Sequence record: PV730302.1
Reading direction: 5' to 3' (one strand)
Source of the DNA: a phage
Length of the DNA stretch: 64,000 bases
Below the pieces are notes generated by a model. That model did no database searches and was not told the DNA's origin. It worked only from the letters and a program-made list of their open reading frames with translations. The translations under genes were made by a program, and so were the position numbers. Each line of letters starts with the position of its first letter. Within the stretch, counting starts at the first letter, position 1. This document shows positions 1-64,000 of the stretch, piece by piece.

Positions 1-1227
1 AGCAATAGTAATATCGACCATAATACCGCCACCCACACCAGCAAAACTATATACACGTTTTTTAATGAACTTGGTCTTGGTGGCTTTCCACTTCGCATCG
101 GTCAATTCATTCCAGAGGTCGTCAGGTTGGCCTTTACGAGTTTTGTTATGCCGGGCCAGCCATTCACCTTTGTATTCTTCGAAAACGGTATTAATAGCAG
201 AGGCATATTTTTCTAGAGCTTTAACAGATGTCAAAGGTTCGTTTTTGATGGCCGTAAGAATTTTATCTTTAATTTTCTCTTGGATTTCGCCAATACCGTG
301 AAGTGGGAACAATTTATAGTCGTAATGCAATTCTTCAGCAGTGCCTTCAGCTACTATATTAGCAACCCTATTTTTAGCCGCAGGAGAATTGTTATTAATG
401 ACCATTTCCTGGGCCTCAGGGATTAATGGAACTGTTGCCGGTTTATTAAAATCCGCTGCAGTAGCTTCATATTTCTTAAACAATTCACTTTCATTACGAT
501 AAGATTCCAATGATTGGCTTGCTGCAATGGCGCGCCTAGAAATCTTAGTCTTGGTTATAACCATTTTATCAGTGCGACGTTCTTCAACCTTAGCAATACT
601 GCCGGCAATAGCAGTTTCTTTAGTAACCTGCACACCTTCTTTTTTGGAAATATAAACTTCACCGACATCAGAATCTACCTTAGTATACAATTCAGCATTA
701 ATTCCAGGCATACCTTTGATATCTTCGATATCAGCTTGTTTACGAACTACTAAGATGTAAGTATGTTTACCGGTAAATTGGTACATAGCCGGAACCACTT
801 TAAAACGTCCACCGGTTTTCTGTGCTACCAAACGTTGGATAATACGTTGAACGATAGGGCCTTGACCTTTCATTTTCTTGGTAGGAAAACGGAACATCAC
901 GGCATCCATACGAAGCTTTTTAACTTGGTCATAAACCACATCAAAAATAGTATTAATCGCATCTACAGGAGTAGGGCCAAGGCCACCTTTAAGTTCGGCT
1001 GGAGTACCTTTAGCTGAAAGGCTCATAAGGATAACGTGGGCATATTTATCACCCATTTTAACTTGTTTAATAGCATCACCTTCAGAAGCGTAGGATACCA
1101 TACGAGCAACTAATTGGGATTCTGCGTCGCCGATCTTCCAAATCTGGGGTACTTTAAGTTTAGGGTTCAAGTTTACTGTAGGCAGTGTGCCTTCGGACTC
1201 AAACACTTCATTTAATTGTTCGGTCAT
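1..1227 (-). CDS. alt: Alt ADP-ribosyltransferase, N-terminal about 409 codons; 3' end lies beyond the window start
   Basis: Hand translation of the minus strand from ATG at 1227 (MTEQLNEVFESEGTLPTVNL...ISRRAIAASQSLES...) matches the remembered T4 Alt N-terminal region; open frame runs to position 1; SD AAGAGGAA upstream. Confidence 0.75.
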   Translation of the reverse strand, partial: MTEQLNEVFESEGTLPTVNLNPKLKVPQIWKIGDAESQLVARMVSYASEGDAIKQVKMGDKYAHVILMSLSAKGTPAELKGGLGPTPVDAINTIFDVVYDQVKKLRMDAVMFRFPTKKMKGQGPIVQRIIQRLVAQKTGGRFKVVPAMYQFTGKHTYILVVRKQADIEDIKGMPGINAELYTKVDSDVGEVYISKKEGVQVTKETAIAGSIAKVEERRTDKMVITKTKISRRAIAASQSLESYRNESELFKKYEATAADFNKPATVPLIPEAQEMVINNNSPAAKNRVANIVAEGTAEELHYDYKLFPLHGIGEIQEKIKDKILTAIKNEPLTSVKALEKYASAINTVFEEYKGEWLARHNKTRKGQPDDLWNELTDAKWKATKTKFIKKRVYSFAGVGGGIMVDITIA

Positions 1228-1262
1228 AATAATTCCTCTTTAATAACCTTATTTATGCCAGA

Positions 1263-1278
1263 AAAGGCCCTAAGGCCT
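1263..1278 (-). other. Intercistronic stem-loop (aaggccctaaggcctt) between the ligase-distal small ORF and alt
   Basis: Perfect inverted repeat with 4-nt loop seen directly; no clear T-run. Confidence 0.4.
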
Positions 1279-1281
1279 TTA

Positions 1282-1464
1282 TTAAAGTACTAACAGCGTA
1301 CGGTACACTTCAAATTTAGGACCCTTTTCATAGCGGTCGAAATTATCTTTAAAATCGGCGAACGCGATTTCATTTTCAAATTCAAGGACAATTTGGGACA
1401 CTGCAGTGGAGACATCCCCACCTTCTTTATATCCAATAACCACGGTTTCTAAATAAGCTTTCAT
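1282..1464 (-). CDS. Hypothetical small protein (about 60 aa) downstream of DNA ligase
   Basis: ORF track 1282..1506; start moved to ATG at 1464, just after the ligase stop. Confidence 0.35.
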   Translation of the reverse strand: MKAYLETVVIGYKEGGDVSTAVSQIVLEFENEIAFADFKDNFDRYEKGPKFEVYRTLLVL

Positions 1465-1465
1465 A

Positions 1466-2989
1466 TTATAGTCCAGTTTGAGACCAATCACCAAATACAT
1501 CTTCAAATGTATCAGCTTCTGTTTTATCGAAACGCCAACCTTTAATAATTGGAAGGAAAATACCTACGGTATCAGTACGTCCTTTAGAGTGAACCCAACC
1601 ATTACATTCACAGTCGGCAATACGGCCAATCAATTTACCTTCACGAGCTTGTTTCATAAGAAGTTCACGGTCTAAATCAGGACGGTCTTCCAGTGGAATC
1701 AATACCTTTTTACCTGATTTATCTTTCTTATGGGTAGTATCTTTAAAGCCTGAGCCACAGTCACTTGTAATTCGACGGCAATGTGATACTAATTCAACAC
1801 CACCAAGTTTGTTAGGGTCCTTCGAGTGTTCATAATAACCTACCACTTCTAAAGCGATATCTATTACTTCTTTGAACTTGATAAGATTCTTAGAACGGCG
1901 ATTTTCCCAGTAGGAGTCCATGTTCTTAAGGATAATACCTTCCAGACCTTGGTCGACATATTTTTTATAAACGACTTTAGCTTCTTCAAGATTATTAACC
2001 CACTGGTTTTCGATAGCTTCAACACGCGTTGTGCCATGCAATACGACATTATGAGCAACCATAAGTTCTAAGGCTGTAAAGCGTACATCATACTTATCGC
2101 CTTTAATTTTACCTTCGGAATATACGACATCCAATGGGACATAATCCCATGCCTGTAATACCATACCAGCGGCTTCAGTAGCCGAAATAGTTCCTTGAAG
2201 AGCTTTGTTAGCCAAGCCATTTGACGTAGAACGATCGGCGACAGTTTGGAATTCCTTAGCCTTACTTAATTCAGGAAGTTCCTCGTCAAACATACTAAAC
2301 AAATCATTAGATGCTTTAGGTTCTACCTTAGGAGTATGGTAAACTAATTCGCCATCAATCATAACGCCATTAGGATGGCGTTGTCGAGCTTCTTCGGTCA
2401 TGGCCATTAATTCAGCAGCCAAAAGATTAAGCCCTTGATATTCATTACCACCACGAGTAAGGAATGTCACACCATCGTTACGAACTTCGGCAAAACAACG
2501 AGCACCATCAGCTTTTAATTGAGCAAACGCTGGCCATTTAATATTTTTCTTAATCAAAGCTTCATCATAAGAACTCGCCAACATCTGCGGTTGTTCAGGG
2601 ATTAAACCTTTCCAAACCTTGTTAGCAATAGAAATCGATGCACCACATTCAAGGTCGCGCATCATTACACGACGTAATACCTCGGCATCCGGGGCCTTAG
2701 CATCAGCAATGATTTGAGCCAGTTCTTCAATAGCCGCATTACCCGTAATCTTACGTGTGGCTAATGTGAATTCAGCGAAATCAAGAAGGTCTTCAAGAGT
2801 AATCATACCAAAGGATTGAGATGTAAATCCAGGTTCTGGCCACTTTTTAATACCGTAGTTCAGACGACGGGTATAAGCCATACGATAAACACGTTTCAGA
2901 AGCTCATTGTCCTTTTCACGAGCAATAATGGCTTCTTTAGCTTTAGTAGAATCAATAGCAGCAATTTCGTTTAAAATATCTAAAATCAT
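1466..2989 (-). CDS. 30: ATP-dependent DNA ligase (T4 gp30)
   Basis: Translation MILDILNEIAA...KRVYRMAYTRRLNYGIKKWPEPG...ECGASISIANKVW...LKADGARCFAEV...ECNGW closely matches remembered T4 DNA ligase; start set at ATG 2989 with SD GAGGTGA. Confidence 0.9.
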   Translation of the reverse strand: MILDILNEIAAIDSTKAKEAIIAREKDNELLKRVYRMAYTRRLNYGIKKWPEPGFTSQSFGMITLEDLLDFAEFTLATRKITGNAAIEELAQIIADAKAPDAEVLRRVMMRDLECGASISIANKVWKGLIPEQPQMLASSYDEALIKKNIKWPAFAQLKADGARCFAEVRNDGVTFLTRGGNEYQGLNLLAAELMAMTEEARQRHPNGVMIDGELVYHTPKVEPKASNDLFSMFDEELPELSKAKEFQTVADRSTSNGLANKALQGTISATEAAGMVLQAWDYVPLDVVYSEGKIKGDKYDVRFTALELMVAHNVVLHGTTRVEAIENQWVNNLEEAKVVYKKYVDQGLEGIILKNMDSYWENRRSKNLIKFKEVIDIALEVVGYYEHSKDPNKLGGVELVSHCRRITSDCGSGFKDTTHKKDKSGKKVLIPLEDRPDLDRELLMKQAREGKLIGRIADCECNGWVHSKGRTDTVGIFLPIIKGWRFDKTEADTFEDVFGDWSQTGL

Positions 2990-2999
2990 AATCACCTCA

Positions 3000-3278
3000 T
3001 TAGTCATGGATTCTATTATAAGCCACATCAGCCAAAAGCAAGTCTAATCGCTTATGATAAGAGAACACAAATCTCATTCGCCCATCAGATTTGAACTTGG
3101 ACATAAAGTGGACATAAATGAATCCCTGTTCGACGCATTCGCGCCAAACAGGATGGTCTTTAGCCGGATTTACATCAAATGAGTAATCATGATTCACATG
3201 ACGAATAAACTGGTTTACATGACCATAATCCATTGTAGTGGTAGGACCATAGTCTGAAATTGTATGAACTACAAACAT
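3000..3278 (-). CDS. Hypothetical protein (30.x region)
   Basis: ORF track 3000..3311; start moved to internal ATG at 3278, adjacent to the upstream ORF stop. Confidence 0.35.
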   Translation of the reverse strand: MFVVHTISDYGPTTTMDYGHVNQFIRHVNHDYSFDVNPAKDHPVWRECVEQGFIYVHFMSKFKSDGRMRFVFSYHKRLDLLLADVAYNRIHD

Positions 3279-3279
3279 A

Positions 3280-3918
3280 TTAACCTCGAGCAATCCATTC
3301 AACTGCGGCATTATTACGAAGGGATTCGATGGCTGCGATATCGTCCCATGAATTAACCTTTACGGCTAAATTAGGTTTAAAGTCACGTTCACCACGAGCT
3401 AACCAATAAACTTGGATATCCATGAGAACATTAGATGCAGCATCACAGTGGTGAGCCAAATCATCAACATAAAACTTAATACGTTTACCGTACGTATTTT
3501 TAGCTCTTATGAAGAGGTCTTCTTTTGATTCTGAATGACCACACATCAGAATCTCCTTGAATGCGCCAGGGAACAAAGCATTCAAATTGAATTGTCTATT
3601 CAGCAGGGCATCAATTGAGTCGCCTAGCGCAGTCACGGCTACAAAATCGAAGTCTTTTTTGAGCTTGTTGATATGTTTTAATGCGTCCATGTAAGGAGAC
3701 AGATAACGAATAAAATCTGACTGATTGTACTTCTCGATTAAACGAGCGCCTAATTCATTATCACAATTAAACAGCTCGCCTGGAGATAAGAAACGTTCGT
3801 CCTGAATCATATTCAAAATATGTTCTAAAGGCAAATTATATTTCTGTGCGAAATAAGGCAAGCCGGACTGCCAACTTAAACATACTCCATCGATATCTGT
3901 TAAGATAACTGGTTTCAT
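3280..3918 (-). CDS. HAD-superfamily hydrolase-like protein
   Basis: N-terminal ILTDIDGV (HAD motif I, DxDG) and later YVDD (motif IV-like) seen in the translation. Confidence 0.5.
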   Translation of the reverse strand: MKPVILTDIDGVCLSWQSGLPYFAQKYNLPLEHILNMIQDERFLSPGELFNCDNELGARLIEKYNQSDFIRYLSPYMDALKHINKLKKDFDFVAVTALGDSIDALLNRQFNLNALFPGAFKEILMCGHSESKEDLFIRAKNTYGKRIKFYVDDLAHHCDAASNVLMDIQVYWLARGERDFKPNLAVKVNSWDDIAAIESLRNNAAVEWIARG

Positions 3919-4382
3919 AATAAATCTCTCAATTTGTTTAGGATGTCGATAAACTCTTTTTCAGTTAGTATTGTATCACATTCTGTAAGGTGGCTTGCCA
4001 TAGAATGCTTTAAAACTTTGCCCTTTGTAGCTTGTAACGCATCGCGAAATCCTGGGTTTTGGATCGCTGCTTCAAAATAAGCATTTTCGTACAACTCTTT
4101 CCATGCTGTAGAGTATCTTGAAATGGGAGTTCCAAGCCAGAACAGCGTCCCGCGGTCCGCAGCTCTAGCATAAGCTCTTCCAGTTTGTTGTGCGGCCAGA
4201 CCGGACATCCCAAATATACGTTTTTGTTGTTCAACATTTTTCACCTTACACCCTTGGAGGAATCCTTCGAGTCCTCCAAATTGGATACCATCCATAACGA
4301 AAGGCCATTTAGCAAAGTTACTTAATGCGCATGATGGCCATGGGAAGTTGCTTCTAATTTCTAATTCAGACATCTTTGACAC
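3915..4382 (-). CDS. NADAR/YbiA-like (DUF1768-like) protein, putative ADP-ribose-processing N-glycosidase
   Basis: Translation contains SNFAKWPF..DGIQF..LEGFLQGCK and downstream W...A.....A..Q pattern resembling E. coli YbiA (SNFAAWPI..DGKTW..SEHYFQAQK) from memory; not a computed alignment. Confidence 0.45.
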   Translation of the reverse strand: MSKMSELEIRSNFPWPSCALSNFAKWPFVMDGIQFGGLEGFLQGCKVKNVEQQKRIFGMSGLAAQQTGRAYARAADRGTLFWLGTPISRYSTAWKELYENAYFEAAIQNPGFRDALQATKGKVLKHSMASHLTECDTILTEKEFIDILNKLRDLL

Positions 4383-4581
4383 TTATAATTTCAACATCAG
4401 CCCAATGCCCATAACCCGGCAGACGGTCTTCAATAGATAATCCGCCATCAGATTTCAGCATTTTAATTGTCATGATATAAGGGTCTAAATGGTCTGCCGT
4501 ATGAGGAGAAACATCAGTCACACGATAAGTCACTTCGACCATTTCCGTACCTAATAATTTCTGAATCAATTTCTTAAACAT
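4366..4581 (-). CDS. Hypothetical protein (71 aa)
   Basis: ORF on the early strand, tightly packed with neighbours. Confidence 0.35.
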   Translation of the reverse strand: MFKKLIQKLLGTEMVEVTYRVTDVSPHTADHLDPYIMTIKMLKSDGGLSIEDRLPGYGHWADVEIISVKDV

Positions 4582-4582
4582 A

Positions 4583-4777
4583 TTATCCTCGCTTTAAACA
4601 TTTGATTACAGACAGTTCACCACCCATGCGAACGTCTTCAGTTCCATCGACCCATAAGACGGTGTAGGCTTCTTTAATAGTATCATTACCTAATTTAAAA
4701 GCAGGTAGAACCTTGGAAATCATTCCGGGAATACCTACACCTTTTAACTGAACCGTTTGCGATAAGAATAATTTCAT
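4583..4777 (-). CDS. Hypothetical protein (64 aa)
   Basis: ORF on the early strand, abuts neighbours. Confidence 0.35.
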   Translation of the reverse strand: MKLFLSQTVQLKGVGIPGMISKVLPAFKLGNDTIKEAYTVLWVDGTEDVRMGGELSVIKCLKRG

Positions 4778-4778
4778 G

Positions 4779-5087
4779 TTAGCCTCGGTATTTCATTTGG
4801 AAGCAATGCTGCTCGTTACATTCAATAAAGAACTTGCGGTCTGCAGCAGAAATAATAATTCGTTCGTCTTGACGGGCGTCCGTTTTGATAGATTTCATAT
4901 CATAAGACACTTTATCATACGGTATATAGATTTTATACACGTCGCCATTCTGGGCGAAATCAACACGGAATAGCTCTAGACCTATTAAATCAGTTACAAG
5001 ACTGTTTATAGCATAGAACCCGTCAAGCTGACTAGTAGGCAAACAGTACCATTTACCTTCAATAAACTCTAACATAATTAACCTCAA
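4779..5087 (-). CDS. Hypothetical protein; C-terminus ...HCFQMKYRG
   Basis: ORF track; start uncertain. Confidence 0.35.
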   Translation of the reverse strand: MRLIMLEFIEGKWYCLPTSQLDGFYAINSLVTDLIGLELFRVDFAQNGDVYKIYIPYDKVSYDMKSIKTDARQDERIIISAADRKFFIECNEQHCFQMKYRG

Positions 5088-5371
5088 TATCTCATCTGAA
5101 AGCCGTGTGATTTAACATTACCACCATAGATGTCAGAGGTATTGACTTCACGGGCGACACTTGGGTCGATATTGATATCATGGTTGAGCTTAGTGATTGC
5201 TAGGGTATCACGACCATTAACAGTACGGAATTCTACAGGGCATACAACATCGGCATAAGCCTTAATAGATTCACGAGTAGGTTGTTTGTCGGCAGGAACG
5301 TCTTTACCTGCTTTAGAGAAAACAACTTCACAGAAATTTTTACGAGTATCAAAATAAGTGGTCATAAACAT
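5084..5371 (-). CDS. Hypothetical protein; C-terminus ...HGFQMRY
   Basis: ORF track 5084..5404; start moved to ATG 5371 (MFMTTYF) with SD GAGGA 8 nt upstream; the longer N-terminus would span a tetraloop hairpin. Confidence 0.4.
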   Translation of the reverse strand: MFMTTYFDTRKNFCEVVFSKAGKDVPADKQPTRESIKAYADVVCPVEFRTVNGRDTLAITKLNHDINIDPSVAREVNTSDIYGGNVKSHGFQMRY

Positions 5372-5386
5372 AATATTTTCCTCAAA

Positions 5387-5402
5387 GGAGGCCGAAGCCT
5401 CC
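5387..5402 (-). other. CUUCGG-tetraloop hairpin (ggaggccgaagcctcc)
   Basis: Perfect 6-bp stem with UUCG loop in minus-strand sense, located between ORFs. Confidence 0.5.
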
Positions 5403-5412
5403 ATTTTTAAGA

Positions 5413-5778
5413 TTAGATATCGAATTCGTTCAGAACTACATCAAAGATTGCTTCCAGGTGTTCAGGTTTAGCTCGGTTGCTCAGGATGTGACGAATCCAA
5501 GTTTTAACCAGAAGCTTACGATTAACACCGTTCCAGCAAGGATGGGTACCTAAATCACGTTGACGGAAATCGTCATCTAAAGCGATTTTAAAAGTAGAAC
5601 CTTCCATTGTGATTGAAACCGTAATACCATTTTCAAAGCGCATATAAACGTAGTTAGGAGTCATGCACTGTTCGATTTCGCACACGGTGCCGTTGTTGTG
5701 TTTCCACAGGCAAATAACTTCAGAAGAACCAGCGATACCGTTAGAAACATATTTACGTTCGAAGTTGATGTAGTTCAT
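5413..5778 (-). CDS. Hypothetical protein (121 aa)
   Basis: ORF track; preceded by a conserved promoter/leader cassette. Confidence 0.45.
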   Translation of the reverse strand: MNYINFERKYVSNGIAGSSEVICLWKHNNGTVCEIEQCMTPNYVYMRFENGITVSITMEGSTFKIALDDDFRQRDLGTHPCWNGVNRKLLVKTWIRHILSNRAKPEHLEAIFDVVLNEFDI

Positions 5779-5850
5779 TTTATTCTCCAGTTTGTTTTCG
5801 TATTATTTGGTACAGGTCTATAATAACACAACCTGTACCAAAGTAAACTG
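5779..5850 (-). promoter_or_regulatory. Early-type promoter plus conserved 36-nt 5' leader (copy 1)
   Basis: Minus sense GTTTAC-17 nt-TATTAT, then leader tgtaccaaataatacgaaaacaaactggagaataaaATG; 9-bp inverted repeat ggtacaggt/acctgtacc flanks the -10. Confidence 0.45.
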
Positions 5851-5852
5851 TT

Positions 5853-6221
5853 TTATGCAACTTTAATCCAATTATCTAAATTTAATTCACCTTTAGCTTT
5901 CATTTTTTCAATCAACTCATCAGCAGTAGTGCGACCATTTTGATACCATGTAACATCTTCAGAATAACCAGTTTCTTCATCTTCATAAGTCTTACAACGA
6001 ATCTTACCAAGAATCAAAGTTTTCAGTTCGTAGGTATCACCGGTAAAAAAGTTTGTTACTATAATTTTCCAAGAGAAGTCATCAGAAGGACCTTCCGGAG
6101 TCATGCAACCTACAAATTCAAATTGTTCTTTGTACAAGTGCCATTGCATTTCTTTGGTTTCGATAGCTTTATAACCGTCGTGGTCTTTACCTTTGATGTA
6201 TGAGTTAAGATTGATTTTCAT
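5853..6221 (-). CDS. Hypothetical protein (122 aa)
   Basis: ORF track; same leader cassette upstream as the 5413..5778 gene. Confidence 0.45.
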   Translation of the reverse strand: MKINLNSYIKGKDHDGYKAIETKEMQWHLYKEQFEFVGCMTPEGPSDDFSWKIIVTNFFTGDTYELKTLILGKIRCKTYEDEETGYSEDVTWYQNGRTTADELIEKMKAKGELNLDNWIKVA

Positions 6222-6300
6222 TTTATTCTCCAGTTTGTTTTCGTATTATTTGGTACATGTCTATAGTATCATGCCTACCGGAGATGTACACCCTTTTTTT
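6222..6300 (-). promoter_or_regulatory. Early-type promoter plus conserved 36-nt 5' leader (copy 2)
   Basis: Identical 39 nt (including ATG) to 5776..5814; upstream GTGTAC and TACTAT elements. Confidence 0.45.
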
Positions 6301-6304
6301 AAAG

Positions 6305-6338
6305 ATTTAGAAACAAAAATGGGACTCCGAAGAGTCCC
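6305..6338 (-). terminator. Rho-independent terminator (gggactc-cgaa-gagtccc, then T-run in minus sense)
   Basis: 7-bp perfect stem at 6321..6338 followed on the minus strand by ATTTTTGTTT. Confidence 0.6.
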
Positions 6339-6343
6339 ATAAC

Positions 6344-6505
6344 TTATGCCTGAGGCTTACCAAAGCAAGCAGCATCTGCACGCAATACTGCACGAGCACG
6401 AGCTTGAAGCTTATCAACTACCTGATTGATACGCTTGTTGGACGCACGCTTGTAACCAGCGCGTTTAGAGGTACCGTCAACTACTTTAACTTCTTTCTTA
6501 GCCAT
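6344..6505 (-). CDS. Small basic protein (53 aa; MAKKEVKVVDGTSKRAGYKRASNKRINQ...)
   Basis: Hand-translated ORF below the 60-aa track threshold; preceded by a long leader and followed directly by a terminator. Confidence 0.35.
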   Translation of the reverse strand: MAKKEVKVVDGTSKRAGYKRASNKRINQVVDKLQARARAVLRADAACFGKPQA

Positions 6506-6768
6506 TTTTAAATCTCTTAAATTAGGATGCAGGACTTATTGGCGTTGCCTGCGCAAGCCCTCAAGGGGAACATAGGTTTCGGATATTTAACGACAGGATA
6601 ACCATAAACCTCGTCATCATACCAACCACGACTTAGACAGATAACCTTTTTCTGACGCGTGATAGTACAAAATACATTCAAGAGGTACACCGTAAAACTG
6701 TTGGGGTCTTAAAACTATAATGATTCGCAAATCATTAATCAAACAGTTCGACGGCTCCTCGATTTAAC

Positions 6769-7017
6769 TTACTTCAGGGTAATAATAAAATGACGTACTG
6801 CTTTACGAGCTGCTGAAGCCAAAGGCTTAGCAAATTTCAGTTCATCTTTAGCTTCCAGTTCAGCAGCCAGAGTAGCCTGAGCTGGGTTCAGATGTTTGAA
6901 ATAACGCAGGATTTCCAGTGCTTCGGCTTCAACATCAATAGATGCGCCGTAGTTTTCGTGACCGTTGTTCCAAGCGTTGCGTTGCAGTTCAAGAGCGTGA
7001 TTCAGATGTTTGTTCAT
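6769..7017 (-). CDS. rIII: rIII lysis-inhibition accessory protein
   Basis: 82 aa, same size and position (between 31 and the 30.x ORFs) as T4 rIII. Confidence 0.7.
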   Translation of the reverse strand: MNKHLNHALELQRNAWNNGHENYGASIDVEAEALEILRYFKHLNPAQATLAAELEAKDELKFAKPLASAARKAVRHFIITLK

Positions 7018-7163
7018 TTTAAATTCTCAATTCGAGATAAAGATTGGTGGACACGTTCTTCTGAATTTCACTTCCTTTCGGCAAGTCTCTCAGTTGTAGT
7101 CCACCGCTTAGGATTCTCCGGTTAACTAACTAGTCCGGCAGCCAATCCATATTATTATTTATA

Positions 7164-7487
7164 TCACTTATAAAGACACGGAATAGCTTTATAGTGACAG
7201 GTAACGAATTTTTGTTTAATTTCTTTAGGTTGTTTAATACCTAATGCAACCAACGGATGAGGCACGTTAGCAATCTTACCAACAGGAAGTGGAGTCAAAT
7301 CACCTACTTCACAAAAATCTTCAGGGACATCAGGTCCTACAGAATAAATTTCACAAAGTTCAGGGATTTCACCTTGATGAAGTTTGCCAATAACGATACC
7401 AGATGCAGTAGTTTCTTCATCACCAGCTTGTTTTGGTTCGGAAACGAGAATAACATATTCTCCGACCGCTTTAATAGGAAGTTCCAT
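7164..7487 (-). CDS. 31: gp31 co-chaperonin (GroES analogue for capsid folding)
   Basis: Translation [22 protein letters not shown]...[23 protein letters not shown] matches remembered T4 gp31. Confidence 0.9.
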
Positions 7488-7514
7488 ATTTAATCCATAT
7501 TGTTTTGTTGATAG

Positions 7515-7548
7515 ATTAATAATAACACGCTATTCTTAAAGCATATTA
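7515..7548 (-). promoter_or_regulatory. Middle-type promoter for gene 31 (MotA box ATGCTTTA, 12 nt, TATTAT)
   Basis: Minus sense aaTATGCTTTAagaatagcgtgtTATTAT seen directly; matches T4 middle promoter architecture. Confidence 0.5.
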
Positions 7549-7845
7549 CAGGACAAGCAGAGTTTCAGTCTGAAGGCCGTTAATGGAAATCAGCTTATCG
7601 AAACGGAATGAGCGCCAATCACTGGCCTTAGTATCAAATACTCTGATATAATTAACAGGTTCTTTATTGGCTTCTGGTCCAGGGGCCTGGACTTCTTTAT
7701 ACGGAAGCAGGTCTAAGTCACGTGTACAAGTCATACGACGGGCACTACCATCAGCCTTTTCAAACAGGACTTCATGAGTACCGACAGACAAAATAGTCTT
7801 GACTTTTTCACGGAGACGAATTGTTTCTTGTTCAGTTAAAATCAT
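7546..7845 (-). CDS. Hypothetical protein (99 aa)
   Basis: ORF track. Confidence 0.4.
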   Translation of the reverse strand: MILTEQETIRLREKVKTILSVGTHEVLFEKADGSARRMTCTRDLDLLPYKEVQAPGPEANKEPVNYIRVFDTKASDWRSFRFDKLISINGLQTETLLVL

Positions 7846-7847
7846 AA

Positions 7848-8081
7848 TTACCCCAGAATAGTTTTTATAGTGGTTGCATTACGCTCTTTTAGAGCATTTA
7901 AGAGCCTATGGCAATTATCAAGAATAGGTACTGTTTTGTAATTCATGTTGGCATAAACCCACTCAGATTTATAGTACGATTTCCATCGAGAGAAAAAGTA
8001 CTTTTTGTATTCTACTGAATAGGCTACTAAGCTTTCGCCTTTTGAGTTCAGACCTGAAAACTTAACTAGACGAAATTTCAT
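7848..8081 (-). CDS. Hypothetical protein (77 aa)
   Basis: ORF track; abuts the cd stop. Confidence 0.4.
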   Translation of the reverse strand: MKFRLVKFSGLNSKGESLVAYSVEYKKYFFSRWKSYYKSEWVYANMNYKTVPILDNCHRLLNALKERNATTIKTILG

Positions 8082-8626
8082 TATTCACCACAATAGTTTT
8101 GAATTGATTCCCAGTTCAAAGAACGGAGACCTGTACGGTTATACTGGATAACTTCGATGCCTGATTCACGGAGGATATCGTCCCACCCTTCAGGATTTCG
8201 GTCATAGAGCTCAGCATAAACCAATGTTTTAATTCCAGACTGCGCAATAGACTTAGCACAATCCGCGCAAGGAGATAACGTCACGTACATCGTAGCGCCA
8301 TCAATAGAACTTCCGGTACGAGCTGCAAACAAAATAGCATTCAGTTCAGCATGGATTTCATTTTTGGATGACCATGCAGCGTGAGCCATACGGTGTTCTT
8401 TAAGAAGAACAGATTTATGCGACATCCGCGTCGGGTCGTACACGACACGAGTCCAGTCCTGTTCCACTGCGTGGTCACAACAGTTCACACCACCGGACGG
8501 TGAACCGTTATACCCTGTAGAAATAATGCGGCCATTCTTTTCAATAACCGCACCCACTTTCCATGAACAACATTTTGATTCCTGAGAAATCAGATAGGCA
8601 ATCTGAAGATATGTACTTGCTTTCAT
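8081..8626 (-). CDS. cd: dCMP deaminase
   Basis: Zinc-dependent cytidine/dCMP deaminase motifs HAELNAI and SPCADCAK in the translation; position matches T4 cd. Confidence 0.9.
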   Translation of the reverse strand: MKASTYLQIAYLISQESKCCSWKVGAVIEKNGRIISTGYNGSPSGGVNCCDHAVEQDWTRVVYDPTRMSHKSVLLKEHRMAHAAWSSKNEIHAELNAILFAARTGSSIDGATMYVTLSPCADCAKSIAQSGIKTLVYAELYDRNPEGWDDILRESGIEVIQYNRTGLRSLNWESIQNYCGE

Positions 8627-8997
8627 TACATCACCATGATATAGGCAGATTTAGCAGTTTCAACACGATATAATTCATGTCGCAATTTCGTGATTGATTT
8701 TACACGTGAGGTTAATATACCATAACCATCTTTAAAGCGTTTTTTCTTATCGAAAAATACTACACCCGCTAATGAACTACCAATTTCAACTGGTAACATA
8801 GTCAGCAGCACACCATCATAATCAGCTGGGTTAATGCTTTTGAACAGGGTATCATTCATCAACAAAGATCGGATAAATTGTATAGCGCCATCAGAGAGAC
8901 CGCGATGGTCTCCATCCTTATCTTCTTGTAATGCGGTGGTAATAGCTTCTACTAAACTAATCATTAATATACACCCTCTGCGCTTCGACCAAACCAT
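8626..8997 (-). CDS. Hypothetical protein (cd.x region)
   Basis: ORF track; start uncertain. Confidence 0.35.
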   Translation of the reverse strand: MVWSKRRGCILMISLVEAITTALQEDKDGDHRGLSDGAIQFIRSLLMNDTLFKSINPADYDGVLLTMLPVEIGSSLAGVVFFDKKKRFKDGYGILTSRVKSITKLRHELYRVETAKSAYIMVM

Positions 8998-9193
8998 CTG
9001 AACCGAGTTTCAACTGGGTAATTTGGTCGCCATTTTTAGGATTAACGATAACCAATACCGCGCGCGGTGATTCCTGGATTACTCGCAGAGTTGCGTCAGG
9101 AAAACGTACAGAAACCTTATTAATCAGGGCTTGAGCAAATTCTTTAACTTTAACGTGGAACTGCTCTACAGTAATAGGTTGTTCGCTCAGCAT
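8957..9193 (-). CDS. Hypothetical protein (78 aa)
   Basis: ORF track. Confidence 0.35.
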   Translation of the reverse strand: MLSEQPITVEQFHVKVKEFAQALINKVSVRFPDATLRVIQESPRAVLVIVNPKNGDQITQLKLGSDGLVEAQRVYIND

Positions 9194-9747
9194 TAGATGG
9201 TCTCCAACTTAAGTTGTTTGGTAGTGGTAGCTTGGGTAACATCGCCTTTAACAATATAACACACTTGTTGGAACGAGCTGGTCAAAAGCTCTTCGGCCTG
9301 ACGATCGGCTTGTTCCTTTGTGTTATGGCGAGAATGAACTTCAATCTTACCATTTTTAACAATAAGCACTTTCCAATCGGCTGTAGCTTTTACTGGCTTA
9401 GGTTCCGGCTTTACAGCAATACTCGTAGTAGCCAGTGGACGTACTACTTCAATAAAGTATTCGAATTCATGGGCAAAGGCGCCTACTGAATTAAAAAGAA
9501 CACTAGTTGCATCGTCGGGATTACCTGTGATTTTGCTCAGGTCAACAAACATCAACTCATCGTATACACGAATTCGGCTTACACGTGGCTTCCCGTTATG
9601 GTAATCAATTTCAACTTCAAACGGGTTCATACCTACATACTTGGCAAAAGCTGTATTGAGGCCGTAAGCACCGTTATTAGTGAATTTGTTTTTAGTGTAT
9701 TCACCGACGAACTTATAAAACTTACGCTCTTCAAAGAACTGGCTCAT
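9193..9747 (-). CDS. Hypothetical protein (184 aa)
   Basis: ORF track. Confidence 0.4.
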   Translation of the reverse strand: MSQFFEERKFYKFVGEYTKNKFTNNGAYGLNTAFAKYVGMNPFEVEIDYHNGKPRVSRIRVYDELMFVDLSKITGNPDDATSVLFNSVGAFAHEFEYFIEVVRPLATTSIAVKPEPKPVKATADWKVLIVKNGKIEVHSRHNTKEQADRQAEELLTSSFQQVCYIVKGDVTQATTTKQLKLETI

Positions 9748-9809
9748 TTCGATTTCCTCATTTGTTTCGGTAGGGTCATCATATCACCGTCCTTGGTGAA
9801 AGTAAACAC

Positions 9810-10088
9810 TTAAATTGCTTCGACAACTACCGTTTGTTTCTGGAAGTCCATTTTGCATGAAATAGCCAAAATGTGATTATCAATTTTAAATGGAACAATT
9901 GCAAATGCTGCCCCAGGCGTGAGTTGAACAGTGATTGCATCAACCGCATCCGGGAACATGATTTCCAGAATAGCAGACAAACGACCGTGCACTTTTAGTT
10001 CAGTCGACGTGTCGACGGGTTCGTATAGGTAATCAGATACAATCTGACTAAAAACGGTTTTAACAATTTCAGAATAAGTAGGGAACAT
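9810..10088 (-). CDS. Hypothetical protein (92 aa)
   Basis: ORF track. Confidence 0.35.
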   Translation of the reverse strand: MFPTYSEIVKTVFSQIVSDYLYEPVDTSTELKVHGRLSAILEIMFPDAVDAITVQLTPGAAFAIVPFKIDNHILAISCKMDFQKQTVVVEAI

Positions 10089-10095
10089 AATAACC

Positions 10096-10311
10096 TCAGT
10101 GTACTGTATGGACCTTCACGTTAACAATAAACCTGTCAACGACTTCAGTCAGAGGAACGAACTCAACATAGTACTCGCCTTTGTAACGTTCATTGAGGTC
10201 ATTACGAAGGGCTGCTAGTGAGTTAATGAGGGCAGGAGACATATTCAGACCTACCAGTTTCTGAAGCTCTTTATAAGCTTCTTCTTCAACTTCATGGTGT
10301 TTGTTATACAT
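10096..10311 (-). CDS. Hypothetical protein (about 71 aa)
   Basis: ORF track 10096..10416; start moved to ATG 10311 (MYNKHHE) with GGAAG upstream, which removes the overlap with the neighbour. Confidence 0.35.
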   Translation of the reverse strand: MYNKHHEVEEEAYKELQKLVGLNMSPALINSLAALRNDLNERYKGEYYVEFVPLTEVVDRFIVNVKVHTVH

Positions 10312-10500
10312 AATGTTCTTCCAAGAAGGCAAGGAGTTCAGGAGCGGATTTAAAAATACCACCATCGACCTTGTCTTCATCTTTATAGTCCATAACATCC
10401 AGGCCAATGCGTCCATCAGTTAAAGGCCACACGCCGAAGAAAAAGCATTTACGTTTTTCAATTTCTTCGATTGTACGAAAAATCTTTTCGATATTATTCA

Positions 10501-10501
<1 letters not shown>
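10304..10501 (-). CDS. Hypothetical protein (about 65 aa)
   Basis: ORF track 10304..10531; start moved to ATG 10501, overlapping the pseT stop (TAATG). Confidence 0.35.
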
Positions 10502-11738
<1,237 letters not shown>

Positions 11739-11869
11739 TATACTCTGCTCCCAAGAGTTTGTAAACTACTTTCCAAAAAGACCATGCATACACATGCTGA
11801 ACACAATCCCAAAACAAAAGAATGCAGCGCCAAATCTAACGGCATCCCAACCACAAACACATGTCTCAA

Positions 11870-12160
11870 TCATTTGCACTTCTCCTCTTTTAGTCCGGAA
11901 CGATAATAACATAACATAGATTTCTGGTCTTGTACATATCTTTTTACGTCATTCAACCAAATACGATGTTCTTGAGAATCTTCAAATGGCATTCCAACCC
12001 AAGCTTTACCATCGATTACCTTAACCTGCCATTTAACATTATGTTCGGCGATAGGTTGTGGCCATGAAGGATGCAGTTGTTGCTTAGGCACTACAGGGAT
12101 GTCCTGGGCACATCCAACTAACAAGCCAATAGATAATACTACCACAGATAATTTAATCAT
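11870..12160 (-). CDS. Outer-membrane spanin (o-spanin lipoprotein)
   Basis: Signal peptide with lipobox LLVGC; 4-nt overlap with the upstream i-spanin-like gene; corresponds to the T4 pseT.2 position. Confidence 0.6.
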   Translation of the reverse strand: MIKLSVVVLSIGLLVGCAQDIPVVPKQQLHPSWPQPIAEHNVKWQVKVIDGKAWVGMPFEDSQEHRIWLNDVKRYVQDQKSMLCYYRSGLKEEKCK

Positions 12161-12510
12161 TCTGTAATGCTCCTGAAGTCTTCTGTAAAGGAATCGAAGG
12201 ACTTGTTGATTTGTTTTTCGACCAGTCCTGGCTTACTTGCCACCACGTGCGCCTTCTTCGAATCTTTACGGAGCTTTTCATTTTCTACCTTAATTTTATC
12301 CATTCGGGCATTCATTTCAGTAGTACGGAATTCAATATCCGAGTATTGGCCACGAAGGTCATCCACTGCTTCGGCATTCTGTTTGGCCGTTTGCTGGGTT
12401 GTTTTCAGTTCTTCGGTAAGGGTATCAATACGGCTTGATTGATACGAAATAAAACCGTAAGCCCCTACTGCAATGGCCCCAGCTAAAAGGTAAATACTTA
12501 ATTTAGACAT
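12157..12510 (-). CDS. Inner-membrane spanin (i-spanin)
   Basis: N-terminal TM segment (IYLLAGAIAVGAYGFI) followed by charged coiled-coil-like sequence; paired with the lipoprotein; corresponds to the T4 pseT.3 position. Confidence 0.6.
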   Translation of the reverse strand: MSKLSIYLLAGAIAVGAYGFISYQSSRIDTLTEELKTTQQTAKQNAEAVDDLRGQYSDIEFRTTEMNARMDKIKVENEKLRKDSKKAHVVASKPGLVEKQINKSFDSFTEDFRSITE

Positions 12511-13013
12511 TTGGTAATAATCTCGATGATGTCATCACGTGACAGGGAATTGATAAGAACCGTTTTAGGGTTTTCACACTGGATTTTATACGTTTCGAAC
12601 ATAAAACATAATTCTTCAGCGGTGTGGTAAGGACTTGAAATGCCAAGGCGATTAAACTTGTCGCTTAATGGGTCGCAAATCAAATAGAACGTGATGCCTG
12701 AGATTTTAACATTAGGCTGGCTGATGTTAATGAATACCTCGGCATCGTACTTGGAAAGGTTGTTTTGGAGAAACTCAACCATAGAGTTGACAGCTTCAGG
12801 CATGGCTTCACGCTTTTCTTCAGCATAACGGGTAGAGTATTCTTTTTGCTTGATTTTCTTTTTAGCATTTTTGGCTAAAGTAACACGAAGATCGGTCAGG
12901 TAACCTACTGCACGAGAACCTTTAAAAACTTGGATACCGTCAGTAGAGTCACCAAAAGCCTTAACAACCATTTCGTTAGTAATCATTTGCATATTCATTT
13001 GTTTTCTCCTCAT
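12498..13013 (-). CDS. alc: Probable Alc (inhibitor of transcription from cytosine-containing DNA)
   Basis: Size (about 165 aa) and position between pseT/spanins and rnlA as in T4; sequence not independently recognised. Confidence 0.45.
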   Translation of the reverse strand: MRRKQMNMQMITNEMVVKAFGDSTDGIQVFKGSRAVGYLTDLRVTLAKNAKKKIKQKEYSTRYAEEKREAMPEAVNSMVEFLQNNLSKYDAEVFINISQPNVKISGITFYLICDPLSDKFNRLGISSPYHTAEELCFMFETYKIQCENPKTVLINSLSRDDIIEIITKCLN

Positions 13014-13014
13014 T

Positions 13015-13048
13015 AGTTGGTAAGTCTATACTAACACAACATGAGGAG
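13015..13048 (-). promoter_or_regulatory. Early-type promoter upstream of the alc-like gene
   Basis: Minus sense GTTTACA...TATAGA cassette, homologous to other copies in the window. Confidence 0.4.
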
Positions 13049-13055
13049 ATGTAAA

Positions 13056-14204
13056 CTACTCTACCATAATTTCTTTCAAATATTTTTCAGGGATTTGGGC
13101 TTTATGGTTTTTCAAGAACACAGAGTTAATCTGGTCTACAACCGTATCATAATTAATGCCACCTACGTACGCCTGCATAAGAATAGAGAACAACCCTGGG
13201 AAGTCCTTAAGGATTAATTGACCTGTAACAGCGTAGTCCTTACGGTCGCGGCCCTTAAGTTGGGAGTACGCTGCTTCTAACAAGGCCAATGATTGTTCTA
13301 AGTAATCTAAATGGATGCGTTCAAAGGCATCGATTTTCTCGATAGCAAACGAATCCGTACTGAACAGGCCACGAAGGTCGTCGGTTCCGCCAGCCACTAC
13401 AACTTCAAACAAACGTTCGTTATTGTTAATGGAATCTTTGGTATGATGCAGTGCACTGTACCAGGCAGTTTTGAGTTTAAAGAACGTACCATCTTTAAGT
13501 ACAAAGATGAAACCTTCAATACCCTCTTGTTTACGGATGTTTTCTACGAAATCACCTTCAGTGAGGTCATAGCTTTCAACCAAATGCTTACGCAGGGCCC
13601 CATCTTTAAACAATTCGGCATACGGAATATATTCACCTGTTTCATTATTACGAACGTTCAACAGGATGAGATTTGTTTCTTGGTAAGCCAGCACGATACG
13701 GTTGGTAGGTGCAACATATTCAAGGTTGCAGGTATACCCAGCTTTGGTGATTTCTTCCAGACGGGCAGCAAAAGCCTCGTTCTCAGGGAGACGAAGGAAC
13801 CGTAAAGAATCATGCACCATTGATGAATGGATAGAGCCTTTAGATTTAACAGAAAGATACTGCCGGTCCATGAATGTAGAAATCAGAGAACCATCTTCCT
13901 TAGCCATTACGAGGTCAATATTTTCTGGTGACAAATCCAGACCGATAGTCAGTGGGTTTTCGTCGAGGTTAAAGAACTTTTGCATAGGACGAGCAGCAAT
14001 ACGTACAGGACCGTTCTCGTCCATTTCAAACATAATGCCTCGGCACTCTAGTGCGCCGTCTTCCAACCAATCACTGTACGATGCATAGTTATAACTAAAG
14101 ATGCGATAGTTGACTCCTAGCGCACTCTGAAAGTCTTTAAAGAAGAACTTAGATTTAGTCGAGTTTTTAACCAGGGCCATCAAGTTATCATATAATTCAA
14201 TCAT
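13056..14204 (-). CDS. rnlA: RNA ligase 1
   Basis: Translation YRIFSYNYASYSDWL...ALECRGIMFEM...NRIVLAYQE matches remembered T4 Rnl1. Confidence 0.85.
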   Translation of the reverse strand: MIELYDNLMALVKNSTKSKFFFKDFQSALGVNYRIFSYNYASYSDWLEDGALECRGIMFEMDENGPVRIAARPMQKFFNLDENPLTIGLDLSPENIDLVMAKEDGSLISTFMDRQYLSVKSKGSIHSSMVHDSLRFLRLPENEAFAARLEEITKAGYTCNLEYVAPTNRIVLAYQETNLILLNVRNNETGEYIPYAELFKDGALRKHLVESYDLTEGDFVENIRKQEGIEGFIFVLKDGTFFKLKTAWYSALHHTKDSINNNERLFEVVVAGGTDDLRGLFSTDSFAIEKIDAFERIHLDYLEQSLALLEAAYSQLKGRDRKDYAVTGQLILKDFPGLFSILMQAYVGGINYDTVVDQINSVFLKNHKAQIPEKYLKEIMVE

Positions 14205-14614
14205 TGCTTTATCCTATGTTGGGTATTCCAAGGTGGATTAAATTTTTTTATGAACATTGGCTCTTCAAGAGACATGGTCTCAACTGACATAGTTCCAAGT
14301 TCGTTAGTCATCGACAGATTAAAGCACTGCCGTGCATAGAACTCTACCTTTTTACCTGCCATTAATGCTTCATGAATCAGAATGGACTTAGTCGAATCTG
14401 ACGTTTGGTCCTTACGATTAATGGCTGTTCGGTAGTAGTTGATGCGCTTACGAAGATTTTTAGTCTTCCCGATGTAGACTAGTATATCATCAACCGCTAT
14501 AGCATATATGACATTTTGTTTATTTGGTACCGTAAGTGGAGCTATGGTGGCGTCATCTTGGAGTTCTAGGGTGACGTACTTGATAAAGCTAAATTCGTCT
14601 GCGATTTCTTTCAT
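14201..14614 (-). CDS. denA: Endonuclease II (GIY-YIG family)
   Basis: MKEIADEFSFIKY...VIYAIAVDDILVYIGKTKNLRKRINYYRTAINRKD closely matches remembered T4 DenA; start moved to ATG 14614. Confidence 0.85.
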   Translation of the reverse strand: MKEIADEFSFIKYVTLELQDDATIAPLTVPNKQNVIYAIAVDDILVYIGKTKNLRKRINYYRTAINRKDQTSDSTKSILIHEALMAGKKVEFYARQCFNLSMTNELGTMSVETMSLEEPMFIKKFNPPWNTQHRIKQ

Positions 14615-14623
14615 AGCAATAAG

Positions 14624-14637
14624 GGGCCGAAGCCCCA
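14624..14637 (-). other. CUUCGG-tetraloop hairpin between nrdB and denA
   Basis: ggggccgaagcccc, a perfect 5-bp stem with UUCG loop in minus sense. Confidence 0.5.
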
Positions 14638-14641
14638 TTCC

Positions 14642-15781
14642 TTAAAAATATTTCTTATACGATGCCATTACTTTTTCATCAACATCGTTATCAATTTGTG
14701 CTACAAGGTAAGAACTGATTTCCACTTCCTGAGGAGCAGCCTGTACAGCATCAGAGTTCAGGTATTCGCGAATCCAAGGATATGGATGGCGGGCAGGGGC
14801 ATCAGTAATAGGACATGGTAAGCCACATTGCTTCATACGAGAAACTGTCAGGTAATCGACAAAAGCACCCATGTTCTGAGTATTTAATCCAGGGCAAGTA
14901 CCATCTTTGAACAGGTGAGCGGCCCATTCTTTTTCTTGACGGTTAACTTCCATGAAAATATCAACTGCTTCTTGTTCACACTCTTGAGCAATTTTAACCC
15001 ATTCAGCACCATCAGTACCAAGTTGGAGTTGACGAATAATGTACTGGGTACCTTTAAGGTGAAGCTGTTCATCACGTGCAATGAACTTCATAATCTTAGC
15101 ATTACCTTCCATGATTTCCATGTTTTTATGGAAGTTAAAGGTGCATGCGAAAGATACGTAAAAACGAATAGCTTCCAGGGCGTTGATTACGTGCAGACAG
15201 AGGTAAAGAGAACGCATTAGTTCGTATTTAGCCTGTTTTACGCCTTCGCTAAACTCATGATATTCTTCTAAAGCATTCTGATAAAGGCGAGTTTTCTCGA
15301 TAACGTCATCATAATAACGACCAATGGATTCGGCACGTTTCATGATAGCATCATCTAACAGAATTTCATCAAATACCTTAGATGGGTCTGTATAGAGGTT
15401 ACGCATGATATGGGTATATGAACGAGAGTGAATGGTCTCACTAAAGGTCCATGTAGCCACCCAAGTATCAAGGCTAGGGTCGGAAATCAAGGCTTGGAGT
15501 GCTGCAGAAGGAGCACGACCTTGGATACTATCCAGAAGTGATTGATACTTCAGGTTATTGGTAAAAATATTTTGTTGGAATTGTGGAAGCTTATTAAATT
15601 GAGCAGCATCCATCATCAAGTTGACTTCTTCTGGACGCCAGAAAAAACTCAACTGCTTTTCACAAAGCTCTTCGAATACTTTATGACGTTGGATATCATA
15701 ACGGGCAATACCCAATCCTGAACCAAAGAACATCGGCTCGACTAAAACATCAACTGGGGTAGTATTAAAAACTGTAGACAT
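14642..15781 (-). CDS. nrdB: Ribonucleotide reductase small subunit (aerobic class Ia), uninterrupted
   Basis: 379-aa continuous ORF with R2-like sequence; no intron-sized interruption. Confidence 0.9.
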   Translation of the reverse strand: MSTVFNTTPVDVLVEPMFFGSGLGIARYDIQRHKVFEELCEKQLSFFWRPEEVNLMMDAAQFNKLPQFQQNIFTNNLKYQSLLDSIQGRAPSAALQALISDPSLDTWVATWTFSETIHSRSYTHIMRNLYTDPSKVFDEILLDDAIMKRAESIGRYYDDVIEKTRLYQNALEEYHEFSEGVKQAKYELMRSLYLCLHVINALEAIRFYVSFACTFNFHKNMEIMEGNAKIMKFIARDEQLHLKGTQYIIRQLQLGTDGAEWVKIAQECEQEAVDIFMEVNRQEKEWAAHLFKDGTCPGLNTQNMGAFVDYLTVSRMKQCGLPCPITDAPARHPYPWIREYLNSDAVQAAPQEVEISSYLVAQIDNDVDEKVMASYKKYF

Positions 15782-15816
15782 ATTATTCTCATTTATTATG
15801 GGTTTAAATTATTTTA

Positions 15817-16608
15817 TCACATATTATGTATAAGCACTTCAGTCTGGAATGACACACCTTTTGATACTTTTTGATATCTAGTTTCAAAATATTCAATTTT
15901 GAAATTGTTGGATAGGGCCCAATCTTTTAGAATGTTGTTATTAGTAACATCTGATAAATTATTAGTTATAATAAATTTAGACTTTGACTGTTTAATTTTA
16001 TCTAACAATTCTAATTCATCCTTTTCTTCCCATCCTGAATATTTAAATTTGGTAGAAAGATATGGTGGGTCGATGAATAAGTTCTTGTTTTCAAAATCTA
16101 AATCTCTGAATGATTTATTTGAAAAACTTAACAGATGTTGTCTATTTTTAAAAGCGGCGAATTTATCCTGTTGCGATTTATTAAAAGAAGTTCTAGAGTA
16201 TTTGGCTCTATCCGCAAAAGAAGCTATATACTTATCATCTTTAGAAAATTTTAACATTGAACTGAATGCAAATAAATGTAGAACATACAAATACAGTCCG
16301 TTTTTAGTTTTATCGTATTCCTTTGCCAGAGAGTAAAACGGTTTAGGGTCCACATCATTTAAGCCGAAATCATCAATGATTTGGACAACATCGTTCATTG
16401 ATGAAGTTTTCATCGCGTTGTACATATTGATGACATGATAATTAATATCATTACACTCAACTCGTCGCCCACAATTCATAGAAAATCCGAGGCCACCACA
16501 AAAGGCATCTAAAACTGTATTATCATCAAAGCCCAATACAAATCTATTAATAAAATCCATGTATTTGTGTTTTGAACCCGGGTAAGTTATTGCCGAACAG
16601 TATTTCAT
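15817..16608 (-). CDS. dam: Dam-like DNA N6-adenine methyltransferase
   Basis: Motifs YPGSK, FCGGLGFS (AdoMet binding) and DPPY (catalytic), with overall resemblance to remembered T4 Dam; start set at the second ATG (16608), which has GAGGAG SD; ORF track gives 16620. Confidence 0.75.
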   Translation of the reverse strand: MKYCSAITYPGSKHKYMDFINRFVLGFDDNTVLDAFCGGLGFSMNCGRRVECNDINYHVINMYNAMKTSSMNDVVQIIDDFGLNDVDPKPFYSLAKEYDKTKNGLYLYVLHLFAFSSMLKFSKDDKYIASFADRAKYSRTSFNKSQQDKFAAFKNRQHLLSFSNKSFRDLDFENKNLFIDPPYLSTKFKYSGWEEKDELELLDKIKQSKSKFIITNNLSDVTNNNILKDWALSNNFKIEYFETRYQKVSKGVSFQTEVLIHNM

Positions 16609-16662
16609 ATTACTCCTCATTTGTTAGTGACTCGTCCGTGAGTCAATTATAATCAGATTTTA

Positions 16663-18918
16663 TTAAAGCTTACATGCTGCACAATCGTCGGCTTTAGGAG
16701 TTTCGATTTCATAGTCATCAGTACCAGAGCCATCACGGGTATTATGGTAATAAAGGTTCTTACCACCGTAGTACCAGAAATACAACAGGTCATCAAGCAT
16801 TACTGACATCGGAACTTTTCCTTTTGGGAAAATCTGCGGGTCATAATATGTATTAGCTGATGCCGATTGACACACCCATTTCAACGCTATTGCCACTTGG
16901 GTAAGATAAGGTTTATTACCTTTCTTAGCAAGGGTCCAAGCGTAATCGTAGAGTCCTTGGTTATGTTCTACATTAGGAACTACCTGACGGAAGTTACCTT
17001 CTTTAGATTCTTTAATACTTACCGGACCGCGTGGAGGTTCGATACCGTTTGTAGAGTTGGAAACCTGGCTGCTTGATTCACACGGCATAAGTGCTGATAA
17101 TGTGCTATTACGGATGCCATGTTTAGCCAAGTCTTCCCGCAACGACGTCCAGTCACAAACATAGTTAGGGGCTGCGATTTGGTCAATCTTTTTATTGTAC
17201 CAGTCGATAGGTAATTCGCCTCGAGACCATTTAGTGTCTGAATAATACTCGCAAGGTCCTTTTTCTTCGGCCAACTTGATTGATGCTCGGATAAGTCCAT
17301 ATTGTAATCTCTCAAACAGTTCATGAGTTAAATCATTAGCGTCTTCATAAGAAGCAAAGTTGCTTGCCAACCAAGCGGCGTAGTTAGTAACACCAACACC
17401 CAGATTACGACGTTTCTTGGCCTTCAGAGCTTCAGGAACAGGATAATCTTGGTAGTCCAATAGGTTATCAAGTGCACGTACCTGGACTTCAGCGAGCTCG
17501 TTGATTTTGTCTTGGTCCTGCCAATCGAAGTTATCCAATACGAATGCAGACAACGTACACAAACCAATTTCAGCGTCCGGACTATTCACGTCAGTAGTAG
17601 GGATAGCAATTTCACAACACAAGTTGCTCTGTCGAATAGGAGCTTTTTCACGAATAAATGGTGTGAAGTTGTTAGTGTTATCAACGAACTGAGGATAAAT
17701 TCGTGCAGTGCCTGAGCGTTCGGTCATGAACAATTCGAAAAGGTCGCGTGCTTTAATACGTTTCTTACGAATACTAGGGTCTTTTTCTGCGGCTTCATAC
17801 AATTCACGGAAACGGTCTTGGTCTTCGAAATAAGAATAATAAAGCTCACCACCCATTTCGTGAGGACTAAACAACGTGATGTAATCATTTTTACCGAAAC
17901 GTTCCATCATAAGGTCGTTCATCTGGATTCCGTAGTCCATATGGCGAATACGGTTCTCATCGACACCTTTGTTGTTTTTCAGAACGAGCAGATTTTCAAC
18001 TTCCAAATGCCAAATAGGATAATAAGCAGTAGCAGCGCCGCCACGGATTCCACCTTGTGAACATGATTTAACAGCAGTCTGGAAATGTTTCCAGAATGGA
18101 ATAACGCCAGTATGTTTGACTTCACCCATGCCAATACGAGAACCTTCAGCACGAATCATACCAACGTTGATACCAATACCTGCACGTTTAGAAATGTATT
18201 CAATTATTGAGTTAGCAGTTTTGTTAATAGATTTCAGCGAGTCGCCTGCTTCAATAACCACACAAGAACTAAATTGACGAGTCGGTGTACGTGCTCCAGC
18301 CATAATAGGAGTTGGTAATGAAACCTGACGGGTACTTACAGCATCATAAAAACGAATAATATGTGCCAAACGATTACCTGGCTCTTCTTGGTGTAAGGCC
18401 ATGCCAATACACATGATAGCGAACTGAGGGGTTTCGTAGATTTTACCCGTGGTCTTATCTTTAACCAGATATTTCTCTTTCAGCTGCATCGCACCTGCAT
18501 AGGTCAATTCAAAGTCACGTTCATGCTTGATATGAGATTCTAAGAAAGTAATTTCTTCTGCAGAATATCGAGACAGCAATTCAGGGTCATATTTACCTTC
18601 GTTAACACAATAGGAAATATGGTCGATAAAGCTACGTGGTTCGAACTGGCCATAAACTTCTTTACGCAGTGCAAACATCAATTGCTTTGCAGCAACATAT
18701 TGGTAATCAGGTTCCTCAACCGAAATAAGGTTGGCTGCGACCTTAACAGTCAGATTCTGGATATCTTTGGTAGTCATACCATCACGAAGATGAGATTTGA
18801 TTTCTTCGTATAATTCATAGGGGTCGATTTGGGTTCCTTCACAGCCCCAAGTCAGAACTTTAATAATTTTTTGTGCGTCAAAATCTTGGGATACACCACT
18901 ACTTTTTTGTACTTGCAT
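16663..18918 (-). CDS. nrdA: Ribonucleotide reductase large subunit (class Ia)
   Basis: 751-aa ORF with ATP-cone N-terminus and conserved catalytic core (NLCCEI, C-terminal CAACKL-type tail). Confidence 0.95.
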   Translation of the reverse strand: MQVQKSSGVSQDFDAQKIIKVLTWGCEGTQIDPYELYEEIKSHLRDGMTTKDIQNLTVKVAANLISVEEPDYQYVAAKQLMFALRKEVYGQFEPRSFIDHISYCVNEGKYDPELLSRYSAEEITFLESHIKHERDFELTYAGAMQLKEKYLVKDKTTGKIYETPQFAIMCIGMALHQEEPGNRLAHIIRFYDAVSTRQVSLPTPIMAGARTPTRQFSSCVVIEAGDSLKSINKTANSIIEYISKRAGIGINVGMIRAEGSRIGMGEVKHTGVIPFWKHFQTAVKSCSQGGIRGGAATAYYPIWHLEVENLLVLKNNKGVDENRIRHMDYGIQMNDLMMERFGKNDYITLFSPHEMGGELYYSYFEDQDRFRELYEAAEKDPSIRKKRIKARDLFELFMTERSGTARIYPQFVDNTNNFTPFIREKAPIRQSNLCCEIAIPTTDVNSPDAEIGLCTLSAFVLDNFDWQDQDKINELAEVQVRALDNLLDYQDYPVPEALKAKKRRNLGVGVTNYAAWLASNFASYEDANDLTHELFERLQYGLIRASIKLAEEKGPCEYYSDTKWSRGELPIDWYNKKIDQIAAPNYVCDWTSLREDLAKHGIRNSTLSALMPCESSSQVSNSTNGIEPPRGPVSIKESKEGNFRQVVPNVEHNQGLYDYAWTLAKKGNKPYLTQVAIALKWVCQSASANTYYDPQIFPKGKVPMSVMLDDLLYFWYYGGKNLYYHNTRDGSGTDDYEIETPKADDCAACKL

Positions 18919-18984
18919 AATTTCCTCAATATGTTAGGTTCTACAATTATTCTATCATAGAACCTGTTAAGCATGGACTGATAT

Positions 18985-19278
18985 TTATAGGTCTTCTAAT
19001 GAGAACGTGTCTTTGAAAAGTTTGTTAACAATCAAGGCTATCACATCCCCATGACAGTCCTTAGGTTTACAGGTACACGCTATTCGCATACCTCTAAGGG
19101 TTTCAAGATGTTCTCTTTTAATTTCACCTGATTTTATTTTAGCAATAAAGTATTCTTTAAAGTTCTTGATGTTTTCCTCACGGGTCCCATCTTTAAATGG
19201 ATTACCCCACATGGTTCCACGTTGGATGTTGACATCAAAATCTTCTTTATACTTGTTAACAACTCTACAGACTCTCAT
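18985..19278 (-). CDS. Conserved hypothetical protein with WGNPF...CTCKP..CHGD motif (DUF4326-like)
   Basis: 97-aa ORF between nrdA and td; motif seen in translation; family assignment from memory only. Confidence 0.45.
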   Translation of the reverse strand: MRVCRVVNKYKEDFDVNIQRGTMWGNPFKDGTREENIKNFKEYFIAKIKSGEIKREHLETLRGMRIACTCKPKDCHGDVIALIVNKLFKDTFSLEDL

Positions 19279-19339
19279 TATAGCACCAAATTAAGTCCGA
19301 CCATAATAACCAAAAACAGAGTACAGATTATTTGAATTT

Positions 19340-21116
<1,777 letters not shown>

Positions 21117-21126
21117 TATATTTTCC

Positions 21127-21366
21127 TCACGCTTTCTTAGCGATTTTCCAGTCAGCTTTAAATTGGTCAACGTCTGAGTGGTGAATCCAGAAACCCGATG
21201 AGCTACCGTCTTCGTAAAGAGGACAACCATCACACTCATCTTTCCACCCCATTGCACACAAAGCTTGTTCAGCTTTTTCCAGAGCTTCCGGGTTATTACC
21301 TTGGATTGTGAAGTACCATTTGCCTTTAACTTCAGAATCGTTGATTGATTCACGTTGTAATTTCAT
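21127..21366 (-). CDS. Hypothetical Cys-containing small protein (79 aa)
   Basis: ORF track; CxxGW...CDGC pattern. Confidence 0.4.
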   Translation of the reverse strand: MKLQRESINDSEVKGKWYFTIQGNNPEALEKAEQALCAMGWKDECDGCPLYEDGSSSGFWIHHSDVDQFKADWKIAKKA

Positions 21367-21442
21367 TTTATTCTCCGGTGTTTAGTTGTTATCTCAGTAT
21401 GGGGCCATTATATCATAGCCCCATTTGGCTGTACACCACTTT

Positions 21443-21820
21443 TTACTGAATATCAAAAGTCGCTTTAATCAGGGCAATGACTTCAGCGGCATTTTTGTGA
21501 TTGACTTGTACATGAATGGTTTGGGTATCAATATCAGGGGCATCGCTATCAACTTCTAGGAAGTGACAGAATTCCCATTCACCGAGTTCAAAGTACTCAT
21601 CAGGCCCACCCATACTATTCAGGATGGTGCCATCTTTCATTTCAACTTTTTCAACAAAATAATCACCTTCAATATAACTCATATCCAGGACTTTGAAGGA
21701 ATTGCCATGTCGTTCCATCAACCTGACCATGCACGAATTATAATTATCATCAGGACTACCAGCGATGAATTGTTTTTTAGCAGCAGGGTCTAATACGTAA
21801 AATTTACCAGTTTCCATCAT
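21443..21820 (-). CDS. Hypothetical protein, paralogue of the 22432..22815 gene
   Basis: Start moved to ATGATG at 21820 with GAGGAAATTAAA SD; C-terminal region aligns by eye with the 22432..22815 protein (EYFEL...F..EV...D...T..IH..V......II.L...TF). Confidence 0.45.
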   Translation of the reverse strand: MMETGKFYVLDPAAKKQFIAGSPDDNYNSCMVRLMERHGNSFKVLDMSYIEGDYFVEKVEMKDGTILNSMGGPDEYFELGEWEFCHFLEVDSDAPDIDTQTIHVQVNHKNAAEVIALIKATFDIQ

Positions 21821-21878
21821 TTTAATTTCCTCATTTTTGTTGAGGGAACATATTATCATGTTCCCGTCGGTTTGTATA

Positions 21879-22124
21879 CTAAGCTTCAATCAAATTCATA
21901 TAAAATTCAGCGTCTTCCGGGTGCATCCCTTCGCAATATTCATTTTGCATAAAGCGGGTAAGGTCTTCAAGAGGACCTTGGACTTCAATTTGAATACTAA
22001 AGAATTGGGTATCTTTAATGTAAGTCATACACAAAGAAGGATAACGATTACGGATAACTTCGTAAGTGTATTCAAAATCAACGATATCAATATTAACCTT
22101 AGCCATTTTATTTTCCTCACTCAT
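21879..22124 (-). CDS. Hypothetical protein (81 aa)
   Basis: ORF track; promoter cassette upstream. Confidence 0.4.
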
Positions 22125-22134
22125 TAGTTGATAG

Positions 22135-22168
22135 GTCTATAGTATCATGTTTAAAGCAGATGTAAACA
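22135..22168 (-). promoter_or_regulatory. Early/middle promoter cassette (GTTTACA, TGCTTTA, TACTAT)
   Basis: Minus sense GTTTACAtcTGCTTTAaacatgaTACTATagacc; near-identical copies at 22836..22876, 39705..39736 and elsewhere. Confidence 0.5.
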
Positions 22169-22169
22169 C

Positions 22170-22493
22170 TTATTTTTGAATTTTATCGAGCCATTTACCA
22201 AGTTTAATCATTTCTTTGGTAGCTTTTTCCATACTTCTGAATTTAACCAGTAAAGGTTGAGCATCAACACCCATAACTAAAGTGGTTACAAGACTATGTT
22301 CACCTACAAGCCATAACGAATACGTTTGGATATCGAGCCCATAATTTCGGTCTTTATGAACTCGTACACCCATCACTTCAAACTGTTCGCTGGCTTTTTC
22401 TACTGCATCCAGGAAATCATCTTTAGTCATGTTAGGCCTTAAAAGTTTTTTGCAAAAGTTCAATGATTTGGTCAACGTTCTGTTCGGTAACAA
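22170..22493 (-). CDS. Hypothetical protein (107 aa)
   Basis: ORF track. Confidence 0.35.
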   Translation of the reverse strand: MLPNRTLTKSLNFCKKLLRPNMTKDDFLDAVEKASEQFEVMGVRVHKDRNYGLDIQTYSLWLVGEHSLVTTLVMGVDAQPLLVKFRSMEKATKEMIKLGKWLDKIQK

Positions 22494-22815
22494 TGCAATG
22501 GATTTGAGTCACACCTGCTTTAGTAACAGGTCCGTCAACTTCATCTTGTTCGGCATATTCACGGAAGCAATAGAACTCGTCTTCATGCAATTCAAAATAT
22601 TCCTCTAGTGTCCCGTCTGCACTAAAAATCTCGCCATTTGCACATTTGATTTTAGTTACAAATTTATCCCCATCCGTAGTCATTGTATCCTTTACTTCAA
22701 ACCATCCGCCATTGTCTTGGATAATATCCACCATATCGTTATTATTGATAGGGGTGATATTAATAAAAGATTTGATACGCTCAGGACGAAGTTCGTATTT
22801 TTTACCGATTTCCAT
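22432..22815 (-). CDS. Hypothetical protein, paralogue of the 21443..21820 gene
   Basis: ORF track; shared C-terminal sequence pattern with the paralogue. Confidence 0.45.
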   Translation of the reverse strand: MEIGKKYELRPERIKSFINITPINNNDMVDIIQDNGGWFEVKDTMTTDGDKFVTKIKCANGEIFSADGTLEEYFELHEDEFYCFREYAEQDEVDGPVTKAGVTQIHCIVTEQNVDQIIELLQKTFKA

Positions 22816-22877
22816 TTTTATTTCCTCATGTAGTTGATAAGTCTATAGTATCATGTTTAAAGGCATTGTAAACCATT

Positions 22878-22909
22878 AAATGCCAAAAAGGGAAGACCGA
22901 AGTCTTCCC
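22878..22909 (-). terminator. Terminator/stabilising hairpin downstream of gene 32
   Basis: gggaagac-cgaa-gtcttccc stem (22890..22909) followed in minus sense by TTTTTGG. Confidence 0.55.
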
Positions 22910-22925
22910 ATTATGAATCAATAAC

Positions 22926-23831
22926 TTATAGACCAGCTAACAGGTCGTCCAGACCATCGTCATCAGAAGGACTTACTGACGGCTCAGGAGTAGTGGAACG
23001 AGTCGGTGTAGACGGTTTGGAATCATATGCATCAAGGTCTGCACTGAATGCGTCCAGGTCATCACCAATCTTATCAGCGGCTGCAGAAGCTTTAGCGGCA
23101 GCACCACCAAGAGCAGCTGTACCAACAACTTTCTTAAACTTGGCTTCGTTAGTTTCGAATGATTTGAAATCGAGCAGTTTAGAAAGGTCGTGCATTTCTT
23201 CCATCAATTTAGCTTGGTAAGCTTCATCATTGATGTTAGGAATTTCAGACTGACCCATGAATTTGGAATCGTCGTAGTTCTTGAAGTCGCCAACTTTCTT
23301 AGATTTCAGTACGAAGTTCGCACCATCAAACGGACATGTTACGTCAATCGGAACTTCACCGATATCGGTATCAACTTCAACCATCTGGTTGATTTTATCC
23401 ATAATTTTCTGACCGAAACGGAATTTAAACACTTTACCTTCGTTAGCAGGCACTGCACTATCCTTAATAACAAGGATGTTAGCCCAGAAGGAAGTTTTAC
23501 GTTTCATCAGTTTGTATTCGGCATTATTAGTATTAAAGGTATCATTCTGGTTCATGTATTTACATACAGGACATGAATCGAAATCACCGTGAGTAGACGT
23601 ACAGTTTTCAATATACCATTGACCATTTTTCTTAAAGCCGTGGTTAACGAGCTTAATGAATGGAGATGGATTTTCTTCGTTTTTCGAAGGTAGGAAACGA
23701 ATTACCGCAGTACCAACGCCATTGTCATCTTTCAATTTCCATTCAGCTTTATCATCGGAAGAGAAAGAAGAACCACCTTTCATTGCAGACAGTTGAGCAG
23801 CCAGTTGGGAAGGGTCTTTACGTTTAAACAT
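22926..23831 (-). CDS. 32: Single-stranded DNA-binding protein gp32
   Basis: [13 protein letters not shown]...[11 protein letters not shown]...ILVIKD...GKVFKFRFG and acidic C-terminus match remembered T4 gp32. Confidence 0.95.
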
Positions 23832-23921
23832 TTTATTTACCTTAGCAGATTTTAGCAGTTGTATTTTATTAACAGTTTTTAACAGATTGAGTTAGTATAT
23901 TAACACAGTTGGTTTGAAGCA

Positions 23922-24575
23922 TTAAAACTTACAAGATTTGATAGTTTCAATGAACAATTTACGAGCTTCTAAATTATCGATTATAAGAATTTTCTTATAA
24001 GCATTTAATTTAGTCGAATACTTAGACCACACTAAATCGTTGGTCTGTTCATCATGTTTATTTATTATATCCATAAATGAATCAAGCAAAATAAACGTTT
24101 CGAATGAAATAACATTCGATTGAAGGAGCTTAAAAATATAGCTCGAGTTAACTTTTTTATTATAATCAAAAATTTCAGAAAGCGCTTTAACTTCCACTTT
24201 CTTACTAAAATAATAAATGTTTTTGATATCATCCTCAAAAACTTGTTTTATTCTTTTAAGTCTACCGATATATTCTCGGTAAAAGACTAAGGCGTCAGCA
24301 TCACTGATGTCGCCAATCCACGCGTCTTGGTTAGCCACCAAGTTACTCATGAAGATAAGAGCAAGCTCTTTCAAAGTGTATTTATCACTCAATTTCTCAA
24401 AGAAATATTTGTCACGACGTTTTTGATAAGCCGTATCAGAGATTCGCATGACCCAGTTATATTTGATAACATCGTATTTGGCATTGAAGTGATGTTTGAG
24501 CATTAAGTATAGTGAATATACGCTCTTACCATTCACCATACGGTTATTGTTTGGTGGCATGCGAATCTTAATCAT
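23922..24575 (-). CDS. 59: Helicase loader gp59
   Basis: 217 aa; MIKIRMP...DVIKYNW.MR.SD.AYQKRRDKYFF.KLS.KY.LKELALIF.SNLVANQDAWIGDISDADALVFYREYIGRLK matches remembered T4 gp59. Confidence 0.9.
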   Translation of the reverse strand: MIKIRMPPNNNRMVNGKSVYSLYLMLKHHFNAKYDVIKYNWVMRISDTAYQKRRDKYFFEKLSDKYTLKELALIFMSNLVANQDAWIGDISDADALVFYREYIGRLKRIKQVFEDDIKNIYYFSKKVEVKALSEIFDYNKKVNSSYIFKLLQSNVISFETFILLDSFMDIINKHDEQTNDLVWSKYSTKLNAYKKILIIDNLEARKLFIETIKSCKF

Positions 24576-24874
24576 AACAAGAAATCCAGAGTATTAGTTT
24601 TTTGCGTTCGGGCCATTGAAGGTCGAAGCAAGTTATCATCAATGGCTTCGTTCATAATTTTATCAATAATTCCTGCAGGCAAATAACGAGCAAAGTTACC
24701 TTCAGGGATGCTGTTCTCTTCCAACCATGCGGTAGCCGCTTCGAGGTAACTACAACCTTCAGCCTCAACAAAGGCCTCAATATCAAGGCCATTCTGTTGT
24801 TTGTTTACCAATACATGGACAGGTTCGGAAGCGGTATTAACCGCTCCATCAAAATCATTCAAAGATTGTGTCAT
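24572..24874 (-). CDS. 33: Late transcription co-activator gp33
   Basis: 100 aa, position between 59 and dsbA; C-terminal ...TNTLDFLL consistent with remembered gp33. Confidence 0.65.
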   Translation of the reverse strand: MTQSLNDFDGAVNTASEPVHVLVNKQQNGLDIEAFVEAEGCSYLEAATAWLEENSIPEGNFARYLPAGIIDKIMNEAIDDNLLRPSMARTQKTNTLDFLL

Positions 24875-25133
24875 ACAGTTCTACCACTTCAGTTTTTTCG
24901 TCTTCGAAACGTTCACGAGTGCCTTTATGGTACAGGGAGAACAGTTGGTTAAACATTTTACCGTCCACACCAAGTTCAGTCTTAGCACGGTCTTTGATAT
25001 CTTTAATTTCGTCGCCATAAGCTTCCATTTTTAATTTAGTATCGGAAGCAGACTTAATCAGTTGTGCCAATGTGTTACCATGTTCTTCTTGATTGAATTC
25101 AACTTTCACTTTTTCTTTAGCCATTATATTCAC
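24855..25133 (-). CDS. dsbA: Probable DsbA (late-promoter dsDNA-binding protein)
   Basis: 92 aa, position between rnh and 33 as in T4. Confidence 0.55.
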   Translation of the reverse strand: MNIMAKEKVKVEFNQEEHGNTLAQLIKSASDTKLKMEAYGDEIKDIKDRAKTELGVDGKMFNQLFSLYHKGTRERFEDEKTEVVELYDTIFE

Positions 25134-25134
25134 C

Positions 25135-26082
25135 TTAATAAAAATCAGCTACTGTAGCAGTTAGTTTAGACAAACCAGATTTAACGAAATAAGGATAGAC
25201 TTTAGATTTCGAAGGTTTGTTATACGTATTATATCTTTCAGTAATTAAAGCAACAATATCATCTGGAATATAGTCCATATCAATTAAGATTTGGTTTTCA
25301 CAGAAACGTTCATATTGTTCTTCAGTAAGAAGTGTTTTAATTATATCACGGTCGTAATAATTCAGAGCAATCGCTTCAAGTTCCCTGGCACGAGTGCTAG
25401 GAGTACGTTCGCCTTCAACCATTGTCAACCAGTAGTCACCACGAACTTTAATACTCGCAACGTTATCCTTGCGGTCGCCTTTAACAACCTTAGTTACACA
25501 ATCAAGCAATGCATCGCCGGATTTTGTTTTGACGAATTTTTTCTGCATTGGAGACCATTGTTTTACCCCAGGGAATTTATGAAGTTGGGTAAAGTCACCA
25601 TCAGAAGAACCAATCATAACAGGGTGACCTAAAGCCGTAAGGATGCGAGTCAATACAGCAATATGGTCATCAGCTTCGATTGTATCGATATTCATAACAA
25701 TATAAGGCATGTTTTGTTCCAGTTCATCAACAATAATATGCATTGCTGTGAATAAACCTTCCCAATCAAATGGTGATTCGTCACGTGCCTTAGCACGGTT
25801 TTTCTTATAATAGGAAGAATAACGACGACGCCAATAACCTGATTTGGAGTTATCAACACAAATAACCAGTTGGTTGTAACCTTGTTTTTTAAAGTCTTTA
25901 ATATTTTTCTTAATTGAATTCAACACGAGGTGTCGAAGCATTGCTGTAGTTACTTTAGGAAATCCAGCATTTTCGCCAAATTCTTGGAATGCTGCCGCCA
26001 TAATGATTTGGCTGAAATCTAAGAGTAAAAATCCATCTTTTTGTTGGTCTTCTTCAGGAAGTAAAAAATCTAAATCGTTCAT
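25135..26082 (-). CDS. rnh: RNase H / 5'-3' exonuclease (FEN family)
   Basis: Translation ...NSKSGYWRR...YKKNR...DW.......II.....YIVM.ID..EADDHIAVL...SSDGDFTQLHK.P.VKQWSPM.KK matches remembered T4 RNase H. Confidence 0.9.
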   Translation of the reverse strand: MNDLDFLLPEEDQQKDGFLLLDFSQIIMAAAFQEFGENAGFPKVTTAMLRHLVLNSIKKNIKDFKKQGYNQLVICVDNSKSGYWRRRYSSYYKKNRAKARDESPFDWEGLFTAMHIIVDELEQNMPYIVMNIDTIEADDHIAVLTRILTALGHPVMIGSSDGDFTQLHKFPGVKQWSPMQKKFVKTKSGDALLDCVTKVVKGDRKDNVASIKVRGDYWLTMVEGERTPSTRARELEAIALNYYDRDIIKTLLTEEQYERFCENQILIDMDYIPDDIVALITERYNTYNKPSKSKVYPYFVKSGLSKLTATVADFY

Positions 26083-26149
26083 ATGAACCTCTGTTCAAGT
26101 AGTTGAGAGGTCCATTATATCATGGCCTTAGGATAAGTAAACACTTTGC

Positions 26150-26157
26150 TATAAATA
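26150..26157 (+). promoter_or_regulatory. Late promoter TATAAATA for gene 34
   Basis: Exact TATAAATA 33 nt upstream of the gene 34 ATG. Confidence 0.7.
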
Positions 26158-26189
26158 GTTCTATACCCTGAAAACGAAAAGGAAATAAA

Positions 26190-29100
26190 ATGGCTGATAT
26201 TTTAAAACCTGCATTCCGTGCTACATCCGGACTCGATGCTGCGGGCGAGAAAGTTATCAATGTTGCCAAAGCCGATTACAATGTATTAGATGATGGCGTC
26301 AACGTTGAATTCTTTATAGATGAGAACACCATCCAGGCGTACGACGAGACGCGCGGATATAAGAATGGGTTTGCCGTAATCCATGACCAACGTATCTGGG
26401 TTGCTCAACGCGATATCAATGCTCCTGCAGGAACTTTTACTCCAGGCTATTGGACTGCTACCCGTACTGACCCTAAATGGATTACCGTAGCGTCTCCTAC
26501 ACGCCAGCTGGCTTCCGGTGAATATATTGCGGTGGATTCCGCTGCTAGCTTTACTACATTTACCCTGCCTCCGAACCCTACTGATGGCGATACCGTTGTA
26601 ATTAAAGATATCGGTGGACGTGTTGGGTATAACGAAATAAAGGTCCAATCTAGTTCTGCTCCTGGTGGCGGTAACCAGAAAATTGTTCGTTTTGGTAATC
26701 AGTTTACTGAGACCTTAATTACGAAGCCTTTTTCTTATAACATGCTTATCTTTGCTAACCGTCTTTGGCATTTCTGGGAAGCTGGTAACGAAGAACGCGG
26801 TATTCGTGTAGAACCGAACATGGCCCAGTTCCAATCACAAGCAGGTGATAACGTTCTCCGTCGTTATACTTCAGGTGCAGTGATTAAGTTTACTCTTCCT
26901 AAGTATGCAAACCAAGGCGATATGATTAAAACCGTTGATATTGATGGTTTAGGAAGTAAATTCCACTTAATCGTTGAAACGTTTGATGCTTCATCTTCAT
27001 TAGGTAAGCTTGGTCAGCATAGCATGGAATTCCGTACCTCTGGTGATGGATTCTTTGTTTATAACTCTACCGAAAAATTATGGTATGTTTGGGACGGGGA
27101 CCGTCAAACTCGTTTACGAGTAATTCGTGACGATGTTGAGCTCTTGGCTAATGAAAGTGTTATTGTTTTCGGCCCTAATAATACAACACCTCAGACGATT
27201 AATATCACATTACCTACAGGCGTAGCCCAGGGCGATGTCGTTAAAATCGCATTAAACTATCTTCGTAAAGCTCAGACGGTAAATATTAAGGCCGCTGTAG
27301 GAGATAAAATAGCTTCTTCAGTTCAATTGCTCCAGTTCCCTAAACGTTCTGAATATCCGCCGGATACCGAATGGGTTCTGAATGATGTATTGACCTTCAA
27401 TGGTAACTTAAGTTATACTCCTGTTATTGAACTGAGTTATATCGAAGACACCACTACAGGTGGCAAATATTGGGTTGTTGCTCAGAACGTTCCTACTGTA
27501 GAACGTGTGGATTCTAAGGATGATTTAACCCGTGCTCGTCTTGGTGTTATTGCTCTGGCGTCACAGACCCAAGCAAACGTTGACCATGAAAATAATCCTG
27601 AAAAAGAACTGGCTATCACCCCACAGACTTTAGCTAATCGTGTAGCGACTGAATCACGTCGTGGTATTGCTCGTATTGCTACAACGGCTCAGGTAAACCA
27701 GAATACCGGATTTGCATTCCAGGACGATTTGATTATTTCTCCTAAGAAATTAAACGAACGTACTGCTACCGAAACCCGTCGTGGTGTGGCTGAAATTGCT
27801 ACGCAACAGGAAACTGATGCAGGCGTTGATGATACAACCATTATCACTCCTAAGAAGCTACAGACGCGCCAGGGAACTGAAAGCCTGTCAGGTATAGTAA
27901 AATACGTATCCACCACTGGAACCACTCCTGCGACTTCTAGAGCAACTGTAGGTACTAACGTTTATAATAAGAACACAACTACTTTAGTTATTTCTCCTAA
28001 AGCTTTGGACCAATATAAAGCTAACTATGAGAACCAAGGTGCTGTATATCTTGCTACGCAAGCCGAAGTTAATGCGGGTGCTACTAACCCTGGTTTTAGT
28101 AACTCGGTTGTTACACCTGAAACATTAGGTGCTCGTCGTGCTTCTGATACTAATCACGGTTTAATTGAAATTGCTACGCAAGCAGAGACTGATACTGGAA
28201 CTGATTATACTCGTGCGGTAACGCCTAAGACGTTAAATGACAGGAATGCTACTCAAACACTTACTGGTATTGCTCGTATTGGTACTCAAGTAGAATTTGA
28301 TGCAGGTGTATTAGATAATGTTATTTCAACTCCGTTGAAAATTAAAACACGTTTTAATAATACTGCTAGAACTTCTGTCTCAGCAGCCAGTGGTTTGATT
28401 GAATCAGGAACCTTATGGAACCATTATACACTAGATATCCGTGAAGCAAGTAATACTCAACGTGGTACGGCTCGTTTGGCTACCCAAACTGAAGTTAATA
28501 CTGGTACTGATGACAAAACAATCATCACTCCACTTAAGCTTCAAGCTAAAAAGGCTACCGAAAACGCTGAAGGTATTATCCAACTCGCTACTCAGGCTGA
28601 AGTTATTGCTGGTACGGTAAGTAATAAAGCGTTTAGTCCTAAGCATTACAAATATATCGTCCAACAGGAAAAATCCTGGGAAGCTACTTCTGCTCGTAGA
28701 GGATATGTTAAATTAACCACAGGTACAGCCACTTGGGAAGGTGATGATACTAATGGTTCTGTTGCTAACCTGGCTAAATTTGAAGATAATGGCTTTGCTA
28801 TTTCCCCTCTTCAAATGAATACGGCATTAACTCACTATCTTCCGATTAAAGGTAAGGCTTTTGACTCTGATAAATTGGACGGATTTGATTCTGCTCAGTT
28901 TATTCGTCGTGATATAGCACAAGATATTAATGCTAATATGACATTCAAACAACCTGTTAGAATTGAAAGTACTTTAGCGGTTACCGGTGCGGTTAATTTG
29001 AGTGGCTCTGTTATTTCAAATAATACTACATTAACCGGTTCTACTACAGTCAATAGCAATTCTACTGTAGGCGCTTTGAATTACATTGAGTTCACTTCAC

Positions 29101-30065
29101 TTTCGCAAGGCTCGGGTACTTGGACCTCTCAACATGATAGCAATGTTAAAGCTCCTGTATTTTTAAATATAACTACTCTAGCTGGCGCATCTAGATACGT
29201 TCCTTTAATTAAGCAACGTTATAAAGATGGAACATTTACCTTTGGTACATTGACAAATGAACCTACTTCAAATGATGAAGGTGCTTTTGTTATTCATTAT
29301 ATAGATGCGGTAAAAACCCAGCGTAAATGGACCTTTAGACGGAATGGTGATTTAGAAATAACTGCAGGTAATTTCGTTCTTGGTAATGGGTCTGCTGTAA
29401 TTAATGGTGGTCTTAATGTTACTAAAGCTTCTGGTATTACAACCACTGGGCTAGTTGCCAATAGTGAATCCAGATTCGAAGGTGCTGTTACTATTAACAA
29501 CTTCCTTACGGTAAGCAACAAAGCTACACTTAACAACGGCTTAGCTGTTCAGAAATATGCAAGGGTTACAGGAGATAAGACTTCTGACATCTATAGCAGA
29601 AAACCTACAATGGATAATGTTGGTTTTTGGTCTATAGACATCAACGATTCAGCTACTTATAACCAGTTCCCAGGTTATTTTAAAATGGTTGAAAAGACCA
29701 ACGAAGTAACCGGACTGCCGTATCTGGTCCGCGGTGAAGAAGTTAAATCTCCTGGTACGTTAACTCAGTTCGGTAACACTCTGAATTCGCTTTACCAAGA
29801 TTGGATTACCTATCCAAATACTGCAGACGGAAGCACCACTCGTTGGACTCGTACTTGGCAGCAAAATAAAAATGCTTGGTCTGGATTTGTTCAGGTATTT
29901 GATGGCGGTAACCCACCACAACCATCTGATATCGGTGCTTTGCCTTCAGACAACGCTTCAATGAGTAACTTGACCATTCGTGATTGGTTAAGAATCGGTA
30001 ACGTACGCGTTGTTCCGGACCCGGTAACTCGTTCTGTTAAATTCGAATGGATTGATACACCATAA
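26190..30065 (+). CDS. 34: Long tail fibre proximal subunit gp34
   Basis: 1291-aa ORF heading the plus-strand late tail-fibre block; contains repeated fibre motifs; size and position as T4 gp34. Confidence 0.9.
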   Translation: MADILKPAFRATSGLDAAGEKVINVAKADYNVLDDGVNVEFFIDENTIQAYDETRGYKNGFAVIHDQRIWVAQRDINAPAGTFTPGYWTATRTDPKWITVASPTRQLASGEYIAVDSAASFTTFTLPPNPTDGDTVVIKDIGGRVGYNEIKVQSSSAPGGGNQKIVRFGNQFTETLITKPFSYNMLIFANRLWHFWEAGNEERGIRVEPNMAQFQSQAGDNVLRRYTSGAVIKFTLPKYANQGDMIKTVDIDGLGSKFHLIVETFDASSSLGKLGQHSMEFRTSGDGFFVYNSTEKLWYVWDGDRQTRLRVIRDDVELLANESVIVFGPNNTTPQTINITLPTGVAQGDVVKIALNYLRKAQTVNIKAAVGDKIASSVQLLQFPKRSEYPPDTEWVLNDVLTFNGNLSYTPVIELSYIEDTTTGGKYWVVAQNVPTVERVDSKDDLTRARLGVIALASQTQANVDHENNPEKELAITPQTLANRVATESRRGIARIATTAQVNQNTGFAFQDDLIISPKKLNERTATETRRGVAEIATQQETDAGVDDTTIITPKKLQTRQGTESLSGIVKYVSTTGTTPATSRATVGTNVYNKNTTTLVISPKALDQYKANYENQGAVYLATQAEVNAGATNPGFSNSVVTPETLGARRASDTNHGLIEIATQAETDTGTDYTRAVTPKTLNDRNATQTLTGIARIGTQVEFDAGVLDNVISTPLKIKTRFNNTARTSVSAASGLIESGTLWNHYTLDIREASNTQRGTARLATQTEVNTGTDDKTIITPLKLQAKKATENAEGIIQLATQAEVIAGTVSNKAFSPKHYKYIVQQEKSWEATSARRGYVKLTTGTATWEGDDTNGSVANLAKFEDNGFAISPLQMNTALTHYLPIKGKAFDSDKLDGFDSAQFIRRDIAQDINANMTFKQPVRIESTLAVTGAVNLSGSVISNNTTLTGSTTVNSNSTVGALNYIEFTSLSQGSGTWTSQHDSNVKAPVFLNITTLAGASRYVPLIKQRYKDGTFTFGTLTNEPTSNDEGAFVIHYIDAVKTQRKWTFRRNGDLEITAGNFVLGNGSAVINGGLNVTKASGITTTGLVANSESRFEGAVTINNFLTVSNKATLNNGLAVQKYARVTGDKTSDIYSRKPTMDNVGFWSIDINDSATYNQFPGYFKMVEKTNEVTGLPYLVRGEEVKSPGTLTQFGNTLNSLYQDWITYPNTADGSTTRWTRTWQQNKNAWSGFVQVFDGGNPPQPSDIGALPSDNASMSNLTIRDWLRIGNVRVVPDPVTRSVKFEWIDTP
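27530..28650 (+). repeat. Tandem degenerate about 40-aa repeats within gp34 (pattern TQAE.N.GTDD...ITP..L)
   Basis: At least 8 repeat units visible in the translation (e.g. IATQQETDAGVDDTTIITPKKL, IATQAETDTGTDYTRAVTPKTL, LATQTEVNTGTDDKTIITPLKL). Confidence 0.6.
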
Positions 30066-30073
30066 GAGGTAAT

Positions 30074-31198
30074 ATGGAAAGATTTATGGCTGAATTTGGA
30101 CAAGACTACGTTCAAATTCCTGTACTATCTGAAAATAATGCCGTTAGTTATAAACTTAGTATAGCAGGGAGCTGTACTAAGTCCACTAAAAAGGCTTATA
30201 TCAAATTTCAAGATGAGGACTTCGGTCCTCAGAATTTCCAATCCGGGTTAAATTTGGTTGAAATAGACCCAACAAATAACACAATAGTAACTACAAAATC
30301 ATACGCATTTACCAAAGACCATGATGTTATTTCCCAAGCGTTTATAACTTATATTTCATCTATACCCGCCGGTAGAATTGTTTGCTTTATTTCTTCTGGT
30401 AAATTAAACGCCTCGCAAGTATTAATTGATTGGTTTAGGGCTTCCGGTTCTACGGCGTTCCCCGATAAGTGGCTCATCGATAAAGTGGATACTTCTTATT
30501 CAGCTTTTTATGTTTCAGGAAGAAATGCTATAGTAATGGAACACGTGCTTTATAACGACGGCGTTTTGGTAGAAGACGTTTCCACCCCATTAGAAGTCGT
30601 TTATGACAACTTTAATGATGTAGGAGGAACTGGGTTCCCTGTTAGAGTCATTGAAGATGAAAACACTTATTATAGCGGAGCTACTCAAGAAATTAAAAGG
30701 TTTCCTACCGAATCCGCCATAACTCCTTGTGCCGGTTATAATATGGTTCCTGGAGATTTCTTTTATCTCAAATTCCAAATGACCTATGACCAGGCTTTAA
30801 AAGATTTAGGGACGACCCAGATGTCTGTACGATTTTTTAATGGCCAGGAAATGCTTCAATCCACTGATATCAATATTCCTGTAGGAGCGGGCTCTCCACC
30901 GGCAGGCGCATGGATGTCTTTTGAGCGCGTAATAGAAGTTCCGCCGAATGCCAATGGTTTTACATTATATTGTAGAAAAACTGTCTCAGGCGGAGTAGGA
31001 GGTGTTAGGAATGTTATGTTTGGCGAAATAGCTAGACCTGAAGATACCCCTAAATCCGCTGAAATTGGTGTTAATGGTATTCGTATGAGCTACGGTACTG
31101 AAACCCGTTCAATGGGTAATGTTATTGCACAATTGAATGACAAATCATCTGGTAATGCAGGTAAGGTGTTTGTTCAAGAGTTTAAAGAAAAATATTAA
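30074..31198 (+). CDS. 35: Long tail fibre hinge connector gp35
   Basis: 374 aa, immediately downstream of 34; size and position as T4 gp35. Confidence 0.75.
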   Translation: MERFMAEFGQDYVQIPVLSENNAVSYKLSIAGSCTKSTKKAYIKFQDEDFGPQNFQSGLNLVEIDPTNNTIVTTKSYAFTKDHDVISQAFITYISSIPAGRIVCFISSGKLNASQVLIDWFRASGSTAFPDKWLIDKVDTSYSAFYVSGRNAIVMEHVLYNDGVLVEDVSTPLEVVYDNFNDVGGTGFPVRVIEDENTYYSGATQEIKRFPTESAITPCAGYNMVPGDFFYLKFQMTYDQALKDLGTTQMSVRFFNGQEMLQSTDINIPVGAGSPPAGAWMSFERVIEVPPNANGFTLYCRKTVSGGVGGVRNVMFGEIARPEDTPKSAEIGVNGIRMSYGTETRSMGNVIAQLNDKSSGNAGKVFVQEFKEKY

Positions 31199-31219
31199 GG
31201 GACCGTAAGGTCCCTTTTT
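31199..31219 (+). terminator. Rho-independent terminator after gene 35
   Basis: gggacc-gtaa-ggtccc stem followed by TTTTT. Confidence 0.6.
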
Positions 31220-31221
31220 GC

Positions 31222-31229
31222 TATAAATA
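31222..31229 (+). promoter_or_regulatory. Late promoter TATAAATA for genes 36-37-38
   Basis: Exact TATAAATA 26 nt upstream of the gene 36 ATG. Confidence 0.7.
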
Positions 31230-31254
31230 CGTTATCTAATAAAGAGGAATAACT

Positions 31255-31902
31255 ATGGCTGATTTAAAATTAGGCTCAACCGCTGGAGGTTCCGTTATAT
31301 GGCACCAAGGCAATTTTCCGCTGACGCCGGTATCAAATGATATTTTATATAAGACCTACAAAATCTATACTGAATTTAATAAGCCTCAAGCCGCAGATAA
31401 CGACTTTGTTTCTAAAGCCGCCGGAGGCACATATAAAGGTACTGTTAATTTTGAAAAAGGTATAACTTTTAATGATTCCGCTGGGTATGCTATTAAATTG
31501 GGTGCCAGAGAAGGTGGACAACCTTTTACCGCTTCATTTAAGATTAAAGGGGCTTTTGGCCTTGAAACTGAAACAGGAACTCCGTTTGTAATCTTTAACC
31601 CTACCACTACAGTAGGAGCTAACCGACTTACTGTAATGGGCGATATCCTGGGTCGACATATTAAAGATGAATCTGGAAGAGTGTTTTCTCCAGGGAATGC
31701 TCCGACAAAAGCACAAGTTGGATTAAGCGATGTAGATAACGCAAAACAGGTCCAAATAAATAATAGTAACATACAATCTATGGCTGGTGTTCTTTCAGCC
31801 CCGAATTTCATATCTAGGAACCCAGGTACATTGAACGAACACGTTCCTCGTATCGACCAGGTTGTTCTTAGAGGTACATCTGAAGATTTTGGATATTATT
31901 AA
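31255..31902 (+). CDS. 36: Long tail fibre distal connector gp36
   Basis: 215 aa; size and position as T4 gp36. Confidence 0.75.
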
Positions 31903-31910
31903 GAGGCATT

Positions 31911-34900
31911 ATGGCTACTTTAAAATCGATACAATTTAAAAGAAGTAAAACACCAGGAGCCAAGCCTACTGCAGCTCAGTTAGATGAAGGCGAACTGGCT
32001 ATTAACTTGCGTGACCGCACTATTTTTACTAAGTCAGACCAGGGACAGATTATCGATTTGGGCTTTGCAAAAGGCGGACAAGTTGATGGCGATGTTAATA
32101 TTAACGGGACCCTGAATTTAAATGGTCCTGAAATTGTTGCCTCCGGTGGTTATATAGAATTTAACTATCGTACGACAGGTAGTGGCTCTTGGGCAGGTCA
32201 GCACAATGCCAAAGCTCCTATTTTTGCTGATTTAAGTGCGGCTGCATCTACTTCAGAATACAACCCACTGATTAAACAACGCTTTAAAGATGGAACATTT
32301 TCAGCAGGTACACTAGTAAGCGAAGGCAGTTTTAAATTCCATTATATTAATGAAGCCGGTGATTCGAAATATTGGACCTTTAATCGTAATGGTAATTTTC
32401 AAGTTGATACTGGTGGCTTGACAGTTACAGGCGGTAGTATTTCCACTTCAGGAAACGTAGCTGCTTCCGGCTTTTTATCAGCACCACAGGTTAATAGTAA
32501 AAATATTATTCTTGATTCGAAAAATTTCGGACAGTATGACATCCAATCTTTAGTTAACTATGCTTACCCTGGAACAGGCGAAGAAAATGGTATAAACTAT
32601 CTTCGTAAAGTTCGAGCTAAATTGGGTGGAACTATTTACCACGAAATTGCTTCTGCACAAACCGGTAAGAATGATGAAATTTCTTGGTGGACTGGGAATA
32701 CTATTAATACTAAGTTGATGGGGCTTCGCAATGATGGGGCTATGGTATTACGTCGTTCACTTGCTATTGGCACAATTACTACCGATGAAAATACTAACAA
32801 CTACGGTTCTCCTACTCCAATGGGGGAAAGATATATTGCTCTAGGCGACCCTGCCACCGGTTTAAAATATATTAAGCAAGGTGTTTACGATTTAGTAGGT
32901 AATTGGAATTCCGTTGCTTCTATTACTCCTGATAGCTTCCGTAGTACTCGTAAAGGTTTATTTGGTCGTTCAGAAGACCAAGGCGGAACATGGATTATGC
33001 CTGGAACCAATGCGGCCTTTTTATCAGCTCAAACTCAGGCTGACGGGAACCACGCTGGCGATGGTCAGACGCATATTGGTTATAACTCCGGTGGAAAAAT
33101 GTCGCACTATTTCCGCGGTAGAGGTCAAACCAATATTAACACCCAAGAAGGCATGGAACTTAACCCGGGTATTCTTAAACTGGTAACCGGTGCAAATAAT
33201 GTGCAGTTTTATGCTGATGGGACTATTTCTTCTATTCAACCTATTAAATTGGATAATGAGATATTTTTAAATAAATCCAATAATACTGCAGGTCTTAAAT
33301 TTGGCGCCCCTAGCGGAGTTAATGAAACAAGAGCTATCCAGTGGAACGGTGGTACTCGTGAAGGACAGAATAAAAACTATGTGATTGTTAAAGCATGGGG
33401 TAACTCATTTAATGCCGCCGGTGATAAATCTCGCGAAACGGTTTTCCAAGTATCAGATAGTCAAGGATATTATTTTTATGCCCATCGTAAAGCTCCAACC
33501 GGCGACGAAACTATTGGACGTATTGAAGCTCAGTTTGCTGGAGCTCTTAATGCTAAAAGTATTAATGCCATCGAAAATTTTAAAGTTAATGGATTAAGCA
33601 CTTTAGTCGGCGGAGTTACAATGAGCAATGGGCTTAATTTAACTGGTGGCGCCACTTTTAACGGTCAAGTTAAAATGGGTGGTACCGCTGACACATTAAG
33701 AATTTGGAATGCCGAATATGGTATGATTTTCCGACGTTCGGAATCCGGTTCTTCTGCTTCATTCCATCTTATTCCTACCCTCCAGAATGCCGGCGAAAAC
33801 GGTGGAATAAGTGACCTTCGCCCGCTTTCCATTAATTTGGCCAATGGCACGGTTATAATGGGTAATAAAAGTGCTGGGTATGGTCCACTTTTTACAGTAG
33901 ACAACGTAAGTAAATTTGTCCAGACCGACTGTAGACTGCGTGTTAATATGGATTCCGACGCCATTGTGGTAAATGCTTCTTCTCAGGCGTCATCTAACTT
34001 TATCCAAGGACGTAAAGCCGATGTTACAAAATGGTATCTCGGTATTGGCGACGGTGGTAACGTTGTTCGTTTACATAACTATACTTATTCGCATGGTATT
34101 GCATTAAACTCTGATACTGTTGATATAACCAAGGCACTTAAAATTGGTTCCGATGTTCGTATTGGTCCTGACGGTAATATTACAGGCAGCACTGCATTAG
34201 ATAACTTTAAAAACCTGAACACAACGTTAGACCGTAAAGTTAACACAGGCGGCTGGTCTGGCGGCGCTACTACAGGTTGGTATAAATTTGCTACTGTAGA
34301 AATTCCACAATCGACAGGTACAGCATCCTTTAAAATATCAGGCGGGTCTGGATTTAGTTTTAAAAGTTATGGTCAGGCTTCAATAGCCGAAATAGTCCTT
34401 AGAACCGGCAATAATAACCCTAAAGGCCTTAATGCTACGCTGTGGAATAGAACTTCTGAAGCTATTTCTCAGATTGCTTCTGTTAATACAAGCGAAGATA
34501 TCTATGATATTTACGTTTACTTAGGTGGGTATTCTAATTCTTTGGTAGTAGAATATACATGCAGTAGCAATAGTAAAGTAACCGTAGTGGGTATTAATAG
34601 CGGTGTCCAGCCTTTGGTAGAAACATTACCTGAAGGTCATGTTGTAGGTAAATCTGTAAGAATGCTGAACAATATTGACGGAATGTTCGCTGCCGGCGAA
34701 TCGGATATTGTTACACGTGGTGAATACGTTACCAATAACCAAAAAGGTATGCGTATCAAATCCAGCGGTAATGATATAGGTTCTAATGCCGCTTTGATTA
34801 GAAACGACGGTGGAAGTTTTTATATTTTAGTTACAGATAAAAACACGGCAGAAAACCCGAATGCAACTGACGGGTTGTGGAATGGCTTAAGACCTTTCAC

Positions 34901-35840
34901 TATCAACATGGCTGACGGTCGTGTTGGTATGAACCATGGGTTAAATATTACTGGTGGTGGTCTGAACGTGGCGGGTGGCCTTAATGTCACCAGTGGTAAT
35001 ACTAGTTTAGGCAATATCTCGTCTCGTGTGGTTTCATACGCTAGCGCCGGCGCTGTTTGGACTGATGCCGCGGATGCAATGAAATCTAAAATCACCTTTA
35101 TGGCAGACCATGGCGATTTATCTAATTCAGGTGGTTATTATCCTATTGTCGGTGCATGGAGTAACTATGGTTCAGCGGGTTATCGTCAAACCTTTGAATT
35201 TGGATGGGTCGGCACTGGTACCACAGTTGGTTGGCGCGATGGCATTATTCGTATTCGCGGAGATAACGCTAGTGGCCAACAAGCAAGATGGCGCTTTACA
35301 ATGGACGGCCTTTTAGATTGCCCTGGTAAAGTACAGATGCCACAAACAAGTGCCTTTGGTGTTAATACAACTAACTCACTCGGTGGAAGTAGTATAACAT
35401 TTGGCGATAGTGATACCGGTATTAAGCAAAACGGTGATGGATTATTAGACATATATGCGAACAATATACAAGTATTCCGTTTCCAAAATGGTGATTTGTA
35501 CTCGTATAAAAATATAAATGCTCCTAACGTTTATATTCGTTCTGATATTCGTTTGAAATCAAACTTCAGGCCTATTGAAAATGCTCTTGAAAAGGTTGAA
35601 CAGCTCGATGGTTTAATCTATGATAAAGCAGAGTATATTGGTGGTGAAGCGGTTCAAACTGAAGCAGGTGTTATTGCTCAGAAACTTAAAGAAGTATTAC
35701 CTGAAGCTGTGCATGAATCTAAAGATTCACAGGAAAATACAGTTCTGGGTGTTTCGACACAGGCACAAGTTGCTCTGTTAATTGAAGCGGTTAAAACCCT
35801 GTCGGCTAAAGTTAGAGAACTTGAAGCTAAATTAAATTAA
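31911..35840 (+). CDS. 37: Long tail fibre distal subunit gp37 with C-terminal intramolecular chaperone (peptidase S74-like) domain
   Basis: 1309-aa ORF; N-terminus [20 protein letters not shown]...; C-terminal about 110 aa (SDIRLKSNF...[36 protein letters not shown]...ELEAKLN) resembles autocleaving tail-fibre chaperone domains. Confidence 0.85.
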
Positions 35841-35845
35841 GAAAA

Positions 35846-35859
35846 GGGCCTTCGGGCCC
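35846..35859 (+). other. CUUCGG-tetraloop hairpin between genes 37 and 38
   Basis: gggcc-ttcg-ggccc in plus (mRNA) sense; no T-run. Confidence 0.45.
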
Positions 35860-35871
35860 TAAGGATTTATT

Positions 35872-36660
35872 ATGGCAATCGTAGGATTACCTGGTTGGGT
35901 CGGCCAATCTGCAGTTGATGAAACTGGCCAGCGATGGATGGATGCAGCGATGCGAGATGTTCGTGTAGCTGTTCCAGGTTGGATGGGTTCGATGGCTAAC
36001 CAATCAAAAGAAATTTACTTATCTATAGGGGCCAATCATAACTATGATAGGAATACCCTTATAAACTGGATGAGAGCACAAGGTGGAGCGCCTGTGGTTA
36101 TTACAATCACTGGTGACTTAGTATCTAACAGCAGAGGAAACCCGTGTCTGGAATTCCCTAGCAACTTACCTAATGCATATATTCAACTTACTATTAATAG
36201 TGGTGTAACTGTTTATGGGCGAGGAGGTAATGGTTCTACTAATGGTTCTGCAGGCCAAGCAGGTGGTACAGCAATCCATAACGCTGCTGGAACCAAATTG
36301 CGTATTCGAAACAATGGTGCTATCGCTGGCGGTGGCGGCGGTGGCGGTGCTGTATCGTTACAGAACAGCTATCCGACTAACGGTACCTGTGGCGGCGGTG
36401 GTGGTAGACCATTCGGCGTCGGTGGGAAAATAGGGTCTGATGCCATATTGTCCGGTGCAAACGCATCTCTAACTGCCGCTGGCTCAGGTGGTACCACGGT
36501 CCAATACGGCGCAGGTAACGGCGGTAATGTTGGTGCTGGCGGTGGACGAGGATGGGGCAAAAACGTTTATACCTCTGCAGGCGGTTCAGCTGGTGCAGCC
36601 GTTACAGGCAATGCTCCTTCTTGGCAGAACGTAGGAACCATCTACGGAAGCCGTGTGTAA
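35872..36660 (+). CDS. 38: T2-type tail fibre adhesin gp38 with glycine-rich motifs
   Basis: 262 aa; N-terminus MAIVGLPGWVG..AVDETGQRWM; C-terminal half with poly-Gly runs (GGGGGGAVSLQ, GGGGGRPFGVGG, GAGGGRGWG) flanking variable segments. Confidence 0.8.
   Translation: MAIVGLPGWVGQSAVDETGQRWMDAAMRDVRVAVPGWMGSMANQSKEIYLSIGANHNYDRNTLINWMRAQGGAPVVITITGDLVSNSRGNPCLEFPSNLPNAYIQLTINSGVTVYGRGGNGSTNGSAGQAGGTAIHNAAGTKLRIRNNGAIAGGGGGGGAVSLQNSYPTNGTCGGGGGRPFGVGGKIGSDAILSGANASLTAAGSGGTTVQYGAGNGGNVGAGGGRGWGKNVYTSAGGSAGAAVTGNAPSWQNVGTIYGSRV
36300..36560 (+). repeat. Glycine-rich motif / hypervariable segment region of gp38
   Basis: GGN codon runs seen directly; antisense gives a spurious Pro-rich ORF. 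Confidence 0.6.
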
Positions 36661-36671
36661 TACTTCTGTAT

Positions 36672-36679
36672 TATAAATA
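36672..36679 (+). promoter_or_regulatory. Late promoter TATAAATA for holin t
   Basis: Exact TATAAATA 19 nt upstream of the t ATG, with AAAGGAG SD. Confidence 0.7.
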
Positions 36680-36697
36680 TCTTTAAAGGAGAAAAGT

Positions 36698-37351
36698 ATG
36701 GAACCAAAAGTAGGATTTTCATTATCAGACCTACTTTTTGGACTTCTTGATAGAATTTTTAAAGATACTTCTTCCGGGAAAGTAGTTTTTTCCCGGGTCC
36801 TAGTCGTGATATTATTGTTCTTTATGGCACTGGTTTGGTATAAAGGCGAGTATATTCTAAACTTTTACAAAGAGACAACTTATGCCTCTTATACTGAAAT
36901 GATTAGACAAGACCAGGACAATAGATTTAAAATTGCGGCTATCGAGCAGCTCCGAATAGTGCATTCTTCTTCAGGCGCGGACTTCACAGCAATATATTCT
37001 TTTAGGCCGACAAACATGAATTATTTTGTGGATATGGTGGCCTACGAGGGTAAATTACCGGAAACGGTAGACGCAAAAAATACGGGAGGGTTTCCAATTG
37101 ACAAAACGTCAGTAGAATATATGGCTGGAGTTAACGGGAACTATTTTGAATCAAGTACTGAATCAGTGTTTCTCCCTACAAAGAAGAAAACACAATTCAC
37201 GTATATGTTTTCATGCCCGTTTTTTAATTTGGATAACGTCTACGCCGGCTCGATATCGTTGTACTGGTATGATATCAAACCGGATTTAGGATTTCCTAGA
37301 CTTTCGTCTATGTGTGGTCAAGCCGGGAGGACATTAGGTCGAACACGTTAG
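36698..37351 (+). CDS. t: Holin t
   Basis: 217 aa; single N-terminal TM segment (VLVVILLFFMALVWY) and large periplasmic domain; sequence resembles remembered T4 T holin. Confidence 0.9.
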   Translation: MEPKVGFSLSDLLFGLLDRIFKDTSSGKVVFSRVLVVILLFFMALVWYKGEYILNFYKETTYASYTEMIRQDQDNRFKIAAIEQLRIVHSSSGADFTAIYSFRPTNMNYFVDMVAYEGKLPETVDAKNTGGFPIDKTSVEYMAGVNGNYFESSTESVFLPTKKKTQFTYMFSCPFFNLDNVYAGSISLYWYDIKPDLGFPRLSSMCGQAGRTLGRTR

Positions 37352-37623
37352 AAATTGGAGGTATACATCATTAAATAACGGTGTATATCTTCATACCCTT
37401 CATTAAATTGCTCAATAAGAGTTTCACGCTCATCTTCAGTTAAAGACTTAAATAATTTGTTATAAGACAAACCATTAAGTTCCTTTCCATGTTCATTACG
37501 AATACCTAACTCATTCAAAAAGGCAATAAACTCATCACGACGTTGCATGATGTCTTCACAATCCGTTTTAATCAAAATGGAAACAATAGTGGCAATTTCG
37601 GAAACGATTTCAATTTTAGTCAT
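37348..37623 (-). CDS. asiA: Anti-sigma70 factor AsiA
   Basis: 91 aa; ...IATIVSILIK...FIAFLNE.G.......LN...........L...E...LI..FNEG.E...RYL.MYT matches remembered T4 AsiA; convergent with t. Confidence 0.85.
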   Translation of the reverse strand: MTKIEIVSEIATIVSILIKTDCEDIMQRRDEFIAFLNELGIRNEHGKELNGLSYNKLFKSLTEDERETLIEQFNEGYEDIHRYLMMYTSNF

Positions 37624-37926
37624 AATATTCTCTTCAATTCAGTACGACATTATCTGATAGGGCTATACTAACATATCCTTAGGGATTGTAAACATGTTCT
37701 TCGTTCTTTTTAACATATTCCTGATACATCTCTTCTATTGGTTCCTGGAACTTAAAATCAGCTCCCAGGAATTCCTCAAAGCACTCCTGCTCACGTGTAC
37801 GCATGCCTGTTACTGTATTCTCTAAGTTATGACTCATAGCCTTTACCCTTATGTTTCTGTTTACGTTTAGACTCTTTAAGATTTTTCTTCTTGTCCTTAT
37901 GGACGGAAGCCTTATTGAAATCGTGC

Positions 37927-38208
37927 TTAGCTACCAGATTGTTCACGTAATTTCCTTAATTGATATTCAAGAGAGCTGATAATTTCTTTATTAGTTGCAA
38001 TATACATATCACGTAGGAATGGCTTCAACCCTTCCATATTCCCATGGATTGTCTTAGAACTAATATTCTTTATATATTCATGGTCTAAAGCATCCCAAGC
38101 CGGTTGGTTGACATAAGTTCCCCAGTTGTCTTCCAGCATGACATTCAGTCGTTTAACATGATTAATATGGGTTTCGATTGCATCGATTTGAAGTTGTTTA
38201 AGATTCAT
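37927..38208 (-). CDS. Hypothetical protein (93 aa)
   Basis: ORF track. Confidence 0.4.
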   Translation of the reverse strand: MNLKQLQIDAIETHINHVKRLNVMLEDNWGTYVNQPAWDALDHEYIKNISSKTIHGNMEGLKPFLRDMYIATNKEIISSLEYQLRKLREQSGS

Positions 38209-38705
38209 TAGTAAAGGTCCTCAGAGTAAAGTTCTTTTTCACTACCACCACGTTCAATACGAACCTGATTAGCATATGTTGCAATTATCATTGCTTCTTC
38301 ACGAGTCCAATAATTACCATATTGGTCGACAAAGCCTTGGTCATCATCACAGACAAATCGTGTTACCAATTTATCTTCAACTGCCTTGATAACCGCACCC
38401 ATATCTTTAGAGTAATGACGTGTCGCAGGAATAACCAGAGTTCCACCATCTTTTAACTTAAAACGGTTTGCAGCACACACAATTCGACGCTGGAATTTTT
38501 GGTCTTCACACCAATGGGCCACTTGCCAACAGATTTCAGGAACCTCTTCTAAAACATCCTCTTCTGTATATTCGGTGTAATCACCATAGGCCTGTAATTT
38601 AGCTGCTAGACTTTCAGGCGTCTCACGAGAAAGAGCTTTATCTAATAAAGCCAAACGGTGTTTAAAGGATAATTCTTTACCTTTTAATGGATTCATTTGA
38701 ACCAT
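38208..38705 (-). CDS. Hypothetical protein (165 aa)
   Basis: ORF track. Confidence 0.4.
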
Positions 38706-39022
38706 CCTTTAACACGTTGCCAGAGGCTTTTCTGTTGAGCTTTATTAACACCAATTGAGCGAATAACAGGTTGTGATTCCTGGTATTCTTTATAGTCCGC
38801 TTTATAAACTTCATAAGCCGCCGGAACAAAGGTGCTGATTGCTGCCATAAAGTTTTTGCGAATACCCATAGAAGCTTCAGAACCACCACGGATGATTAAG
38901 TATTTACCTGCTTTAATCTTAACAATAGTGCCGAGGTAAGCACCGTGGTACCAAATATCCCAACCTTCTTGAGTAGGTTCTGCACAACGACGAAGTTCAT
39001 TAACAATATTCAGCTTGTTCAT
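38693..39022 (-). CDS. Hypothetical protein (109 aa)
   Basis: ORF track. Confidence 0.4.
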
Positions 39023-39036
39023 AATAATTTCCTCAG

Positions 39037-39672
39037 TCAGATAATTGCGTTGGTTACGGTTTTGATAACTTCAGATGATACGTTTTGGAAGTCGATATAA
39101 GTATTCTTACCACCAGTCTTAATCTTAACATCAAGATTCAAGGAAGTAAACACTTGTTTTTCTTTATCAGTCATATTATAACCGAAGATGCGCATCATGC
39201 CATCACGACGGACTTCAATTTGACGGATACCGTTGGTACGTTTAGCGAATCGAACTTCAAGGTTGCTACGGTTTTCAGCAATTTCACGAATCTCGATACG
39301 GTCTTCTAATAAAGCTTTAACTTCATCAGCCAGTGTTACCATTTCAGGAGTAACACCACGTGAACTACGCGTTTTACGTTTTTCCAACATCTCTGGAGCA
39401 TTTTCAGAAGCGAACAGGTCGGCAGCTTTTTGAACGAGGTCCATTGCTTCACCTGTAGCCACTAAACCGTCACCAGATTTTTCGATGAATCCTTTCTTAA
39501 TCAATACACCGATGTTAGAGTTAACCACTGCTGCACTAAATTGCTCACTCAGGGCTTCACGGACTTCGCCTGAAGTGATGAAGTTATGCTTGATGATATG
39601 TACTAAGATCGAAGCAGTTTTTTCATTCAGGGTGTCTTCAGAAGCTTTGATGATATAAGTAATTTTAGACAT
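39037..39672 (-). CDS. motA: Middle-transcription activator MotA
   Basis: 211 aa; MSKITYIIKAS.D.LNEKTA.IL..I.K..FIT..EVRE........VVNSNIGVLIKKG..EKSGDGL..TGEA matches remembered T4 MotA. Confidence 0.85.
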   Translation of the reverse strand: MSKITYIIKASEDTLNEKTASILVHIIKHNFITSGEVREALSEQFSAAVVNSNIGVLIKKGFIEKSGDGLVATGEAMDLVQKAADLFASENAPEMLEKRKTRSSRGVTPEMVTLADEVKALLEDRIEIREIAENRSNLEVRFAKRTNGIRQIEVRRDGMMRIFGYNMTDKEKQVFTSLNLDVKIKTGGKNTYIDFQNVSSEVIKTVTNAII

Positions 39673-39704
39673 TTTAATCTCCGATAACCATTTATTTGAT
39701 AGGT

Positions 39705-39736
39705 CTATAGTATCATGTTTAAAGCGAAAGTAAACT
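39705..39736 (-). promoter_or_regulatory. Early promoter cassette upstream of motA
   Basis: Minus sense GTTTACtttcGCTTTAaacatgaTACTATagacc. Confidence 0.5.
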
Positions 39737-39776
39737 TTATTTTGAGCTCTTTTTCAAGAGCTCCGGTAAAAATTAC

Positions 39777-40010
39777 TTAGATTGAAAGTTCTTTAATCTC
39801 TGTGATTAAAGCAGCTTTCCCTTCACGAAGTTTTTCCAGTTCACGACCATTAGAGCCGCGAACTACTAAGGAATTTATCTCCACTTCTAACCAATTCAGT
39901 TTTTCAACTAGTTCTTTACGTTTAGCATTCATGCCAGGTTTAACTTTACCGAAACGGATGGTAGCGTTTTGGGTATTTTTCATCTTATTCATTTTGTATC
40001 TCCATTTCAC
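39777..40010 (-). CDS. Hypothetical basic protein (77 aa)
   Basis: ORF track; promoter cassette at 40016..40058. Confidence 0.4.
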   Translation of the reverse strand: MKWRYKMNKMKNTQNATIRFGKVKPGMNAKRKELVEKLNWLEVEINSLVVRGSNGRELEKLREGKAALITEIKELSI

Positions 40011-40076
40011 TCTGTTGTTTTGATAGGTCTATAATAACACGTTTAAAGCAGATGTATACCTTTATTTTCACTAAAC

Positions 40077-40100
40077 CCAAAAAAGGAGCCCGAAGGCTCC
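40077..40100 (-). terminator. Rho-independent terminator (ggagcc-cgaa-ggctcc, then T-run)
   Basis: Stem 40085..40100 followed in minus sense by TTTTTGGG. Confidence 0.6.
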
Positions 40101-40205
40101 TTACTTTTTAAAGTGGGCTGCTATTAAACCTATAGCTAAGCCTGTCGCCAGGCCTAGGATAACAGCAAAGATACAGAGTAACAAGAACTCGACTCCAAGG
40201 CTCAT
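40101..40205 (-). CDS. Small hydrophobic peptide (34 aa; MSLGVEFLLLCIFAVILGLATGLAIGLIAAHFKK), translationally coupled to gene 52
   Basis: Hand-translated; ATGA start/stop overlap with gp52 stop; single predicted TM helix; followed by a terminator. Confidence 0.4.
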   Translation of the reverse strand: MSLGVEFLLLCIFAVILGLATGLAIGLIAAHFKK

Positions 40206-41530
40206 AGAGCCTCCAAATCTTTAATATACTCAGTTACAACATCAGTGGTTTTCCAATATTGATGCTCTTCTTTCTTAGCCTTGGCTTCGAGGGCCAGTTT
40301 CTTAGCTTCATCAGAAGTGATATGGAAAATGTTCATGGCCACTAGTTTATCGGCATATTCGCCATAGACTTTATTACCAGCCAATTCTTCGGTTAAAACC
40401 TTACGAGTCTTACCTTGGATAACCACAGTTCCATCAATAACATCTTTGATGAATGTGGCTTTAGCCAATGCCAGTTTGAAAGCTTCTTCGGTTTCGATGA
40501 TTTTACCATCAATACGTTTCTGTACAAAGGTCTTACGGACCTCAACGAAATCACGAATCAGTTCAACTGCATCTTCGTAAACCTTAAGTTTACCTTTTTC
40601 ATTAATGACGGTCAGGTTTTGTGAACGACGTTCGATTAATCCGAAATCCTTCATGAGTTTTTCGTGTTTCTTATCTTCATCAGTAGGCAATTCGTATTCT
40701 TTACGAATCTTAACCTTGAAGCCGAAACCGTTCTCGTCACAGTCATCGTCATATGTGATATACCCTTTTTCTTCCAGAGGGTCTAATACCTTAGCCACAT
40801 ATGTTTCACGGTCATATTTGTACGGGATTTCCGTGATATGCATTTGGGTTCGGGATGTGAACTTATACGTTCCACGAATCTCATAACTACCTGGTTCAAT
40901 CTCAACAACATCACCGCGGAATTCAGGATAAGCCACTTTAGGTTTGGTTACTCGTTTTTCCTGAAGAACTTGCAATACAGCTTTCTTAACAGAATCAAAA
41001 CTATGAGGAAGAATATTAGTTGCATAACCAGTTGCAATACCGGAAACGCCATTAAGAAGAACAGTAGGAATAATAGGCAGATAAAAAGCCGGTGGCTTAT
41101 GTTCGACATCCGCATGAACCGGAGCATATTCTGTGTCCTTATAAACTTTGGCAAAGTTACTTCCAATACGTGCAAAGATATAACGAGAGGCTGCAGCCTT
41201 TTGAACCAGTCGAGAACCGAAGTTACCCTGACCATCTAACAGTGGATAGTTGTTATTCCACGTGTTAGCCATCAAAGCGCCAGCTTCCTGAGCAGAACCT
41301 TCACCGTGGTGATATCCAAGGTCGGCCACGCCACCTGCAATAGAAGCTAGTTTGTGGAATTTTTCTTTATTACCACGAGCCATATCAAGACAACGAGCAA
41401 CTACAAAACGTTGTACAGGTTTAAAGCCATCAATCATATTTGGAATGGCTCGGTTTTCGACAGTATACATTGCATAAGCCAATGCTTCGTTGTCGATAAT
41501 ACTTTTTAAACCACGAGATGTTAATTCCAT
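40202..41530 (-). CDS. 52: DNA topoisomerase II medium subunit gp52 (GyrA-like)
   Basis: 442 aa; GyrA-like features including active-site region (...ARIGSNFAKVYKD...) and position next to motA as in T4. Confidence 0.85.
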   Translation of the reverse strand: MELTSRGLKSIIDNEALAYAMYTVENRAIPNMIDGFKPVQRFVVARCLDMARGNKEKFHKLASIAGGVADLGYHHGEGSAQEAGALMANTWNNNYPLLDGQGNFGSRLVQKAAASRYIFARIGSNFAKVYKDTEYAPVHADVEHKPPAFYLPIIPTVLLNGVSGIATGYATNILPHSFDSVKKAVLQVLQEKRVTKPKVAYPEFRGDVVEIEPGSYEIRGTYKFTSRTQMHITEIPYKYDRETYVAKVLDPLEEKGYITYDDDCDENGFGFKVKIRKEYELPTDEDKKHEKLMKDFGLIERRSQNLTVINEKGKLKVYEDAVELIRDFVEVRKTFVQKRIDGKIIETEEAFKLALAKATFIKDVIDGTVVIQGKTRKVLTEELAGNKVYGEYADKLVAMNIFHITSDEAKKLALEAKAKKEEHQYWKTTDVVTEYIKDLEAL

Positions 41531-41534
41531 AATT

Positions 41535-41671
41535 TTACCATACTAGTGAATGAATAGCCATAATGACATCGGAAATAAAAAGCACAACTTGGATAAGTCC
41601 GAACATTACTCCATAATACAGCGCTACTAATAAAGCAGCAAGGGCTACCGAGCAGCCCAAGATTTTATTAA
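41535..41671 (-). CDS. Small two-TM membrane peptide (about 45 aa)
   Basis: ORF track 41535..41723; likely start MINKILGC... overlapping the stop of a second hydrophobic micro-ORF (about 41680..41829, MIIVVFIELIMAIVCSVCFFLGVW...). Confidence 0.35.
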
Positions 41672-41916
41672 TCATTTTTAATAGTCTTAAGTAAACCGAC
41701 AAAAGTAGAAAGAACCCAGCCAATAAGCAGAAAACTTAAGAATATTGGACCAGGGGTCCACACACCTAAAAAGAAGCAAACTGAACAGACTATAGCCATA
41801 ATAAGTTCAATAAAAACTACGATAATCATATTTTCCTCATTAGCGTCCGAAGACGCCTTTAGTTTTAAGATTGTTACGATAGAACTGCATCACATGTTCG
41901 TTATGGAAATTGCTCA

Positions 41917-42366
41917 TTAGTAATCCTGCAGAATGAATTTAAAGTTATCAGCCAACATACGGTTCATTTCTTCCAGTGTCTGGAGGTCGGAACTATGATT
42001 GCGAGTGAAAGCCATTGCAATTTGACCCTTACCAAAGCCTGTAGTCAGAGGTTTCATCTTAGAAGCCGGTACATAAAGAACTTCATACACAACACCGTTC
42101 ACTGCCATGGTGCGAGCTGATTGAGAACGTTTCTTACGAATGTTAGCCACGATACCATCAAGACCTTGAGCCGAACGTTGATTACCGACATAAAAACGAG
42201 CCGCTACGACACGGGAATCAGCTCCGCCTTTAACAAAGAAGTAGAAGCCTGGCTGAGCAGAGATTTCTTTAGAAGGTTTACCATTTTGGTATTCACCATT
42301 CTTAACATAAGCAACAGTAGTAGCACCAGCAGACAGAACGTTACGGCGAGTCATATAAGTATTCAT
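41917..42366 (-). CDS. ndd: Probable Ndd (nucleoid disruption protein)
   Basis: 149 aa; size and position (between 52 and rIIB) match T4 ndd; sequence recognition weak. Confidence 0.45.
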
Positions 42367-42443
42367 ATCAATTTCCTCAGTAGATTAATGTTTTGTTATC
42401 CAGTCAACGAGAACCATTATAACATGATTCTCGAGGTTGTAAA

Positions 42444-42812
42444 CTATTTTTGTAGCTGTTCTAAAATAAATCCGCTCGTATAAAAGGAAGCGTTATAAAC
42501 CTTGTTCAGCGGGTTCAAAGCCTGTCCGTAAGTATCACATAGTTCTTTGATAACATTTTCATAGCTTACATAATAACCACTATGATAATACGGGTCCATA
42601 CTCATACGAAATTTAATGAACCGATAAAAACCTGTTTCTGGGTCTTGAACGAAAACGAAATCAGCACTCATCATAATTTTTGAATCTACGCCAGGAATCA
42701 TACTTTGATTGAATGCCACCGATGCATCTTGGAGGCTGAGTTGTTTAAAGAACATTACCTTAGCATTACCAAAAAAGATTTTAGACATGATAATTTCCTT
42801 ATTCAGCGTCAA
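42444..42812 (-). CDS. Hypothetical protein (122 aa)
   Basis: ORF track. Confidence 0.35.
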   Translation of the reverse strand: MTLNKEIIMSKIFFGNAKVMFFKQLSLQDASVAFNQSMIPGVDSKIMMSADFVFVQDPETGFYRFIKFRMSMDPYYHSGYYVSYENVIKELCDTYGQALNPLNKVYNASFYTSGFILEQLQK

Positions 42813-43053
42813 CAGAAATAGCCATCAGTTCATCAACAGTAAGACACTGTACACTGGGTCCTACACAAAAGCGCTTAGTTGAATCATAAAGGTCTGTGGC
42901 ATTAACAGGTTGCAATTCAGTACCAACTTGCAAAGGAGAAATACGAATTAATTGTTGTCCATTATGTAATACAAAGCTCTCACCAACTGCAACATCTTTA
43001 AAAAGTTTCATAATATTTTCCTCAGAAGTTAAAGAATACACGTACATGGTCAA
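42799..43053 (-). CDS. Hypothetical protein (84 aa)
   Basis: ORF track. Confidence 0.35.
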   Translation of the reverse strand: MTMYVYSLTSEENIMKLFKDVAVGESFVLHNGQQLIRISPLQVGTELQPVNATDLYDSTKRFCVGPSVQCLTVDELMAISVDAE

Positions 43054-43277
43054 TCATAAAAACGATTGGGAAAATGCTCAATACCAAAAATAACACAAAC
43101 ATGTTCCAAATTGCTTTAAGTAAGTTTTTCATAATCATCTCCATTAGTTGATATGTCTATAATATCATGATTAATGGAGATGTACACTGTTTTATGCCAA
43201 TTTCCACAACAATAAACTAAAACATACACAAATCACTGGGATACAGGTCAACCAAATAAGGCACCACATTTTGCTAC

Positions 43278-43604
43278 TCAAAATACTACCTCTTTAATTT
43301 CAATCAATCCCCTGTACAATGCAGTGCGGAGGTCATAAAGAATATCTATACCGTCGACATTATCCAGTTTACCGTCGATAAGTTTTTGTAAATCTTCCTT
43401 TGATGCGATTAAGGGACGGAGAAATTTACATTCAGAAAGAGATAACTCTGTAGTAATATCATCACCTTCACCTGATGCATCGTACATAGCGGCAACAACC
43501 GTACCTGTAACTTTGTGTTTAGCGTAATATAATTTGATATCCATTTTGTTTTCCTCATTAGTTGATAGGAAGATAGTAACACCATCCTTGGTGTATGTAA
43601 ACAA
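43278..43604 (-). CDS. Hypothetical protein (108 aa)
   Basis: ORF track; promoter cassette at about 43555..43610. Confidence 0.35.
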   Translation of the reverse strand: MFTYTKDGVTIFLSTNEENKMDIKLYYAKHKVTGTVVAAMYDASGEGDDITTELSLSECKFLRPLIASKEDLQKLIDGKLDNVDGIDILYDLRTALYRGLIEIKEVVF

Positions 43605-43616
43605 CTTTATTAAAAA

Positions 43617-44186
43617 TTATAAGGCGAGATACCAGCCGTTGTAATTGCTCTTGCGGACTAGTTTTTTGATGGCTTCTCTGTCACCAGAGAACTTAGGAGT
43701 GAACAGGACGTCGCCTGCCTCATTTACTGAAGTGTCGAATATGATTATACAGTCTGCAACTTTATGATTCAAGAGCGGTCCCAGGTTAATCCCTGTTCCA
43801 TAAGGGAAGTCACCCGAGTATCCTGTAGTGCAGGAAATCCACTTAGAATCTGATTGATGGGTCTTGACCTCTACACGTAGTCCACAATACATAGGATGAG
43901 CTAAAACATCCCATGCATAGGTATAAGGGTCGTCATGGTCTTCCAGACCACTGTTAACGTATCCTTTCAACCAATCAGCAACCATGTACTCGGCATACGT
44001 TGCAATGACACACCGAGTCAATACTTCTTTCTTATCTTGGGACGGGTCTTGGCTTAAGGAATACAGTACAGTATCCTTAATCTTAACCTTCATTTCGCCT
44101 GTTAAATCAGATGTCTTCAGGGTAAATGTCGGCATCTTCGACAGCCGAACCAGTCCCGGATTTGACAGATTCATAATCGCCACCAA
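43617..44186 (-). CDS. Hypothetical protein; denB (endonuclease IV) position
   Basis: 189 aa at the position and size expected for T4 denB; sequence not independently recognised. Confidence 0.35.
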   Translation of the reverse strand: MVAIMNLSNPGLVRLSKMPTFTLKTSDLTGEMKVKIKDTVLYSLSQDPSQDKKEVLTRCVIATYAEYMVADWLKGYVNSGLEDHDDPYTYAWDVLAHPMYCGLRVEVKTHQSDSKWISCTTGYSGDFPYGTGINLGPLLNHKVADCIIIFDTSVNEAGDVLFTPKFSGDREAIKKLVRKSNYNGWYLAL

Positions 44187-44433
44187 TATACAATTCTTCT
44201 ACATGGACATTACCAAAATAGATACGAGAGTTTTCACTCAATTTGCTATGGTCCAATTTTTTAAGGTTTTCAACTGAATCGAAAATCACATCTGTTGCAA
44301 AAAGATGGCCTGTAGCTTTATCAGATGTGATTACATCCACACAATAAACCTTATCGGCCACATGGTTACCTTGGAGATAAGAATCTTTGATATCTTCGTC
44401 GCCGACGTTCATGAAATTAATCATTTTACTCAC
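44107..44433 (-). CDS. Hypothetical acidic protein (108 aa)
   Basis: ORF track. Confidence 0.35.
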   Translation of the reverse strand: MSKMINFMNVGDEDIKDSYLQGNHVADKVYCVDVITSDKATGHLFATDVIFDSVENLKKLDHSKLSENSRIYFGNVHVEELYIGGDYESVKSGTGSAVEDADIYPEDI

Positions 44434-44623
44434 CGAAATAAGAAATACGAACCTCTAAACAATGAGCATATGCACCCATCGCATCCAGTTGGGCAATCAG
44501 TAACCCTTGTTGACGGATATCAAGAGTTTCAAAAACACCGCCTTTAATAAACTCTTCAAGAGCATTAATTTTCAGGACCAGTTGGTCATATTCTTCAATT
44601 ACACGTGCTTGGAAACCTAACAT
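44426..44623 (-). CDS. Hypothetical protein (65 aa)
   Basis: ORF track. Confidence 0.35.
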   Translation of the reverse strand: MLGFQARVIEEYDQLVLKINALEEFIKGGVFETLDIRQQGLLIAQLDAMGAYAHCLEVRISYFGE

Positions 44624-44635
44624 AATTCCTCATTA

Positions 44636-44651
44636 GGAGGCCGAAGCCTCC
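44636..44651 (-). other. CUUCGG-tetraloop hairpin downstream of rIIB
   Basis: ggaggccgaagcctcc; identical 16-mer to the hairpin at 5387..5402. Confidence 0.5.
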
Positions 44652-44660
44652 GTTATTGAT

Positions 44661-45695
44661 TTAGTATTTGTATTCGTTTGCGAACTGTTCAGTGACGTCT
44701 TCCAGAACTTCATAATAACATACACGCATTTTAGCATCACCGTAATCGACCGGAATACTAACAACATCACGTGGGTTAACTTTACACGAAACTACTTTAC
44801 AGCTTGAGTTACCAAAATGACCAATATAGCTACGAGAGCAAACGTGCAGACCACTTGAACAAGTTACTTCATCATCGTCATTTACACGAGAACGTGGCAT
44901 TTTAACAGGTTTGCCTGGTGAGTTATCAAACGTACCGGTACGACAGTCGGTGTAATCGGAGTTAACTACCTTCCACGTAATAAAGTGACCATCTTCAGTG
45001 ATTTTGATATCGTTTGCAACCAGGAAGTCGAACAAACGTTGTACAGCTTTTTCGCTTGGGTTTTCTAACAGGTTCTCAAGGAACGGCAGGTAGAATTCGA
45101 AGTCTTCGCCATTTTCCATTGAGGTAATAATACGGTCAATCAACCCTGATCGCAATTCAATGCCTTGATAAACCAGACGTCCACCTTCAATACGAACGTT
45201 GCCTTTAACAAATGCCTTAACAGCCTCTTTAATGGAAATCAGTTTAATCGCGTCGTCAAAACGAGACTCTTTAAGAGCCTGTACGATGGCATCAAAATGT
45301 TTGTTCTTATTAGTGGTGTTCCATACTGTTCGGCCTTCGGTGATGGACACGAATTTAGAACTAGCATTCCAAATAATTTCCGGACGAGAACCACCAATAG
45401 TAGCTTCAACAGGAACTACACAAGGCTCGTTAGGAACTGTTACTTTGATATTTCCGGTAATAACCACTTCTGTTGGGGCATTAAGAGGCACAGTAGGCGC
45501 TTTTTTAAGCGATTTGGCCAATTCTTTAGCTACTTGAGAACGTTTAGCTTCTTCAGCATTTTTCAGGACTTTACGAATGGTATCAACCGAAACACCATAC
45601 CAGTCAGCTAGTTCTTGCTGAGTATAATTACCAGATTTATAGAGGGAAACTACTTTCTCTTGTTCAGATTTAGCCAGACACTTAATATTGTACAT
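44661..45695 (-). CDS. rIIB: rIIB protein
   Basis: MYNIKCL.K.EQ..V.LY.SGNYTQQELADW.GVSVDTIR.VLKNAEEAKR... and ...DAKMR.C.YEV.EDVTEQF match remembered T4 rIIB. Confidence 0.9.
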   Translation of the reverse strand: MYNIKCLAKSEQEKVVSLYKSGNYTQQELADWYGVSVDTIRKVLKNAEEAKRSQVAKELAKSLKKAPTVPLNAPTEVVITGNIKVTVPNEPCVVPVEATIGGSRPEIIWNASSKFVSITEGRTVWNTTNKNKHFDAIVQALKESRFDDAIKLISIKEAVKAFVKGNVRIEGGRLVYQGIELRSGLIDRIITSMENGEDFEFYLPFLENLLENPSEKAVQRLFDFLVANDIKITEDGHFITWKVVNSDYTDCRTGTFDNSPGKPVKMPRSRVNDDDEVTCSSGLHVCSRSYIGHFGNSSCKVVSCKVNPRDVVSIPVDYGDAKMRVCYYEVLEDVTEQFANEYKY

Positions 45696-45709
45696 AATAT
45701 TTCCTTAGA

Positions 45710-47920
45710 TTAAGCCGCTTCCACGGCTTTCATGAATTTAACGATTTGAGCTACAGAAGCCTCGGTAATGGATGTTCCACGACGATACATGTAGTCCGAA
45801 ACTAAATGGTAATCGGATTCAAACTGTACAGTCATTTTATCATTGTTGCTTGAAGCATTATTGGTTAACGTATTAAACGTTGTGTTACAGATTTTCTTGA
45901 TAACGGAAAGCTTGTCATCAGTGATATAGCCATGGAAATTCATATAACGGAATATATCATAGAAATTACTCAGACGAGTATATGCTTCAGTTACCGGCTT
46001 GTCACTGAAATACTTGGTCATGAAATTAAGCTGAGGGAACTTAGCAATGATTTCAAGGTAATACCGAGCTCTAGTATTGCTACCAAGGTAGTCGTCAATA
46101 TCTACCGCATCCAATGCTTCAGCATAAGCTTCTAATGTAGCTTCCATCAGGCATTCACACTGGCCTAACTTTTTAATCTTTTTAGCAATCTGAGGGCGAA
46201 TGATATGGAATTCGGTAGCACCAATCAAATTAGCCATACGGCACATGGTAGTGGTATTGATGTCAAAGATACCATAAGCTTCATCCATTCCCATGATATC
46301 AGAACGGCTGCCAAACAGAACATAACCGGTAATTTCTTCTGCTTCAGCTGCGGTCAAATACATGGTCTCTGTTTGCCAACGCCCATCTTTAATGAACCAA
46401 CGATAAGCACTTGGTGTTTTAGGACGAGGTTCTGACGAACGAACCGTAACCGGAATCCATGGCTTAACAATTTTATTCAGTTCAGAGACTTTATAAAAAT
46501 GAATTGTGTCACCTTTAAAAAGTTCTTTAACTTTTTCGAGTTGTTGCATTTGCAGCATTGAATTCGGGTCGACTAAAATAAGGTCGGTCCCGTATTTAGG
46601 AATATTGTGCTCTTTAACAATTTTCTTAGCCGAAGCACTGTTGTCCATTGCCAAGGCCCAAAGTCCTCGAACTAGCGGCACACGACCCTTTTCATCATCA
46701 TAAACAACATGGATTTCTTTCTTATTAATGCCTAATAAACTACTAAGTCCTGCCACCGAAGAAGTATTACCACTCGGCTTAATTCGTTTCAAACGTGGGT
46801 CTGAAACGATTTCGTAAACAACGCCTAAATTAAGAAGGTCGTTTTGAAGGGTATAACGCTGGTATAATTTCTCATATGTCAATTTTTCTGTAGTAAACAG
46901 GCTAGTTCCACCTTTTTTGGTAAGATAGTCACGAGCACTGTAACCAAGGTTAGAAAGGTCACGATAAACATGGCGCGGATTATCAGATTCAACCCATTCC
47001 TTTGTATCATTTTTAAAGACCACTGCATCCAGTGCTTCAATACGGGTTGCGATATTTTCCATCGTACGTTTATCAAGAGACAACACTTCACGAGACGGAG
47101 CAATATCCAGTGAACCCATAGGGAACTTAATATAAACTACATCATGGCGAGTACGCATCCATGTGCCTTTATTATAAGCAGAATCCAATGGATAGACAAT
47201 ACCACCGTAAACAGCATAAAGTCCTGAACGTTCGAAGTTGCCATAATTTGTAGTGGTTACAGGATAGTAATCATCAAATTCAGGGAAATAATCAACTTCA
47301 ACACCGTCAACATCGCCAAGACCAATGAAAGGCCTCATGATATAACGAACTTCAGTTTCGAACTTACGGAAGTCTTCTTCGTCCACAGGAACCGTGATTT
47401 CGATACCTGTTTTATCACCCGGCTGCATAGGTTCTACGAAAGTAGGTTTAATCTGTGGTCCATCACCGTCCATATATGCTACATAACCACGAACTTCACC
47501 ATTATGCCATGACGTGATATTAAACGTTTCGGTATAACTGAACGGAGATTTTGAACCAAGGCCAAAACCACCGATGAAATCGTTAGAAGCGGTTTTGGAC
47601 GACGCGAAATAAGAGTTATACAAACCTGTTTCGTTTTCATCACCACGAATTTGGAAATCACTCATGCCCGGCCCGAAATCACGGCATACAAAACGAGGGT
47701 CCAGTTTACCAGGAACCTGTACTTTCCAACGTTCTTTATTACCATTCAGAATATGGGCATCAATCATGTTGGTAATTAGTTCACGTACTACAGCACGTAC
47801 CTTATTACTATAAAGGTCTGATGACAGAATTTTAAAGACCTTAGGCGATGCCTGGATAGTAAAGCCTGTGGACTTAGCACCATTACCAATGATTTGTTCT
47901 TTTTCGGTTTCAATAATCAT
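45710..47920 (-). CDS. rIIA: rIIA protein
   Basis: 736 aa; MII..EKE...GNG.KSTGF.IQASPKVFKILSSDLY.NK.RAVVRELITNMIDAH matches remembered T4 rIIA. Confidence 0.9.
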   Translation of the reverse strand: MIIETEKEQIIGNGAKSTGFTIQASPKVFKILSSDLYSNKVRAVVRELITNMIDAHILNGNKERWKVQVPGKLDPRFVCRDFGPGMSDFQIRGDENETGLYNSYFASSKTASNDFIGGFGLGSKSPFSYTETFNITSWHNGEVRGYVAYMDGDGPQIKPTFVEPMQPGDKTGIEITVPVDEEDFRKFETEVRYIMRPFIGLGDVDGVEVDYFPEFDDYYPVTTTNYGNFERSGLYAVYGGIVYPLDSAYNKGTWMRTRHDVVYIKFPMGSLDIAPSREVLSLDKRTMENIATRIEALDAVVFKNDTKEWVESDNPRHVYRDLSNLGYSARDYLTKKGGTSLFTTEKLTYEKLYQRYTLQNDLLNLGVVYEIVSDPRLKRIKPSGNTSSVAGLSSLLGINKKEIHVVYDDEKGRVPLVRGLWALAMDNSASAKKIVKEHNIPKYGTDLILVDPNSMLQMQQLEKVKELFKGDTIHFYKVSELNKIVKPWIPVTVRSSEPRPKTPSAYRWFIKDGRWQTETMYLTAAEAEEITGYVLFGSRSDIMGMDEAYGIFDINTTTMCRMANLIGATEFHIIRPQIAKKIKKLGQCECLMEATLEAYAEALDAVDIDDYLGSNTRARYYLEIIAKFPQLNFMTKYFSDKPVTEAYTRLSNFYDIFRYMNFHGYITDDKLSVIKKICNTTFNTLTNNASSNNDKMTVQFESDYHLVSDYMYRRGTSITEASVAQIVKFMKAVEAA

Positions 47921-47927
47921 ATTTTTC

Positions 47928-48131
47928 TCAATTCAGGTTACGTTTAAAAAGGTCTGCCACTTCAAGGAGCTCGTCCTTAGTAGCGATGTCGTTGAGTATT
48001 TTATATCTGATTTCTTTAAAGCGTTCTTTAAAATCCTCAGCTGCATTGATATCAAAAAATCGTTGGATTAACCGGAATTCTTTATGGACGGCTTTATCGA
48101 ACAAATCGATATTCACTTTAAAGTTTGTCAT
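47928..48131 (-). CDS. Hypothetical protein (67 aa)
   Basis: ORF track. Confidence 0.35.
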   Translation of the reverse strand: MTNFKVNIDLFDKAVHKEFRLIQRFFDINAAEDFKERFKEIRYKILNDIATKDELLEVADLFKRNLN

Positions 48132-48468
48132 TTTTAACTACCTCATGTTGAACATATTCTCTGGTAGAACCGAGTTCAGCCAGAATTCTTCTCATAGAAC
48201 CCATTGTACTTTTGTGCTCTCTGTGGCGATACATTATCTCTAAAACCTTTTCCTGGACAACAGGAGAGAGCGCCTGGTTATCTTTAATCTTTAAGGCAAT
48301 AGATTTTACAGCCTTTAAGTATTCGAGCCCCTTGCCGCTTGTAGTCACTACTCCTTCATCTTTACAGTTACGAATAGCCGTTTCCATAAAGGATAAAGCT
48401 AGGTTGTCAGTGTTCACTATACTGTTATCTTGCATAATCATATTCTCACCTCTAAATAATCCTATCAC
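48118..48468 (-). CDS. Hypothetical protein (116 aa)
   Basis: ORF track. Confidence 0.35.
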   Translation of the reverse strand: MIGLFRGENMIMQDNSIVNTDNLALSFMETAIRNCKDEGVVTTSGKGLEYLKAVKSIALKIKDNQALSPVVQEKVLEIMYRHREHKSTMGSMRRILAELGSTREYVQHEVVKNDKL

Positions 48469-48514
48469 AGTTTTCTTATGTTGTAAACCCCGAAAAGGGC
48501 CCTAAGGCCCTTAA

Positions 48515-48694
48515 TTATTCAATTTTGTAGACTTGTCCTCGAACTTGATAAAATTCGCCTTCCCAGGTTTCTACCATAATGGTCACGTACTCTGCGAACA
48601 AAGGTCTCTTCTCAGCCCAGAGATATCCAAATTCACCGGTGGCTAGCGTTATCCAGTACTTTCTCATAAAGTCTCCTAATTGTATGGCACTCAT
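48515..48694 (-). CDS. Hypothetical small protein
   Basis: ORF track 48515..48802 overlaps the gene 39 3' end; start moved to internal ATG at 48694. Confidence 0.3.
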   Translation of the reverse strand: MSAIQLGDFMRKYWITLATGEFGYLWAEKRPLFAEYVTIMVETWEGEFYQVRGQVYKIE

Positions 48695-48710
48695 GTACCA
48701 TACATATTTA

Positions 48711-50528
48711 TTACGACATCCAGGCCTTACGGAGTTGAGGGTCGTTTCCGAGGAGCATTTCGAACTGTTCTTTCCAATCTTCAGGCAATTGAACCACATC
48801 AAATTTAGGGTCTTGAATCATTCGACGATATTCAGCTTTCTCAAGAGAACCTAGTCCTTTGATATAACGAATAGAATGTTTTGGTAGAGAGTCCTTAGCT
48901 TTGGTATAACTAGGAACATCATAGAACCATTCTTGTTCTTTACCAACCTGGGCAATAATCACCGGAGTTTTACAGAATCGTACTCGACCCTGTTCGAACA
49001 ATTCAGGCCATTGACTAAAGAAGGCCAGCAATGATGGGTAAATCGAACCAGTACCATCCACATCAGCATCAGTCATGATAGCGATATTACGATAGTTAGT
49101 TTTCTCTGCAGGTTCGCCAATAACCAGTCCAGTGATTGCACAGATATCAAATAGTTCCTTGTTCTTCATGATATCTGTTGCCGACATTCCCCAGGTATTC
49201 ATAACCTTACCACGTAATGGATAACCACCTTGAAGGTCTTTATTACGGACTTCAATGAAAGGACCCATAGCGGAATCACCTTCGGTTAGGAACAAGGTTG
49301 TATCGGCGTCTTTGCCGTATAGGTTAGCTTTAATATGCTTATGGACCTTGGCTTTAGAAGCTTTCTTAGCGGCTTTAGTTTCGGCGGCTTTTTCAGCTGC
49401 TAATTTACGTGCTAAAGCCGCTTCAACGATAGGCATAATCAACCCTTCGTCTTTAAGAATATACTGTGAGATTTTCTTTGCATCAATTTGAATATGGTTA
49501 CGAATTTCACCGAATGGTGACGTCAAACGTTCTTTAGTCTGGGAATCAAAACGCATATTACTCATATCGCGAATGAACATCACCATCGTAAGGCATTCTT
49601 TAACTCGTGCCTTACTTACTTCAATGCCTTTATATTTCTTCTTGATGCCTGGCAAGAGATGTTCGCAGATATCATCAAACACACATTCAACATGATGACC
49701 ACCATTCTTAGTATGAATATTGTTCACATAAGTTAGGTGGCGGAATCCATCCGGAGATGTAGTAAATGCCATTGAGACATTATCGGTTTCTTGAATTACT
49801 ACATCTTTACCAAATTGATTAGCATACTTTTTAAAGTTACCATCTACTTTTTTACCATTAAAAGTAAATTGGATACTAGGATAAATTACAGCTAGAGTTT
49901 TAAGACGATCTAGAGTAATATCCAGATAAATTTGTGATAGAGAGTTCTCTTCAAAATGATTAAAGTCTGGAGTGAATATAACCGAAGTACCCTTACCTTT
50001 AGATTTCTTAGTAGACCAACCTTTGTTTTCCATTCCATTGGAACAGTTAACTGTAATTTCATTCTCGCCATCAGAGGTGATGCCTGTGAACAAAACGGAG
50101 AAGATATTAGTTAAACTACTACCGACACCATTCATGCCGCCTGTCTTACGCTCAGCGTCATCTCCAAAGTTACCACCCGCCTTTGGAATAGTCCATGCTG
50201 CTACAGGACCTGGAATCTGTTCACCATTTTGGTCGGTGACCATTGCTTGTGGAATACCACGACCATTATCAGAAACTGAAACCTGGTTATTCTTAATTTG
50301 AACATCAATTTTATTTGCGAATTTAAAATTGGTACGAATAGCTTCATCGACAGAGTTATCAATGATTTCGTCAATTAATTTAACCAGTCCAGGAACATAG
50401 TTTACCTGTGTAAAATTACCAAACAGGAATCGACCGTGAGCTTCATTAGCACTGGAGCCAATATACATCCCACTACGTTTTTTGATATGTTCAATGTCGG
50501 ACAGTACTTTAATTTCATTCTTAATCAT
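48711..50528 (-). CDS. 39: DNA topoisomerase II large subunit (GyrB-like ATPase), unsplit 39+60 equivalent
   Basis: 605-aa continuous ORF with GHKL ATPase N-terminus (IDNSVDEA, DNGRGIP) and TOPRIM C-terminus. Confidence 0.9.
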   Translation of the reverse strand: MIKNEIKVLSDIEHIKKRSGMYIGSSANEAHGRFLFGNFTQVNYVPGLVKLIDEIIDNSVDEAIRTNFKFANKIDVQIKNNQVSVSDNGRGIPQAMVTDQNGEQIPGPVAAWTIPKAGGNFGDDAERKTGGMNGVGSSLTNIFSVLFTGITSDGENEITVNCSNGMENKGWSTKKSKGKGTSVIFTPDFNHFEENSLSQIYLDITLDRLKTLAVIYPSIQFTFNGKKVDGNFKKYANQFGKDVVIQETDNVSMAFTTSPDGFRHLTYVNNIHTKNGGHHVECVFDDICEHLLPGIKKKYKGIEVSKARVKECLTMVMFIRDMSNMRFDSQTKERLTSPFGEIRNHIQIDAKKISQYILKDEGLIMPIVEAALARKLAAEKAAETKAAKKASKAKVHKHIKANLYGKDADTTLFLTEGDSAMGPFIEVRNKDLQGGYPLRGKVMNTWGMSATDIMKNKELFDICAITGLVIGEPAEKTNYRNIAIMTDADVDGTGSIYPSLLAFFSQWPELFEQGRVRFCKTPVIIAQVGKEQEWFYDVPSYTKAKDSLPKHSIRYIKGLGSLEKAEYRRMIQDPKFDVVQLPEDWKEQFEMLLGNDPQLRKAWMS

Positions 50529-50544
50529 GTTATTTCCTCATGTA

Positions 50545-50578
50545 GTAGGAGAATATTATCCCATTTCACTTAAAGCAT
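50545..50578 (-). promoter_or_regulatory. Middle-type promoter for gene 39 (ATGCTTTA, 12 nt, TAATAT)
   Basis: Minus sense TTTTATGCTTTAagtgaaatgggaTAATAT upstream of the gene 39 ATG. Confidence 0.45.
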
Positions 50579-50594
50579 AAAAGGGCCGAAGCCC
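50565..50594 (-). terminator. Terminator hairpin (gggc-cgaa-gccc) after the lipoprotein gene
   Basis: Stem 50582..50593 followed in minus sense by TTTTAT; overlaps the MotA-box promoter. Confidence 0.45.
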
Positions 50595-50855
50595 TTAATC
50601 AAATCTAATGGTCGACTTTTTAAAGAATAATCCAGAACAAACAGTTCCTTCAACCCTTTTACCTGTCGGACCCACAGCAATAAAGCCTGTACGTTGGAAA
50701 TCATCTTCAGAACAGCCAAATAGGTTATATCCTGTGATTTGGATTTGTTCGTAGCCATTTGCATCCAATACACGGGTGGCATTATCGGCATCAGTACAAC
50801 CAACCAACGAAACGGCTAGTACAAGAGCTGCAATAGAACGATTAATATATTTCAT
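50595..50855 (-). CDS. Predicted lipoprotein (86 aa)
   Basis: Signal peptide with lipobox LVGC (MKYINRSIAALVLAVSLVGC...). Confidence 0.5.
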   Translation of the reverse strand: MKYINRSIAALVLAVSLVGCTDADNATRVLDANGYEQIQITGYNLFGCSEDDFQRTGFIAVGPTGKRVEGTVCSGLFFKKSTIRFD

Positions 50856-50861
50856 AATTTC

Positions 50862-51038
50862 TCACTTAGTCAGAAGGTCGTAAAAACCGCCATTAACATG
50901 TTTAGGAGCCGAGACTAACCGAACAGCCAGCCGATGGCAATCAGGACAAACATCATTATCTCTTTCAGAGATTTTCTTGATTTTTTCATATTCTTTCGCA
51001 CAGTCTTCAGATTGGCATTTGTAATCATAAAGTGGCAT
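50862..51038 (-). CDS. Zinc-ribbon protein (FmdB-like; about 58 aa)
   Basis: MPLYDYKCQSEDC...CPDCH pattern; start set at ATG 51038 with GGAAGGAGA SD; ORF track gives a longer 89-aa form. Confidence 0.5.
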   Translation of the reverse strand: MPLYDYKCQSEDCAKEYEKIKKISERDNDVCPDCHRLAVRLVSAPKHVNGGFYDLLTK

Positions 51039-51249
51039 TATAAGTCTCCTTCCAGAATTCAGTGCCTTCAGCAGTGATTTCACGGAACACTGCATAGATA
51101 GGGGTTTTATCGCCTTGATTTTCGTATACATAAACCGACGATAAACGAGAAAACGTATCAGAATGTTCCTTTTGAACCACGATTAAATCCGGGTTGAACA
51201 GAACATCTTCAAATTCTTCACGAGTCGAGTTCATCGTAACTTTAGCCAT
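51025..51249 (-). CDS. Hypothetical protein (74 aa)
   Basis: ORF track; promoter cassette upstream (51250..51300). Confidence 0.4.
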   Translation of the reverse strand: MAKVTMNSTREEFEDVLFNPDLIVVQKEHSDTFSRLSSVYVYENQGDKTPIYAVFREITAEGTEFWKETYNATL

Positions 51250-51323
51250 TTTATTTTCCTCTCATTTGTTGATAGGGTAATCTTATCACTACCCTACCAT
51301 ATTGTATACTGTTTTTTTAAACT

Positions 51324-51875
51324 TTATGCAAAATGAATATCAGCATACTCAACTATAAAGCTCTCAGGAACAACCTTAAAGGTTCCAAGGAACACGATGT
51401 TATAGAGCTTAACGCCTTCTTCAACCCACTGGTCAGTGATGTAACCGGACATACTAGTGGTTTCATAAGTCGGACCGTACTTGCACTTGTATTCAAACGG
51501 TTTAGGTGAAACGAAAAAGACACCTTTACCTAATTTCCATTTGAAATCAACACCAACATGAGATTGGTCGATAGTTTCGACGTCTTGAGCTACTACGCCA
51601 CGGATATCATTGCTTTCACATACATACCCATCGTGGGATTCGACTTCTTCAACTACAGGAGCGATGTATCCAGTAAATTCAGTTGATTCCAGGAATTTAG
51701 GATGTACATAAGCCAATTGAGTTTCAGCATGACCATGTTTAGGAATAATACGCACTTTAACTTCTTTAATTCCACCCACTAAATTAGTACGAAGACCCAC
51801 AACCTCAACAAAACGACCCGCGGCTTTTGAGCGAGATTCTTTGGATACACGAACAATTTCACCGATAGTAATCAT
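51324..51875 (-). CDS. Hypothetical protein sharing a C-terminal module with the 51949..52497 gene
   Basis: C-terminus GYITDQWVEEGVKLYNIVFLGTFKVVPESFIVEY versus CGWVTDQWVEDGVELLNVVHAGDFSVVPRSAVVNV. Confidence 0.45.
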   Translation of the reverse strand: MITIGEIVRVSKESRSKAAGRFVEVVGLRTNLVGGIKEVKVRIIPKHGHAETQLAYVHPKFLESTEFTGYIAPVVEEVESHDGYVCESNDIRGVVAQDVETIDQSHVGVDFKWKLGKGVFFVSPKPFEYKCKYGPTYETTSMSGYITDQWVEEGVKLYNIVFLGTFKVVPESFIVEYADIHFA

Positions 51876-51948
51876 AATTTTCTCTCTTGGTTAATAAGTT
51901 TATTCTCCATGAGAGCCATTATAACATGGCTCTCGATAAAGTAAACTA

Positions 51949-52497
51949 CTAATTCAATACATTAACCACTGCACTACGAGGTACTACGCTGAAATCACCC
52001 GCATGGACAACGTTCAGAAGCTCAACACCGTCTTCAACCCACTGGTCTGTTACCCATCCACAGATAGGATTATCAAAAGGACGACGGATAGACACAGCAG
52101 CACACAGAAGGTCAGTAGGGTCTTGTTCTTCAACTTCTTGGAACAGGATTAACTCTGCTTCATAAACCAGGTTTTTCTCTACTTTGTTATTATCTAACCG
52201 GCGACCGTGGATGACGTAAGATTTGGCAAACCAGTCGCTTTTGGTAAATTCTTCAATAATAAATTCGCCTTCGCCAAAAACATCAGTCAGAGTTTTATAA
52301 CCGGAAACCAAGGCCCTGGTTTTAATTTCAGGTTCAACCAGTTTGTAGGTTTTGCCGATTTCGATAGTCTTAGTAGTCATAGTGGTTTCCTTAATTTCCA
52401 TTGGTTTAATAAGAGTGCCGTACATACTTGCAATGTCAAAATCAATCAGTTTAGCTGCCGGATTCGGGGTGTATTTAGGGTTATAATTAAATTTCAT
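51949..52497 (-). CDS. Hypothetical protein sharing a C-terminal module with the 51324..51875 gene
   Basis: See paralogue; N-terminal regions differ. Confidence 0.45.
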   Translation of the reverse strand: MKFNYNPKYTPNPAAKLIDFDIASMYGTLIKPMEIKETTMTTKTIEIGKTYKLVEPEIKTRALVSGYKTLTDVFGEGEFIIEEFTKSDWFAKSYVIHGRRLDNNKVEKNLVYEAELILFQEVEEQDPTDLLCAAVSIRRPFDNPICGWVTDQWVEDGVELLNVVHAGDFSVVPRSAVVNVLN

Positions 52498-53003
52498 ATT
52501 GTTCTCAATTCAATAAAATCTACGAGTTCAGCATGGGATTTGCGGAACATTACTTGGCGGTCACCGATGACAACCTCATCTTCTGGTATTTCGTAAACAG
52601 CAAGATAGAATCCTTTAGAAGATAATTCGGCACGCTCTTCACGAGTGAACCAGCGCATCATATCATACTCGCTGGCAAAAGCAAAATGGTAGAGGTTAAC
52701 AAACCAACTAGGGATATAGTTATCTACACCTTTATAATCTTCATGTTCGAATTTGGTTTTAATTACCATATTAGAATTTTTAACCAACAATTCGTCTTGA
52801 CTTGGTAGTGGAATATTTTTATTATTGGTATGATGGTGTCTAAAATTAGGTCTGTCGAAACCGACTTCCAATAACCAACCTTCACTCCATTCGTCAAATG
52901 AGCCTCTATACGGGGTTAATTGGCGACATTGTTGACGAGTGATTGCGATAACATCGCTGTTGTCTAAGATACTGAACGATGACTCCACTCGATAAATTTT
53001 CAT
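52494..53003 (-). CDS. Hypothetical protein (169 aa)
   Basis: ORF track; promoter cassette at 53005..53055. Confidence 0.4.
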   Translation of the reverse strand: MKIYRVESSFSILDNSDVIAITRQQCRQLTPYRGSFDEWSEGWLLEVGFDRPNFRHHHTNNKNIPLPSQDELLVKNSNMVIKTKFEHEDYKGVDNYIPSWFVNLYHFAFASEYDMMRWFTREERAELSSKGFYLAVYEIPEDEVVIGDRQVMFRKSHAELVDFIELRTI

Positions 53004-53063
53004 TTTGTTCTCCTCATGTTGATAGGGTAGATAATATCATGCCATGAGGAGAAGTAAACACTT

Positions 53064-53738
53064 TTATCGATTTTTTATACTTAATGGGTCGGGATTCTCA
53101 GGGACATCTTCCAGGCCCAAGGCGTATCGTTGGGCATATTTAAGCATCAAGATATCCTTAGCACAGTCATGGATGGAGTCATGAGCAACAAAGCCGTTCA
53201 ATGTTCCGTTAGGCAGAGGACACATGCTCAATCCACGAGTCAATGAATAGGCTTCGATAGCCGTACGGATGTCACGTTGGTTCCAGAATTTAACTGGTTC
53301 TAATTTACTGGTATCAATTTCATTCTCAGGAACACCTTCAGAACGATAAGCATCGCGAATAAGGTCGACTAAGATTGGAAAGTCAAAGGACATTCCACGG
53401 CACCACATCTGAGATTTCCATTGGTCTACTTCGTTTTTACGGCAGTATTCCAAGAAATTACCAAGGCCGATAGAAGTGGACACATCAATTTCGGATGGCG
53501 CCAGGTTTTTACGTGCTTCAGGCCCTTGCTCTTTCCACCACTGTAACGTGCTTTTAGAAAACAGACGTCTATCACGCTGAGAAGCGAGGTCAAATTTAAT
53601 ACGAAGGCCACGTTGAGTAAGCTCTTCAAACGTTTCTACAACCTCTGGATTGGGGTCATAAGCAATTACGGCGAGGTCGATAACCGCTGCGTTTTGGGTA
53701 GTGGCAAAGGTTTCGAAGTCAATAATTATATCTTTCAT
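53064..53738 (-). CDS. dexA: Exonuclease A (DnaQ-like 3'-5' exonuclease)
   Basis: IIDFET......AVIDLAVIA.DPNPEVVETF.EL..RG..IKFDL.SQ...RLF.KST..WW matches remembered T4 DexA. Confidence 0.85.
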   Translation of the reverse strand: MKDIIIDFETFATTQNAAVIDLAVIAYDPNPEVVETFEELTQRGLRIKFDLASQRDRRLFSKSTLQWWKEQGPEARKNLAPSEIDVSTSIGLGNFLEYCRKNEVDQWKSQMWCRGMSFDFPILVDLIRDAYRSEGVPENEIDTSKLEPVKFWNQRDIRTAIEAYSLTRGLSMCPLPNGTLNGFVAHDSIHDCAKDILMLKYAQRYALGLEDVPENPDPLSIKNR

Positions 53739-54025
53739 TTAACATACCTCATAAGGTCTCGGATTTGGCCGACGGTGTAGTCTTCAATATAAACCGAAGA
53801 GATATTGTCGTCCAATAGACGCTGTACCGCAATAAAATCGTATTCAATCTCTTTAAGAGAATGCAAGACCTTATGTGCCTTGCCACTGATATTGGTATCG
53901 TCTTGGTTGACCTTAATAATATATTCGGTTTCAAATTTCAACTTATAAAATTGGTCTTTAGTTACTTTAATCATATTTTCCTCAAACGTAATAAGCATCG
54001 GTACGAGCACGAGTAATACTAACAT
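53735..54025 (-). CDS. Hypothetical protein (96 aa)
   Basis: ORF track. Confidence 0.35.
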   Translation of the reverse strand: MLVLLVLVPMLITFEENMIKVTKDQFYKLKFETEYIIKVNQDDTNISGKAHKVLHSLKEIEYDFIAVQRLLDDNISSVYIEDYTVGQIRDLMRYVK

Positions 54026-55313
54026 AAGCCAGCTGTGAAGCTAAACTCACATCAGCCATATGCATACACGGTGTATAGATGAAACTGTTCTGGACTGTGA
54101 GACCCTGTGATTTATGGACAGTGCTCACAGGAAGAGCTCGAACCTTAGTAAACATTCTCTTAGCTTTCCAAAAATCGGCCCACTTAGGTTTCTTACCCGT
54201 TCCACGCATGGCTTTGTACTCGGTAGCAACCTTAGCCAAGAAATAATGGAACTTCTCGACTGAAGCCTCGTCAATAACCTTTAAATGCTCTACGTAATAC
54301 TCATCGTCTTCATCGATAGATTCTACTTGCAGGTCCCAGTAATTAATCATTTGTCGAGTGCCTACATCCTTGGCAGACAAGAACAATGAGGTGTGGTTCA
54401 CATCCAGAATACGAACCATTTGTCCGTTATTAAAAATAGTTTCAGAGAATTTCTTACCGTCGTATTCAAGTTCCTTCATAAAAGGCTCTTGCATTACCAG
54501 GATTTCACCCTTGATATAAGGTGCATCTGTTTCGTAAAGCTTTTTACGAATAATGCTATTCAGCTTTTCAACCGATTTATTTGTATAAGCAAACATCCTA
54601 TTTTCAAATAAGGCATCGGCGTCTTTTACAATGGAAAAATAATTCATCATAAAATCTTTTAAAGCAGTTTGGGATTTAAAGCCATGGACACCGTGTCCTT
54701 CGAATACACAATCTCTAAACCATCCACCATTACGGATTTCAGTAGCAACCTCAATGATAGGAGCATTGCTACGCATTACTTCGGTCAAATGCAATTGCTT
54801 GATTTTTGGATGAGTAAAGAACGGAGACAACTGCGGACTACCATCACTTCCAGGTTCCACTGGCTGTAGCTGAGCTCTGTCGCCAATCCCTAATACGGTA
54901 CACCATGGTGGCACGGAAGATTCGATAATCTTAAACAGCTTACCGTCAATCATCGAGCCTTCATCAACAACTAACACATTACATTTGCTCAAGTCAGGAG
55001 CTTCGCGTTGTTCAAAGATGTCCTGGTCTTCGTATGTAGTAGGGTTAATCTTTAAGATTCGATGGATTGTTGATGCTTCTTGACCTGCGAGTTTCGACAA
55101 CACCTTTTTGGCCGCATGGGTAGGTGCAGTCAAAATAACTCCGAGTTCACCATTCTTGACTAGATGGTCAAGAATAAATTTGGTAAGGGTTGTTTTACCT
55201 GTACCAGCAGGGCCGTTCAATGTAATCCATTCGCCCTTACGTCGTTTAATAGCTTCAATGATTTCTTTAAAGGCCGTCCTCTGGCCGATGTTCAAGTCTT
55301 CAAATGTAATCAT
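53982..55313 (-). CDS. dda: Dda DNA helicase (SF1B)
   Basis: Walker A GPAGTGKTTL, ...APTHAAKK.LSKL.G.EASTIH..LKINP.TYE... match remembered T4 Dda. Confidence 0.9.
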   Translation of the reverse strand: MITFEDLNIGQRTAFKEIIEAIKRRKGEWITLNGPAGTGKTTLTKFILDHLVKNGELGVILTAPTHAAKKVLSKLAGQEASTIHRILKINPTTYEDQDIFEQREAPDLSKCNVLVVDEGSMIDGKLFKIIESSVPPWCTVLGIGDRAQLQPVEPGSDGSPQLSPFFTHPKIKQLHLTEVMRSNAPIIEVATEIRNGGWFRDCVFEGHGVHGFKSQTALKDFMMNYFSIVKDADALFENRMFAYTNKSVEKLNSIIRKKLYETDAPYIKGEILVMQEPFMKELEYDGKKFSETIFNNGQMVRILDVNHTSLFLSAKDVGTRQMINYWDLQVESIDEDDEYYVEHLKVIDEASVEKFHYFLAKVATEYKAMRGTGKKPKWADFWKAKRMFTKVRALPVSTVHKSQGLTVQNSFIYTPCMHMADVSLASQLAYVSITRARTDAYYV

Positions 55314-55609
55314 GCCAATTTTACTCGCTTAACATATAAAGTGTCTAAAACTAATTTAAGTTCTCGGGCTCGTTCTTCGGTAGGATATACTGTTTTAGTT
55401 TCCCACTTATCAAACCACCATTTTCTAGGTGTGCACACCGTTTCAAGGCGTCCAAGCTGAAGATATCTTTTTGTCGCCATTTCATAAACGGATAGAGCGG
55501 TATCGGCTCCAATCTTTGTCGAATACAAAGTCACTTCACCAGCCTCTTCTAATGGAATTTCGTACCCGTCTTTGTCCTTATGAACTAATACGTATGCATA
55601 GTACATCAC
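55310..55609 (-). CDS. Hypothetical protein (99 aa)
   Basis: ORF track. Confidence 0.35.
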   Translation of the reverse strand: MMYYAYVLVHKDKDGYEIPLEEAGEVTLYSTKIGADTALSVYEMATKRYLQLGRLETVCTPRKWWFDKWETKTVYPTEERARELKLVLDTLYVKRVKLA

Positions 55610-55610
55610 G

Positions 55611-56345
55611 TTAACCTCTAATCAGTGAAAAAATTGAAGCATTCAGTGGAAGACCTTTTTTCAACTTCATTTTGTCAATAAAAGAAAGGTGTTCTAAACG
55701 CTCCAGACCTTGAATAATTTTATCATACATATCGTAACGCATTTCTGCTTCAGACAATTTAAACTTGACACGCCAATCAGGCCCGCCAATTAAAGATTTA
55801 AGACCCTTTTCCATAGTACCGATTGAAGCGTTAGAACCATGGATACGAGCTTTAACCGCGATGACCGAAGGGGTCTTATCAGTAGCTCCTGATTTAATAA
55901 GGTCCTTAAGACGTTTTTCACGCTTTTTAAGACCTCTTTGGGTATCTTTAATATTTTTAACGATTTTACGAATTTTATAATAATTATCGGGAGTAACTTT
56001 AAAACTATTAGGCATTTTAGAACTACCTGAAATACGGACCGCTAAACGGGTCTGGGCGCGCTTCAATTCATCTAGAGACAAATCAGCACGTAAGCTGTTG
56101 TACTTAACTTTAACCGGGATTACATTACCCTCGATATAGCCGATATCGTTGTTAAAACGTTCAAATGAAATCTTATCACTAACTGAATTCTCATCGAATA
56201 GCTCGCCTGAATAAGCACACACTTTTTGTTCAAGAAGTCTACGAACATACTTACTAGATAGATTGAAGTCCTTACCACGTTTATAAGCAGAAGCTTTGGT
56301 GTGTTTGCGGCGGTTGTAAACCTTTAACTCAAATTCAGGGGTCAT
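55611..56345 (-). CDS. Hypothetical basic protein at the T4 srd position (Srd-like?)
   Basis: 244 aa at the position and size of T4 srd; contains CAYSG...FERFNNDIGYIEGNV segment; assignment by synteny only. Confidence 0.35.
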   Translation of the reverse strand: MTPEFELKVYNRRKHTKASAYKRGKDFNLSSKYVRRLLEQKVCAYSGELFDENSVSDKISFERFNNDIGYIEGNVIPVKVKYNSLRADLSLDELKRAQTRLAVRISGSSKMPNSFKVTPDNYYKIRKIVKNIKDTQRGLKKREKRLKDLIKSGATDKTPSVIAVKARIHGSNASIGTMEKGLKSLIGGPDWRVKFKLSEAEMRYDMYDKIIQGLERLEHLSFIDKMKLKKGLPLNASIFSLIRG

Positions 56346-56483
56346 GATATTTTTCTCATCTTACGGACGATTAGTTGATATGTCTATAGTATCACGTTAC
56401 TAGATAAAGTAAACACTTTTTTGCTTTAAATTTTCGACGGTATAATGAATCAAGGACTTTGCCTTTCAATTAAACCGGGCGCT

Positions 56484-57098
56484 TCAGTAAGAAAGAACGG
56501 AAAGATTCCAAATGGTGTAATTATTCCATTTAGGATTTCTCTCAATAGAGTCTACGCGCAGCGTAGTTCCCGCAGGGAACATCATCTCATCTTCATCATT
56601 TATTAATTGTAAGTTTGCTACACGGGTAGATTCAGGAAATGCGCCAGGGAACTCTTCAGGGGGTGCAGCACATAACATTTTAAAGATTTCTTCCTGATAA
56701 TTGTACACAAACGGTGCATCATTAATACAAAAGATATTAAATGTGCCGTAGAAGTTATAAGATGCGAAGTTACGAGCTACATTGAAATCTTTTGAGAAGC
56801 TCATTACTCGGTCGAATTCAATTACGGCACCTACACACATTGTGGACTCTAGATACTTCATAGTCTTTTTAGATATGCCGCGATAGAGCTTATCAGGCAC
56901 TACAGAAGTCAGGTTCTTACGGATGATTTTGTTCAGAGTTTCCTGGATACAATCTGGTTTATTTTCCATGCACTGCCAGAGGGTACTCTGTTCTAAATCA
57001 GAATACACCTCATCAATTTCTATCTGAGTATTCTCACGGAAATCATCGCATTTGGCATTGTTGATAAATTCTGCTAATTTATGGCTCGGATATAACAT
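56484..57098 (-). CDS. modA: Mod-type ADP-ribosyltransferase (ModA position)
   Basis: R-S-ExE ART signature: LYRGIS, SFSK, EDEMMF; A/B assignment by gene order only. Confidence 0.55.
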   Translation of the reverse strand: MLYPSHKLAEFINNAKCDDFRENTQIEIDEVYSDLEQSTLWQCMENKPDCIQETLNKIIRKNLTSVVPDKLYRGISKKTMKYLESTMCVGAVIEFDRVMSFSKDFNVARNFASYNFYGTFNIFCINDAPFVYNYQEEIFKMLCAAPPEEFPGAFPESTRVANLQLINDEDEMMFPAGTTLRVDSIERNPKWNNYTIWNLSVLSY

Positions 57099-57152
57099 AT
57101 TATTCTCCTCAGTTGATAGAAAGATAGTACCACAAGCTTCCTTGCCTGTAAA

Positions 57153-57725
57153 CTAAAAATCCAACATTTTTAAATGAATTGTTTTATACTCGATTTCATA
57201 CGGGTCTCTTTTGATGGTTTCGATTTCAACAATCTCAAATCGTGATAGGCTGGAGGCCATGAACTCACATTCAGTTTCAACCATATCATAGAGGTCTACA
57301 CGTGTCTCGTTGATTCCATTGTCTTCCACATTCCCTGCAAGAACAAGGTCTATAGCATGGTTGTAGTAGTCAAAAATGAATGGAGCATTCCTGAGACTTA
57401 AAATGGTTTTGGTTCCGTATTCCCATGCCCCTGCGAACTGACGAGCTTGGGAGTACTGCGTACTAAAAGAAGTAACACGACCTGGCGACCATTGGCAACC
57501 TACCTTAAGAAATCTTAGCTGTCTGAGCTCTTCTTGGGTAATCCCACGATATAACTCTACAGGGACGGTTGAAGTAACATGCTTACGAACTAGCTTATCA
57601 AGGTCGTAATGGAAATTAGGGTCTTCTTTAGAATTCAGACATTTCTCTAACAACGCTTGTTCAGATTTTGAGAATTTAGAATTGATTCGGTCTTGATATA
57701 GACACATTTCTTGTTCGATGTTCAT
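57153..57725 (-). CDS. modB: Mod-type ADP-ribosyltransferase (ModB position)
   Basis: R-S-ExE ART signature: LYRGIT, SFST, ETECEFM; paralogous to the 56484..57098 gene. Confidence 0.55.
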   Translation of the reverse strand: MNIEQEMCLYQDRINSKFSKSEQALLEKCLNSKEDPNFHYDLDKLVRKHVTSTVPVELYRGITQEELRQLRFLKVGCQWSPGRVTSFSTQYSQARQFAGAWEYGTKTILSLRNAPFIFDYYNHAIDLVLAGNVEDNGINETRVDLYDMVETECEFMASSLSRFEIVEIETIKRDPYEIEYKTIHLKMLDF

Positions 57726-57777
57726 ATGACCTCCAGTGATTTAGAGGTCATTATAACATGAAGGGAGGAGGTGTAAA

Positions 57778-58032
57778 CTACTTAAACACACCAAGTGGGA
57801 CGCCAAACACTGCAATGTCAGCAGCCATGCCTAATGAGGATTGGGTATATGAAGTATAGGAGCTTTTTGATTCATACGAGCTTTTTGTTTCTGGCTTCTC
57901 AGCTTCAATCTTAAGAGCTTTCGCCTGAATATTTTTTTGCTCGATTTCCTTACGAGCCTGTTTACGGTCGATATCCAACGCCGATGTAGGTATATTAGTC
58001 AGCCAATTCATTATTTTACCCAAGGAGCCCAT
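57778..58032 (-). CDS. Hypothetical protein with Ser/Tyr-rich segment and C-terminal hydrophobic tail
   Basis: ORF track. Confidence 0.35.
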   Translation of the reverse strand: MGSLGKIMNWLTNIPTSALDIDRKQARKEIEQKNIQAKALKIEAEKPETKSSYESKSSYTSYTQSSLGMAADIAVFGVPLGVFK

Positions 58033-58199
58033 GGCGGAGGGTCTTGATAGTAAGAAGCTAGGTCAGCCAGGGCATCTTTAGGCAACTTAAAACCGTGCTT
58101 CTGTATAATCATATCAAGTTCGTTAACAAGGTCAACAGGCGGCTCCTGAGTTGTTTCAGGCTCAGGGTCCGGAATGACAAACATATCAAACAAGTCCAT
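58011..58199 (-). CDS. Hypothetical acidic Pro-rich protein (62 aa)
   Basis: ORF track. Confidence 0.3.
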   Translation of the reverse strand: MDLFDMFVIPDPEPETTQEPPVDLVNELDMIIQKHGFKLPKDALADLASYYQDPPPWAPWVK

Positions 58200-58690
58200 T
58201 AGTAACCACCGATAGGACCATAACCATACATACGAGCTCGTAACTTAGCATCACGAATAGCTTCTTCGGTCGGAGTAAAACGCAATCCAATATCAAAGTG
58301 TTTCCAAATCTGGCATTCTACTTCCGTCAGGTCTTCGACTGTAGAAATCAGATAAGTACGACCTTTAAGACGTTCATTGGCCATTTTATCTCTATCTTTG
58401 TAGAAAATATCCATTGTCCCTTCGGCATATGGGTCTGCCGGATAACGATAGCCTTTGATATGCAAGGCTTGAGATACACTAAAAGGGCATCCATCAGCCA
58501 CATCGACATTTTGATTATGGCGAACTTTCATCATAACGTTTTCAGGAAGCTTAATATCTTTTAAGCGCGTTTCCAACTGGGTGATAGAATTCATACCATT
58601 GTCAACAAGGATAAGACTTGCCGTAGCATCATAAGGACGTGTTTGCCCATGCGAGTCACGGATATGGAATTCGAGTTCATAGACTTTCAT
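58199..58690 (-). CDS. Hypothetical protein (163 aa)
   Basis: ORF track. Confidence 0.4.
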
Positions 58691-58840
58691 TATGTTTTCC
58701 TCTTTTTAGTTTACCTACTAAAGGACCATCCGGAATTTTATTTTCTTGGATGTATTTCTCGTTTTCTTCCATCATTTTACTACCAATTTTAAGAAGCAAA
58801 TCCAACGCCTCTTTAGCTTGTTTTTCGGCCTCTTCAGTAG

Positions 58841-59041
58841 TCATGATTTATCCCCATAAATATCACGCATAATTCTAAGAGCTTCGCGTTCTAATTTCTT
58901 TTCGCGTTCTTCACGGATACCTTTAAGAATCCATTCTTCGGAGTCACGTTTCATTTCTGCATTGGCTTGGTCTAACCACCCGTCATCAAGATAATCGCCA
59001 GGACGGTCTAGCCAATCTTTAAGCCATGATAAAGGTTTCAT
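58841..59041 (-). CDS. Hypothetical protein (66 aa)
   Basis: ORF track. Confidence 0.3.
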
Positions 59042-59364
59042 TAATCACACGAGCCGGACGATGAGTCGCAGCTTCCTGAGTCATAAGACGAATAAGAAGA
59101 ATCACCAGTCCATGAACTAACAGCCGCAGCAACCATAATAGGAGTGGTATCAATATGGCTTGTGCGACGAGCTTCTAAATGTTCTTTAAACTTTTTAGAA
59201 TTCAAAGGAAGGGCGCCCAGGCCCACATTACCTGCTTTTTCAGGTTGACGGATAACTTCTTCCATCATACCATCGCCTACATAAACATATTCCTTCGGAC
59301 CTGAGATAGGAACTACACCTTCACCGGGTTTAGTCTTGAAAAAATTCTTAAGCCAACGAATCAT
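59041..59364 (-). CDS. Hypothetical protein with Ser-rich C-terminus
   Basis: ORF track. Confidence 0.35.
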   Translation of the reverse strand: MIRWLKNFFKTKPGEGVVPISGPKEYVYVGDGMMEEVIRQPEKAGNVGLGALPLNSKKFKEHLEARRTSHIDTTPIMVAAAVSSWTGDSSYSSYDSGSCDSSSGSCD

Positions 59365-59606
59365 AGGAAACCTCGTTTAAATTCAACTTTATCGATATCA
59401 TCAGTCTCGTGACGGATTTCGGCATTAAATTCGATAGAACCGTCTTCATGCATCATAAATGAATGGACAATAACTTCGGTATACCAAGGCGTATAAAAGT
59501 ACTTTTTCAATACGTGGTTAGCGATAATTTCATCCAAAGTTTTATTAGGTTTAATCCAACGATTTAACATAGTGTTCTCCTCTATAAGGTAAGACCATCT
59601 TAACAC
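59361..59606 (-). CDS. Hypothetical protein (81 aa)
   Basis: ORF track. Confidence 0.35.
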   Translation of the reverse strand: MLRWSYLIEENTMLNRWIKPNKTLDEIIANHVLKKYFYTPWYTEVIVHSFMMHEDGSIEFNAEIRHETDDIDKVEFKRGFL

Positions 59607-59624
59607 AACCTTCCTAGAAAGTAA

Positions 59625-59658
59625 ACCCTTAAAACCAAAAAAGGAACCCGAAGGTTCC
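59625..59658 (-). terminator. Rho-independent terminator after soc
   Basis: ggaacc-cgaa-ggttcc stem followed in minus sense by TTTTGGTTTT. Confidence 0.6.
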
Positions 59659-59664
59659 TTATAA

Positions 59665-59898
59665 TTAAACTACTGGGGTAGGCGTAAACATCGCCGCGTT
59701 CTTAGTTCGCCAATCGGCTGCATCAGTTACTACAGTAGTGTATGCCGCCTTTTCAGAAGGAAATGTCTGATAGTGTGCATTCGCAATACGATGCTCGTTT
59801 GAATAGATTTCAAACGGGACAGATACTTCAACACCTTTAACTTCTTTACCTTCACCAGCCGGATGTGTAAAGGTTTTAATATTAACGAAACCACCCAT
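59665..59898 (-). CDS. soc: Small outer capsid protein Soc
   Basis: 77 aa; ..VNIKTF......GKE..G.E.SV.F..YS..H.I..AHYQTFPSEKAAY.TV matches remembered T4 Soc. Confidence 0.8.
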   Translation of the reverse strand: MGGFVNIKTFTHPAGEGKEVKGVEVSVPFEIYSNEHRIANAHYQTFPSEKAAYTTVVTDAADWRTKNAAMFTPTPVV

Positions 59899-59929
59899 AA
59901 TTAACTCCTTTGTTGTTTAATTACAGGTG

Positions 59930-59937
59930 TATTTATA
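59930..59937 (-). promoter_or_regulatory. Late promoter TATAAATA for soc
   Basis: Minus sense agTATAAATAcacc upstream of the soc ATG. Confidence 0.6.
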
Positions 59938-59941
59938 CTGA

Positions 59942-60463
59942 TTAATACCCTCGGTCCTGGCGAGCAAAGTTCTCGGCATTTTTCAGGTAATACAGTTTAA
60001 AGATTTCTTCAGCAGTCAGTCCAAGACCTTGGAACATATTCAGAACAAAGTGCAGAATATCAATCATTTCGAATTTAATTTCGAGCTGGTCTTCAGGAGA
60101 CAAATCGTTAATCAGGGTTTCACGACGTTCAGCATGTTGAGCTTTCCAAGGCTTCCATACAGCGCTCGCATCTTTTTCGCCATTGCTCATGCCACCAAGA
60201 GAAGTCAGAAGTTCGCGGAATTCATCATCAATATAATCTTTCTGATTGCGCAACCAATCAACAACTTCACCTGCAGTAGCCAAGTCATCAGGATGACGGT
60301 TATATTCAGGTTTATCTTTAGCCAAACGGACCTGTAATGATTTCTGCATATCAAGCATAACCTGCAGAGGGTCTTTATCTTCGTGAATCAGAGCATTAAA
60401 ATAAGCTTCCTCAGCTTTATCAACACCAGCAATAAGTTGTGAGCATTCGTTAAAGTGTGCCAT
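59942..60463 (-). CDS. 56: dCTP pyrophosphatase gp56 (MazG-like)
   Basis: MAHFNEC..LI.GVDKA...Y...........DPLQVMLDMQ and C-terminal EIFKLYYLKNAENFARQDRGY match remembered T4 gp56. Confidence 0.85.
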   Translation of the reverse strand: MAHFNECSQLIAGVDKAEEAYFNALIHEDKDPLQVMLDMQKSLQVRLAKDKPEYNRHPDDLATAGEVVDWLRNQKDYIDDEFRELLTSLGGMSNGEKDASAVWKPWKAQHAERRETLINDLSPEDQLEIKFEMIDILHFVLNMFQGLGLTAEEIFKLYYLKNAENFARQDRGY

Positions 60464-60554
60464 TATATTTTTTCCTTTTCAATTCATTAGTAAGTTAGAT
60501 AATTATAAACTGTTAGATTAAAGCGAATAAATATTAATTTAACAGGAGGATAAC

Positions 60555-60755
60555 ATGGGCAGTATTTTTTACCAAATCTGGAAATTGGCCGAAAAGAAAG
60601 ACAGGAAAATGATGTTAGGTTTTCTTGCGCTAGACGTATTCCTTTGGAATCTTCTAGTAGTCCCTGTAGCCGCTAGCCAAGGGATAATTTTACCAGCGGT
60701 TACAATGGAACACGTATTAAGCATAATTGGATTCTTTAGCGGAGTTCCTGCCTAA
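60555..60755 (+). CDS. Orphan small two-TM membrane protein (66 aa), opposite strand to neighbours
   Basis: Consensus SD AGGAGG 6 nt before the ATG; two hydrophobic segments; lies in the otherwise non-coding 56-61 interval. May not be expressed. Confidence 0.3.
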   Translation: MGSIFYQIWKLAEKKDRKMMLGFLALDVFLWNLLVVPVAASQGIILPAVTMEHVLSIIGFFSGVPA

Positions 60756-61780
60756 ATTTTAGAATATTTTGAAAGTCTCATTTTTGCCATTAAACCTTGG
60801 GCTATATTAGCTTTCATATATGCCAGTACATCATTTATATCAGCTTTATCTTTCATAATCATATCATTTATATCTTTAGAAGGCCATGGAGCCTTGTCCC
60901 AGAATAGAACCCTTTCGCCAGCATCAACTAATCGTTGCATACGCTTAATTGTGTCAGGATGGCGGGGTTCATTGTCCATTACCCAGGCACGTGTTTCTTT
61001 ACAAGGAACCATAGCCAAGTCCAATGACCCACCAGTAATTGCTATTGCATTCGGTACGAATAATGAATCGATAGGACCTTCCATTACCCACACCAACTGA
61101 CGTTCGTCAACTGTATCCATTCCATATATTTTTGTAGCTTGGTCGTGAGCTTTTATTGTAATATATTTTTGTGGAGCATCTTTACGTAAGGCCCGACCCT
61201 GAAAACTTTCAATTTGTTTATTCTTATTGAAAATTGGAATAACCAAACGAGGCTCAGGCATTTCTTTAGAATAGGTTCCTGGATTCACAGAGTTAACTAA
61301 TGCAGGCCATTCTTTAGTAAACCATAGCCGATTCCATTTGTTTTCAGGAATGCAACGTAACGTCACATATTTTATAATAGGATGGTCCTTCGGCATTCTA
61401 TCTAATCGTTCACAGAAATTAAGCTTTTCGATGACAGGCATCTTAGCTTTAATTTTTTCAGATATCTCCACCTTAGGTGCAGCTTGTCTCCCGAACGATT
61501 GCTCTTTATGTTTCTCAAGAATATATTCACGATATAAATCAGGCTCGTATTCGTATAGATACTTCTTAATTCCTGCTGAATAGTCACAGTTAAAACAGTG
61601 CAGCATTACGGAGCCGTCAGTAGCCGGATAGGCCCAAAAACGAGCTTTGTTCTCATCTTTTTGGGAGTCACCGCATACACGACAACGGCAATTTAATTTA
61701 AAATCACTACCAGTTACTTGTCTGAATTTAGGTTGGTAATTCAAGGCACGTACAGCAAATTCTCTATCGACATATGACAT
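60752..61780 (-). CDS. 61: DNA primase gp61
   Basis: 342 aa; N-terminal zinc ribbon (CRCRVCGDS...HCFNC) plus TOPRIM-like core; position as in T4. Confidence 0.85.
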   Translation of the reverse strand: MSYVDREFAVRALNYQPKFRQVTGSDFKLNCRCRVCGDSQKDENKARFWAYPATDGSVMLHCFNCDYSAGIKKYLYEYEPDLYREYILEKHKEQSFGRQAAPKVEISEKIKAKMPVIEKLNFCERLDRMPKDHPIIKYVTLRCIPENKWNRLWFTKEWPALVNSVNPGTYSKEMPEPRLVIPIFNKNKQIESFQGRALRKDAPQKYITIKAHDQATKIYGMDTVDERQLVWVMEGPIDSLFVPNAIAITGGSLDLAMVPCKETRAWVMDNEPRHPDTIKRMQRLVDAGERVLFWDKAPWPSKDINDMIMKDKADINDVLAYMKANIAQGLMAKMRLSKYSKI

Positions 61781-61818
61781 TATTTTTCCTTGGGCTCTAA
61801 ATTAATAGAGCCATTATA

Positions 61819-61980
61819 TCATTCGTTTTCGGATTTTTCTTTACGCTTTTTAGATGGGATTTGTTCAGGCCCTTTGTTGACGACTGCGCCTGAGGTAGTT
61901 CCGGAAGCAATAGCAGTAGGATTACCACCTGCATCGCCTGCGACCATATCTTCGTTCATAACTTCTTTAAAAGATTTCAT
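61819..61980 (-). CDS. Hypothetical small hydrophilic protein (53 aa)
   Basis: Hand-translated ORF (MKSFKEVMNEDMVAGDAGGNPTAIASG...KKRKEKSENE) with AGGAGCC SD; below the track threshold. Confidence 0.3.
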   Translation of the reverse strand: MKSFKEVMNEDMVAGDAGGNPTAIASGTTSGAVVNKGPEQIPSKKRKEKSENE

Positions 61981-61996
61981 AGGCTCCTGGCCTTAT

Positions 61997-62188
61997 TTAT
62001 ATTACGAAAATAGCTTTATCACCATTTGCATCAGTGACTTCATAGGTATCTTCGTGGTACAGTGGAATAATCCAAGTTACGCCATCACCAGCAATAATAT
62101 GGATAGCTTCTTGGTCTTTTGATACGATTTCATATTCTTCGAATAACTCGAATACAGAAATCTTAGAGCCCGTACACATTGCAGTCAT
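61997..62188 (-). CDS. Hypothetical protein (63 aa)
   Basis: ORF track. Confidence 0.35.
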   Translation of the reverse strand: MTAMCTGSKISVFELFEEYEIVSKDQEAIHIIAGDGVTWIIPLYHEDTYEVTDANGDKAIFVI

Positions 62189-62384
62189 ATTGGTCCCTTC
62201 TTTTAATCAGTTGGCGATGGGCCTTTTTAAGTTTACGAAGCTGGCGCTTAGTTGGCCTGGCGACATAAGCTTGAGTAGTTACTCGTCCAAAAACACCATA
62301 CTTAGGTGAAGGAGAATCGATAAAGACTTCCCACTGACAAGAGTAACTATACACTGCTTTAGAGAATTGGGTTAAGACAAACAT
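62163..62384 (-). CDS. Hypothetical basic protein with PTKRQLRKLKK motif
   Basis: ORF track; motif shared with the 63172..63411 protein. Confidence 0.35.
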   Translation of the reverse strand: MFVLTQFSKAVYSYSCQWEVFIDSPSPKYGVFGRVTTQAYVARPTKRQLRKLKKAHRQLIKRRDQYDCNVYGL

Positions 62385-62385
62385 A

Positions 62386-62826
62386 TTAACCTCGGTTCAT
62401 AAAGGCATTAAAAATCTGGTCGTCAATTGAATAAACCGGGGCTTCCAGAATTTTCAACAGGCTGTTTTTGATATACTTGCTAGGGATATCCATATTAATG
62501 CCGTCATTCAATTCATTGTCCGGGAGGATGTCTTTAAATTCGAATCCATCAAACTCAACCTTGTCAGGAATACCTTCAGCGAAAAAATAAACCAATTGAT
62601 GCATTGCATTACATGAAAATAATTTAGACCTCACCGCAATAAGTTCTTGCCAATGGTTTAATTCTCTGTTAAGAAGTTTATGAGCCATTGTAATTCGATC
62701 ATCGCTATCAACAAGAAAATAACCTAGGTATTGGTGGTCGTCGCTCCAAAACATCCTGTATGCTTGGGCATTTGGATTTTTACAACGAAGCTTTTTGATA
62801 ACCAAAGTTCTGTTAATCTTATTCAC
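62386..62826 (-). CDS. Hypothetical protein (146 aa)
   Basis: ORF track. Confidence 0.4.
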   Translation of the reverse strand: MNKINRTLVIKKLRCKNPNAQAYRMFWSDDHQYLGYFLVDSDDRITMAHKLLNRELNHWQELIAVRSKLFSCNAMHQLVYFFAEGIPDKVEFDGFEFKDILPDNELNDGINMDIPSKYIKNSLLKILEAPVYSIDDQIFNAFMNRG

Positions 62827-63112
62827 CTGTCACCTCTTTAACTATATTTTTGTTATCGAAATTGGCATCGCAATACAAAACATAGTTATATTGCATAACA
62901 CCACCTGAAGCTAATTGGTCTGACACTTCTTTAGCCATATCAGGGCGGTCGCGTTTAGTGATGTTCATGATATCGGCATAAATCTGATGTTCAACCGATT
63001 CTTGGTCTGCAGTCATAGACCATTCACAGAGGTCTTTATCCAATCCAGCCGTAACTGGAGCTGTACCACATGATGCTACTGTAAGGATTGCTGCGATTAA
63101 TAACTTTTTCAT
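62819..63112 (-). CDS. sp: Spackle periplasmic protein (superinfection exclusion / gp5 lysozyme inhibitor)
   Basis: Start set at ATG 63112 (SD GAGGAG); MKKLLIAAILTVASC signal, then ...YDKDLCEWSMTADQ...DIMNI.KRDRP.M...V...L.SGGVMQYNYVLYCD.NF.NKNI matches remembered T4 Sp. Confidence 0.75.
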   Translation of the reverse strand: MKKLLIAAILTVASCGTAPVTAGLDKDLCEWSMTADQESVEHQIYADIMNITKRDRPDMAKEVSDQLASGGVMQYNYVLYCDANFDNKNIVKEVTGE

Positions 63113-63171
63113 AATGTTCTCCTCGGTAGTTGATAGGTCTATAGTATCACTACCATAGACCATTGTAAACT

Positions 63172-63411
63172 TTATTTTAATGAATCTTCCAAATAAATCT
63201 TACGGAATTTACGTTTTGTCTGACGAATCTGACGCTTAGTAGGCTTCACAGGAAATTCGAAGAACTCTACGTATTCTTGCTCATAATCGTTGTGACCAAC
63301 TGAAAGAACCAGTTCCCAGTTGTTTACGGTGCGTTTGATAAACATATTACGCTTACCGAAAGATTTATTCCAAAAAGAACTAGGAGTTGGTTTCATTAAG
63401 GTAATATTCAT
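63172..63411 (-). CDS. Hypothetical basic protein with PTKRQIRQTKRK motif
   Basis: ORF track; promoter cassette at 63125..63180 lies downstream and likely serves sp. Confidence 0.35.
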   Translation of the reverse strand: MNITLMKPTPSSFWNKSFGKRNMFIKRTVNNWELVLSVGHNDYEQEYVEFFEFPVKPTKRQIRQTKRKFRKIYLEDSLK

Positions 63412-63552
63412 TTATTCCTCACCTTCATGTTTATGAGCAATTTCTTCGAATTCACTGTCACAGTCTAAACAGGTTGCGTTGTCCCAAGCATCAAATACCG
63501 CTTGCTCTTCACAAACTGAACAGCCACATACCACACATTCAAACTCTTCCAT
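63412..63552 (-). CDS. Zinc-ribbon microprotein (46 aa; MEEFECVVCGCSVCEEQ...CLDCDSEF...)
   Basis: Hand-translated; start abuts the dmd stop and stop abuts the next start; four Cys in CxxC...CxxC arrangement. Confidence 0.35.
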   Translation of the reverse strand: MEEFECVVCGCSVCEEQAVFDAWDNATCLDCDSEFEEIAHKHEGEE

Positions 63553-63747
63553 TTAGATTTCCTCAATACGGGCATCATGTTCATAAACTTCTACGTCGTC
63601 GACATATGCCTTAACCAAAATACTATTGACTTCAGCGAATTGGGTAGTCACCCACACGATATCGTTTTCACGCACTGAAGCTTCTTTGGTAGCGGTATCA
63701 CCGTTGGCGAAATGGCCGACAAATTTTACTTTAATTGATTCAGACAT
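63553..63747 (-). CDS. dmd: Dmd-like antitoxin (discriminator of mRNA degradation)
   Basis: 64 aa; ..VKV.F.G.F.N...TKE......D..W.TTQ.AEVN..LVKA..DD..V.E.D.R resembles remembered T4 Dmd; position two genes from sp as in T4. Confidence 0.6.
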   Translation of the reverse strand: MSESIKVKFVGHFANGDTATKEASVRENDIVWVTTQFAEVNSILVKAYVDDVEVYEHDARIEEI

Positions 63748-64000
63748 TTAGATTTCCTCACAGAAGGCCCATTCAGCATGATAAACCGTAGCGCCTTTAG
63801 TATCATTTAAACAAACCACATCTACCGGAGCAATTACGCGATAAAGACGAGGTTCTCCTCCCACTGAACGGGCTGCACGTCCAGCATAAATCTTAGCCAA
63901 ACCGATATCTTCAGTAAAGAACACACGATTTAGGTTTTTCTTACGACCGGTTTCAGACAAAACTCCTGTTTCCTCAGGAGGACAAAGCATATTACCAATA
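63748..64000 (-). CDS. 3' end of an upstream gene that continues beyond the window (unassigned; gene 41 neighbourhood in T4)
   Basis: Minus-strand frame is open to the window edge; the translated tail ...RLYRVIAPVDVVCLNDTKGATVYHAEWAFCEEI is not recognised. Confidence 0.4.
   Translation of the reverse strand, partial: IGNMLCPPEETGVLSETGRKKNLNRVFFTEDIGLAKIYAGRAARSVGGEPRLYRVIAPVDVVCLNDTKGATVYHAEWAFCEEI

Follow-up and report, generated by a model that had tools for sequence, protein, structure and literature searches.

The minus-strand gene found at positions 3915..4373 of the DNA analyzed here (the window, a stretch of 64,000 nucleotides from phage sequence record PV730302.1) is very probably the orthologue of phage T4 gene 30.3, also named adfN, coding for a stand-alone NADAR-domain DNA ADP-ribosylglycohydrolase. 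The gene is found in the same genomic arrangement as in T4, its product keeps the catalytic residues and an intact carboxy-terminus, and the fold modeled for it is that of NADAR proteins. The enzymatic activity and the anti-DarTG1 phenotype were established for the T4/T2 protein; that gp30.3 of PV730302.1 acts as T4 AdfN does is suggested by the 86% identity between the two.

Gene 30.3 and its coordinates

The window comes from a T4-like phage whose nearest relatives belong to the Dhakavirus group (QL01, Bp7 and IME08, with 94–97% DNA identity over positions 3000–5000). The gene order 30.4-30.3-30.2-30.1-30 is common to the window, JS98 and T4, the ligase gene 30 being found at 1466..3028. The first-pass annotation had described an ORF at 3915..4382. 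This minus-strand ORF is indeed present, with a product of 155 aa if translation starts from the GTG at 4382, but the likely initiation codon is the ATG at 4373, three codons downstream. The choice of this ATG, a 9-base correction, is favored because it is the annotated gp30.3 start in T4 (X53848) and JS98 and because its bases overlap those of the stop codon of 30.4, the preceding gene (ATGTCTGA). The resulting product has 152 aa and begins with MSELEIRSNF. The adfN coding sequence so defined (3915..4373, minus strand) ends with a TGA codon at 3915-3917. This stop overlaps the initiation codon of gene 30.2 in an ATGA arrangement (3915-3918) that is kept in the window, T4 and JS98.

Inside adfN, the +1 frame contains a 75-aa ORF (4010..4237, minus strand), with the offset (136 nt) and the length of the annotated T4 gene 30.3′. 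It was not retained as a conserved gene: this frame, open in both the window and T4, is truncated to 53 aa in JS98, and more distant homologues have it closed. Also located inside the 30.3 coding sequence is PM30.2, a middle promoter of T4. Its −10 part (GATACAATACTAAC) does not vary between the window, T4 and JS98 and maps to 3955..3975 (minus strand) in the 3′ end of adfN, while the MotA-box-like stretch upstream of the −10 is poorly kept among the same three sequences. A generic sigma-70 promoter scan gave a result no better than the one for shuffled sequence.

Family assignment, predicted fold and active site

At the sequence level, gp30.3 matches a single Pfam family, PF08010 (Phage_30_3, “Bacteriophage protein GP30.3”) far beyond chance (E=8e-65; 217 bits for a gathering cut-off of 36), over positions 2–138 of the 138 of the profile. 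Its alignment reaches the last residue without gaps both with T4 gp30.3 (86% identity over all 152 residues) and with JS98 gp30.3 (91% identity). None of the 21 substitutions relative to T4, a Tequatrovirus as opposed to the Dhakavirus-like phage studied here, affects a family-invariant residue. A tblastn search identified the family in 1511 phage records, mainly of Straboviridae but also of Caulobacter, Agrobacterium and Ralstonia phages. When 73 homologues with identity down to 35% are aligned, the invariant positions are P13, L17, S18, N19, F20, F25, E36, G37, F38, Q40, K43, A112, H123, T134, L136 and T137.

The initial assignment of the product as NADAR/YbiA-like relied on the pattern SNF..WP...DG..F...E.F.Q..K. 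A regular expression search combined with codon coordinates places an exact match at residues 18–43 of the ATG-started protein (S18–K43, SNFAKWPFVMDGIQFGGLEGFLQGCK; 4245..4322, minus strand). This amino-terminal core motif includes the codons of the catalytic Glu36 (4266-4268, minus strand) and Lys43 (4245-4247, minus strand). The codon of His123, the clade-defining residue of the last strand, is found at 4005..4007 (minus strand). No match of gp30.3 alone to the NADAR profile PF08719 was obtained, even at E<=1, but the profile is matched by 16 of the 72 members of the gp30.3 family (best E=1.5e-7). The objection foreseen in the first-pass annotation, lack of a NADAR/YbiA profile match, is consequently true of the single protein and not of its family. 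Likewise, a search of the PDB sequences with the single gp30.3 sequence returned only noise (DOT1L, E>1), YbiA being reached only by the family profile, which had E. coli YbiA (2b3w) as its single match (E=0.009). In this profile alignment the motif faces FSNFAAWP...SEHYFQAQK of YbiA, with the Glu and Lys of SEHYFQAQK aligned to E36 and K43. Neither gp30.3 nor gp30.2 had any match in scans against NCBIfam and PADLOC, PADLOC's DarG models being no exception for gp30.3.

The AlphaFold2 model of gp30.3, computed from an alignment of 72 sequences that did not include the one of T4, has a mean pLDDT of 94.1 and a pTM of 0.89. The three top Foldseek matches in the PDB are YbiA (2b3w), the P. nicotianae NADAR with ADP-ribose (8bau) and the G. 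lovleyi NADAR (8bat), the rest being noise. The model thus matches only NADAR structures. PF08010 constitutes the phage branch within the NADAR superfamily, because part of its members match PF08719, its profile finds only YbiA in the PDB, the fold matches only NADAR structures and the catalytic residues are kept. Phage gp30.3 had already been placed in this superfamily by an earlier bioinformatic classification, as given by Schuller et al. 2023 (PMC11543638; their reference 30).

The catalytic Glu and Lys of the E.F.Q..K element are seven residues apart, E36/K43 in gp30.3, as are E43/K50 of P. nicotianae and E88/K95 of E. coli C7, for which the catalytic roles were described (PMC11543638). 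E43 and E125 keep the distal ribose in place in the P. nicotianae structure, and K50 binds the pyrophosphate and the adenine (PMC11543638). By analogy, their equivalents in gp30.3 would be E36, H123 and K43, respectively. H123 is placed in the strand formed by residues 120–122/123 of the model. The residue found in the last strand sets the NADAR clades, with Glu in the YbiA type, Asp in the DarT1-linked BC4488 type and His in phage gp30.3 (PMC11125620, PMC11543638). DSSP analysis of the model identified an α-helix at residues 138–151 (3921..3962, minus strand), with pLDDT of ~95 or higher; this carboxy-terminal helix is intact, the alignment with T4 extending to the last residue. Every feature linked to T4 AdfN function (E36, K43, H123, full length and the helix 138–151) is kept.

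The likeness to T4 AdfN includes the position of the gene, flanked by 30.4 and 30.2 and upstream of the ligase gene 30, and the ATGA overlap with 30.2. The DarG1/DarT1-associated NADAR antitoxins (BC4488 family; G. lovleyi 8bat, E. coli C7) differ from gp30.3 by an N-terminal extension that is absent from the phage protein (152 aa versus 219 for 8bat) and by a catalytic Asp in the last strand, where gp30.3 has His123. Furthermore, DarG1 is linked in an operon to DarT1 whereas gp30.3 is an orphan whose neighbors are 30.4 and the HAD-type 30.2, with no DarT. None of the traits of a DarG1-type antitoxin (DarT1 operon, N-terminal extension, last-strand Asp) is therefore found for gp30.3, and DarG1 is not replaceable by T4 gp30.3 in uninfected cells. 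At the position of His123, the PF08719 proteins E. coli YbiA (2b3w) and P. nicotianae NADAR (8bau) have a family-defining Glu (E125 in P. nicotianae). The role of YbiA is a housekeeping one, in riboflavin metabolism, and gp30.3 alone has no PF08719 score. The AdfN proteins of Bas32 and Bas60 are, like gp30.3, phage-encoded orphan NADARs, which counter DarTG1. These two were acquired independently and belong to different NADAR clades, archaeal-like and bacterial stand-alone. They do not need T-even infection to work, unlike the T4-type AdfN clade, gp30.3 of the window included, which needs a T-even context.

Counter-defence role and alternative functions

Resistance of T2 and T4 to DarTG1 was mapped to gene 30.3, renamed adfN for anti-DarT factor NADAR (Johannesman et al. 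2025, PMC11825919). Published work establishes T4 gp30.3 as both required and sufficient for this resistance. T4 or T2 deleted for adfN does not form plaques on DarTG1 cells, and adfN supplied in trans rescues RB69 on DarTG1 hosts (PMC11825919). Purified AdfN strips ADP-ribose from DarT1-modified DNA while its E36A variant does not, and T4 AdfN is impaired by E36A, K43A and truncation of the C-terminus (PMC11825919). The sensitivity of RB69 to DarTG1 is due to a one-base insertion whose frameshift removes the last 15 AdfN residues and inactivates the allele (PMC11825919). Transposon insertions in T4 30.3 are lost on DarTG1 hosts, which makes the gene conditionally essential (HIDEN-SEQ 2025 preprint, bioRxiv 10.1101/2025.11.20.689424); it is dispensable on E. 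coli K-12 and essential only with DarTG1 (PMC11825919; bioRxiv 10.1101/2025.11.20.689424). In vitro, the NADARs tested, T4 gp30.3 among them, cleave guanine-ADP-ribose on DNA and do not hydrolyze thymidine-ADP-ribose (Toxins 2024, PMC11125620). Note that the methods of this study give the T4 gp30.3 construct as “residues 1-208” when T4 gp30.3 has 152 aa and it is T4 gp61.2 that has 208 aa, which is probably a typing slip or a tag numbering.

The orthology with T4 AdfN supports a counter-defence function of the window gene against DarT toxins that ADP-ribosylate DNA, as had been put forward from the sequence alone and as demonstrated experimentally for the 86%-identical T4 protein (PMC11825919). 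On infection of a host carrying the DarTG1 toxin-antitoxin system, DarT1 would ADP-ribosylate guanines of the phage DNA and block its replication. AdfN, expressed from the early/middle 30.x transcription unit, would then hydrolyze the N-glycosidic bond that joins ADP-ribose to the amino group of guanine. Release of ADP-ribose would return the DNA to its unmodified state and allow replication to proceed. In the active site, judging from the structure of the P. nicotianae NADAR with ADP-ribose, Glu36 and His123 are predicted to flank the distal ribose and Lys43 to bind the pyrophosphate. Specificity could differ from that of T4 AdfN, as 14% of the residues are unlike those of T4. The mechanism is also incomplete because T4 AdfN is thought to need a further phage factor. 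T4 gp30.3 does not rescue E. coli from DarT1 (PMC11125620), and T4 AdfN neither neutralizes DarT1 in uninfected cells nor rescues non-T-even phages more than weakly (PMC11825919), from which the requirement for an extra T-even factor was proposed.

The identity of the gene and its counter-defence role are published knowledge and bring nothing new biologically, the T4 gene having been characterized biochemically in a 2024 paper and as an anti-DarTG1 factor in a 2025 one. A divergent NADAR can nevertheless be recognized by a reader of raw sequence alone. The practical value lies in annotation: the gene, still a “hypothetical protein” in the PV730302.1 phage and most of its relatives, can become adfN.

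Other functions were weighed against DNA de-ADP-ribosylation. A very unlikely one is that of an enzyme acting on small molecules, either a YbiA-like N-glycosidase of riboflavin intermediates or a degrader of soluble immune signals or toxins derived from ADP-ribose. Such a role was proposed for phage NADARs before the biochemical work (PMC9503650), YbiA is among the closest structural matches of gp30.3 and the adjoining HAD hydrolase would in principle be able to act on a phosphorylated product. However, the clade-defining residue is a His, unlike the Glu of the YbiA family, and the phage clade is closest to the DarT1-linked antitoxin NADARs (PMC11825919). Moreover, the orthologue was directly shown to de-ADP-ribosylate DNA and has a phenotype specific to DarTG1.

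The first-pass annotation had also considered editing of the phage's own ADP-ribosylation marks, and had counted Alt, ModA and ModB in the window. Two ModA/ModB-type ADP-ribosyltransferase paralogues are indeed found, at 56484..57098 and 57153..57725 (phrog_832, annotated in relatives as “RNA polymerase ADP-ribosylase (x2)”). The Alt-like ADP-ribosyltransferase is represented only by its N-terminal 409 aa, as the gene is cut by the window edge (1..1227, minus strand; phrog_802, E=2.5e-149). Pfam has no models for Alt or ModA/ModB, and these assignments come from PHROGs and from the annotations of relatives. Removal by gp30.3 of the marks set by such enzymes on arginines of host proteins like RNA polymerase, or by RNAylation of the ModB type, would tune host takeover. 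We consider this highly improbable. Beyond the presence of Alt, ModA and ModB homologues in the same genome, it could be argued from a 2022 survey that T4-like NADAR genes are early genes expressed together with ADP-ribosyltransferases (PMC9503650), and from an annotated ADP-ribosyltransferase 3 kb from the 30.3 homologue of Vibrio phage vB_VmeM-32. Other homologues, however, are found beside helicase and repair genes with no annotated ADP-ribosyltransferase within ~4 kb. The tested NADARs, T4 gp30.3 included, act on guanine-ADP-ribose of DNA, the literature has, as far as found, no report of NADAR activity on protein substrates, and 30.3 is dispensable on E. coli K-12 unless DarTG1 is present. 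Self-mark editing has thus no support other than the co-occurrence of these genes in the genome.

A decaying or inactive copy, for which RB69 with its allele 15 residues short is a precedent and for which homologues truncated to 89–126 aa are found among the database matches, is hardly credible for a full-length frame that aligns with T4 through the last residue, keeps all catalytic residues and has its C-terminal helix modeled at high confidence.

Gene 30.2 and other loci

The HAD-like phosphatase noticed at first reading next to adfN is gene 30.2 (3280..3918, minus strand). Its HAD fold is confirmed by the AlphaFold2 model (pLDDT 94.2) and by Foldseek, which returned 143 PDB matches at E<=0.001; all 50 matches listed are HAD-superfamily hydrolases. 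The invariant residues D8 and D10 (DxDG), K132, D152 and D153 include all catalytic aspartates, and the nearest protein by sequence is a 5′(3′)-deoxyribonucleotidase. The protein has 212 aa in the window and 278 aa in T4.

Joint action of gp30.3 with this phosphatase, also suggested at first reading, found no support. Gene 30.2 is positioned just downstream of 30.3 in the five loci with T4 order (T4, JS98, Acinetobacter phage Lazarus, Providencia phage PSTRCR_127 and Klebsiella phage Miro). The two genes are adjacent in four of them and separated by two small ORFs in Miro. In the other five of the ten comparison loci (Serratia X20, Caulobacter CcrPW, Agrobacterium Atu_ph04, Vibrio vB_VmeM-32 and Ralstonia RsoM2USA) there is no 30.2 homologue within 3–4 kb of the 30.3 homologue. 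An obligatory 30.2-30.3 linkage, which would have been evidence of functional coupling, was rejected on this basis; the arrangement follows the general T4 gene order. Gene 30.2 goes unmentioned in the preprint text describing the T4 transposon screen on DarTG1 (bioRxiv 10.1101/2025.11.20.689424).

It is nonetheless conceivable, though very unlikely, that the translationally coupled gp30.2 could be the T-even-specific factor needed by T4-type AdfN for full activity in vivo, a candidate we retain because T4 AdfN is reported to need one. The protein might stabilize or localize AdfN, or process the released ADP-ribose. The conserved ATGA overlap speaks for this role, as does the near-identical spread of the two genes, which have matching genus counts and are found in 1438 (30.2) and 1511 (30.3) phage records. 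Gene 30.2 is also carried by RB69, a phage in which adfN functions when provided in trans. The five loci devoid of a nearby 30.2 and the silence of the preprint on this gene argue against it. The gene 30.2 product is 99–100% identical to those of JS98 and vB_EcoM_005 while the product of the adjoining adfN is 91% identical to that of JS98, a difference that points to a recombination mosaic at the junction.

The other anti-DarT1 factor of T4, AdfA, is encoded by gene 61.2. No canonical AdfA was found at the syntenic site of the window (62386..62826, minus strand), which is occupied, between 61.1-like and sp-like genes, by a 146-aa protein of a different family (phrog_8539 versus phrog_3781 for T4 gp61.2). 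The only stretch shared by this protein with T4 gp61.2 is the last 14 residues (SIDDQIFNAFMNRG, 100% identity). Since a canonical AdfA is missing at this site, AdfN may be the sole anti-DarT1 factor of phage PV730302.1, which, if true, would be relevant to predict host range on E. coli carrying DarTG1.

Among more distant phages, the ADP-ribosyltransferase annotated in Vibrio phage vB_VmeM-32 (220..984 of locus L005) is positioned upstream of the 30.3 homologue, at ~3 kb. In Acinetobacter phage Lazarus, the homologue has a NUDIX “ADP-ribose pyrophosphatase” (1..384 of locus L007) ~3 kb upstream, and the 30.3 homologue of Serratia phage X20 is embedded within a tRNA cluster.

Follow-up and report, generated by a model that had tools for sequence, protein, structure and literature searches.

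The 64,000-nt stretch of DNA analysed here (record PV730302.1; the window) belongs to a JS98-like Dhakavirus, a relative of T4, and the local genes are 30.9, 30.8, 30.7 and 30.6. The features of the locus are listed below in the direction of transcription.

6309-6340, minus strand: intrinsic terminator after gene 30.9, with the stem ATGGGACTC / GAGTCCCAT and a TTCG loop, followed by TTTTGTTTCT
6292-6308, minus strand: UP-like A/T-rich region of promoter A, with an A7 tract at 6294-6300
6263-6291, minus strand: early promoter A (P30.8), with the -35 GTGTAC at 6291-6286, a 17-nt spacer ending in TGa (6271-6269) and the -10 TACTAT at 6268-6263
6217-6271, minus strand: repeat copy A (55 nt), comprising TGn, -10, discriminator, all of the predicted 35-nt 5'UTR, and ATGAA
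6221-6231, minus strand: GGAGAATAAAA, SD of 30.8 and exact optimum RegB/S1 target, with the predicted cut at G6230/A6229
5853-6221, minus strand: gene 30.8, 122-aa allele, Pfam PF06019, the variable module between the repeats
5820-5848, minus strand: early promoter B (P30.7), with the -35 GTTTAC at 5848-5843, a 17-nt spacer ending in TGt and the -10 TATTAT at 5825-5820
5806-5842, minus strand: 12-bp inverted repeat around the -10 of P30.7 (TTTGGTACAGGT at 5842-5831, ACCTGTACCAAA at 5817-5806)
5774-5828, minus strand: repeat copy B (55 nt), 52/55 identical to copy A
5778-5788, minus strand: GGAGAATAAAA, SD of 30.7 and exact optimum RegB/S1 target
5413-5778, minus strand: gene 30.7, 121 aa, Pfam PF06919

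The products of 30.7 and 30.8 have close lengths (121 and 122 aa) and share a CMTP tetrapeptide (residues 38-41 and 39-42), which would be compatible with an ancient tandem gene duplication, the two genes being diverged paralogues that retained a common upstream region. However, CMTP is missing in the T4-type 30.8 allele and in several 30.7 proteins, and the two proteins were assigned to different Pfam (PF06919 and PF06019) and PHROG families. Their alignment gave an hhalign probability of 0.2% and a BLASTP E value of 0.033 over 28 aa, in agreement with a preliminary description of this DNA that had found them not obviously similar. Furthermore, the upstream regions are more similar than the coding sequences in one lineage only, where an old duplication predicts the opposite. 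At the sequence level, paralogy is effectively refuted by BLASTP, Pfam, PHROGs and hhalign, and we consider it highly improbable.

The similarity of the two genes lies upstream of their coding sequences. The 39-mer TGTACCAAATAATACGAAAACAAACTGGAGAATAAAATG, which the preliminary description had reported to precede both ORFs, was found in exactly two copies in the window, both on the minus strand (5776-5814 and 6219-6257). Allowing up to 3 mismatches added no other copy, and 100 shuffled sequences gave 0 matches. Comparison of the window with itself extended the repeat to 55 nt (52/55 identity, 5774-5828 versus 6217-6271, minus strand), running from the extended -10 (TGn/-10) through ATGAA. These 55-nt repeats are direct and lie 443 bp apart, with gene 30.8 in between.

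Such a pattern could in principle arise by chance, from a generic motif close to the SD or through an artefact of assembly, and GGAGAATAAAATG was indeed found before a third gene (21364-21376), with one-mismatch variants before five more. Against this, among 4278 pairs of minus-strand gene starts the identical run ending at the ATG was 39 nt for the 30.7/30.8 pair, with 16 nt for the runner-up and a 99.9th percentile of 13 nt. Since the run of 39 nt compares with a next best of 16 nt, the identity is more than a common SD motif, and the limitation to an SD-proximal motif of all genes that the preliminary description had weighed does not apply. At least 26 phage records, each sequenced independently, showed the same arrangement of two copies. 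The shuffles, the run-length ranking and the independent records together refute these readings, whose likelihood is negligible. Other cassette pairs with exact runs of 30-31 nt in common were found in the window and in T4.

We have then analysed the promoters. The GTTTAC/GTGTAC and TATTAT/TACTAT elements noted earlier were present (6291-6263 and 5848-5820), separated by N17 spacers and each accompanied by a TGn. Both promoters fit the T4-type early promoter, with a GTTTAC-like -35, a 17-nt spacer (17 +/- 1 bp in this class) and a TGn plus -10 that has A and T at the conserved positions -11 and -7, respectively (TGaTACTAT and TGtTATTAT). Published T4 early promoters have a sigma-70 UP/-35/TGn/-10 architecture, and about 25 putative minus-strand sites of the window, of the form GTTTAC-N17-(TGn)TAnnAT-AGACCTATCAAC, fit that description. 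No promoter is annotated for the 30.7/30.8 region in the T4 GenBank and RefSeq records. The -10 element occupies -12 to -7 in logos of T4-like early promoters, and on this basis the transcription starts were predicted at G6256 (P30.8) and G5813 (P30.7). Copy A is preceded by a terminator with a 9-bp stem (6340-6319), five GC pairs and a T-run. P30.7 starts 4 nt past the 30.8 stop codon and has no upstream terminator of its own; upstream of its -35 lies the A/T-rich 3' part of the 30.8 ORF, a possible UP element, as is the A7 tract of promoter A.

The predicted 5'UTRs are 35 nt long, A-rich and unstructured, and they are identical in both genes. The MFE of the 39-mer was 0, changing to -1.2 and -0.9 kcal/mol when 30 nt of coding sequence were included, and 197-198 of 200 shuffles were more stable than the leaders. 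Structure prediction, which the preliminary description had proposed for this leader, was therefore not in favour of a structured riboregulator, and this candidate was dropped. A search of Rfam covariance models against both strands of 4500-7500 returned 0 matches at E <= 1. The RegA SELEX consensus is AAAAUUGUUAUGUAA; no match to it within 3 mismatches was obtained at either leader, and the RegA-like motif considered earlier was thus not recovered.

The 11 nt that end the leader at the AUG are GGAGAAUAAAA, which is the exact optimum RegB/S1 target. The consensus described for RegB/S1 is GG*AGRAYARAA, with that same sequence as its optimum (Durand et al. 2006, PMC1702504). As far as these reports describe the target, it has an invariant GGA, a G at position 4, an A-rich 3' part and no C at positions 5, 6 and 9, and its cleavage requires a single-stranded site (PMC1702504; PMC3014915); AAUAAAA grafted after GGAG was enough to bring about cleavage in vivo and in vitro (PMC1702504). 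The consensus was matched four times in the window against 0.33 expected, always immediately before the ATG of early-promoter genes, and two of these matches are the SDs of 30.7 and 30.8. The RegB site was predicted to be unpaired or marginally paired, with the MFE structure of the 30.7 leader pairing GGAG in a helix of -1.2 kcal/mol in total. The likeness to the RegB/S1 sites of T4 early mRNAs, within the accounts of PMC1702504 and PMC3014915, extends to the 11-nt optimum, the SD role, the predicted single-strandedness and the location in the initiation region of early-promoter genes. The two cases differ in that cleavage is predicted from sequence here and would depend on a presumed RegB: regB lies beyond the 64-kb window, and the RegB of JS98 (type Dhakavirus) is 59% identical to that of T4 (E = 1e-62). 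In T4, in VR7 and in the majority of Dhakavirus genomes, 30.7 and 30.8 both have the RegB box in front of them, as do other early genes. Among the Dhakavirus-like genomes, GGAG is missing from the 30.7 leader in some (PSD9, VR5), so the box is not obligatory. Both 30.7 and 30.8 are predicted to be immediate-early, RegB-controlled genes.

Comparison with relatives separated the leader identity into two layers. T4 and VR7 have 30.7 and 30.8 at the corresponding places, with a separate early promoter before either gene, and the two leaders of each phage have just (ACT)GGAGAATAAAATGAA in common. This SD/RegB box, together with the -10/+1 consensus TATAGAC, is, as judged from these alignments, an old layer present within the promoter family. 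The 5' 26 nt of the leader were shared in Dhakavirus-like genomes only, T4, VR7 and L010 having different leaders. A 49-nt query reaching from the -10 to ATGAA (the 39-mer with 8 nt upstream and 2 nt downstream) matched 46 of 50,697 phage records, with at most two copies per genome. When the exact 39-mer was searched against the IMG/VR viral contigs, only known isolate genomes were retrieved and no new gene contexts.

These data bear on the possibility that all 39 nt of the leader form one dedicated cis-regulatory RNA element (a RegA-type operator, an sRNA target or a riboswitch-like structure) kept identical by selection for co-regulation of 30.7 and 30.8. Such an element would account for an identity that sets in at most 1 nt from the predicted transcription start and stops at the ATG, and for a leader whose conservation is 100% across 38 database records, Mosigvirus JM10 among them. 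However, the identity between records reflects close kinship, the flanks being likewise 98-100% identical, and the 5' 26 nt are not kept in T4, VR7 and L010, where the same genes have other leaders. Neither a predicted structure nor an Rfam match spoke for it, and the leaders had no match to the RegA consensus. We therefore regard it as unlikely. The preliminary description had inferred a shared post-transcriptional control element such as an RNase site, and this was supported for the 3' 11-13 nt, an exact RegB/S1 optimum kept in T4 and VR7, but not for the unstructured and lineage-limited 5' 26 nt.

Because the long identity is lineage-specific, it points to a secondary recombination or conversion event, in which 30.8 apparently acquired the leader of 30.7 in place of its own in the Dhakavirus-like lineage. 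The choice of 30.7 as the donor, made from a comparison of few genomes, is based on the alignment of the window leader with the VR7 30.7 leader and on the pairing of its 5' end with the P30.7 spacer and not with the P30.8 spacer. The L010 30.8 leader also begins with TGTACCA, and some of the similarity may therefore be of earlier date. Across genomes, no substitutions were found to co-vary between copies A and B, and concerted evolution is thus unsupported; variants affected single copies only, namely a G to T change in copy A (QL01, WG01) and a replaced SD in copy B (PSD9, VR5). The earlier proposal that a recently duplicated cassette brought new genes under common control was right in that the long identity is secondary and confined to one lineage, but the genes are not new, since they have the same places and their own promoters in T4 and VR7.

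The preliminary description did not mention that, by their position relative to the breakpoints below, the repeats bound a putative swappable gene slot. The window and QL01 were 98-100% identical throughout, except for the 30.8 coding sequence (56.5%), which in the window matched that of VR7 at 93.4%. The window and QL01 part at two breakpoints, ATGAA(AA) on one side and the -35 of P30.7 on the other. Between genomes, 30.8 is exchanged in this way as one of two alleles (110 and 122 aa) that share 43-44% identity. Mosigvirus JM10 has no 30.8 and contains one hybrid cassette, formed by a P30.8-like upstream half, the identical leader and 30.7; this is what a deletion between the cassettes would leave, and it could instead be the ancestral state. 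In phage C6, an insertion at the terminator/UP junction has added one ORF together with a terminator of its own. Sequenced phages present this slot in four states (with either of the two alleles, empty, or with an additional ORF), and the breakpoints can be placed to a few tens of nt or less.

Promoter-early stem-loops (PeSLs) have been described as "mobile regulatory cassettes" in T4-type phages (Arbiol et al. 2010, PMC2839356; Comeau et al. 2014, PMC4122927), and the pattern observed here matches that published model. Within the descriptions given in PMC2839356 and PMC4122927, PeSLs have the same order of elements (a terminator stem-loop, then an A/T-rich region, a sigma-70-type early promoter and finally the SD and ATG) and the same setting, a hyperplastic region between small non-essential ORFs with the breakpoints of replacements, deletions and insertions at the cassettes. 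In both cassettes of the window, the early promoter is succeeded by the SD and the start codon of the next ORF, and the locus is hyperplastic, with the allele swap, the absence in JM10 and the insertion in C6 bounded by the cassettes. Moreover, the identical -10-to-ATG segment is the region in which PeSL crossovers (mini-circles) were mapped experimentally (PMC2839356; PMC4122927). The terminator at 6309-6340 is the "stem-loop" part of cassette A. As far as those papers describe the canonical form, the locus departs from it in having an upstream terminator at copy A only (6340-6319 plus the T-run), copy B showing a promoter-overlapping inverted repeat instead; "half" or degraded PeSLs have been described as well (Comeau et al. 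2014, PMC4122927). It also differs from the PeSLs of these reports in genus (Dhakavirus), in locus (30.9-30.7) and in an unusually long identity that lies in the transcribed leader and not in the stem-loop or the A/T-rich part.

Taken from sequence comparison, the reading that we favour, with a probability of about 0.8, is that 30.8 and 30.7 are served by two tandem T4-type early cassettes of the PeSL kind with RegB-sensitive leaders, that the 30.7 leader replaced that of 30.8, and that the repeats act as portable homology. The signals of each cassette would be a sigma-70 UP/-35/TGn/-10 promoter and a short leader with SD and ATG, serving 30.8 in one case and 30.7 in the other. Right after infection, host RNA polymerase would start at G6256 and G5813, giving two mRNAs with identical 35-nt 5'UTRs, each ending in the presumed SD and RegB/S1 target. 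A strong immediate-early burst of both proteins would follow, until RegB cut within the SD and inactivated the mRNAs. Leader replacement would have occurred by recombination or gene conversion anchored on the SD/RegB box and the -10/+1 homologies. The 55-nt repeats and neighbouring promoter sequences would then support recombination between co-infecting phages or within one genome, resulting in allele replacement, deletion or insertion of whole self-expressing gene modules.

Under this PeSL-type reading, the promoter, leader and RegB-sensitive SD sequences double as recombination homology, and exchange would leave expression undisturbed because each module brings its own copy of all three. The locus is a clean natural example of small-early-gene exchange in T4-like phages. 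We suspect that some of these small early genes are host-takeover or anti-defence genes. The four slot states and their narrow breakpoints make the PeSL model directly testable in easily grown coliphages. When Dhakavirus phages are engineered or used in therapy, such repeats can also give rise to deletions or mis-assemblies.

The inverted repeat noted earlier around the -10 of the copy before the 121-aa gene was present, but its length is 12 bp and not 9. It is kept in T4 (8 bp) and VR7 (11 bp), and the hairpin had a predicted centroid energy of -13.8 kcal/mol. T4 soc, 49 and I-TevI are controlled by a promoter inside a hairpin. The same applies to T4 gene e, whose hairpin exists only in transcripts coming from upstream (Uzan and Miller 2010, PMC3014915), as transcription from the internal promoter begins between the arms. 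The geometry of these four cases recurs in the P30.7 inverted repeat, and its hairpin can, by the folding model, form only in RNA reading through from upstream. Unlike them, P30.7 is an early and not a late promoter, and its 3' arm, instead of sequestering the SD, ends about 18 nt before it, leaving the SD unpaired in the centroid structure.

Being confined to read-through RNA, the hairpin would mark or process polycistronic transcripts. It is a tentative possibility that the P30.7 repeat is one case of an unrecognised T4-type early-promoter module that treats such transcripts differently from promoter-initiated ones. The hairpin would be a candidate stabiliser of the upstream gene 3' end, read-through attenuator or nuclease entry site, and where genes abut it may replace the separate terminator stem-loop of a canonical PeSL. 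For all 40 promoters, folding energy in sense versus antisense was not significantly different (p = 0.54). The relation of inverted-repeat promoters to a missing upstream terminator (8/8 versus 0/5) was judged not significant by estimate, because many repeat-free promoters also lack terminators.

Around the -10, an inverted repeat was seen in a quarter to a third of the sampled early promoters of this phage and T4, and in 5/8 of those of VR7. The arms differ between promoters and co-vary on a common backbone, the left one lying in the spacer and the right one at the transcription start. Examples are GGGACCA/TGGTCCC in T4 motB, GGAGCA/TGCTCC at window position 11766 and TGGGGTCA/TGACCCCA in VR7.

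In the T-even internal-protein (IP) locus, as presented in Comeau et al. 2014 (PMC4122927), unrelated small ORFs are likewise swapped between related phages, and a shuffling mechanism was proposed (Repoila et al. 1994, cited therein). A further likeness is that the T4 ipII promoter also has an inverted repeat, of 14 bp, around its -10. The conserved segment of the IP locus reaches into the coding sequence (capsid-targeting peptide), whereas the 30.7/30.8 identity ends after ATGAA.

The segment 4500-7500 matched 802 T4-like phage records by megablast; the top matches, Dhakavirus QL01, WG01 and PSD9, were 96-99% identical, and none covered the query fully. The genes were identified from annotated relatives and Pfam and are listed here together with the elements between them.

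Genes and elements around the repeat (minus strand)
8081-8626, minus, cd
between cd and gene 31, minus, 31.2 and 31.1
7164-7487, minus, gene 31
6769-7017, minus, rIII
6344-6505, minus, 30.9
6340-6319, minus, intrinsic terminator with T-run, 5' end of copy A
6217-6271, minus, 55-nt repeat of copy A, with the 39-mer at 6219-6257
5853-6221, minus, 30.8 (122 aa, PF06019)
5774-5828, minus, 55-nt repeat of copy B, with the 39-mer at 5776-5814
5413-5778, minus, 30.7 (121 aa, PF06919)
after 30.7, minus, 30.6

The mechanically called 30.6 start, at 5404, lies within a GGAGGC-TTCG-GCCTCC hairpin (sites 5371-5404 and 5387-5402); comparison with T4 and VR7 makes the ATG at 5371 the probable true start. 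Repeat family D6, at 41825-41860 and 44619-44654, has comparable UUCG-loop hairpins immediately 5' of an SD.

The 39-nt identity reported before both ORFs in the preliminary description was confirmed: the 39-mer has exactly two copies in the window, with no third copy at up to 3 mismatches, and 100 shuffles contained no match. The longer 55-nt repeat (52/55 identical) spans the TGn, -10 hexamer, discriminator, leader and ATGAA. Among 4278 minus-strand gene-start pairs, 30.7/30.8 was an extreme outlier, with an identical run of 39 nt against 16 nt for the runner-up and 13 nt at the 99.9th percentile. Thus, the identity is not limited to an SD motif common to the phage genes. The two products had been regarded as not obviously similar, and indeed no homology was detected by BLASTP (just E = 0.033 across 28 aa) or hhalign (probability 0.2%), the proteins belonging to separate Pfam and separate PHROG families.

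Each copy lies behind its own promoter, as originally proposed. Copy A runs from the terminator through an A7 tract, GTGTAC, a 17-nt spacer ending in TGa and TACTAT to the leader. Copy B begins 4 nt past the 30.8 stop codon, without a terminator of its own, and continues with GTTTAC, a 17-nt spacer ending in TGt and TATTAT. The inverted repeat noticed around one -10 is that of copy B, and its length is 12 bp (arms TTTGGTACAGGT / ACCTGTACCAAA) instead of 9 bp. Both copies belong to one family of ~25 minus-strand sites in the window, with the consensus GTTTAC-N17-(TGn)TAnnAT-AGACCTATCAAC...GAGGA...ATG, which by sequence matches the T4 early promoters as published (UP/-35/TGn/-10 promoters with extra conserved positions). 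Assuming the -10 hexamer at -12 to -7, transcription was predicted to start at G6256 and G5813, and the 30.8 and 30.7 mRNAs would share identical 35-nt 5'UTRs, with exact identity from position -1. Between rIII and 30.9 there is another early-promoter-like site, GTGTAC-N17-TACTAT (6662-6690, minus), and no SD/ATG was seen within 100 nt of it.

The leader is 54% A and had no predicted structure, the MFE of the 39-mer being 0. Adding 30 nt of coding sequence gave MFE values of -1.2 and -0.9 kcal/mol; of 200 shuffles, 197-198 folded more stably, and no Rfam match was found. Hence, a structured riboregulator is disfavoured, and the predictions would fit an open, efficiently translated leader.

The T4 endoribonuclease RegB acts with ribosomal protein S1 on an 11-nt single-stranded sequence, with the consensus GG*AGRAYARAA and the optimum GGAGAAUAAAA; with AAUAAAA put behind it, a resistant GGAG was cut efficiently, in vivo as well as in vitro (Durand et al. 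2006, PMC1702504). RegB cuts within the SD inactivate early mRNAs (reviewed in Uzan and Miller 2010, PMC3014915). The optimum is present exactly in both the 30.7 and 30.8 leaders, its last nucleotide being the A of AUG. In the window, four consensus matches were found versus 0.33 expected, all directly 5' of the ATG of minus-strand early-promoter genes and three of them the exact optimum, and five further early genes are preceded by GGAGAATAAAATG variants with one mismatch. We infer that both leaders would be cleaved by RegB. The regB gene is located beyond the window, and the RegB of JS98 (type Dhakavirus) is 59% identical to that of T4. The third gene with an exact GGAGAATAAAATG box is a 79-aa ORF (21127-21366; promoter-leader at 21364-21436, minus). 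T4 RIII is described in a 2022 paper (PMC9409239) as binding S1 and inhibiting RegB activation; rIII lies two genes upstream of both perfect RegB sites.

T4 and VR7 (Gaprivervirus) carry 30.8 and 30.7 in the same positions, each with its own early promoter, and their two leaders have only (ACT)GGAGAATAAAATGAA in common. Thus, this comparison indicates that the SD/RegB box is old and has been kept in front of both genes. The 26 nt from the transcription start to the box are common to both leaders only in Dhakavirus-like genomes: a 49-nt query from the -10 to ATGAA (the 39-mer extended by 8 nt at its 5' end and 2 nt at its 3' end) had matches in 46 of 50,697 phage records, with no genome giving more than two, and an exact 39-mer scan of IMG/VR yielded no isolates beyond those already matched. 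Since the VR7 30.7 leader can be aligned to the Dhakavirus leader with small indels, and since the first 12 nt of the latter pair with the spacer of P30.7 and not with that of P30.8 (the promoters of copies B and A), we infer that the 30.7 leader overwrote that of 30.8. The exchange would have been anchored at its two ends by the -10/+1 consensus that the whole family shares (TATAGAC) and by the SD/RegB box. As a caveat, the 30.8 leader of a metagenomic relative (L010) likewise starts TGTACCA, and part of the leader similarity may be older than the overwriting.

The long identity has two sources: a conserved SD, predicted to be RegB/S1-sensitive, accounts for the 13-nt 3' part, and a probable recombination product specific to the lineage for the 26-nt 5' part. 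The preliminary description was partly right, as its shared post-transcriptional element holds for the former part and not for the latter. In PSD9 and VR5, the 30.7 leader changes past ...AAACAAAC(T) to another SD, AAAGGATAATAAAATG, without GGAG, and over its first third the 30.7 coding sequence represents a divergent allele, which places a recombination breakpoint within the leader itself.

Segment-by-segment identity to QL01 and VR7 revealed a sharp mosaic.

Identity of window segments to two relatives
30.9, terminator, promoter A, repeat A: QL01, 98-100%; VR7, 60% (repeat A)
30.8 coding sequence: QL01, 56.5%; VR7, 93.4%
repeat B, 30.7: QL01, 98.6-100%; VR7, 88.5% (repeat B) and 87.0% (30.7)

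The 30.8 alleles of 110 aa (T4-type) and 122 aa (VR7-type), with 43-44% protein identity, are each present in Dhakavirus, and the swap breakpoints fall directly past ATGAA(AA) and inside the -35/spacer of P30.7. Further slot states were searched with a synthetic "deletion junction" query. Mosigvirus JM10 lacks 30.8 and has a single cassette, with a P30.8-like upstream half followed by an identical -10 and leader and a near-identical 30.7. In Dhakavirus C6, an additional ORF of 118 aa, with a UUCG-loop terminator of its own, separates the 30.9 terminator from the A-tract of P30.8; this ORF (799-1155 of L020, the C6 record) has a proline-rich N-terminus and belongs to phrog_17531 (unknown function). 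As judged from these alignments, the gene slot framed by the two cassettes is visibly shuffled from one sequenced phage to another.

Promoter-early stem-loops (PeSLs) consist of a terminator stem-loop, an A/T-rich region, an early promoter, an SD and an ATG. They cluster in hyperplastic regions, where PeSL-PeSL recombination deletes, inserts or swaps ORFs; mapped crossovers fall in the interval from the -10 to the ATG, and T4 can recombine through homology patches of <50 bp (Arbiol et al. 2010, PMC2839356; Comeau et al. 2014, PMC4122927). The phages for which these papers describe PeSLs include RB49/phi1, T4/PST and KVP40/nt-1. Every PeSL sequence feature is present in copy A. Copy B lacks the upstream stem-loop. 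By its sequence features, the 30.7/30.8 element comprises two early promoter-leader cassettes of the PeSL type, and the 30.8 slot of Dhakavirus adds a new example to an already known kind.

Exact runs of 30 nt (39707-39735 and 22139-22167 in the window) and 31 nt (T4, record positions ~167086 and 163673, GTGGTACTATACAACTATCAACTACTGATAC) are common to other cassette pairs, which precede different genes; long cassette identity is therefore a general feature. The window leader at 21436 is resembled by the VR7 30.8 leader, pointing to movement of cassettes from one gene to another; its promoter-leader, CCATACTGAG...AAACACCGGAGAATAAAATGAAA, is like the VR7 cassette before 30.8. The first ~15 transcribed nt (AGACCTATCAACTAA) are conserved at most early promoters (~14 minus-strand window promoters, e.g., 22139-22167, 43159-43187 and 63141-63170), so many early mRNAs would start nearly alike. 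The 5' end of the 30.7/30.8 leader is a variant, AGACCTGTACCAAATAA, of this start.

Inverted repeats of at least 6 perfect bp between the spacer and the first nucleotides after the -10 were counted, with cross-promoter pairs as control. They occur at roughly one in four to one in three promoters in the window (8/25; control 4% of pairs; permutation p < 2e-4) and T4 (5/21; 5%; p 0.004) and at 5/8 in VR7 (5.4%; p < 2e-4). Those of the window are at 5848, 11766, 21436, 21879, 42444, 51309, 51946 and 63170 (minus), and those of T4 include motB, ipII (14 bp), 30.7 and 30.8. The arms vary from promoter to promoter and co-vary on a common backbone, one backbone having three mutually compensating versions: GGGACCA/TGGTCCC (T4 motB), GGAGCA/TGCTCC (window 11766 and VR7 15763) and TGGGGTCA/TGACCCCA (VR7 45050). 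Beside the perfect cores, sense-strand G.U outnumbered A.C (11 vs 2), which is weak evidence because several of these pairs include consensus bases. The searchable reviews and comparative papers do not mention these repeats. A hairpin around the -10 can form only in upstream read-through RNA; that across P30.7 has a centroid structure of -13.8 kcal/mol. In the leader of the early promoter at 57750-57778 (minus; site plus ~25 nt downstream), GACCTC is complementary to GAGGTC; their pairing would hide the leader's own SD, TATAATGACCTCTAAATCACTGGAGGTCATATG, and may make up a translational control hairpin.

Follow-up and report, generated by a model that had tools for sequence, protein, structure and literature searches.

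The presence of a Dam-like adenine methyltransferase gene between nrdB and nrdA in a T-even phage raises the question of whether it is the T4 dam gene in another place, a recent arrival or an old resident of this junction. The window, by which we mean the whole 64,000-nucleotide stretch of phage DNA that was analyzed (PV730302.1), belongs to a JS98-like (Dhakavirus) T-even phage. The initial annotation had reported a dam-like ORF with FCGGLGFS and DPPY between nrdB and nrdA, and the ORF, its Pfam assignment and both motifs are confirmed here. The T4 map on which it relied (nrdB–nrdB.1–mobE–nrdA and 56–dam–61) is also right. The junction methyltransferase (jMT) gene and its flanks are organized as follows.

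14642..15781, minus strand: nrdB, flank and recombination arm
15817..16608, minus strand: jMT coding sequence between nrdB and nrdA, 263 aa plus TGA stop
16060..16071, minus strand: motif IV, DPPY (catalytic), located by motif search and alignment to the family
16219..16269, minus strand: predicted DNA-recognition β-hairpin, residues 114–130, AFSSMLKFSKDDKYIAS, from alignment to T4 Dam and EcoDam
16480..16503, minus strand: motif I, FCGGLGFS (FxGxG AdoMet-binding loop), invariant in 5 aligned clade members
16663..18918, minus strand: nrdA, flank and recombination arm

The ATG at 16608 (MKYCS…) is the start common to all alleles and relatives, and GAGGAG is located just upstream of it. A longer reading (15817..16620, minus strand, 267 aa) begins at an in-frame upstream ATG at 16620 and is sometimes chosen by gene callers. 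The protein matches Pfam PF02086 (D12 N6-adenine MTase; E 1.4e-19, 71.3 bits compared with a cut-off of 22) over positions 1–251 of the 253 in the profile, and no other Pfam domain was matched. In the 267-aa ORF, FCGGLG (residues 40–45) is followed by the recognition region, whose hairpin part aligns with residues 110–130 of T4 Dam, and then by DPPY (residues 184–187). Among 143 other family representatives, the Asp and the second Pro of DPPY are invariant (143/143), the first Pro is present in 135 and the Tyr in 140. T4 Dam is the only PDB match (E 1e-29) and aligns colinearly over 240 aa, which bears out the earlier remark that the protein resembles T4 Dam throughout, though at only 32% identity. 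The fold was assigned from this homology; an AlphaFold2 model built with 5 close sequences was unusable (pLDDT 41.8). The product is likely a solitary (orphan) α-class, D12-family N6-adenine DNA methyltransferase, with its activity predicted from sequence. No cognate restriction endonuclease gene, as would be expected of a Type II restriction-modification system, was found beside the methylase, nrdA and nrdB being its immediate neighbors in every locus examined. Except for the methylase, no ORF of at least 40 aa runs in the gene direction within 15782–16662. The only other ORF in this segment is antisense and lies inside the methylase ORF (15899..16336, plus strand).

Several features distinguish this protein from the Dam proteins that it resembles. 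Similar to T4 Dam (M.EcoT4Dam; PDB 1Q0S, 1YFJ, 1YFL), jMT is an α-class D12 N6-adenine MTase of comparable length, colinear with it and with the recognition hairpin placed likewise between motif I and DPPY. Both are solitary phage enzymes, and both are encoded by AT-rich accessory genes that are variably present among T-even phages. In contrast, jMT is only 27–36% identical to the canonical T-even Dam proteins (those of T4, MX01, a Klebsiella phage and RB43), which share 54–75% identity among themselves, and it carries a 5-residue insertion after the hairpin. The jMT clade (100% bootstrap) is separated in the tree from the canonical T-even Dam clade (95%). With TIGR00571, the NCBIfam Dam model, jMT scores 68.7 bits and T4 Dam 239.5; only the latter exceeds the cut-off of 114.85. 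EcoDam (PDB 2G1P) shares the Pfam family, DPPY and an aromatic intercalator (Tyr119 in EcoDam, Phe in jMT), but it is only ~16% identical and gives no PDB match at E < 0.01. The nearest outside relative is the 'Dam' of Alcaligenes phage Afa-NA1 (XUE01680.1), which is 37–40% identical and forms the sister of the jMT clade (97% bootstrap). It has the same ILDAFCGGLGF motif context, but it belongs to a non-T-even 78-kb phage and adjoins topoisomerase genes. Among 1.84 billion representatives, a single cluster falls within the jMT clade and the next match is at most 35% identical; a scan of IMG/VR with the clade alignment returned no further carriers. These data indicate that jMT is probably an isolated side-branch with few members within the Dam family, long-standing but rarely retained in T-even phages, and they correct the database label 'dam' for this gene. 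The literature search found no specific report on this gene or on Dhakavirus methylases.

The locus differs as well: jMT occupies the nrdA–nrdB junction, not the 56–61 interval that holds dam in T4. In the window, that interval contains the following elements.

59942..60463, minus strand: gene 56
60464..60751, no strand: 56–61 interval, a 288-bp gap with no methylase
60502..60524, minus strand: middle-promoter-like motif in the 56–61 interval
60555..60755, plus strand: conserved opposite-strand ORF of 66 aa in the 56–61 interval
60752..61780, minus strand: gene 61

A tblastn search with T4 Dam over the whole window returned the junction gene as its sole match, and none in the 56–61 gap. The interval had been described as empty; it does lack a methylase, but it holds the conserved ORF and the promoter-like motif. 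Its contrast with the junction carries little weight, because a dam-less 56–61 is the norm in Dhakavirus and dam is present there in only 179 of ~500 Tequatrovirus records (~64% dam-less). For the same reason, the absence of canonical dam from 7 of the 8 full-length GenBank carriers of jMT is not significant, since most Dhakavirus records also lack it, and mutual exclusivity of the two genes was rejected as a pattern. The proposal that a T4 dam orthologue was moved by recombination from 56–61 to the nrdA–nrdB junction draws on the shared broad family, on T4 Dam as the best PDB match, and on the dam-less 56–61 interval in this phage and in those seven carriers. We consider it highly improbable. 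The sequence divergence and the separate, well-supported clades oppose it, the dam-less interval is the majority state, and canonical dam is retained at 56–61 in Dhakavirus MX01 and in Tequatrovirus vB_Eco_BGP (BGP), the latter of which has both methylase genes. Relocation of dam, one of the two origins put forward in the initial annotation, is thus unsupported.

The other proposed origin, independent acquisition of a second-lineage MTase, is half upheld: jMT is indeed a second lineage, but acquisition by this phage does not fit its distribution. The gene is present in about 9 of 853 T-even records (~1%), which span at least three genera, including Dhakavirus, Tequatrovirus and Klebsiella-phage (Marfavirus-like) genomes, and a Salmonella-phage mosaic. 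Its position between nrdA and nrdB is the same in all 9 GenBank carriers and in 7/7 metagenomic loci. Routine carriage by relatives with the same flanks, which the initial annotation had set against its own reading, was found only in part; relatives do carry the gene within the same flanks, but rarely. Pair by pair, the methylase dS values equal those of nrdA/nrdB (0.30 compared with 0.27–0.30, 1.0–1.2 with 1.0–1.25, and 1.6 with 1.3–1.8), although values of at least 1 are near saturation and, over short distances, co-conversion of the flanks could give the appearance of co-divergence. The segment identities of the methylase and its flanks also run in parallel. These comparisons argue that jMT is probably an old resident of the junction and no recent import. 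The GC3 of jMT, which displays no shift towards its host genomes, counts against long residence.

Recent horizontal gain from an unrelated AT-rich donor, either a bacterium or another phage, with chance landing in a permissive intergenic site, would account for several observations. The methylase ORF has a GC content of 30.7%, whereas the window as a whole has 39.6%, nrdA 41.7% and nrdB 40.5%, a dip of ~10 points that bears out the impression that the gene is more AT-rich than the flanking nrd genes (~41%); only 0.5% of 792-bp windows are as AT-rich. In addition, the site is polymorphic among 98%-identical genomes, and the nearest outside relative resides in a non-T-even phage. We nevertheless regard recent gain as improbable. 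The same site is used in at least three genera and one mosaic, the dS of the gene matches that of its flanks, and no donor-like homologue above 40% identity was found among the 1.84 billion representatives or in IMG/VR. AT-richness was discarded as a sign of an outside source, since canonical dam shares it to the same degree. A decaying, non-functional passenger left in a recombination hotspot would likewise be rare and easily lost, as jMT is, but this explanation is barely credible: the ORF is intact in 16/16 loci, dN/dS ranges from 0.04 to 0.15, and the catalytic motifs are invariant (motif I in the 5 clade members, and the Asp and second Pro of DPPY in the 143 representatives). Judged by this conservation, the gene is functional and selectively maintained.

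Long residence at the junction is accompanied by signs of exchange. In the closest relative, 04086, the flanks are 98% identical and the site is empty, and empty junctions were also observed in JS98 and others. Both cassette ends match the JS98 intergenic region with a 20-bp overlap, and a 35-bp spacer (15782..15816) comes after the methylase stop codon. The following elements border the ORF.

15779..15794, minus strand: right copy of the duplicated initiation region, AAATGAGAATAATATG, with the RBS and the nrdB ATG
16606..16622, minus strand: left copy of the duplicated translation-initiation region, AAATGAGGAGTAATATG, with the Shine-Dalgarno sequence GAGGAG and the methylase ATG
16628..16645, minus strand: conserved leader/intergenic hairpin TGACTCACGGACGAGTCA, ΔG -7.5 kcal/mol, z -3.4
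16646..16669, minus strand: middle-promoter-like motif GCTTTA-N12-TATAAT overlapping the nrdA stop, function predicted

The cassette comprises the ORF, ~22 bp of spacer and a duplicated RBS/ATG and is placed exactly at the nrdB start codon. In consequence, the signals that serve nrdB at empty sites (promoter-like element, hairpin in the leader, RBS) would now serve the methylase, with nrdB as the next cistron. The promoter-like motif stands before nrdB in empty-site phages and before the methylase here; a MotA-box-type pattern search found 5 matches of this type in the window compared with 0.1 expected. In T4, a middle promoter is located just upstream of nrdB (PMC2988022). Scans for sigma-70 promoters and terminators gave no matches on the gene strand. 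The hairpin is found in empty and occupied sites alike, and the Klebsiella-type copy carries one compensatory A:T to G:C change.

Two mosaics indicate how the cassette may have moved. Identity between CF-SP2 and the window is 98–100% along 17262–15814, then 83–86%, and ~72% at a greater distance. In BGP, a Dhakavirus-type ORF interior (88–97%) is embedded within intergenic regions and flanks of Tequatrovirus type (97–100%). Cross-genus exchange through recombination is evident in both genomes. The earlier idea of a recombination hotspot is backed by these mosaics and by the literature, according to which mobE and hef occupy the nrdA/nrdB junction and MobE nicks the 5´ end of nrdB. Like mobE (T4) and hef (U5), the jMT cassette is a single gene inserted at this intergenic site in the orientation of its two nrd neighbors, and it relies on neighboring expression signals and is polymorphic among close relatives; in CF-SP2, flank identity also decays with distance in the manner of a co-conversion tract. 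Unlike them, it encodes no HNH, GIY-YIG or other homing nuclease. With a methyltransferase and not a nuclease as its product, the cassette has no means of starting its own transfer. Comparison with T4 nrdB.1 and mobE revealed no sequence similarity, and no cassette remnants were found in the empty sites of JS98 and 04086 or in the T4 nrdB.1/mobE region (all E > 3). The cassette would be kept by vertical descent, and moved or removed by homologous recombination in the nrdA/nrdB arms during co-infection. MobE, Hef and I-TevIII are known to break the nrdA–nrdB region, and such breaks may promote cassette exchange. A role of the methylase as a shield of nrdB against MobE/Hef cleavage was considered but set aside as unsupported. 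T-even phages hence have two distinct lineages of Dam-family methylases at two different variable loci, and the nrdA–nrdB junction, a known landing site of homing endonucleases, also houses a non-nuclease cargo gene that is exchanged across genera and hosts (E. coli, Salmonella and Klebsiella phages). The junction methylase is only moderately unusual, and the general understanding of phage methylases is unchanged.

By analogy with T4 Dam, the enzyme is presumed to act on adenine in phage DNA while it replicates, and the methylation would protect against adenine-methylation-sensitive nucleases. Its predicted recognition hairpin bears on the target sequence. Lys120 aligns with Arg124 of EcoDam and Arg116 of T4 Dam, the Arg that contacts the guanine of the fourth base pair; in EcoDam, the R124A substitution abolishes discrimination at the fourth base (PMC4417163). 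Lys occupies this position in the window, CF-SP2, fDHCT2 and BGP alleles, whereas Arg is present in the Tequatrovirus-type and Klebsiella-type alleles and in the Afa-NA1 protein; the 143 family representatives include 120 with Arg and 6 with Lys. Among the other hairpin contacts, Phe (EcoDam Tyr119/T4 Dam Phe111), Ser (Asn120/Ser112), Met (Leu122/Met114) and the Arg130 equivalent are conserved, but the window allele has Ser in place of T4 Pro126 (EcoDam Pro134), a position that is variable in the family (Pro 68/143, Ser 25/143, Ala 21/143). On the Dhakavirus-type branch, changes affect 6 of the 17 hairpin positions compared with 11 of 246 elsewhere (p = 2e-4, in a test defined after seeing the data). 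The window contains 10 GATC sites compared with 202 expected (O/E 0.05), so that an enzyme confined to GATC would find few sites to methylate. No literature specific to GATC avoidance in JS98-like phages was found.

The target of the Arg-type alleles is probably GATC or a near relative; that of the Lys-type allele in the window is uncertain. A shift of the Dhakavirus-type allele away from GATC, with the locus as a 'specificity cassette' that T-even phages exchange, is a tentative possibility. The Arg to Lys change, the clustering of substitutions in the hairpin, the near absence of GATC from the genome, the loss of discrimination in EcoDam R124A, and the import of a Lys-type allele into BGP, which already had a canonical GATC Dam, are consistent with it. 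However, Lys can also contact guanine, the Phe, Ser, Met and Arg130-equivalent contacts are conserved, the clustering test was post hoc, BGP is a single example, and MX01 retains canonical Dam in a similarly GATC-poor genome. The stronger version, in which the allele is no longer a GATC methylase at all and the junction would be a fixed locus where methylase alleles that differ in specificity pass between T-even genera, as in BGP, to form a recombinational 'specificity cassette' against host restriction, appears somewhat more doubtful still. Two observations belong to the reading without GATC specificity: a hairpin remodelled to include Arg to Lys, and a genome from which GATC is purged about 20-fold. 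The existence of Lys-type and Arg-type alleles allows their specificities to be compared against the background of a genus almost without genomic GATC.

The nrd region of this JS98-like T-even phage (genus Dhakavirus) is 94–98% identical over 5.1 kb to phages 04086, QL01, WG01 and JS98. Its minus-strand order is alc, rnlA, denA, nrdB, a 267-aa ORF, nrdA, a DUF4326 gene and td. The ORF matches PF02086 (D12 class N6-adenine methyltransferases) with an E value of 1.4e-19 and a score of 71.3 bits (cut-off 22).

Features of the nrdB–nrdA junction
14642..15781, minus strand, nrdB
15817..16620, minus strand, methylase ORF, 267 aa
16060..16071, minus strand, DPPY motif
16480..16503, minus strand, FCGGLGFS motif
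16663..18918, minus strand, nrdA

The start codon kept in all relatives is an ATG at 16608 with GAGGAG ahead of it, giving a product of 263 aa; the alternative upstream ATG (16620) falls within the Shine-Dalgarno region. With the PF02086 match, both motifs and the nrdB/nrdA flanks, the feature is confirmed, and the initial annotation rightly took it for a Dam-family methylase at the site of mobE. The T4 map given there (nrdB–nrdB.1–mobE–nrdA and 56–dam–61) is right, and the lower GC content noted by eye was confirmed (30.7% in the ORF versus 40–42% in nrdA and nrdB; window, 39.6%), only 0.5% of windows of equal size being as AT-rich. This composition is not diagnostic of foreign origin, because canonical dam, the T4-type gene, is just as AT-rich (GC 27.7% in T4 and 30.9% in MX01). 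Only one other stretch of the window (~23451–24673) is AT-rich to a similar degree; it looks ordinary and contains a gene 59-like ORF (23922..24575) beside gene 32.

T4 Dam and the junction protein align colinearly over 240 residues (E 1e-29); the claimed resemblance throughout holds for colinearity, but identity is low (32%). PDB matches of the junction protein at E < 0.01 are T4 Dam structures only, E. coli Dam and DpnM being absent. It is 27–36% identical to all canonical T-even Dams compared, and T4 Dam is 75% identical to that of MX01 (Dhakavirus), 60% to that of a Klebsiella phage and 54% to that of RB43. In a neighbour-joining tree with 200 bootstraps, the junction proteins form a single clade (100%) with an Alcaligenes phage MTase as sister (97%), and the canonical T-even Dams form a clade (95%) apart from both. 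The junction protein scores 68.7 bits against TIGR00571, the NCBIfam Dam subfamily, below the cut-off of 114.85 (T4 Dam, 239.5). Searched exhaustively with HMMER, 1.84 billion representatives yielded one cluster for the junction lineage, the next match being at most 35% identical. The low identity, separate clade, sub-cut-off score and lone cluster together indicate that the junction protein belongs to a second Dam-family lineage, which is isolated, and that the gene is not a relocated dam. Relocation of dam, one of the two origins initially proposed, was rejected on the 27–36% identity, the TIGR00571 score and the phylogeny, which sets the junction clade apart from canonical Dams. GenBank records already label the junction methylase 'dam'; a literature search found no paper describing this lineage or its locus.

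The interval where T4 carries dam spans 288 bp and has no methylase, and a window-wide search with T4 Dam found no second relative besides the junction gene. The interval had been called empty, which does not hold, as it contains a small ORF and a middle-promoter-like motif.

Features of the 56–61 interval
59942..60463, gene 56
60555..60755, plus strand, hydrophobic ORF of 66 aa, opposite strand, overlapping the gene 61 end
60752..61780, gene 61

The 66-aa ORF is conserved in MX01, BGP, 236Ecol005PP and T4 (unannotated in NC_000866) and probably encodes a genuine small membrane protein. A 56–61 interval without dam is standard in Dhakavirus, and dam occupies it in 179 of ~500 Tequatrovirus records (~64% without). 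Canonical dam is absent from the Tequatrovirus carriers T4_ev240 and 236Ecol005PP, and BGP has both genes. Mutual exclusion of the two methylases is not significant against the background frequency, because the dam-less state is already common.

In most Dhakavirus genomes the site is empty, the nrdA–nrdB junction having no methylase and a spacer of ~52 bp; these genomes include JS98, JS10, QL01, WG01, IME08 and the closest relative, 04086. In 04086 (OR842557), the annotation splits nrdA into two overlapping CDS (3119–4045 and 4038–5543), reflecting a frameshift or sequencing error. In the empty-site spacer, the nrdA stop codon is followed by GCTTTA-N12-TATAAT, then by the hairpin TGACTCAYGGAYGAGTCA and by CTAACAAATGAGAATAAYATG, and finally by nrdB. 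In the window, this entire leader stands ahead of the methylase instead; after the ORF come a 35-bp spacer, with a second AAATGAGAATAATATG at its end, and then nrdB. The cassette (methylase ORF, spacer and duplicated RBS/ATG) therefore lies exactly at the nrdB start codon. A duplicated initiation region of 16–17 bp flanks it, and the JS98 spacer aligns to both cassette ends with a 20-bp overlap. Neither the empty sites nor the nrdB.1/mobE segment of T4 contained any remnant of the methylase gene.

Five copies of the promoter-like motif GCTTYA-N11–13-TATAAT lie in the window (0.1 expected); the motif resembles T4 MotA-dependent middle promoters.

Copies of GCTTYA-N11–13-TATAAT and the adjoining hairpin
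16628..16645, minus strand, hairpin TGACTCACGGACGAGTCA, directly after the -10-like TATAAT
16646–16669, minus strand, upstream of the methylase
25228–25251, minus strand
28423–28447, minus strand
56423–56446, plus strand
60502–60524, minus strand, upstream of gene 56, corresponding in position to T4 oriA

The hairpin is kept in empty and occupied Dhakavirus sites and in Tequatrovirus carriers, and the Klebsiella-type hairpin shows a compensatory A:T to G:C change (TGGCTC…GAGCC). A middle promoter lies directly upstream of nrdB in T4 (PMC2988022), and we infer that the methylase would be the leading cistron on the middle transcript of nrdB.

The initial annotation had also considered that related phages might routinely carry the gene here. 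Relatives with the same junction and flanks were found, but carriers make up ~1% of 853 records matching the nrd region. All carriers listed below have the methylase at this junction, as does every metagenomic contig with a homologue of at least 72% identity; IMG/VR yielded no further carrier.

Carriers of the junction methylase (genus per record; cassette DNA identity to the window)
CF-SP2, Gelderlandvirus, 99%
fDHCT2, no genus in record, Dhakavirus-like (92–98% to the window across td–rnlA), 93%
vB_Eco_BGP, Tequatrovirus, 91%
236Ecol005PP, Tequatrovirus, ~80%
T4_ev240, Tequatrovirus, ~80%
ECO07P2, T4-like, ~80%
EP02SG, T4-like, ~80%
vB_Eco_NR1, T4-like, ~80%
PhiKpNIH-6, Marfavirus, 73%, gene cut by record ends

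The second proposed origin, independent acquisition of a second-lineage MTase, is supported as to the lineage; recent acquisition is not, as methylase dS matches that of the flanks.

Synonymous divergence (dS) from the window
fDHCT2: methylase 0.30, nrdA 0.295, nrdB 0.265
Tequatrovirus carriers: methylase 0.97–1.16, nrdA 1.25, nrdB 1.02–1.15
Klebsiella-type: methylase 1.6, nrdA 1.8, nrdB 1.3

Methylase divergence equals that of nrdA and nrdB in the same phage pairs, although values near 1 approach saturation and co-conversion can carry flanks along with the cassette; segment identities agree, and thus each genus has its own allele within its own flanks. A dN/dS of 0.04–0.15 indicates purifying selection. 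This pattern points to long residence at the junction with frequent loss rather than recent import, with the caveat that methylase GC3 (0.20–0.28) has not converged on the host genomes. We accept the junction lineage as a putatively old, sparsely retained T-even accessory gene exchanged via homologous recombination.

Two genomes depart from co-divergence. In CF-SP2 (OM912978; a Salmonella phage), the nrdA(3´)–methylase–nrdB(5´) segment matches the window at 95–100% identity, reaching 98–100% over 17262–15814 (the cassette and ~600 bp of the nrdA 3´ end), 93–97% slightly beyond, then 83–86%, and ~72–74% at denA and rnlA. By these identities, the segment is a graded Dhakavirus patch in another genus, a cross-genus, cross-host mosaic. 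In BGP, the nrd flanks and intergenic regions are Tequatrovirus (97–100% to other Tequatrovirus carriers), and the 5´ two-thirds of the methylase ORF is of Dhakavirus type (88–97% to the window, 67–80% to the Tequatrovirus type), indicating allelic replacement within the cassette. The cassette itself appears mosaic. The DPPY-proximal 3´ third of the ORF (16113..15964, minus strand) is 93–96% identical in DNA between Dhakavirus-type and Tequatrovirus-type alleles, versus 67–80% in the rest of the gene and ~80% in the flanks.

Occupied by mobE in T4 and hef in U5, the junction is known as a hotspot; MobE nicks the nrdB 5´ region, and co-conversion reaches the nrdA 3´ and nrdB 5´ ends (PMC2988022, PMC2790892). 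Homing-endonuclease breaks could, by triggering recombination, lead to spread of the cassette as well as to its loss. Occupancy of variable sites is reciprocal: in some Dhakaviruses (IME08, ABTNLS3) the 56–61 gap, the place of dam in T4, is occupied by a mobE-like endonuclease gene. An endonuclease gene splits nrdA in 236Ecol005PP, and BGP nrdB has an endonuclease-bearing intron adjoining the methylase; the related loci showing this pattern, besides IME08 and ABTNLS3, are L006 4870–5580 and L005 1390–2199.

EcoDam residues Y119, N120, L122, R124, P134 and Y138 align with T4 Dam F111, S112, M114, R116, P126 and R130. Of the contacts to the fourth-base-pair guanine, that of R124 is the first and the key one; discrimination at this base pair is lost in R124A (PMC4417163). 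The R124 position is Arg in Tequatrovirus-type and Klebsiella-type junction alleles, Lys in Dhakavirus-type alleles (window, CF-SP2, fDHCT2 and BGP), and Arg in 120 and Lys in 6 of 143 other family representatives. GATC specificity is plausible for the Arg-type alleles, since Arg is kept. Where EcoDam has Pro134, every junction allele has Ser or Ala, and a 5-residue insertion follows the hairpin in all of them. The Dhakavirus-type branch has 17 substitutions of its own, of which the hairpin (17 residues) holds 6 and the remaining 246 residues hold 11 (Fisher p = 2e-4; the hairpin was picked as test region after inspection of the alignment).

GATC is the lowest of the 256 tetramers in the window, with 10 sites versus 202 expected (Markov-2; O/E 0.05), at 1132, 2233, 4062, 8867, 9303, 12890, 39607, 45148, 49907 and 62697; the next lowest is CTAG (O/E 0.67). 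Depletion at Dhakavirus loci is the same with or without the methylase (observed/expected: JS98 1/23, 04086 1/24, fDHCT2 3/26, MX01 0/9.6). T4 has 15/51, and T4 and other Tequatroviruses show an O/E of ~0.2–0.4. A literature search found no paper on GATC purging in Dhakavirus. With GATC nearly purged, a strict GATC methylase would be left with ~25–30 targets per genome, which mildly favours a changed or additional role; on the other side, MX01 retains canonical Dam in an equally GATC-poor genome.

Follow-up and report, generated by a model that had tools for sequence, protein, structure and literature searches.

Does the short interval between gene 56 (dCTPase) and gene 61 (DNA primase) of a T4-type phage hold a protein-coding gene, a replication origin or other regulatory region, or both? 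The question was raised by a first-pass annotation of a 64,000-nucleotide stretch of phage DNA (sequence record PV730302.1, referred to here as the window), which described about 290 bp without any minus-strand gene and, on the opposite strand, an "orphan" 66-aa ORF preceded by a Shine-Dalgarno sequence. The region shares 99.4% identity with Escherichia phage QL01, which belongs to the T4-type genus Dhakavirus. Taking the evidence below together, we consider it highly probable that a coding gene for a membrane protein, for which we infer late expression, topology and mode of action, shares this interval with the middle promoter of gene 56.

A conserved coding gene between genes 56 and 61

The gap between genes 56 and 61 measures 288 bp, close to the earlier estimate, and indeed contains no minus-strand gene. 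The sole minus-strand ORF there (51 aa, 60569-60724, frame -2) was rejected as a gene, because stop codons interrupt it in relatives and its low pN/pS is no more than the shadow that the plus-strand frame is expected to cast. As read from the window sequence, the plus strand contains an ATG-started ORF of 66 aa (Table 1; coordinates include the stop codon), separated from an upstream AGGAGG by the spacer ATAAC. Both the ORF and its Shine-Dalgarno sequence are thus present as first described, except that the spacer had been given as 6 nt and is one nucleotide shorter. A Shine-Dalgarno sequence of the GGAG type (AGGAGG, AGGAG, or GGAGG) with a spacer of 3-6 nt was found in all 20 lineages checked. 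At its other end, the ORF converges with gene 61, and the two stop codons overlap by 4 nt. The 5' part of the interval is as AT-rich as had been noted, with a GC content of 0.21 across 60455-60544 vs. 0.32-0.49 for the neighboring genes.

Table 1. Coordinates of the features at the 56-61 locus in the window, and of paralogue loci and insertions in other sequences
Feature	Sequence	Coordinates	Strand	Remarks
Gene 56 (dCTPase), left neighbor	window	59942..60463	−	PHROG profile
Gene 56 leader	window	60464..60501	−	With Shine-Dalgarno AAGGAAAA (60470-60477); by-eye alignment with T4 upstream of 56
-10 element TATAAT, gene 56 middle promoter	window	60502..60507	−	11 nt downstream of MotA box
MotA-box-like ATTCGCTTTA	window	60519..60528	−	One mismatch to consensus; predicted middle promoter of gene 56
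Predicted T4-type late promoter (gp55-dependent) AATAAATA	window	60526..60533	+	A(-13) variant; 21 nt 5' of ATG
Shine-Dalgarno AGGAGG	window	60544..60549	+	5 nt 5' of ATG
Small-ORF CDS	window	60555..60755	+	"b" subfamily of PHROG 2024 / T4 Dam.1 family; predicted small inner-membrane protein
Gene 61 (DNA primase), right neighbor	window	60752..61780	−	PHROG profile; convergent
Gaprivervirus paralogue locus	L005	2495-2901
Gaprivervirus paralogue locus	L023	1011-1317
Gaprivervirus paralogue locus	L016	1295-1699
Insertion in the 56-61 interval	L002	2068-2724
Insertion in the 56-61 interval	L024	1408-2163
Insertions in the 56-61 interval	L004	1107-1781, 2347-3126
Insertion in the 56-61 interval	L022	160-810

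The pattern of substitution among related phages is that of a protein-coding sequence. By the Nei-Gojobori method, pN and pS are 0.098 and 0.81 between the window and Bp7, and 0.136 and 0.785 between the window and Marfa, while dN/dS is 0.07 for Kosakonia phage 305 vs. PEi20 and 0.07-0.20 for close Dhakavirus pairs. In the window-type set, the first, second, and third codon positions are variable in 42, 25, and 62 of the 65 codons, respectively. Only frame +1 of the six possible frames lacks stops in all genomes, and it also has the lowest pN/pS; the second-lowest value belongs, as expected, to the antisense frame that shares its third positions, which contains stops. Since synonymous sites are saturated and the amino acids are kept, the ORF is maintained as a protein and not as a DNA element, and 60555-60755 (+) is a genuine protein-coding gene. 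The dN/dS comparison that the first-pass annotation had suggested thus found purifying selection in frame +1 only, in a frame that is open in all lineages.

The Bp7 allele (L024 1201-1401) differs from the window allele at nearly all synonymous sites, both phages being members of Dhakavirus. Other Dhakavirus pairs have a pS of only 0.1-0.24, and this difference suggests that, in the case of Bp7, the small-ORF module may have been exchanged between lineages.

The ORF is not an orphan, as had been claimed. Its residues 1-64 match positions 1-64 of the 65 in the PHROG 2024 profile (E 4.1e-28), it has a T4 homologue (dam.1, discussed below), and QL01, VR5, dhaeg, Bp7, and many other genomes already list it as a hypothetical protein; the records of JS98, JS10, and IME08 leave it without annotation. 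In Dhakavirus, the same gene occupies the same position, with no difference of substance, in QL01 (gp028, 98.5% identity to the window protein), VR5 (gp029, 93.9%), and Bp7 (gp109, 87.5%). Searches by tblastn found window-type homologues (close and intermediate) in 122 phage records and T4-type homologues in 698 records, both types together being present in about 800 T4-type phage records. The two subfamilies are homologous to each other (hhalign probability 97.2%, E 4.5e-11).

The genomic context of the family is similarly well conserved. In every T4-type locus inspected, the ORF lies on the plus strand and adjoins the primase gene, and the arrangement 56 - ORF(+) - 61 was found in uncultured contigs and in about ten named T4-type genera (Dhakavirus, Tequatrovirus, Mosigvirus, Gaprivervirus, Marfavirus, Jiaodavirus, Kanagawavirus, Gelderlandvirus, and Mosugukvirus among them). 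When 1.84 billion representative proteins were searched exhaustively with a profile, only 13 clusters were returned; those with readable context are T4-type loci in the order 56 - ORF - 61, except for two in uncultured non-T4-like phages. A scan of IMG/VR gave only 11 loci, mostly from phages already known. The small ORF therefore represents a family that is found almost only in T4-type phages, with two occurrences outside them, and the gene is conserved across the enterobacterial T4-type phages.

The T4 member of the family is a 66-aa ORF at 17738-17938, inside the 309 bp that separate dam from gene 61. It is absent from both the T4 RefSeq and GenBank annotations, and is named dam.1 in the T4T record (T4Tp032, HM137666). 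Like the window gene, dam.1 encodes 66 aa on the same strand relative to its neighbors, converges on gene 61 with a 4-nt overlap at the stop codon of the latter, and is preceded by a ATAAATATTAATTTAA-AGGAGGATA block; its product also shares the W-N-x4-P-x-A-x3-G-x3-P core, although the two proteins are only about 22-26% identical. T4 Dam.1 represents the "a" paralogue and the window protein the "b" paralogue, and phage VR26 has both. A further difference is that T4 carries the dam gene between dam.1 and gene 56, which the window does not have there. Literature searches found no paper on dam.1, the T4 Ribo-seq and small-ORF literature likewise held nothing relevant, and the GenBank T4 records contain no promoter features at the dam.1 region.

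In the Gaprivervirus phages VR26 and VR25, the two subfamilies occur in tandem, the T4 type followed by the window type at a distance of 8 nt (Table 1). The second ("b") copy has lost about its first 30 codons in SP18-like phages and is frameshifted in VR20, with the first copy intact in each case, so at least one of the paralogues is dispensable when the other is present. Disruption of the ORF in close relatives, which the first-pass annotation had named as evidence against a gene, was thus found only where a paralogue remains, and the gene stands. The deletion junction in the SP18-like phages lies at TGGAAC, a sequence that is present both in the spacer (GGTGGAAC) and at codons W31-N32, which suggests a microhomology deletion.

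The 56-61 interval is also an insertion hot spot, and the small plus-strand gene is intact in all cases. VR5 and IME08 have mobE inserted here, T4 has segF and dam, Kosakonia phage 305 carries a further endonuclease gene, and in Bp7 a homing-endonuclease gene separates the ORF from gene 61 (Table 1). Other small genes have also entered on one or the other side of the ORF in some loci, with no change to its strand or to its position at the primase gene.

Besides the T4-type loci, two distant homologues (P0072 and P0074) are encoded by uncultured non-T4-like phages, downstream of tail genes and an endonuclease VII gene; a tblastn search with both found no close copies in cultured phages. The two loci (L027 2260-3749 and L031 2772-3842) have a common order of a 94-aa protein with a transmembrane helix and a coiled coil, endonuclease VII, and the PHROG 2024 member. 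This block runs co-directionally with large tail genes, with a weak minor-tail match among the neighbors, and a serine recombinase is also present in L027, as are a T4_Cef domain and a lysozyme in L031. A lysis cassette was looked for near P0072 and P0074, and none was found. The location of these two genes on the structural-gene strand would fit late expression; it gives no mechanism.

Late and middle promoter motifs upstream of the small gene

The ORF is oriented against all of its neighbors, and we attribute this to a late-promoter motif conserved just upstream of its ATG. The AATAAATA sequence at 60526-60533 matches the canonical T4 late promoter TATAAATA, an element that occupies -13 to -6, at 7 of 8 positions. 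In an alignment of the upstream sequences of 20 lineages anchored at the ATG, ATAAATA is present 13-21 nt before the start codon in 19 lineages, and it keeps this place in relatives with divergent flanking sequence. Five of them (Bp7, Marfa, an uncultured relative of Marfa, Q7622, and Kosakonia 305) have the canonical TATAAATA, and the remaining ones have A, G, or C before ATAAATA, T4 itself having GATAAATA. For comparison, ATAAATA occurs six times on the plus strand and nine times on the minus strand of the 64-kb window. Among the 50 T4 late promoters that have been listed, 32 are perfect and nine have an A at -13, which makes the latter the commonest variant; T4 late transcripts are of either polarity (PMC2988020, Geiduschek and Kassavetis).

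The other late motifs of the window show a consistent arrangement. Most of the full TATAAATA copies that were checked lie just 5' of an ORF start (a gp36-like gene at 31255, holin t at 36698, soc at 59898, and 61.1 at 61980), and holin t and soc have the same layout as the small gene, i.e., motif, short leader, Shine-Dalgarno, and ATG. The tail-fibre genes and holin t are encoded with a late motif on the plus strand, which is thus the late-gene strand. Transcription of the ORF against the neighboring early and middle genes, as originally suggested, is therefore also what the conserved motif and the strand predict. The small gene is probably switched on late in infection, through a gp55-dependent transcript that would start near 60539. 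A sigma-70 promoter scan found nothing above chance. As no terminator was predicted after the ORF, and folding of the RNA 3' of the stop codon revealed no structure (z-score 0.72), such a transcript would continue antisense into gene 61.

Two further motifs of this kind were seen on the minus strand. A canonical TATAAATA at 61994-62001 (−) precedes the start codon of the gene 61.1 homologue (61819-61980, −) by 13 nt, and this gene of the early region may also be transcribed late. Similarly, a AATAAATA variant at 48705-48712 (−), located 10 nt 5' of the ATG of a 59-aa ORF (48515-48694, −), may be another late-promoter variant in the early region.

The opposite strand of the same AT-rich stretch contains the predicted middle promoter of gene 56 (Table 1). 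Middle promoters have the consensus of a MotA box, (a/t)(a/t)(a/t)TGCTTtA, at 12+/-1 bp from TAtaaT (PMC2988021), and the window encodes both MotA (Pfam MotA_activ, E 2e-38) and AsiA (E 6e-22). The layout of a MotA box, 11 nt, and TATAAT was found in the 8 lineages in which a gene directly abuts the promoter, this gene being gene 56 in seven lineages and mobE followed by gene 56 in VR5. In the window, 3 bp are shared between the MotA box (−) and the late motif (+).

The T4 record X01416 (Macdonald and Mosig) has a mot box and a -10 element at this place, P(M)16.53. The annotation of T4 puts oriA 22 nt into gene 56 and gives the transcript of this gene as the primer; the equivalent position in the window would be about 60441. 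Evidence for a MotA-dependent primer at oriA has been reviewed (PMC3016281, Kreuzer and Brister review). Judged by sequence and position, 60502-60528 (−) is homologous to the T4 promoter from which the proposed oriA primer is transcribed. The T4 oriA region resembles the window in that a leader and a MotA-type promoter lie directly upstream of gene 56. In T4, however, the oriA promoter lies inside the 3' end of dam, whereas in the window it abuts the late promoter of the small gene; T4 lacks the back-to-back arrangement of late and middle promoter, because dam intervenes. A search of 60300-60900 against Rfam gave nothing at E <= 1. The earlier idea that the interval is an origin or regulatory region thus holds for its location, i.e., an oriA-promoter homologue at roughly 60440-60530, and fails for the body of the ORF, where synonymous sites are saturated.

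Predicted topology and candidate roles of the protein

The two hydrophobic segments that had been noticed in the translation are both recovered on the Kyte-Doolittle scale, with 19-mer means of 2.05 for residues 20-38 and 1.72 for residues 43-61. The second stretch carries E52/H53 and is much less favorable on the Hessa scale. All five Lys/Arg residues are located at positions 10-18, before the main hydrophobic helix, which argues for a cytoplasmic N-terminus, and the C-terminus is hydrophobic. Hydropathy and charge distribution together predict a small membrane protein, in agreement with the first-pass annotation. An AlphaFold2 model built from a 14-sequence alignment has helices at residues 2-11, 14-41, and 51-62 with a mean pLDDT of 74.6, and its overall confidence is only moderate (pTM 0.47).

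Five residues (W31, N32, P37, G43, and P47) show no variation across both subfamilies and the distant members. The same holds, or nearly so, for A39, and many members have an acidic residue near position 52. The window protein shows the pattern of the family, consisting of a basic N-terminus, a hydrophobic helix with W-N, and then P-x-A-x3-G-x3-P. The second stretch of the Kanagawavirus type includes E, H, and R, and a second membrane span is therefore unlikely. An intramembrane D27-H53 pair, considered as support for a hairpin, was rejected, since the Kanagawavirus type has E-H without the Asp, plus an Arg there. The topology predictions favor a single main transmembrane helix (~19-41), and in the model that we prefer the protein crosses the inner membrane once and ends in a short tail, either periplasmic or interfacial. 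As the second stretch passes the Kyte-Doolittle threshold, a two-pass hairpin is possible.

Homology searches placed the protein in no family of described function: there was no match in Pfam, NCBIfam, or PADLOC, nor in a sequence profile search of the PDB, and Foldseek against BFVD and the PDB returned only members of its own family or noise. We propose that RNA polymerase carrying gp55 would recognize the late promoter and produce an mRNA from near 60539, which would be translated from the AGGAGG site and would run on antisense into gene 61. On the other strand, 60464-60530 would provide gene 56 with its leader and with a MotA-dependent middle promoter that points away from the late promoter. 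The 66-aa product would reside in the inner membrane, with an amphipathic N-terminal helix, a cytoplasmic cluster of five Lys/Arg, one transmembrane helix (~residues 19-41), and a short hydrophobic C-terminal helix in the periplasm or at the membrane surface; the five invariant residues would lie in and just after the transmembrane helix. The polar N32, if buried in the membrane, suggests helix-helix association, and the protein may act through this Asn by associating with itself or with a late envelope protein. Lysis timing, lysis inhibition, and other envelope functions are the candidate roles; we name lysis timing or an envelope role as the most likely area with low confidence.

Other explanations of the locus dispense with the protein or make it secondary. 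One is that the interval is a non-coding origin or regulatory region, in which the ORF is a chance frame kept by conservation of the DNA. Its AT-rich 5' part, the annotation of T4 oriA beside the homologous promoter, and the lack of an annotated ORF in the T4 RefSeq and JS98 records would all agree with this, but the conservation of the protein over saturated synonymous sites refutes it for the ORF body, which is moreover open in all lineages and genera, encodes an HMM family with invariant residues, and has a strong and conserved Shine-Dalgarno sequence, with neither an Rfam match nor an excess of RNA structure. We give this explanation almost no credence for the interval as a whole; it is valid only for 60464-60540. 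Alternatively, the functional product could be an antisense RNA, made late and extending into gene 61, that would end primase synthesis late in infection, the peptide being secondary, as the two genes converge with overlapping stops and neither a terminator nor a stable hairpin follows the ORF. Selection at the protein level, however, indicates that the peptide itself is under constraint, and the ORF is intact in Bp7, where a homing-endonuclease gene and a hairpin recognized by eye separate it from gene 61; in CGG4-1, JD18, and contig L028, the ORF and gene 61 do not overlap at all. That the antisense RNA is the main product appears very improbable to us, and an antisense effect could coexist with a function of the protein.

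The remaining alternatives accept the membrane protein and differ in its role. The UniRef name of the OE5505 homologue would make it a lysis protein of the holin or pinholin kind. Small phage holins (class II or pinholin) and the T4 holin T are small late membrane proteins, as is predicted for the window protein, and have one or two hydrophobic helices, the size is similar to that of class II holins, and "Holin" labels exist in databases. Holins typically have a charged hydrophilic C-terminal tail, however, and the window protein lacks one (it ends in ...GFFSGVPA). It also differs from holins in having no lysis-cassette context and no match to a Pfam holin family: no endolysin or spanin gene adjoins it in any locus seen, its neighbors in T4-type phages being the dCTPase and primase genes. 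Further, a T holin is already encoded by the phage at 36698-37351 (+) (Pfam Phage_holin_T, E 4e-66), and "Holin" is one of several contradictory automatic labels, so a holin role is unlikely. An accessory envelope factor, active in superinfection exclusion or in protection against host defense and not part of the lysis machinery, would be in line with the other small envelope proteins encoded nearby in T4-type phages (e.g., spackle, ~2 kb away), with the position of P0072 and P0074 downstream of tail genes, where accessory genes often sit, and with the gain and loss of paralogues. But the T4 exclusion proteins Imm and Sp are early, whereas the small gene has a predicted late promoter; neither PADLOC nor any other family matched; and its near-universal presence in enterobacterial T4-type phages is more core-like than accessory. 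We regard such a role as conceivable and rather doubtful, and retain the late membrane protein with a possible part in lysis timing or another envelope function as the preferred reading.

Annotation and meaning for T4-type phages

The same protein carries contradictory labels in databases, including dCTP pyrophosphatase, DNA packaging ATPase, thymidylate synthase, and Holin. The mislabelled records are found among dhaeg, CGG4-1, IME341, the Klebsiella phages EI, MY02, and SAKp28, SHP1, 04086, and OE5505, and the names look like propagated mislabels. Recognition of the family closes an annotation gap, as the gene is missing from the T4 RefSeq and JS98-type records; since the T4 RefSeq lacks dam.1, screens based on the T4 reference annotation skip this gene.

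The finding is ordinary in kind and would not surprise a T4 specialist. The interest that is left lies in the function of the protein, in the paralogue pair, and in the overlapping promoters beside the oriA-equivalent site. A conserved membrane protein that is predicted to be late is a cheap knockout target, and the paralogue pair suits tests of redundancy. The back-to-back middle and late promoters at the oriA-equivalent site would bring two transcription programs together in one AT-rich stretch. More speculatively, and with a small probability in our estimate, the Dam.1 family may be an unrecognized late membrane component, e.g., a factor in lysis timing or inhibition that docks onto holin T, the spanins, or a host envelope protein via its intramembrane Asn, or the overlapping middle and late promoters may permit late firing of the oriA region in the recombination-linked mode that has been reported for oriA of T4.
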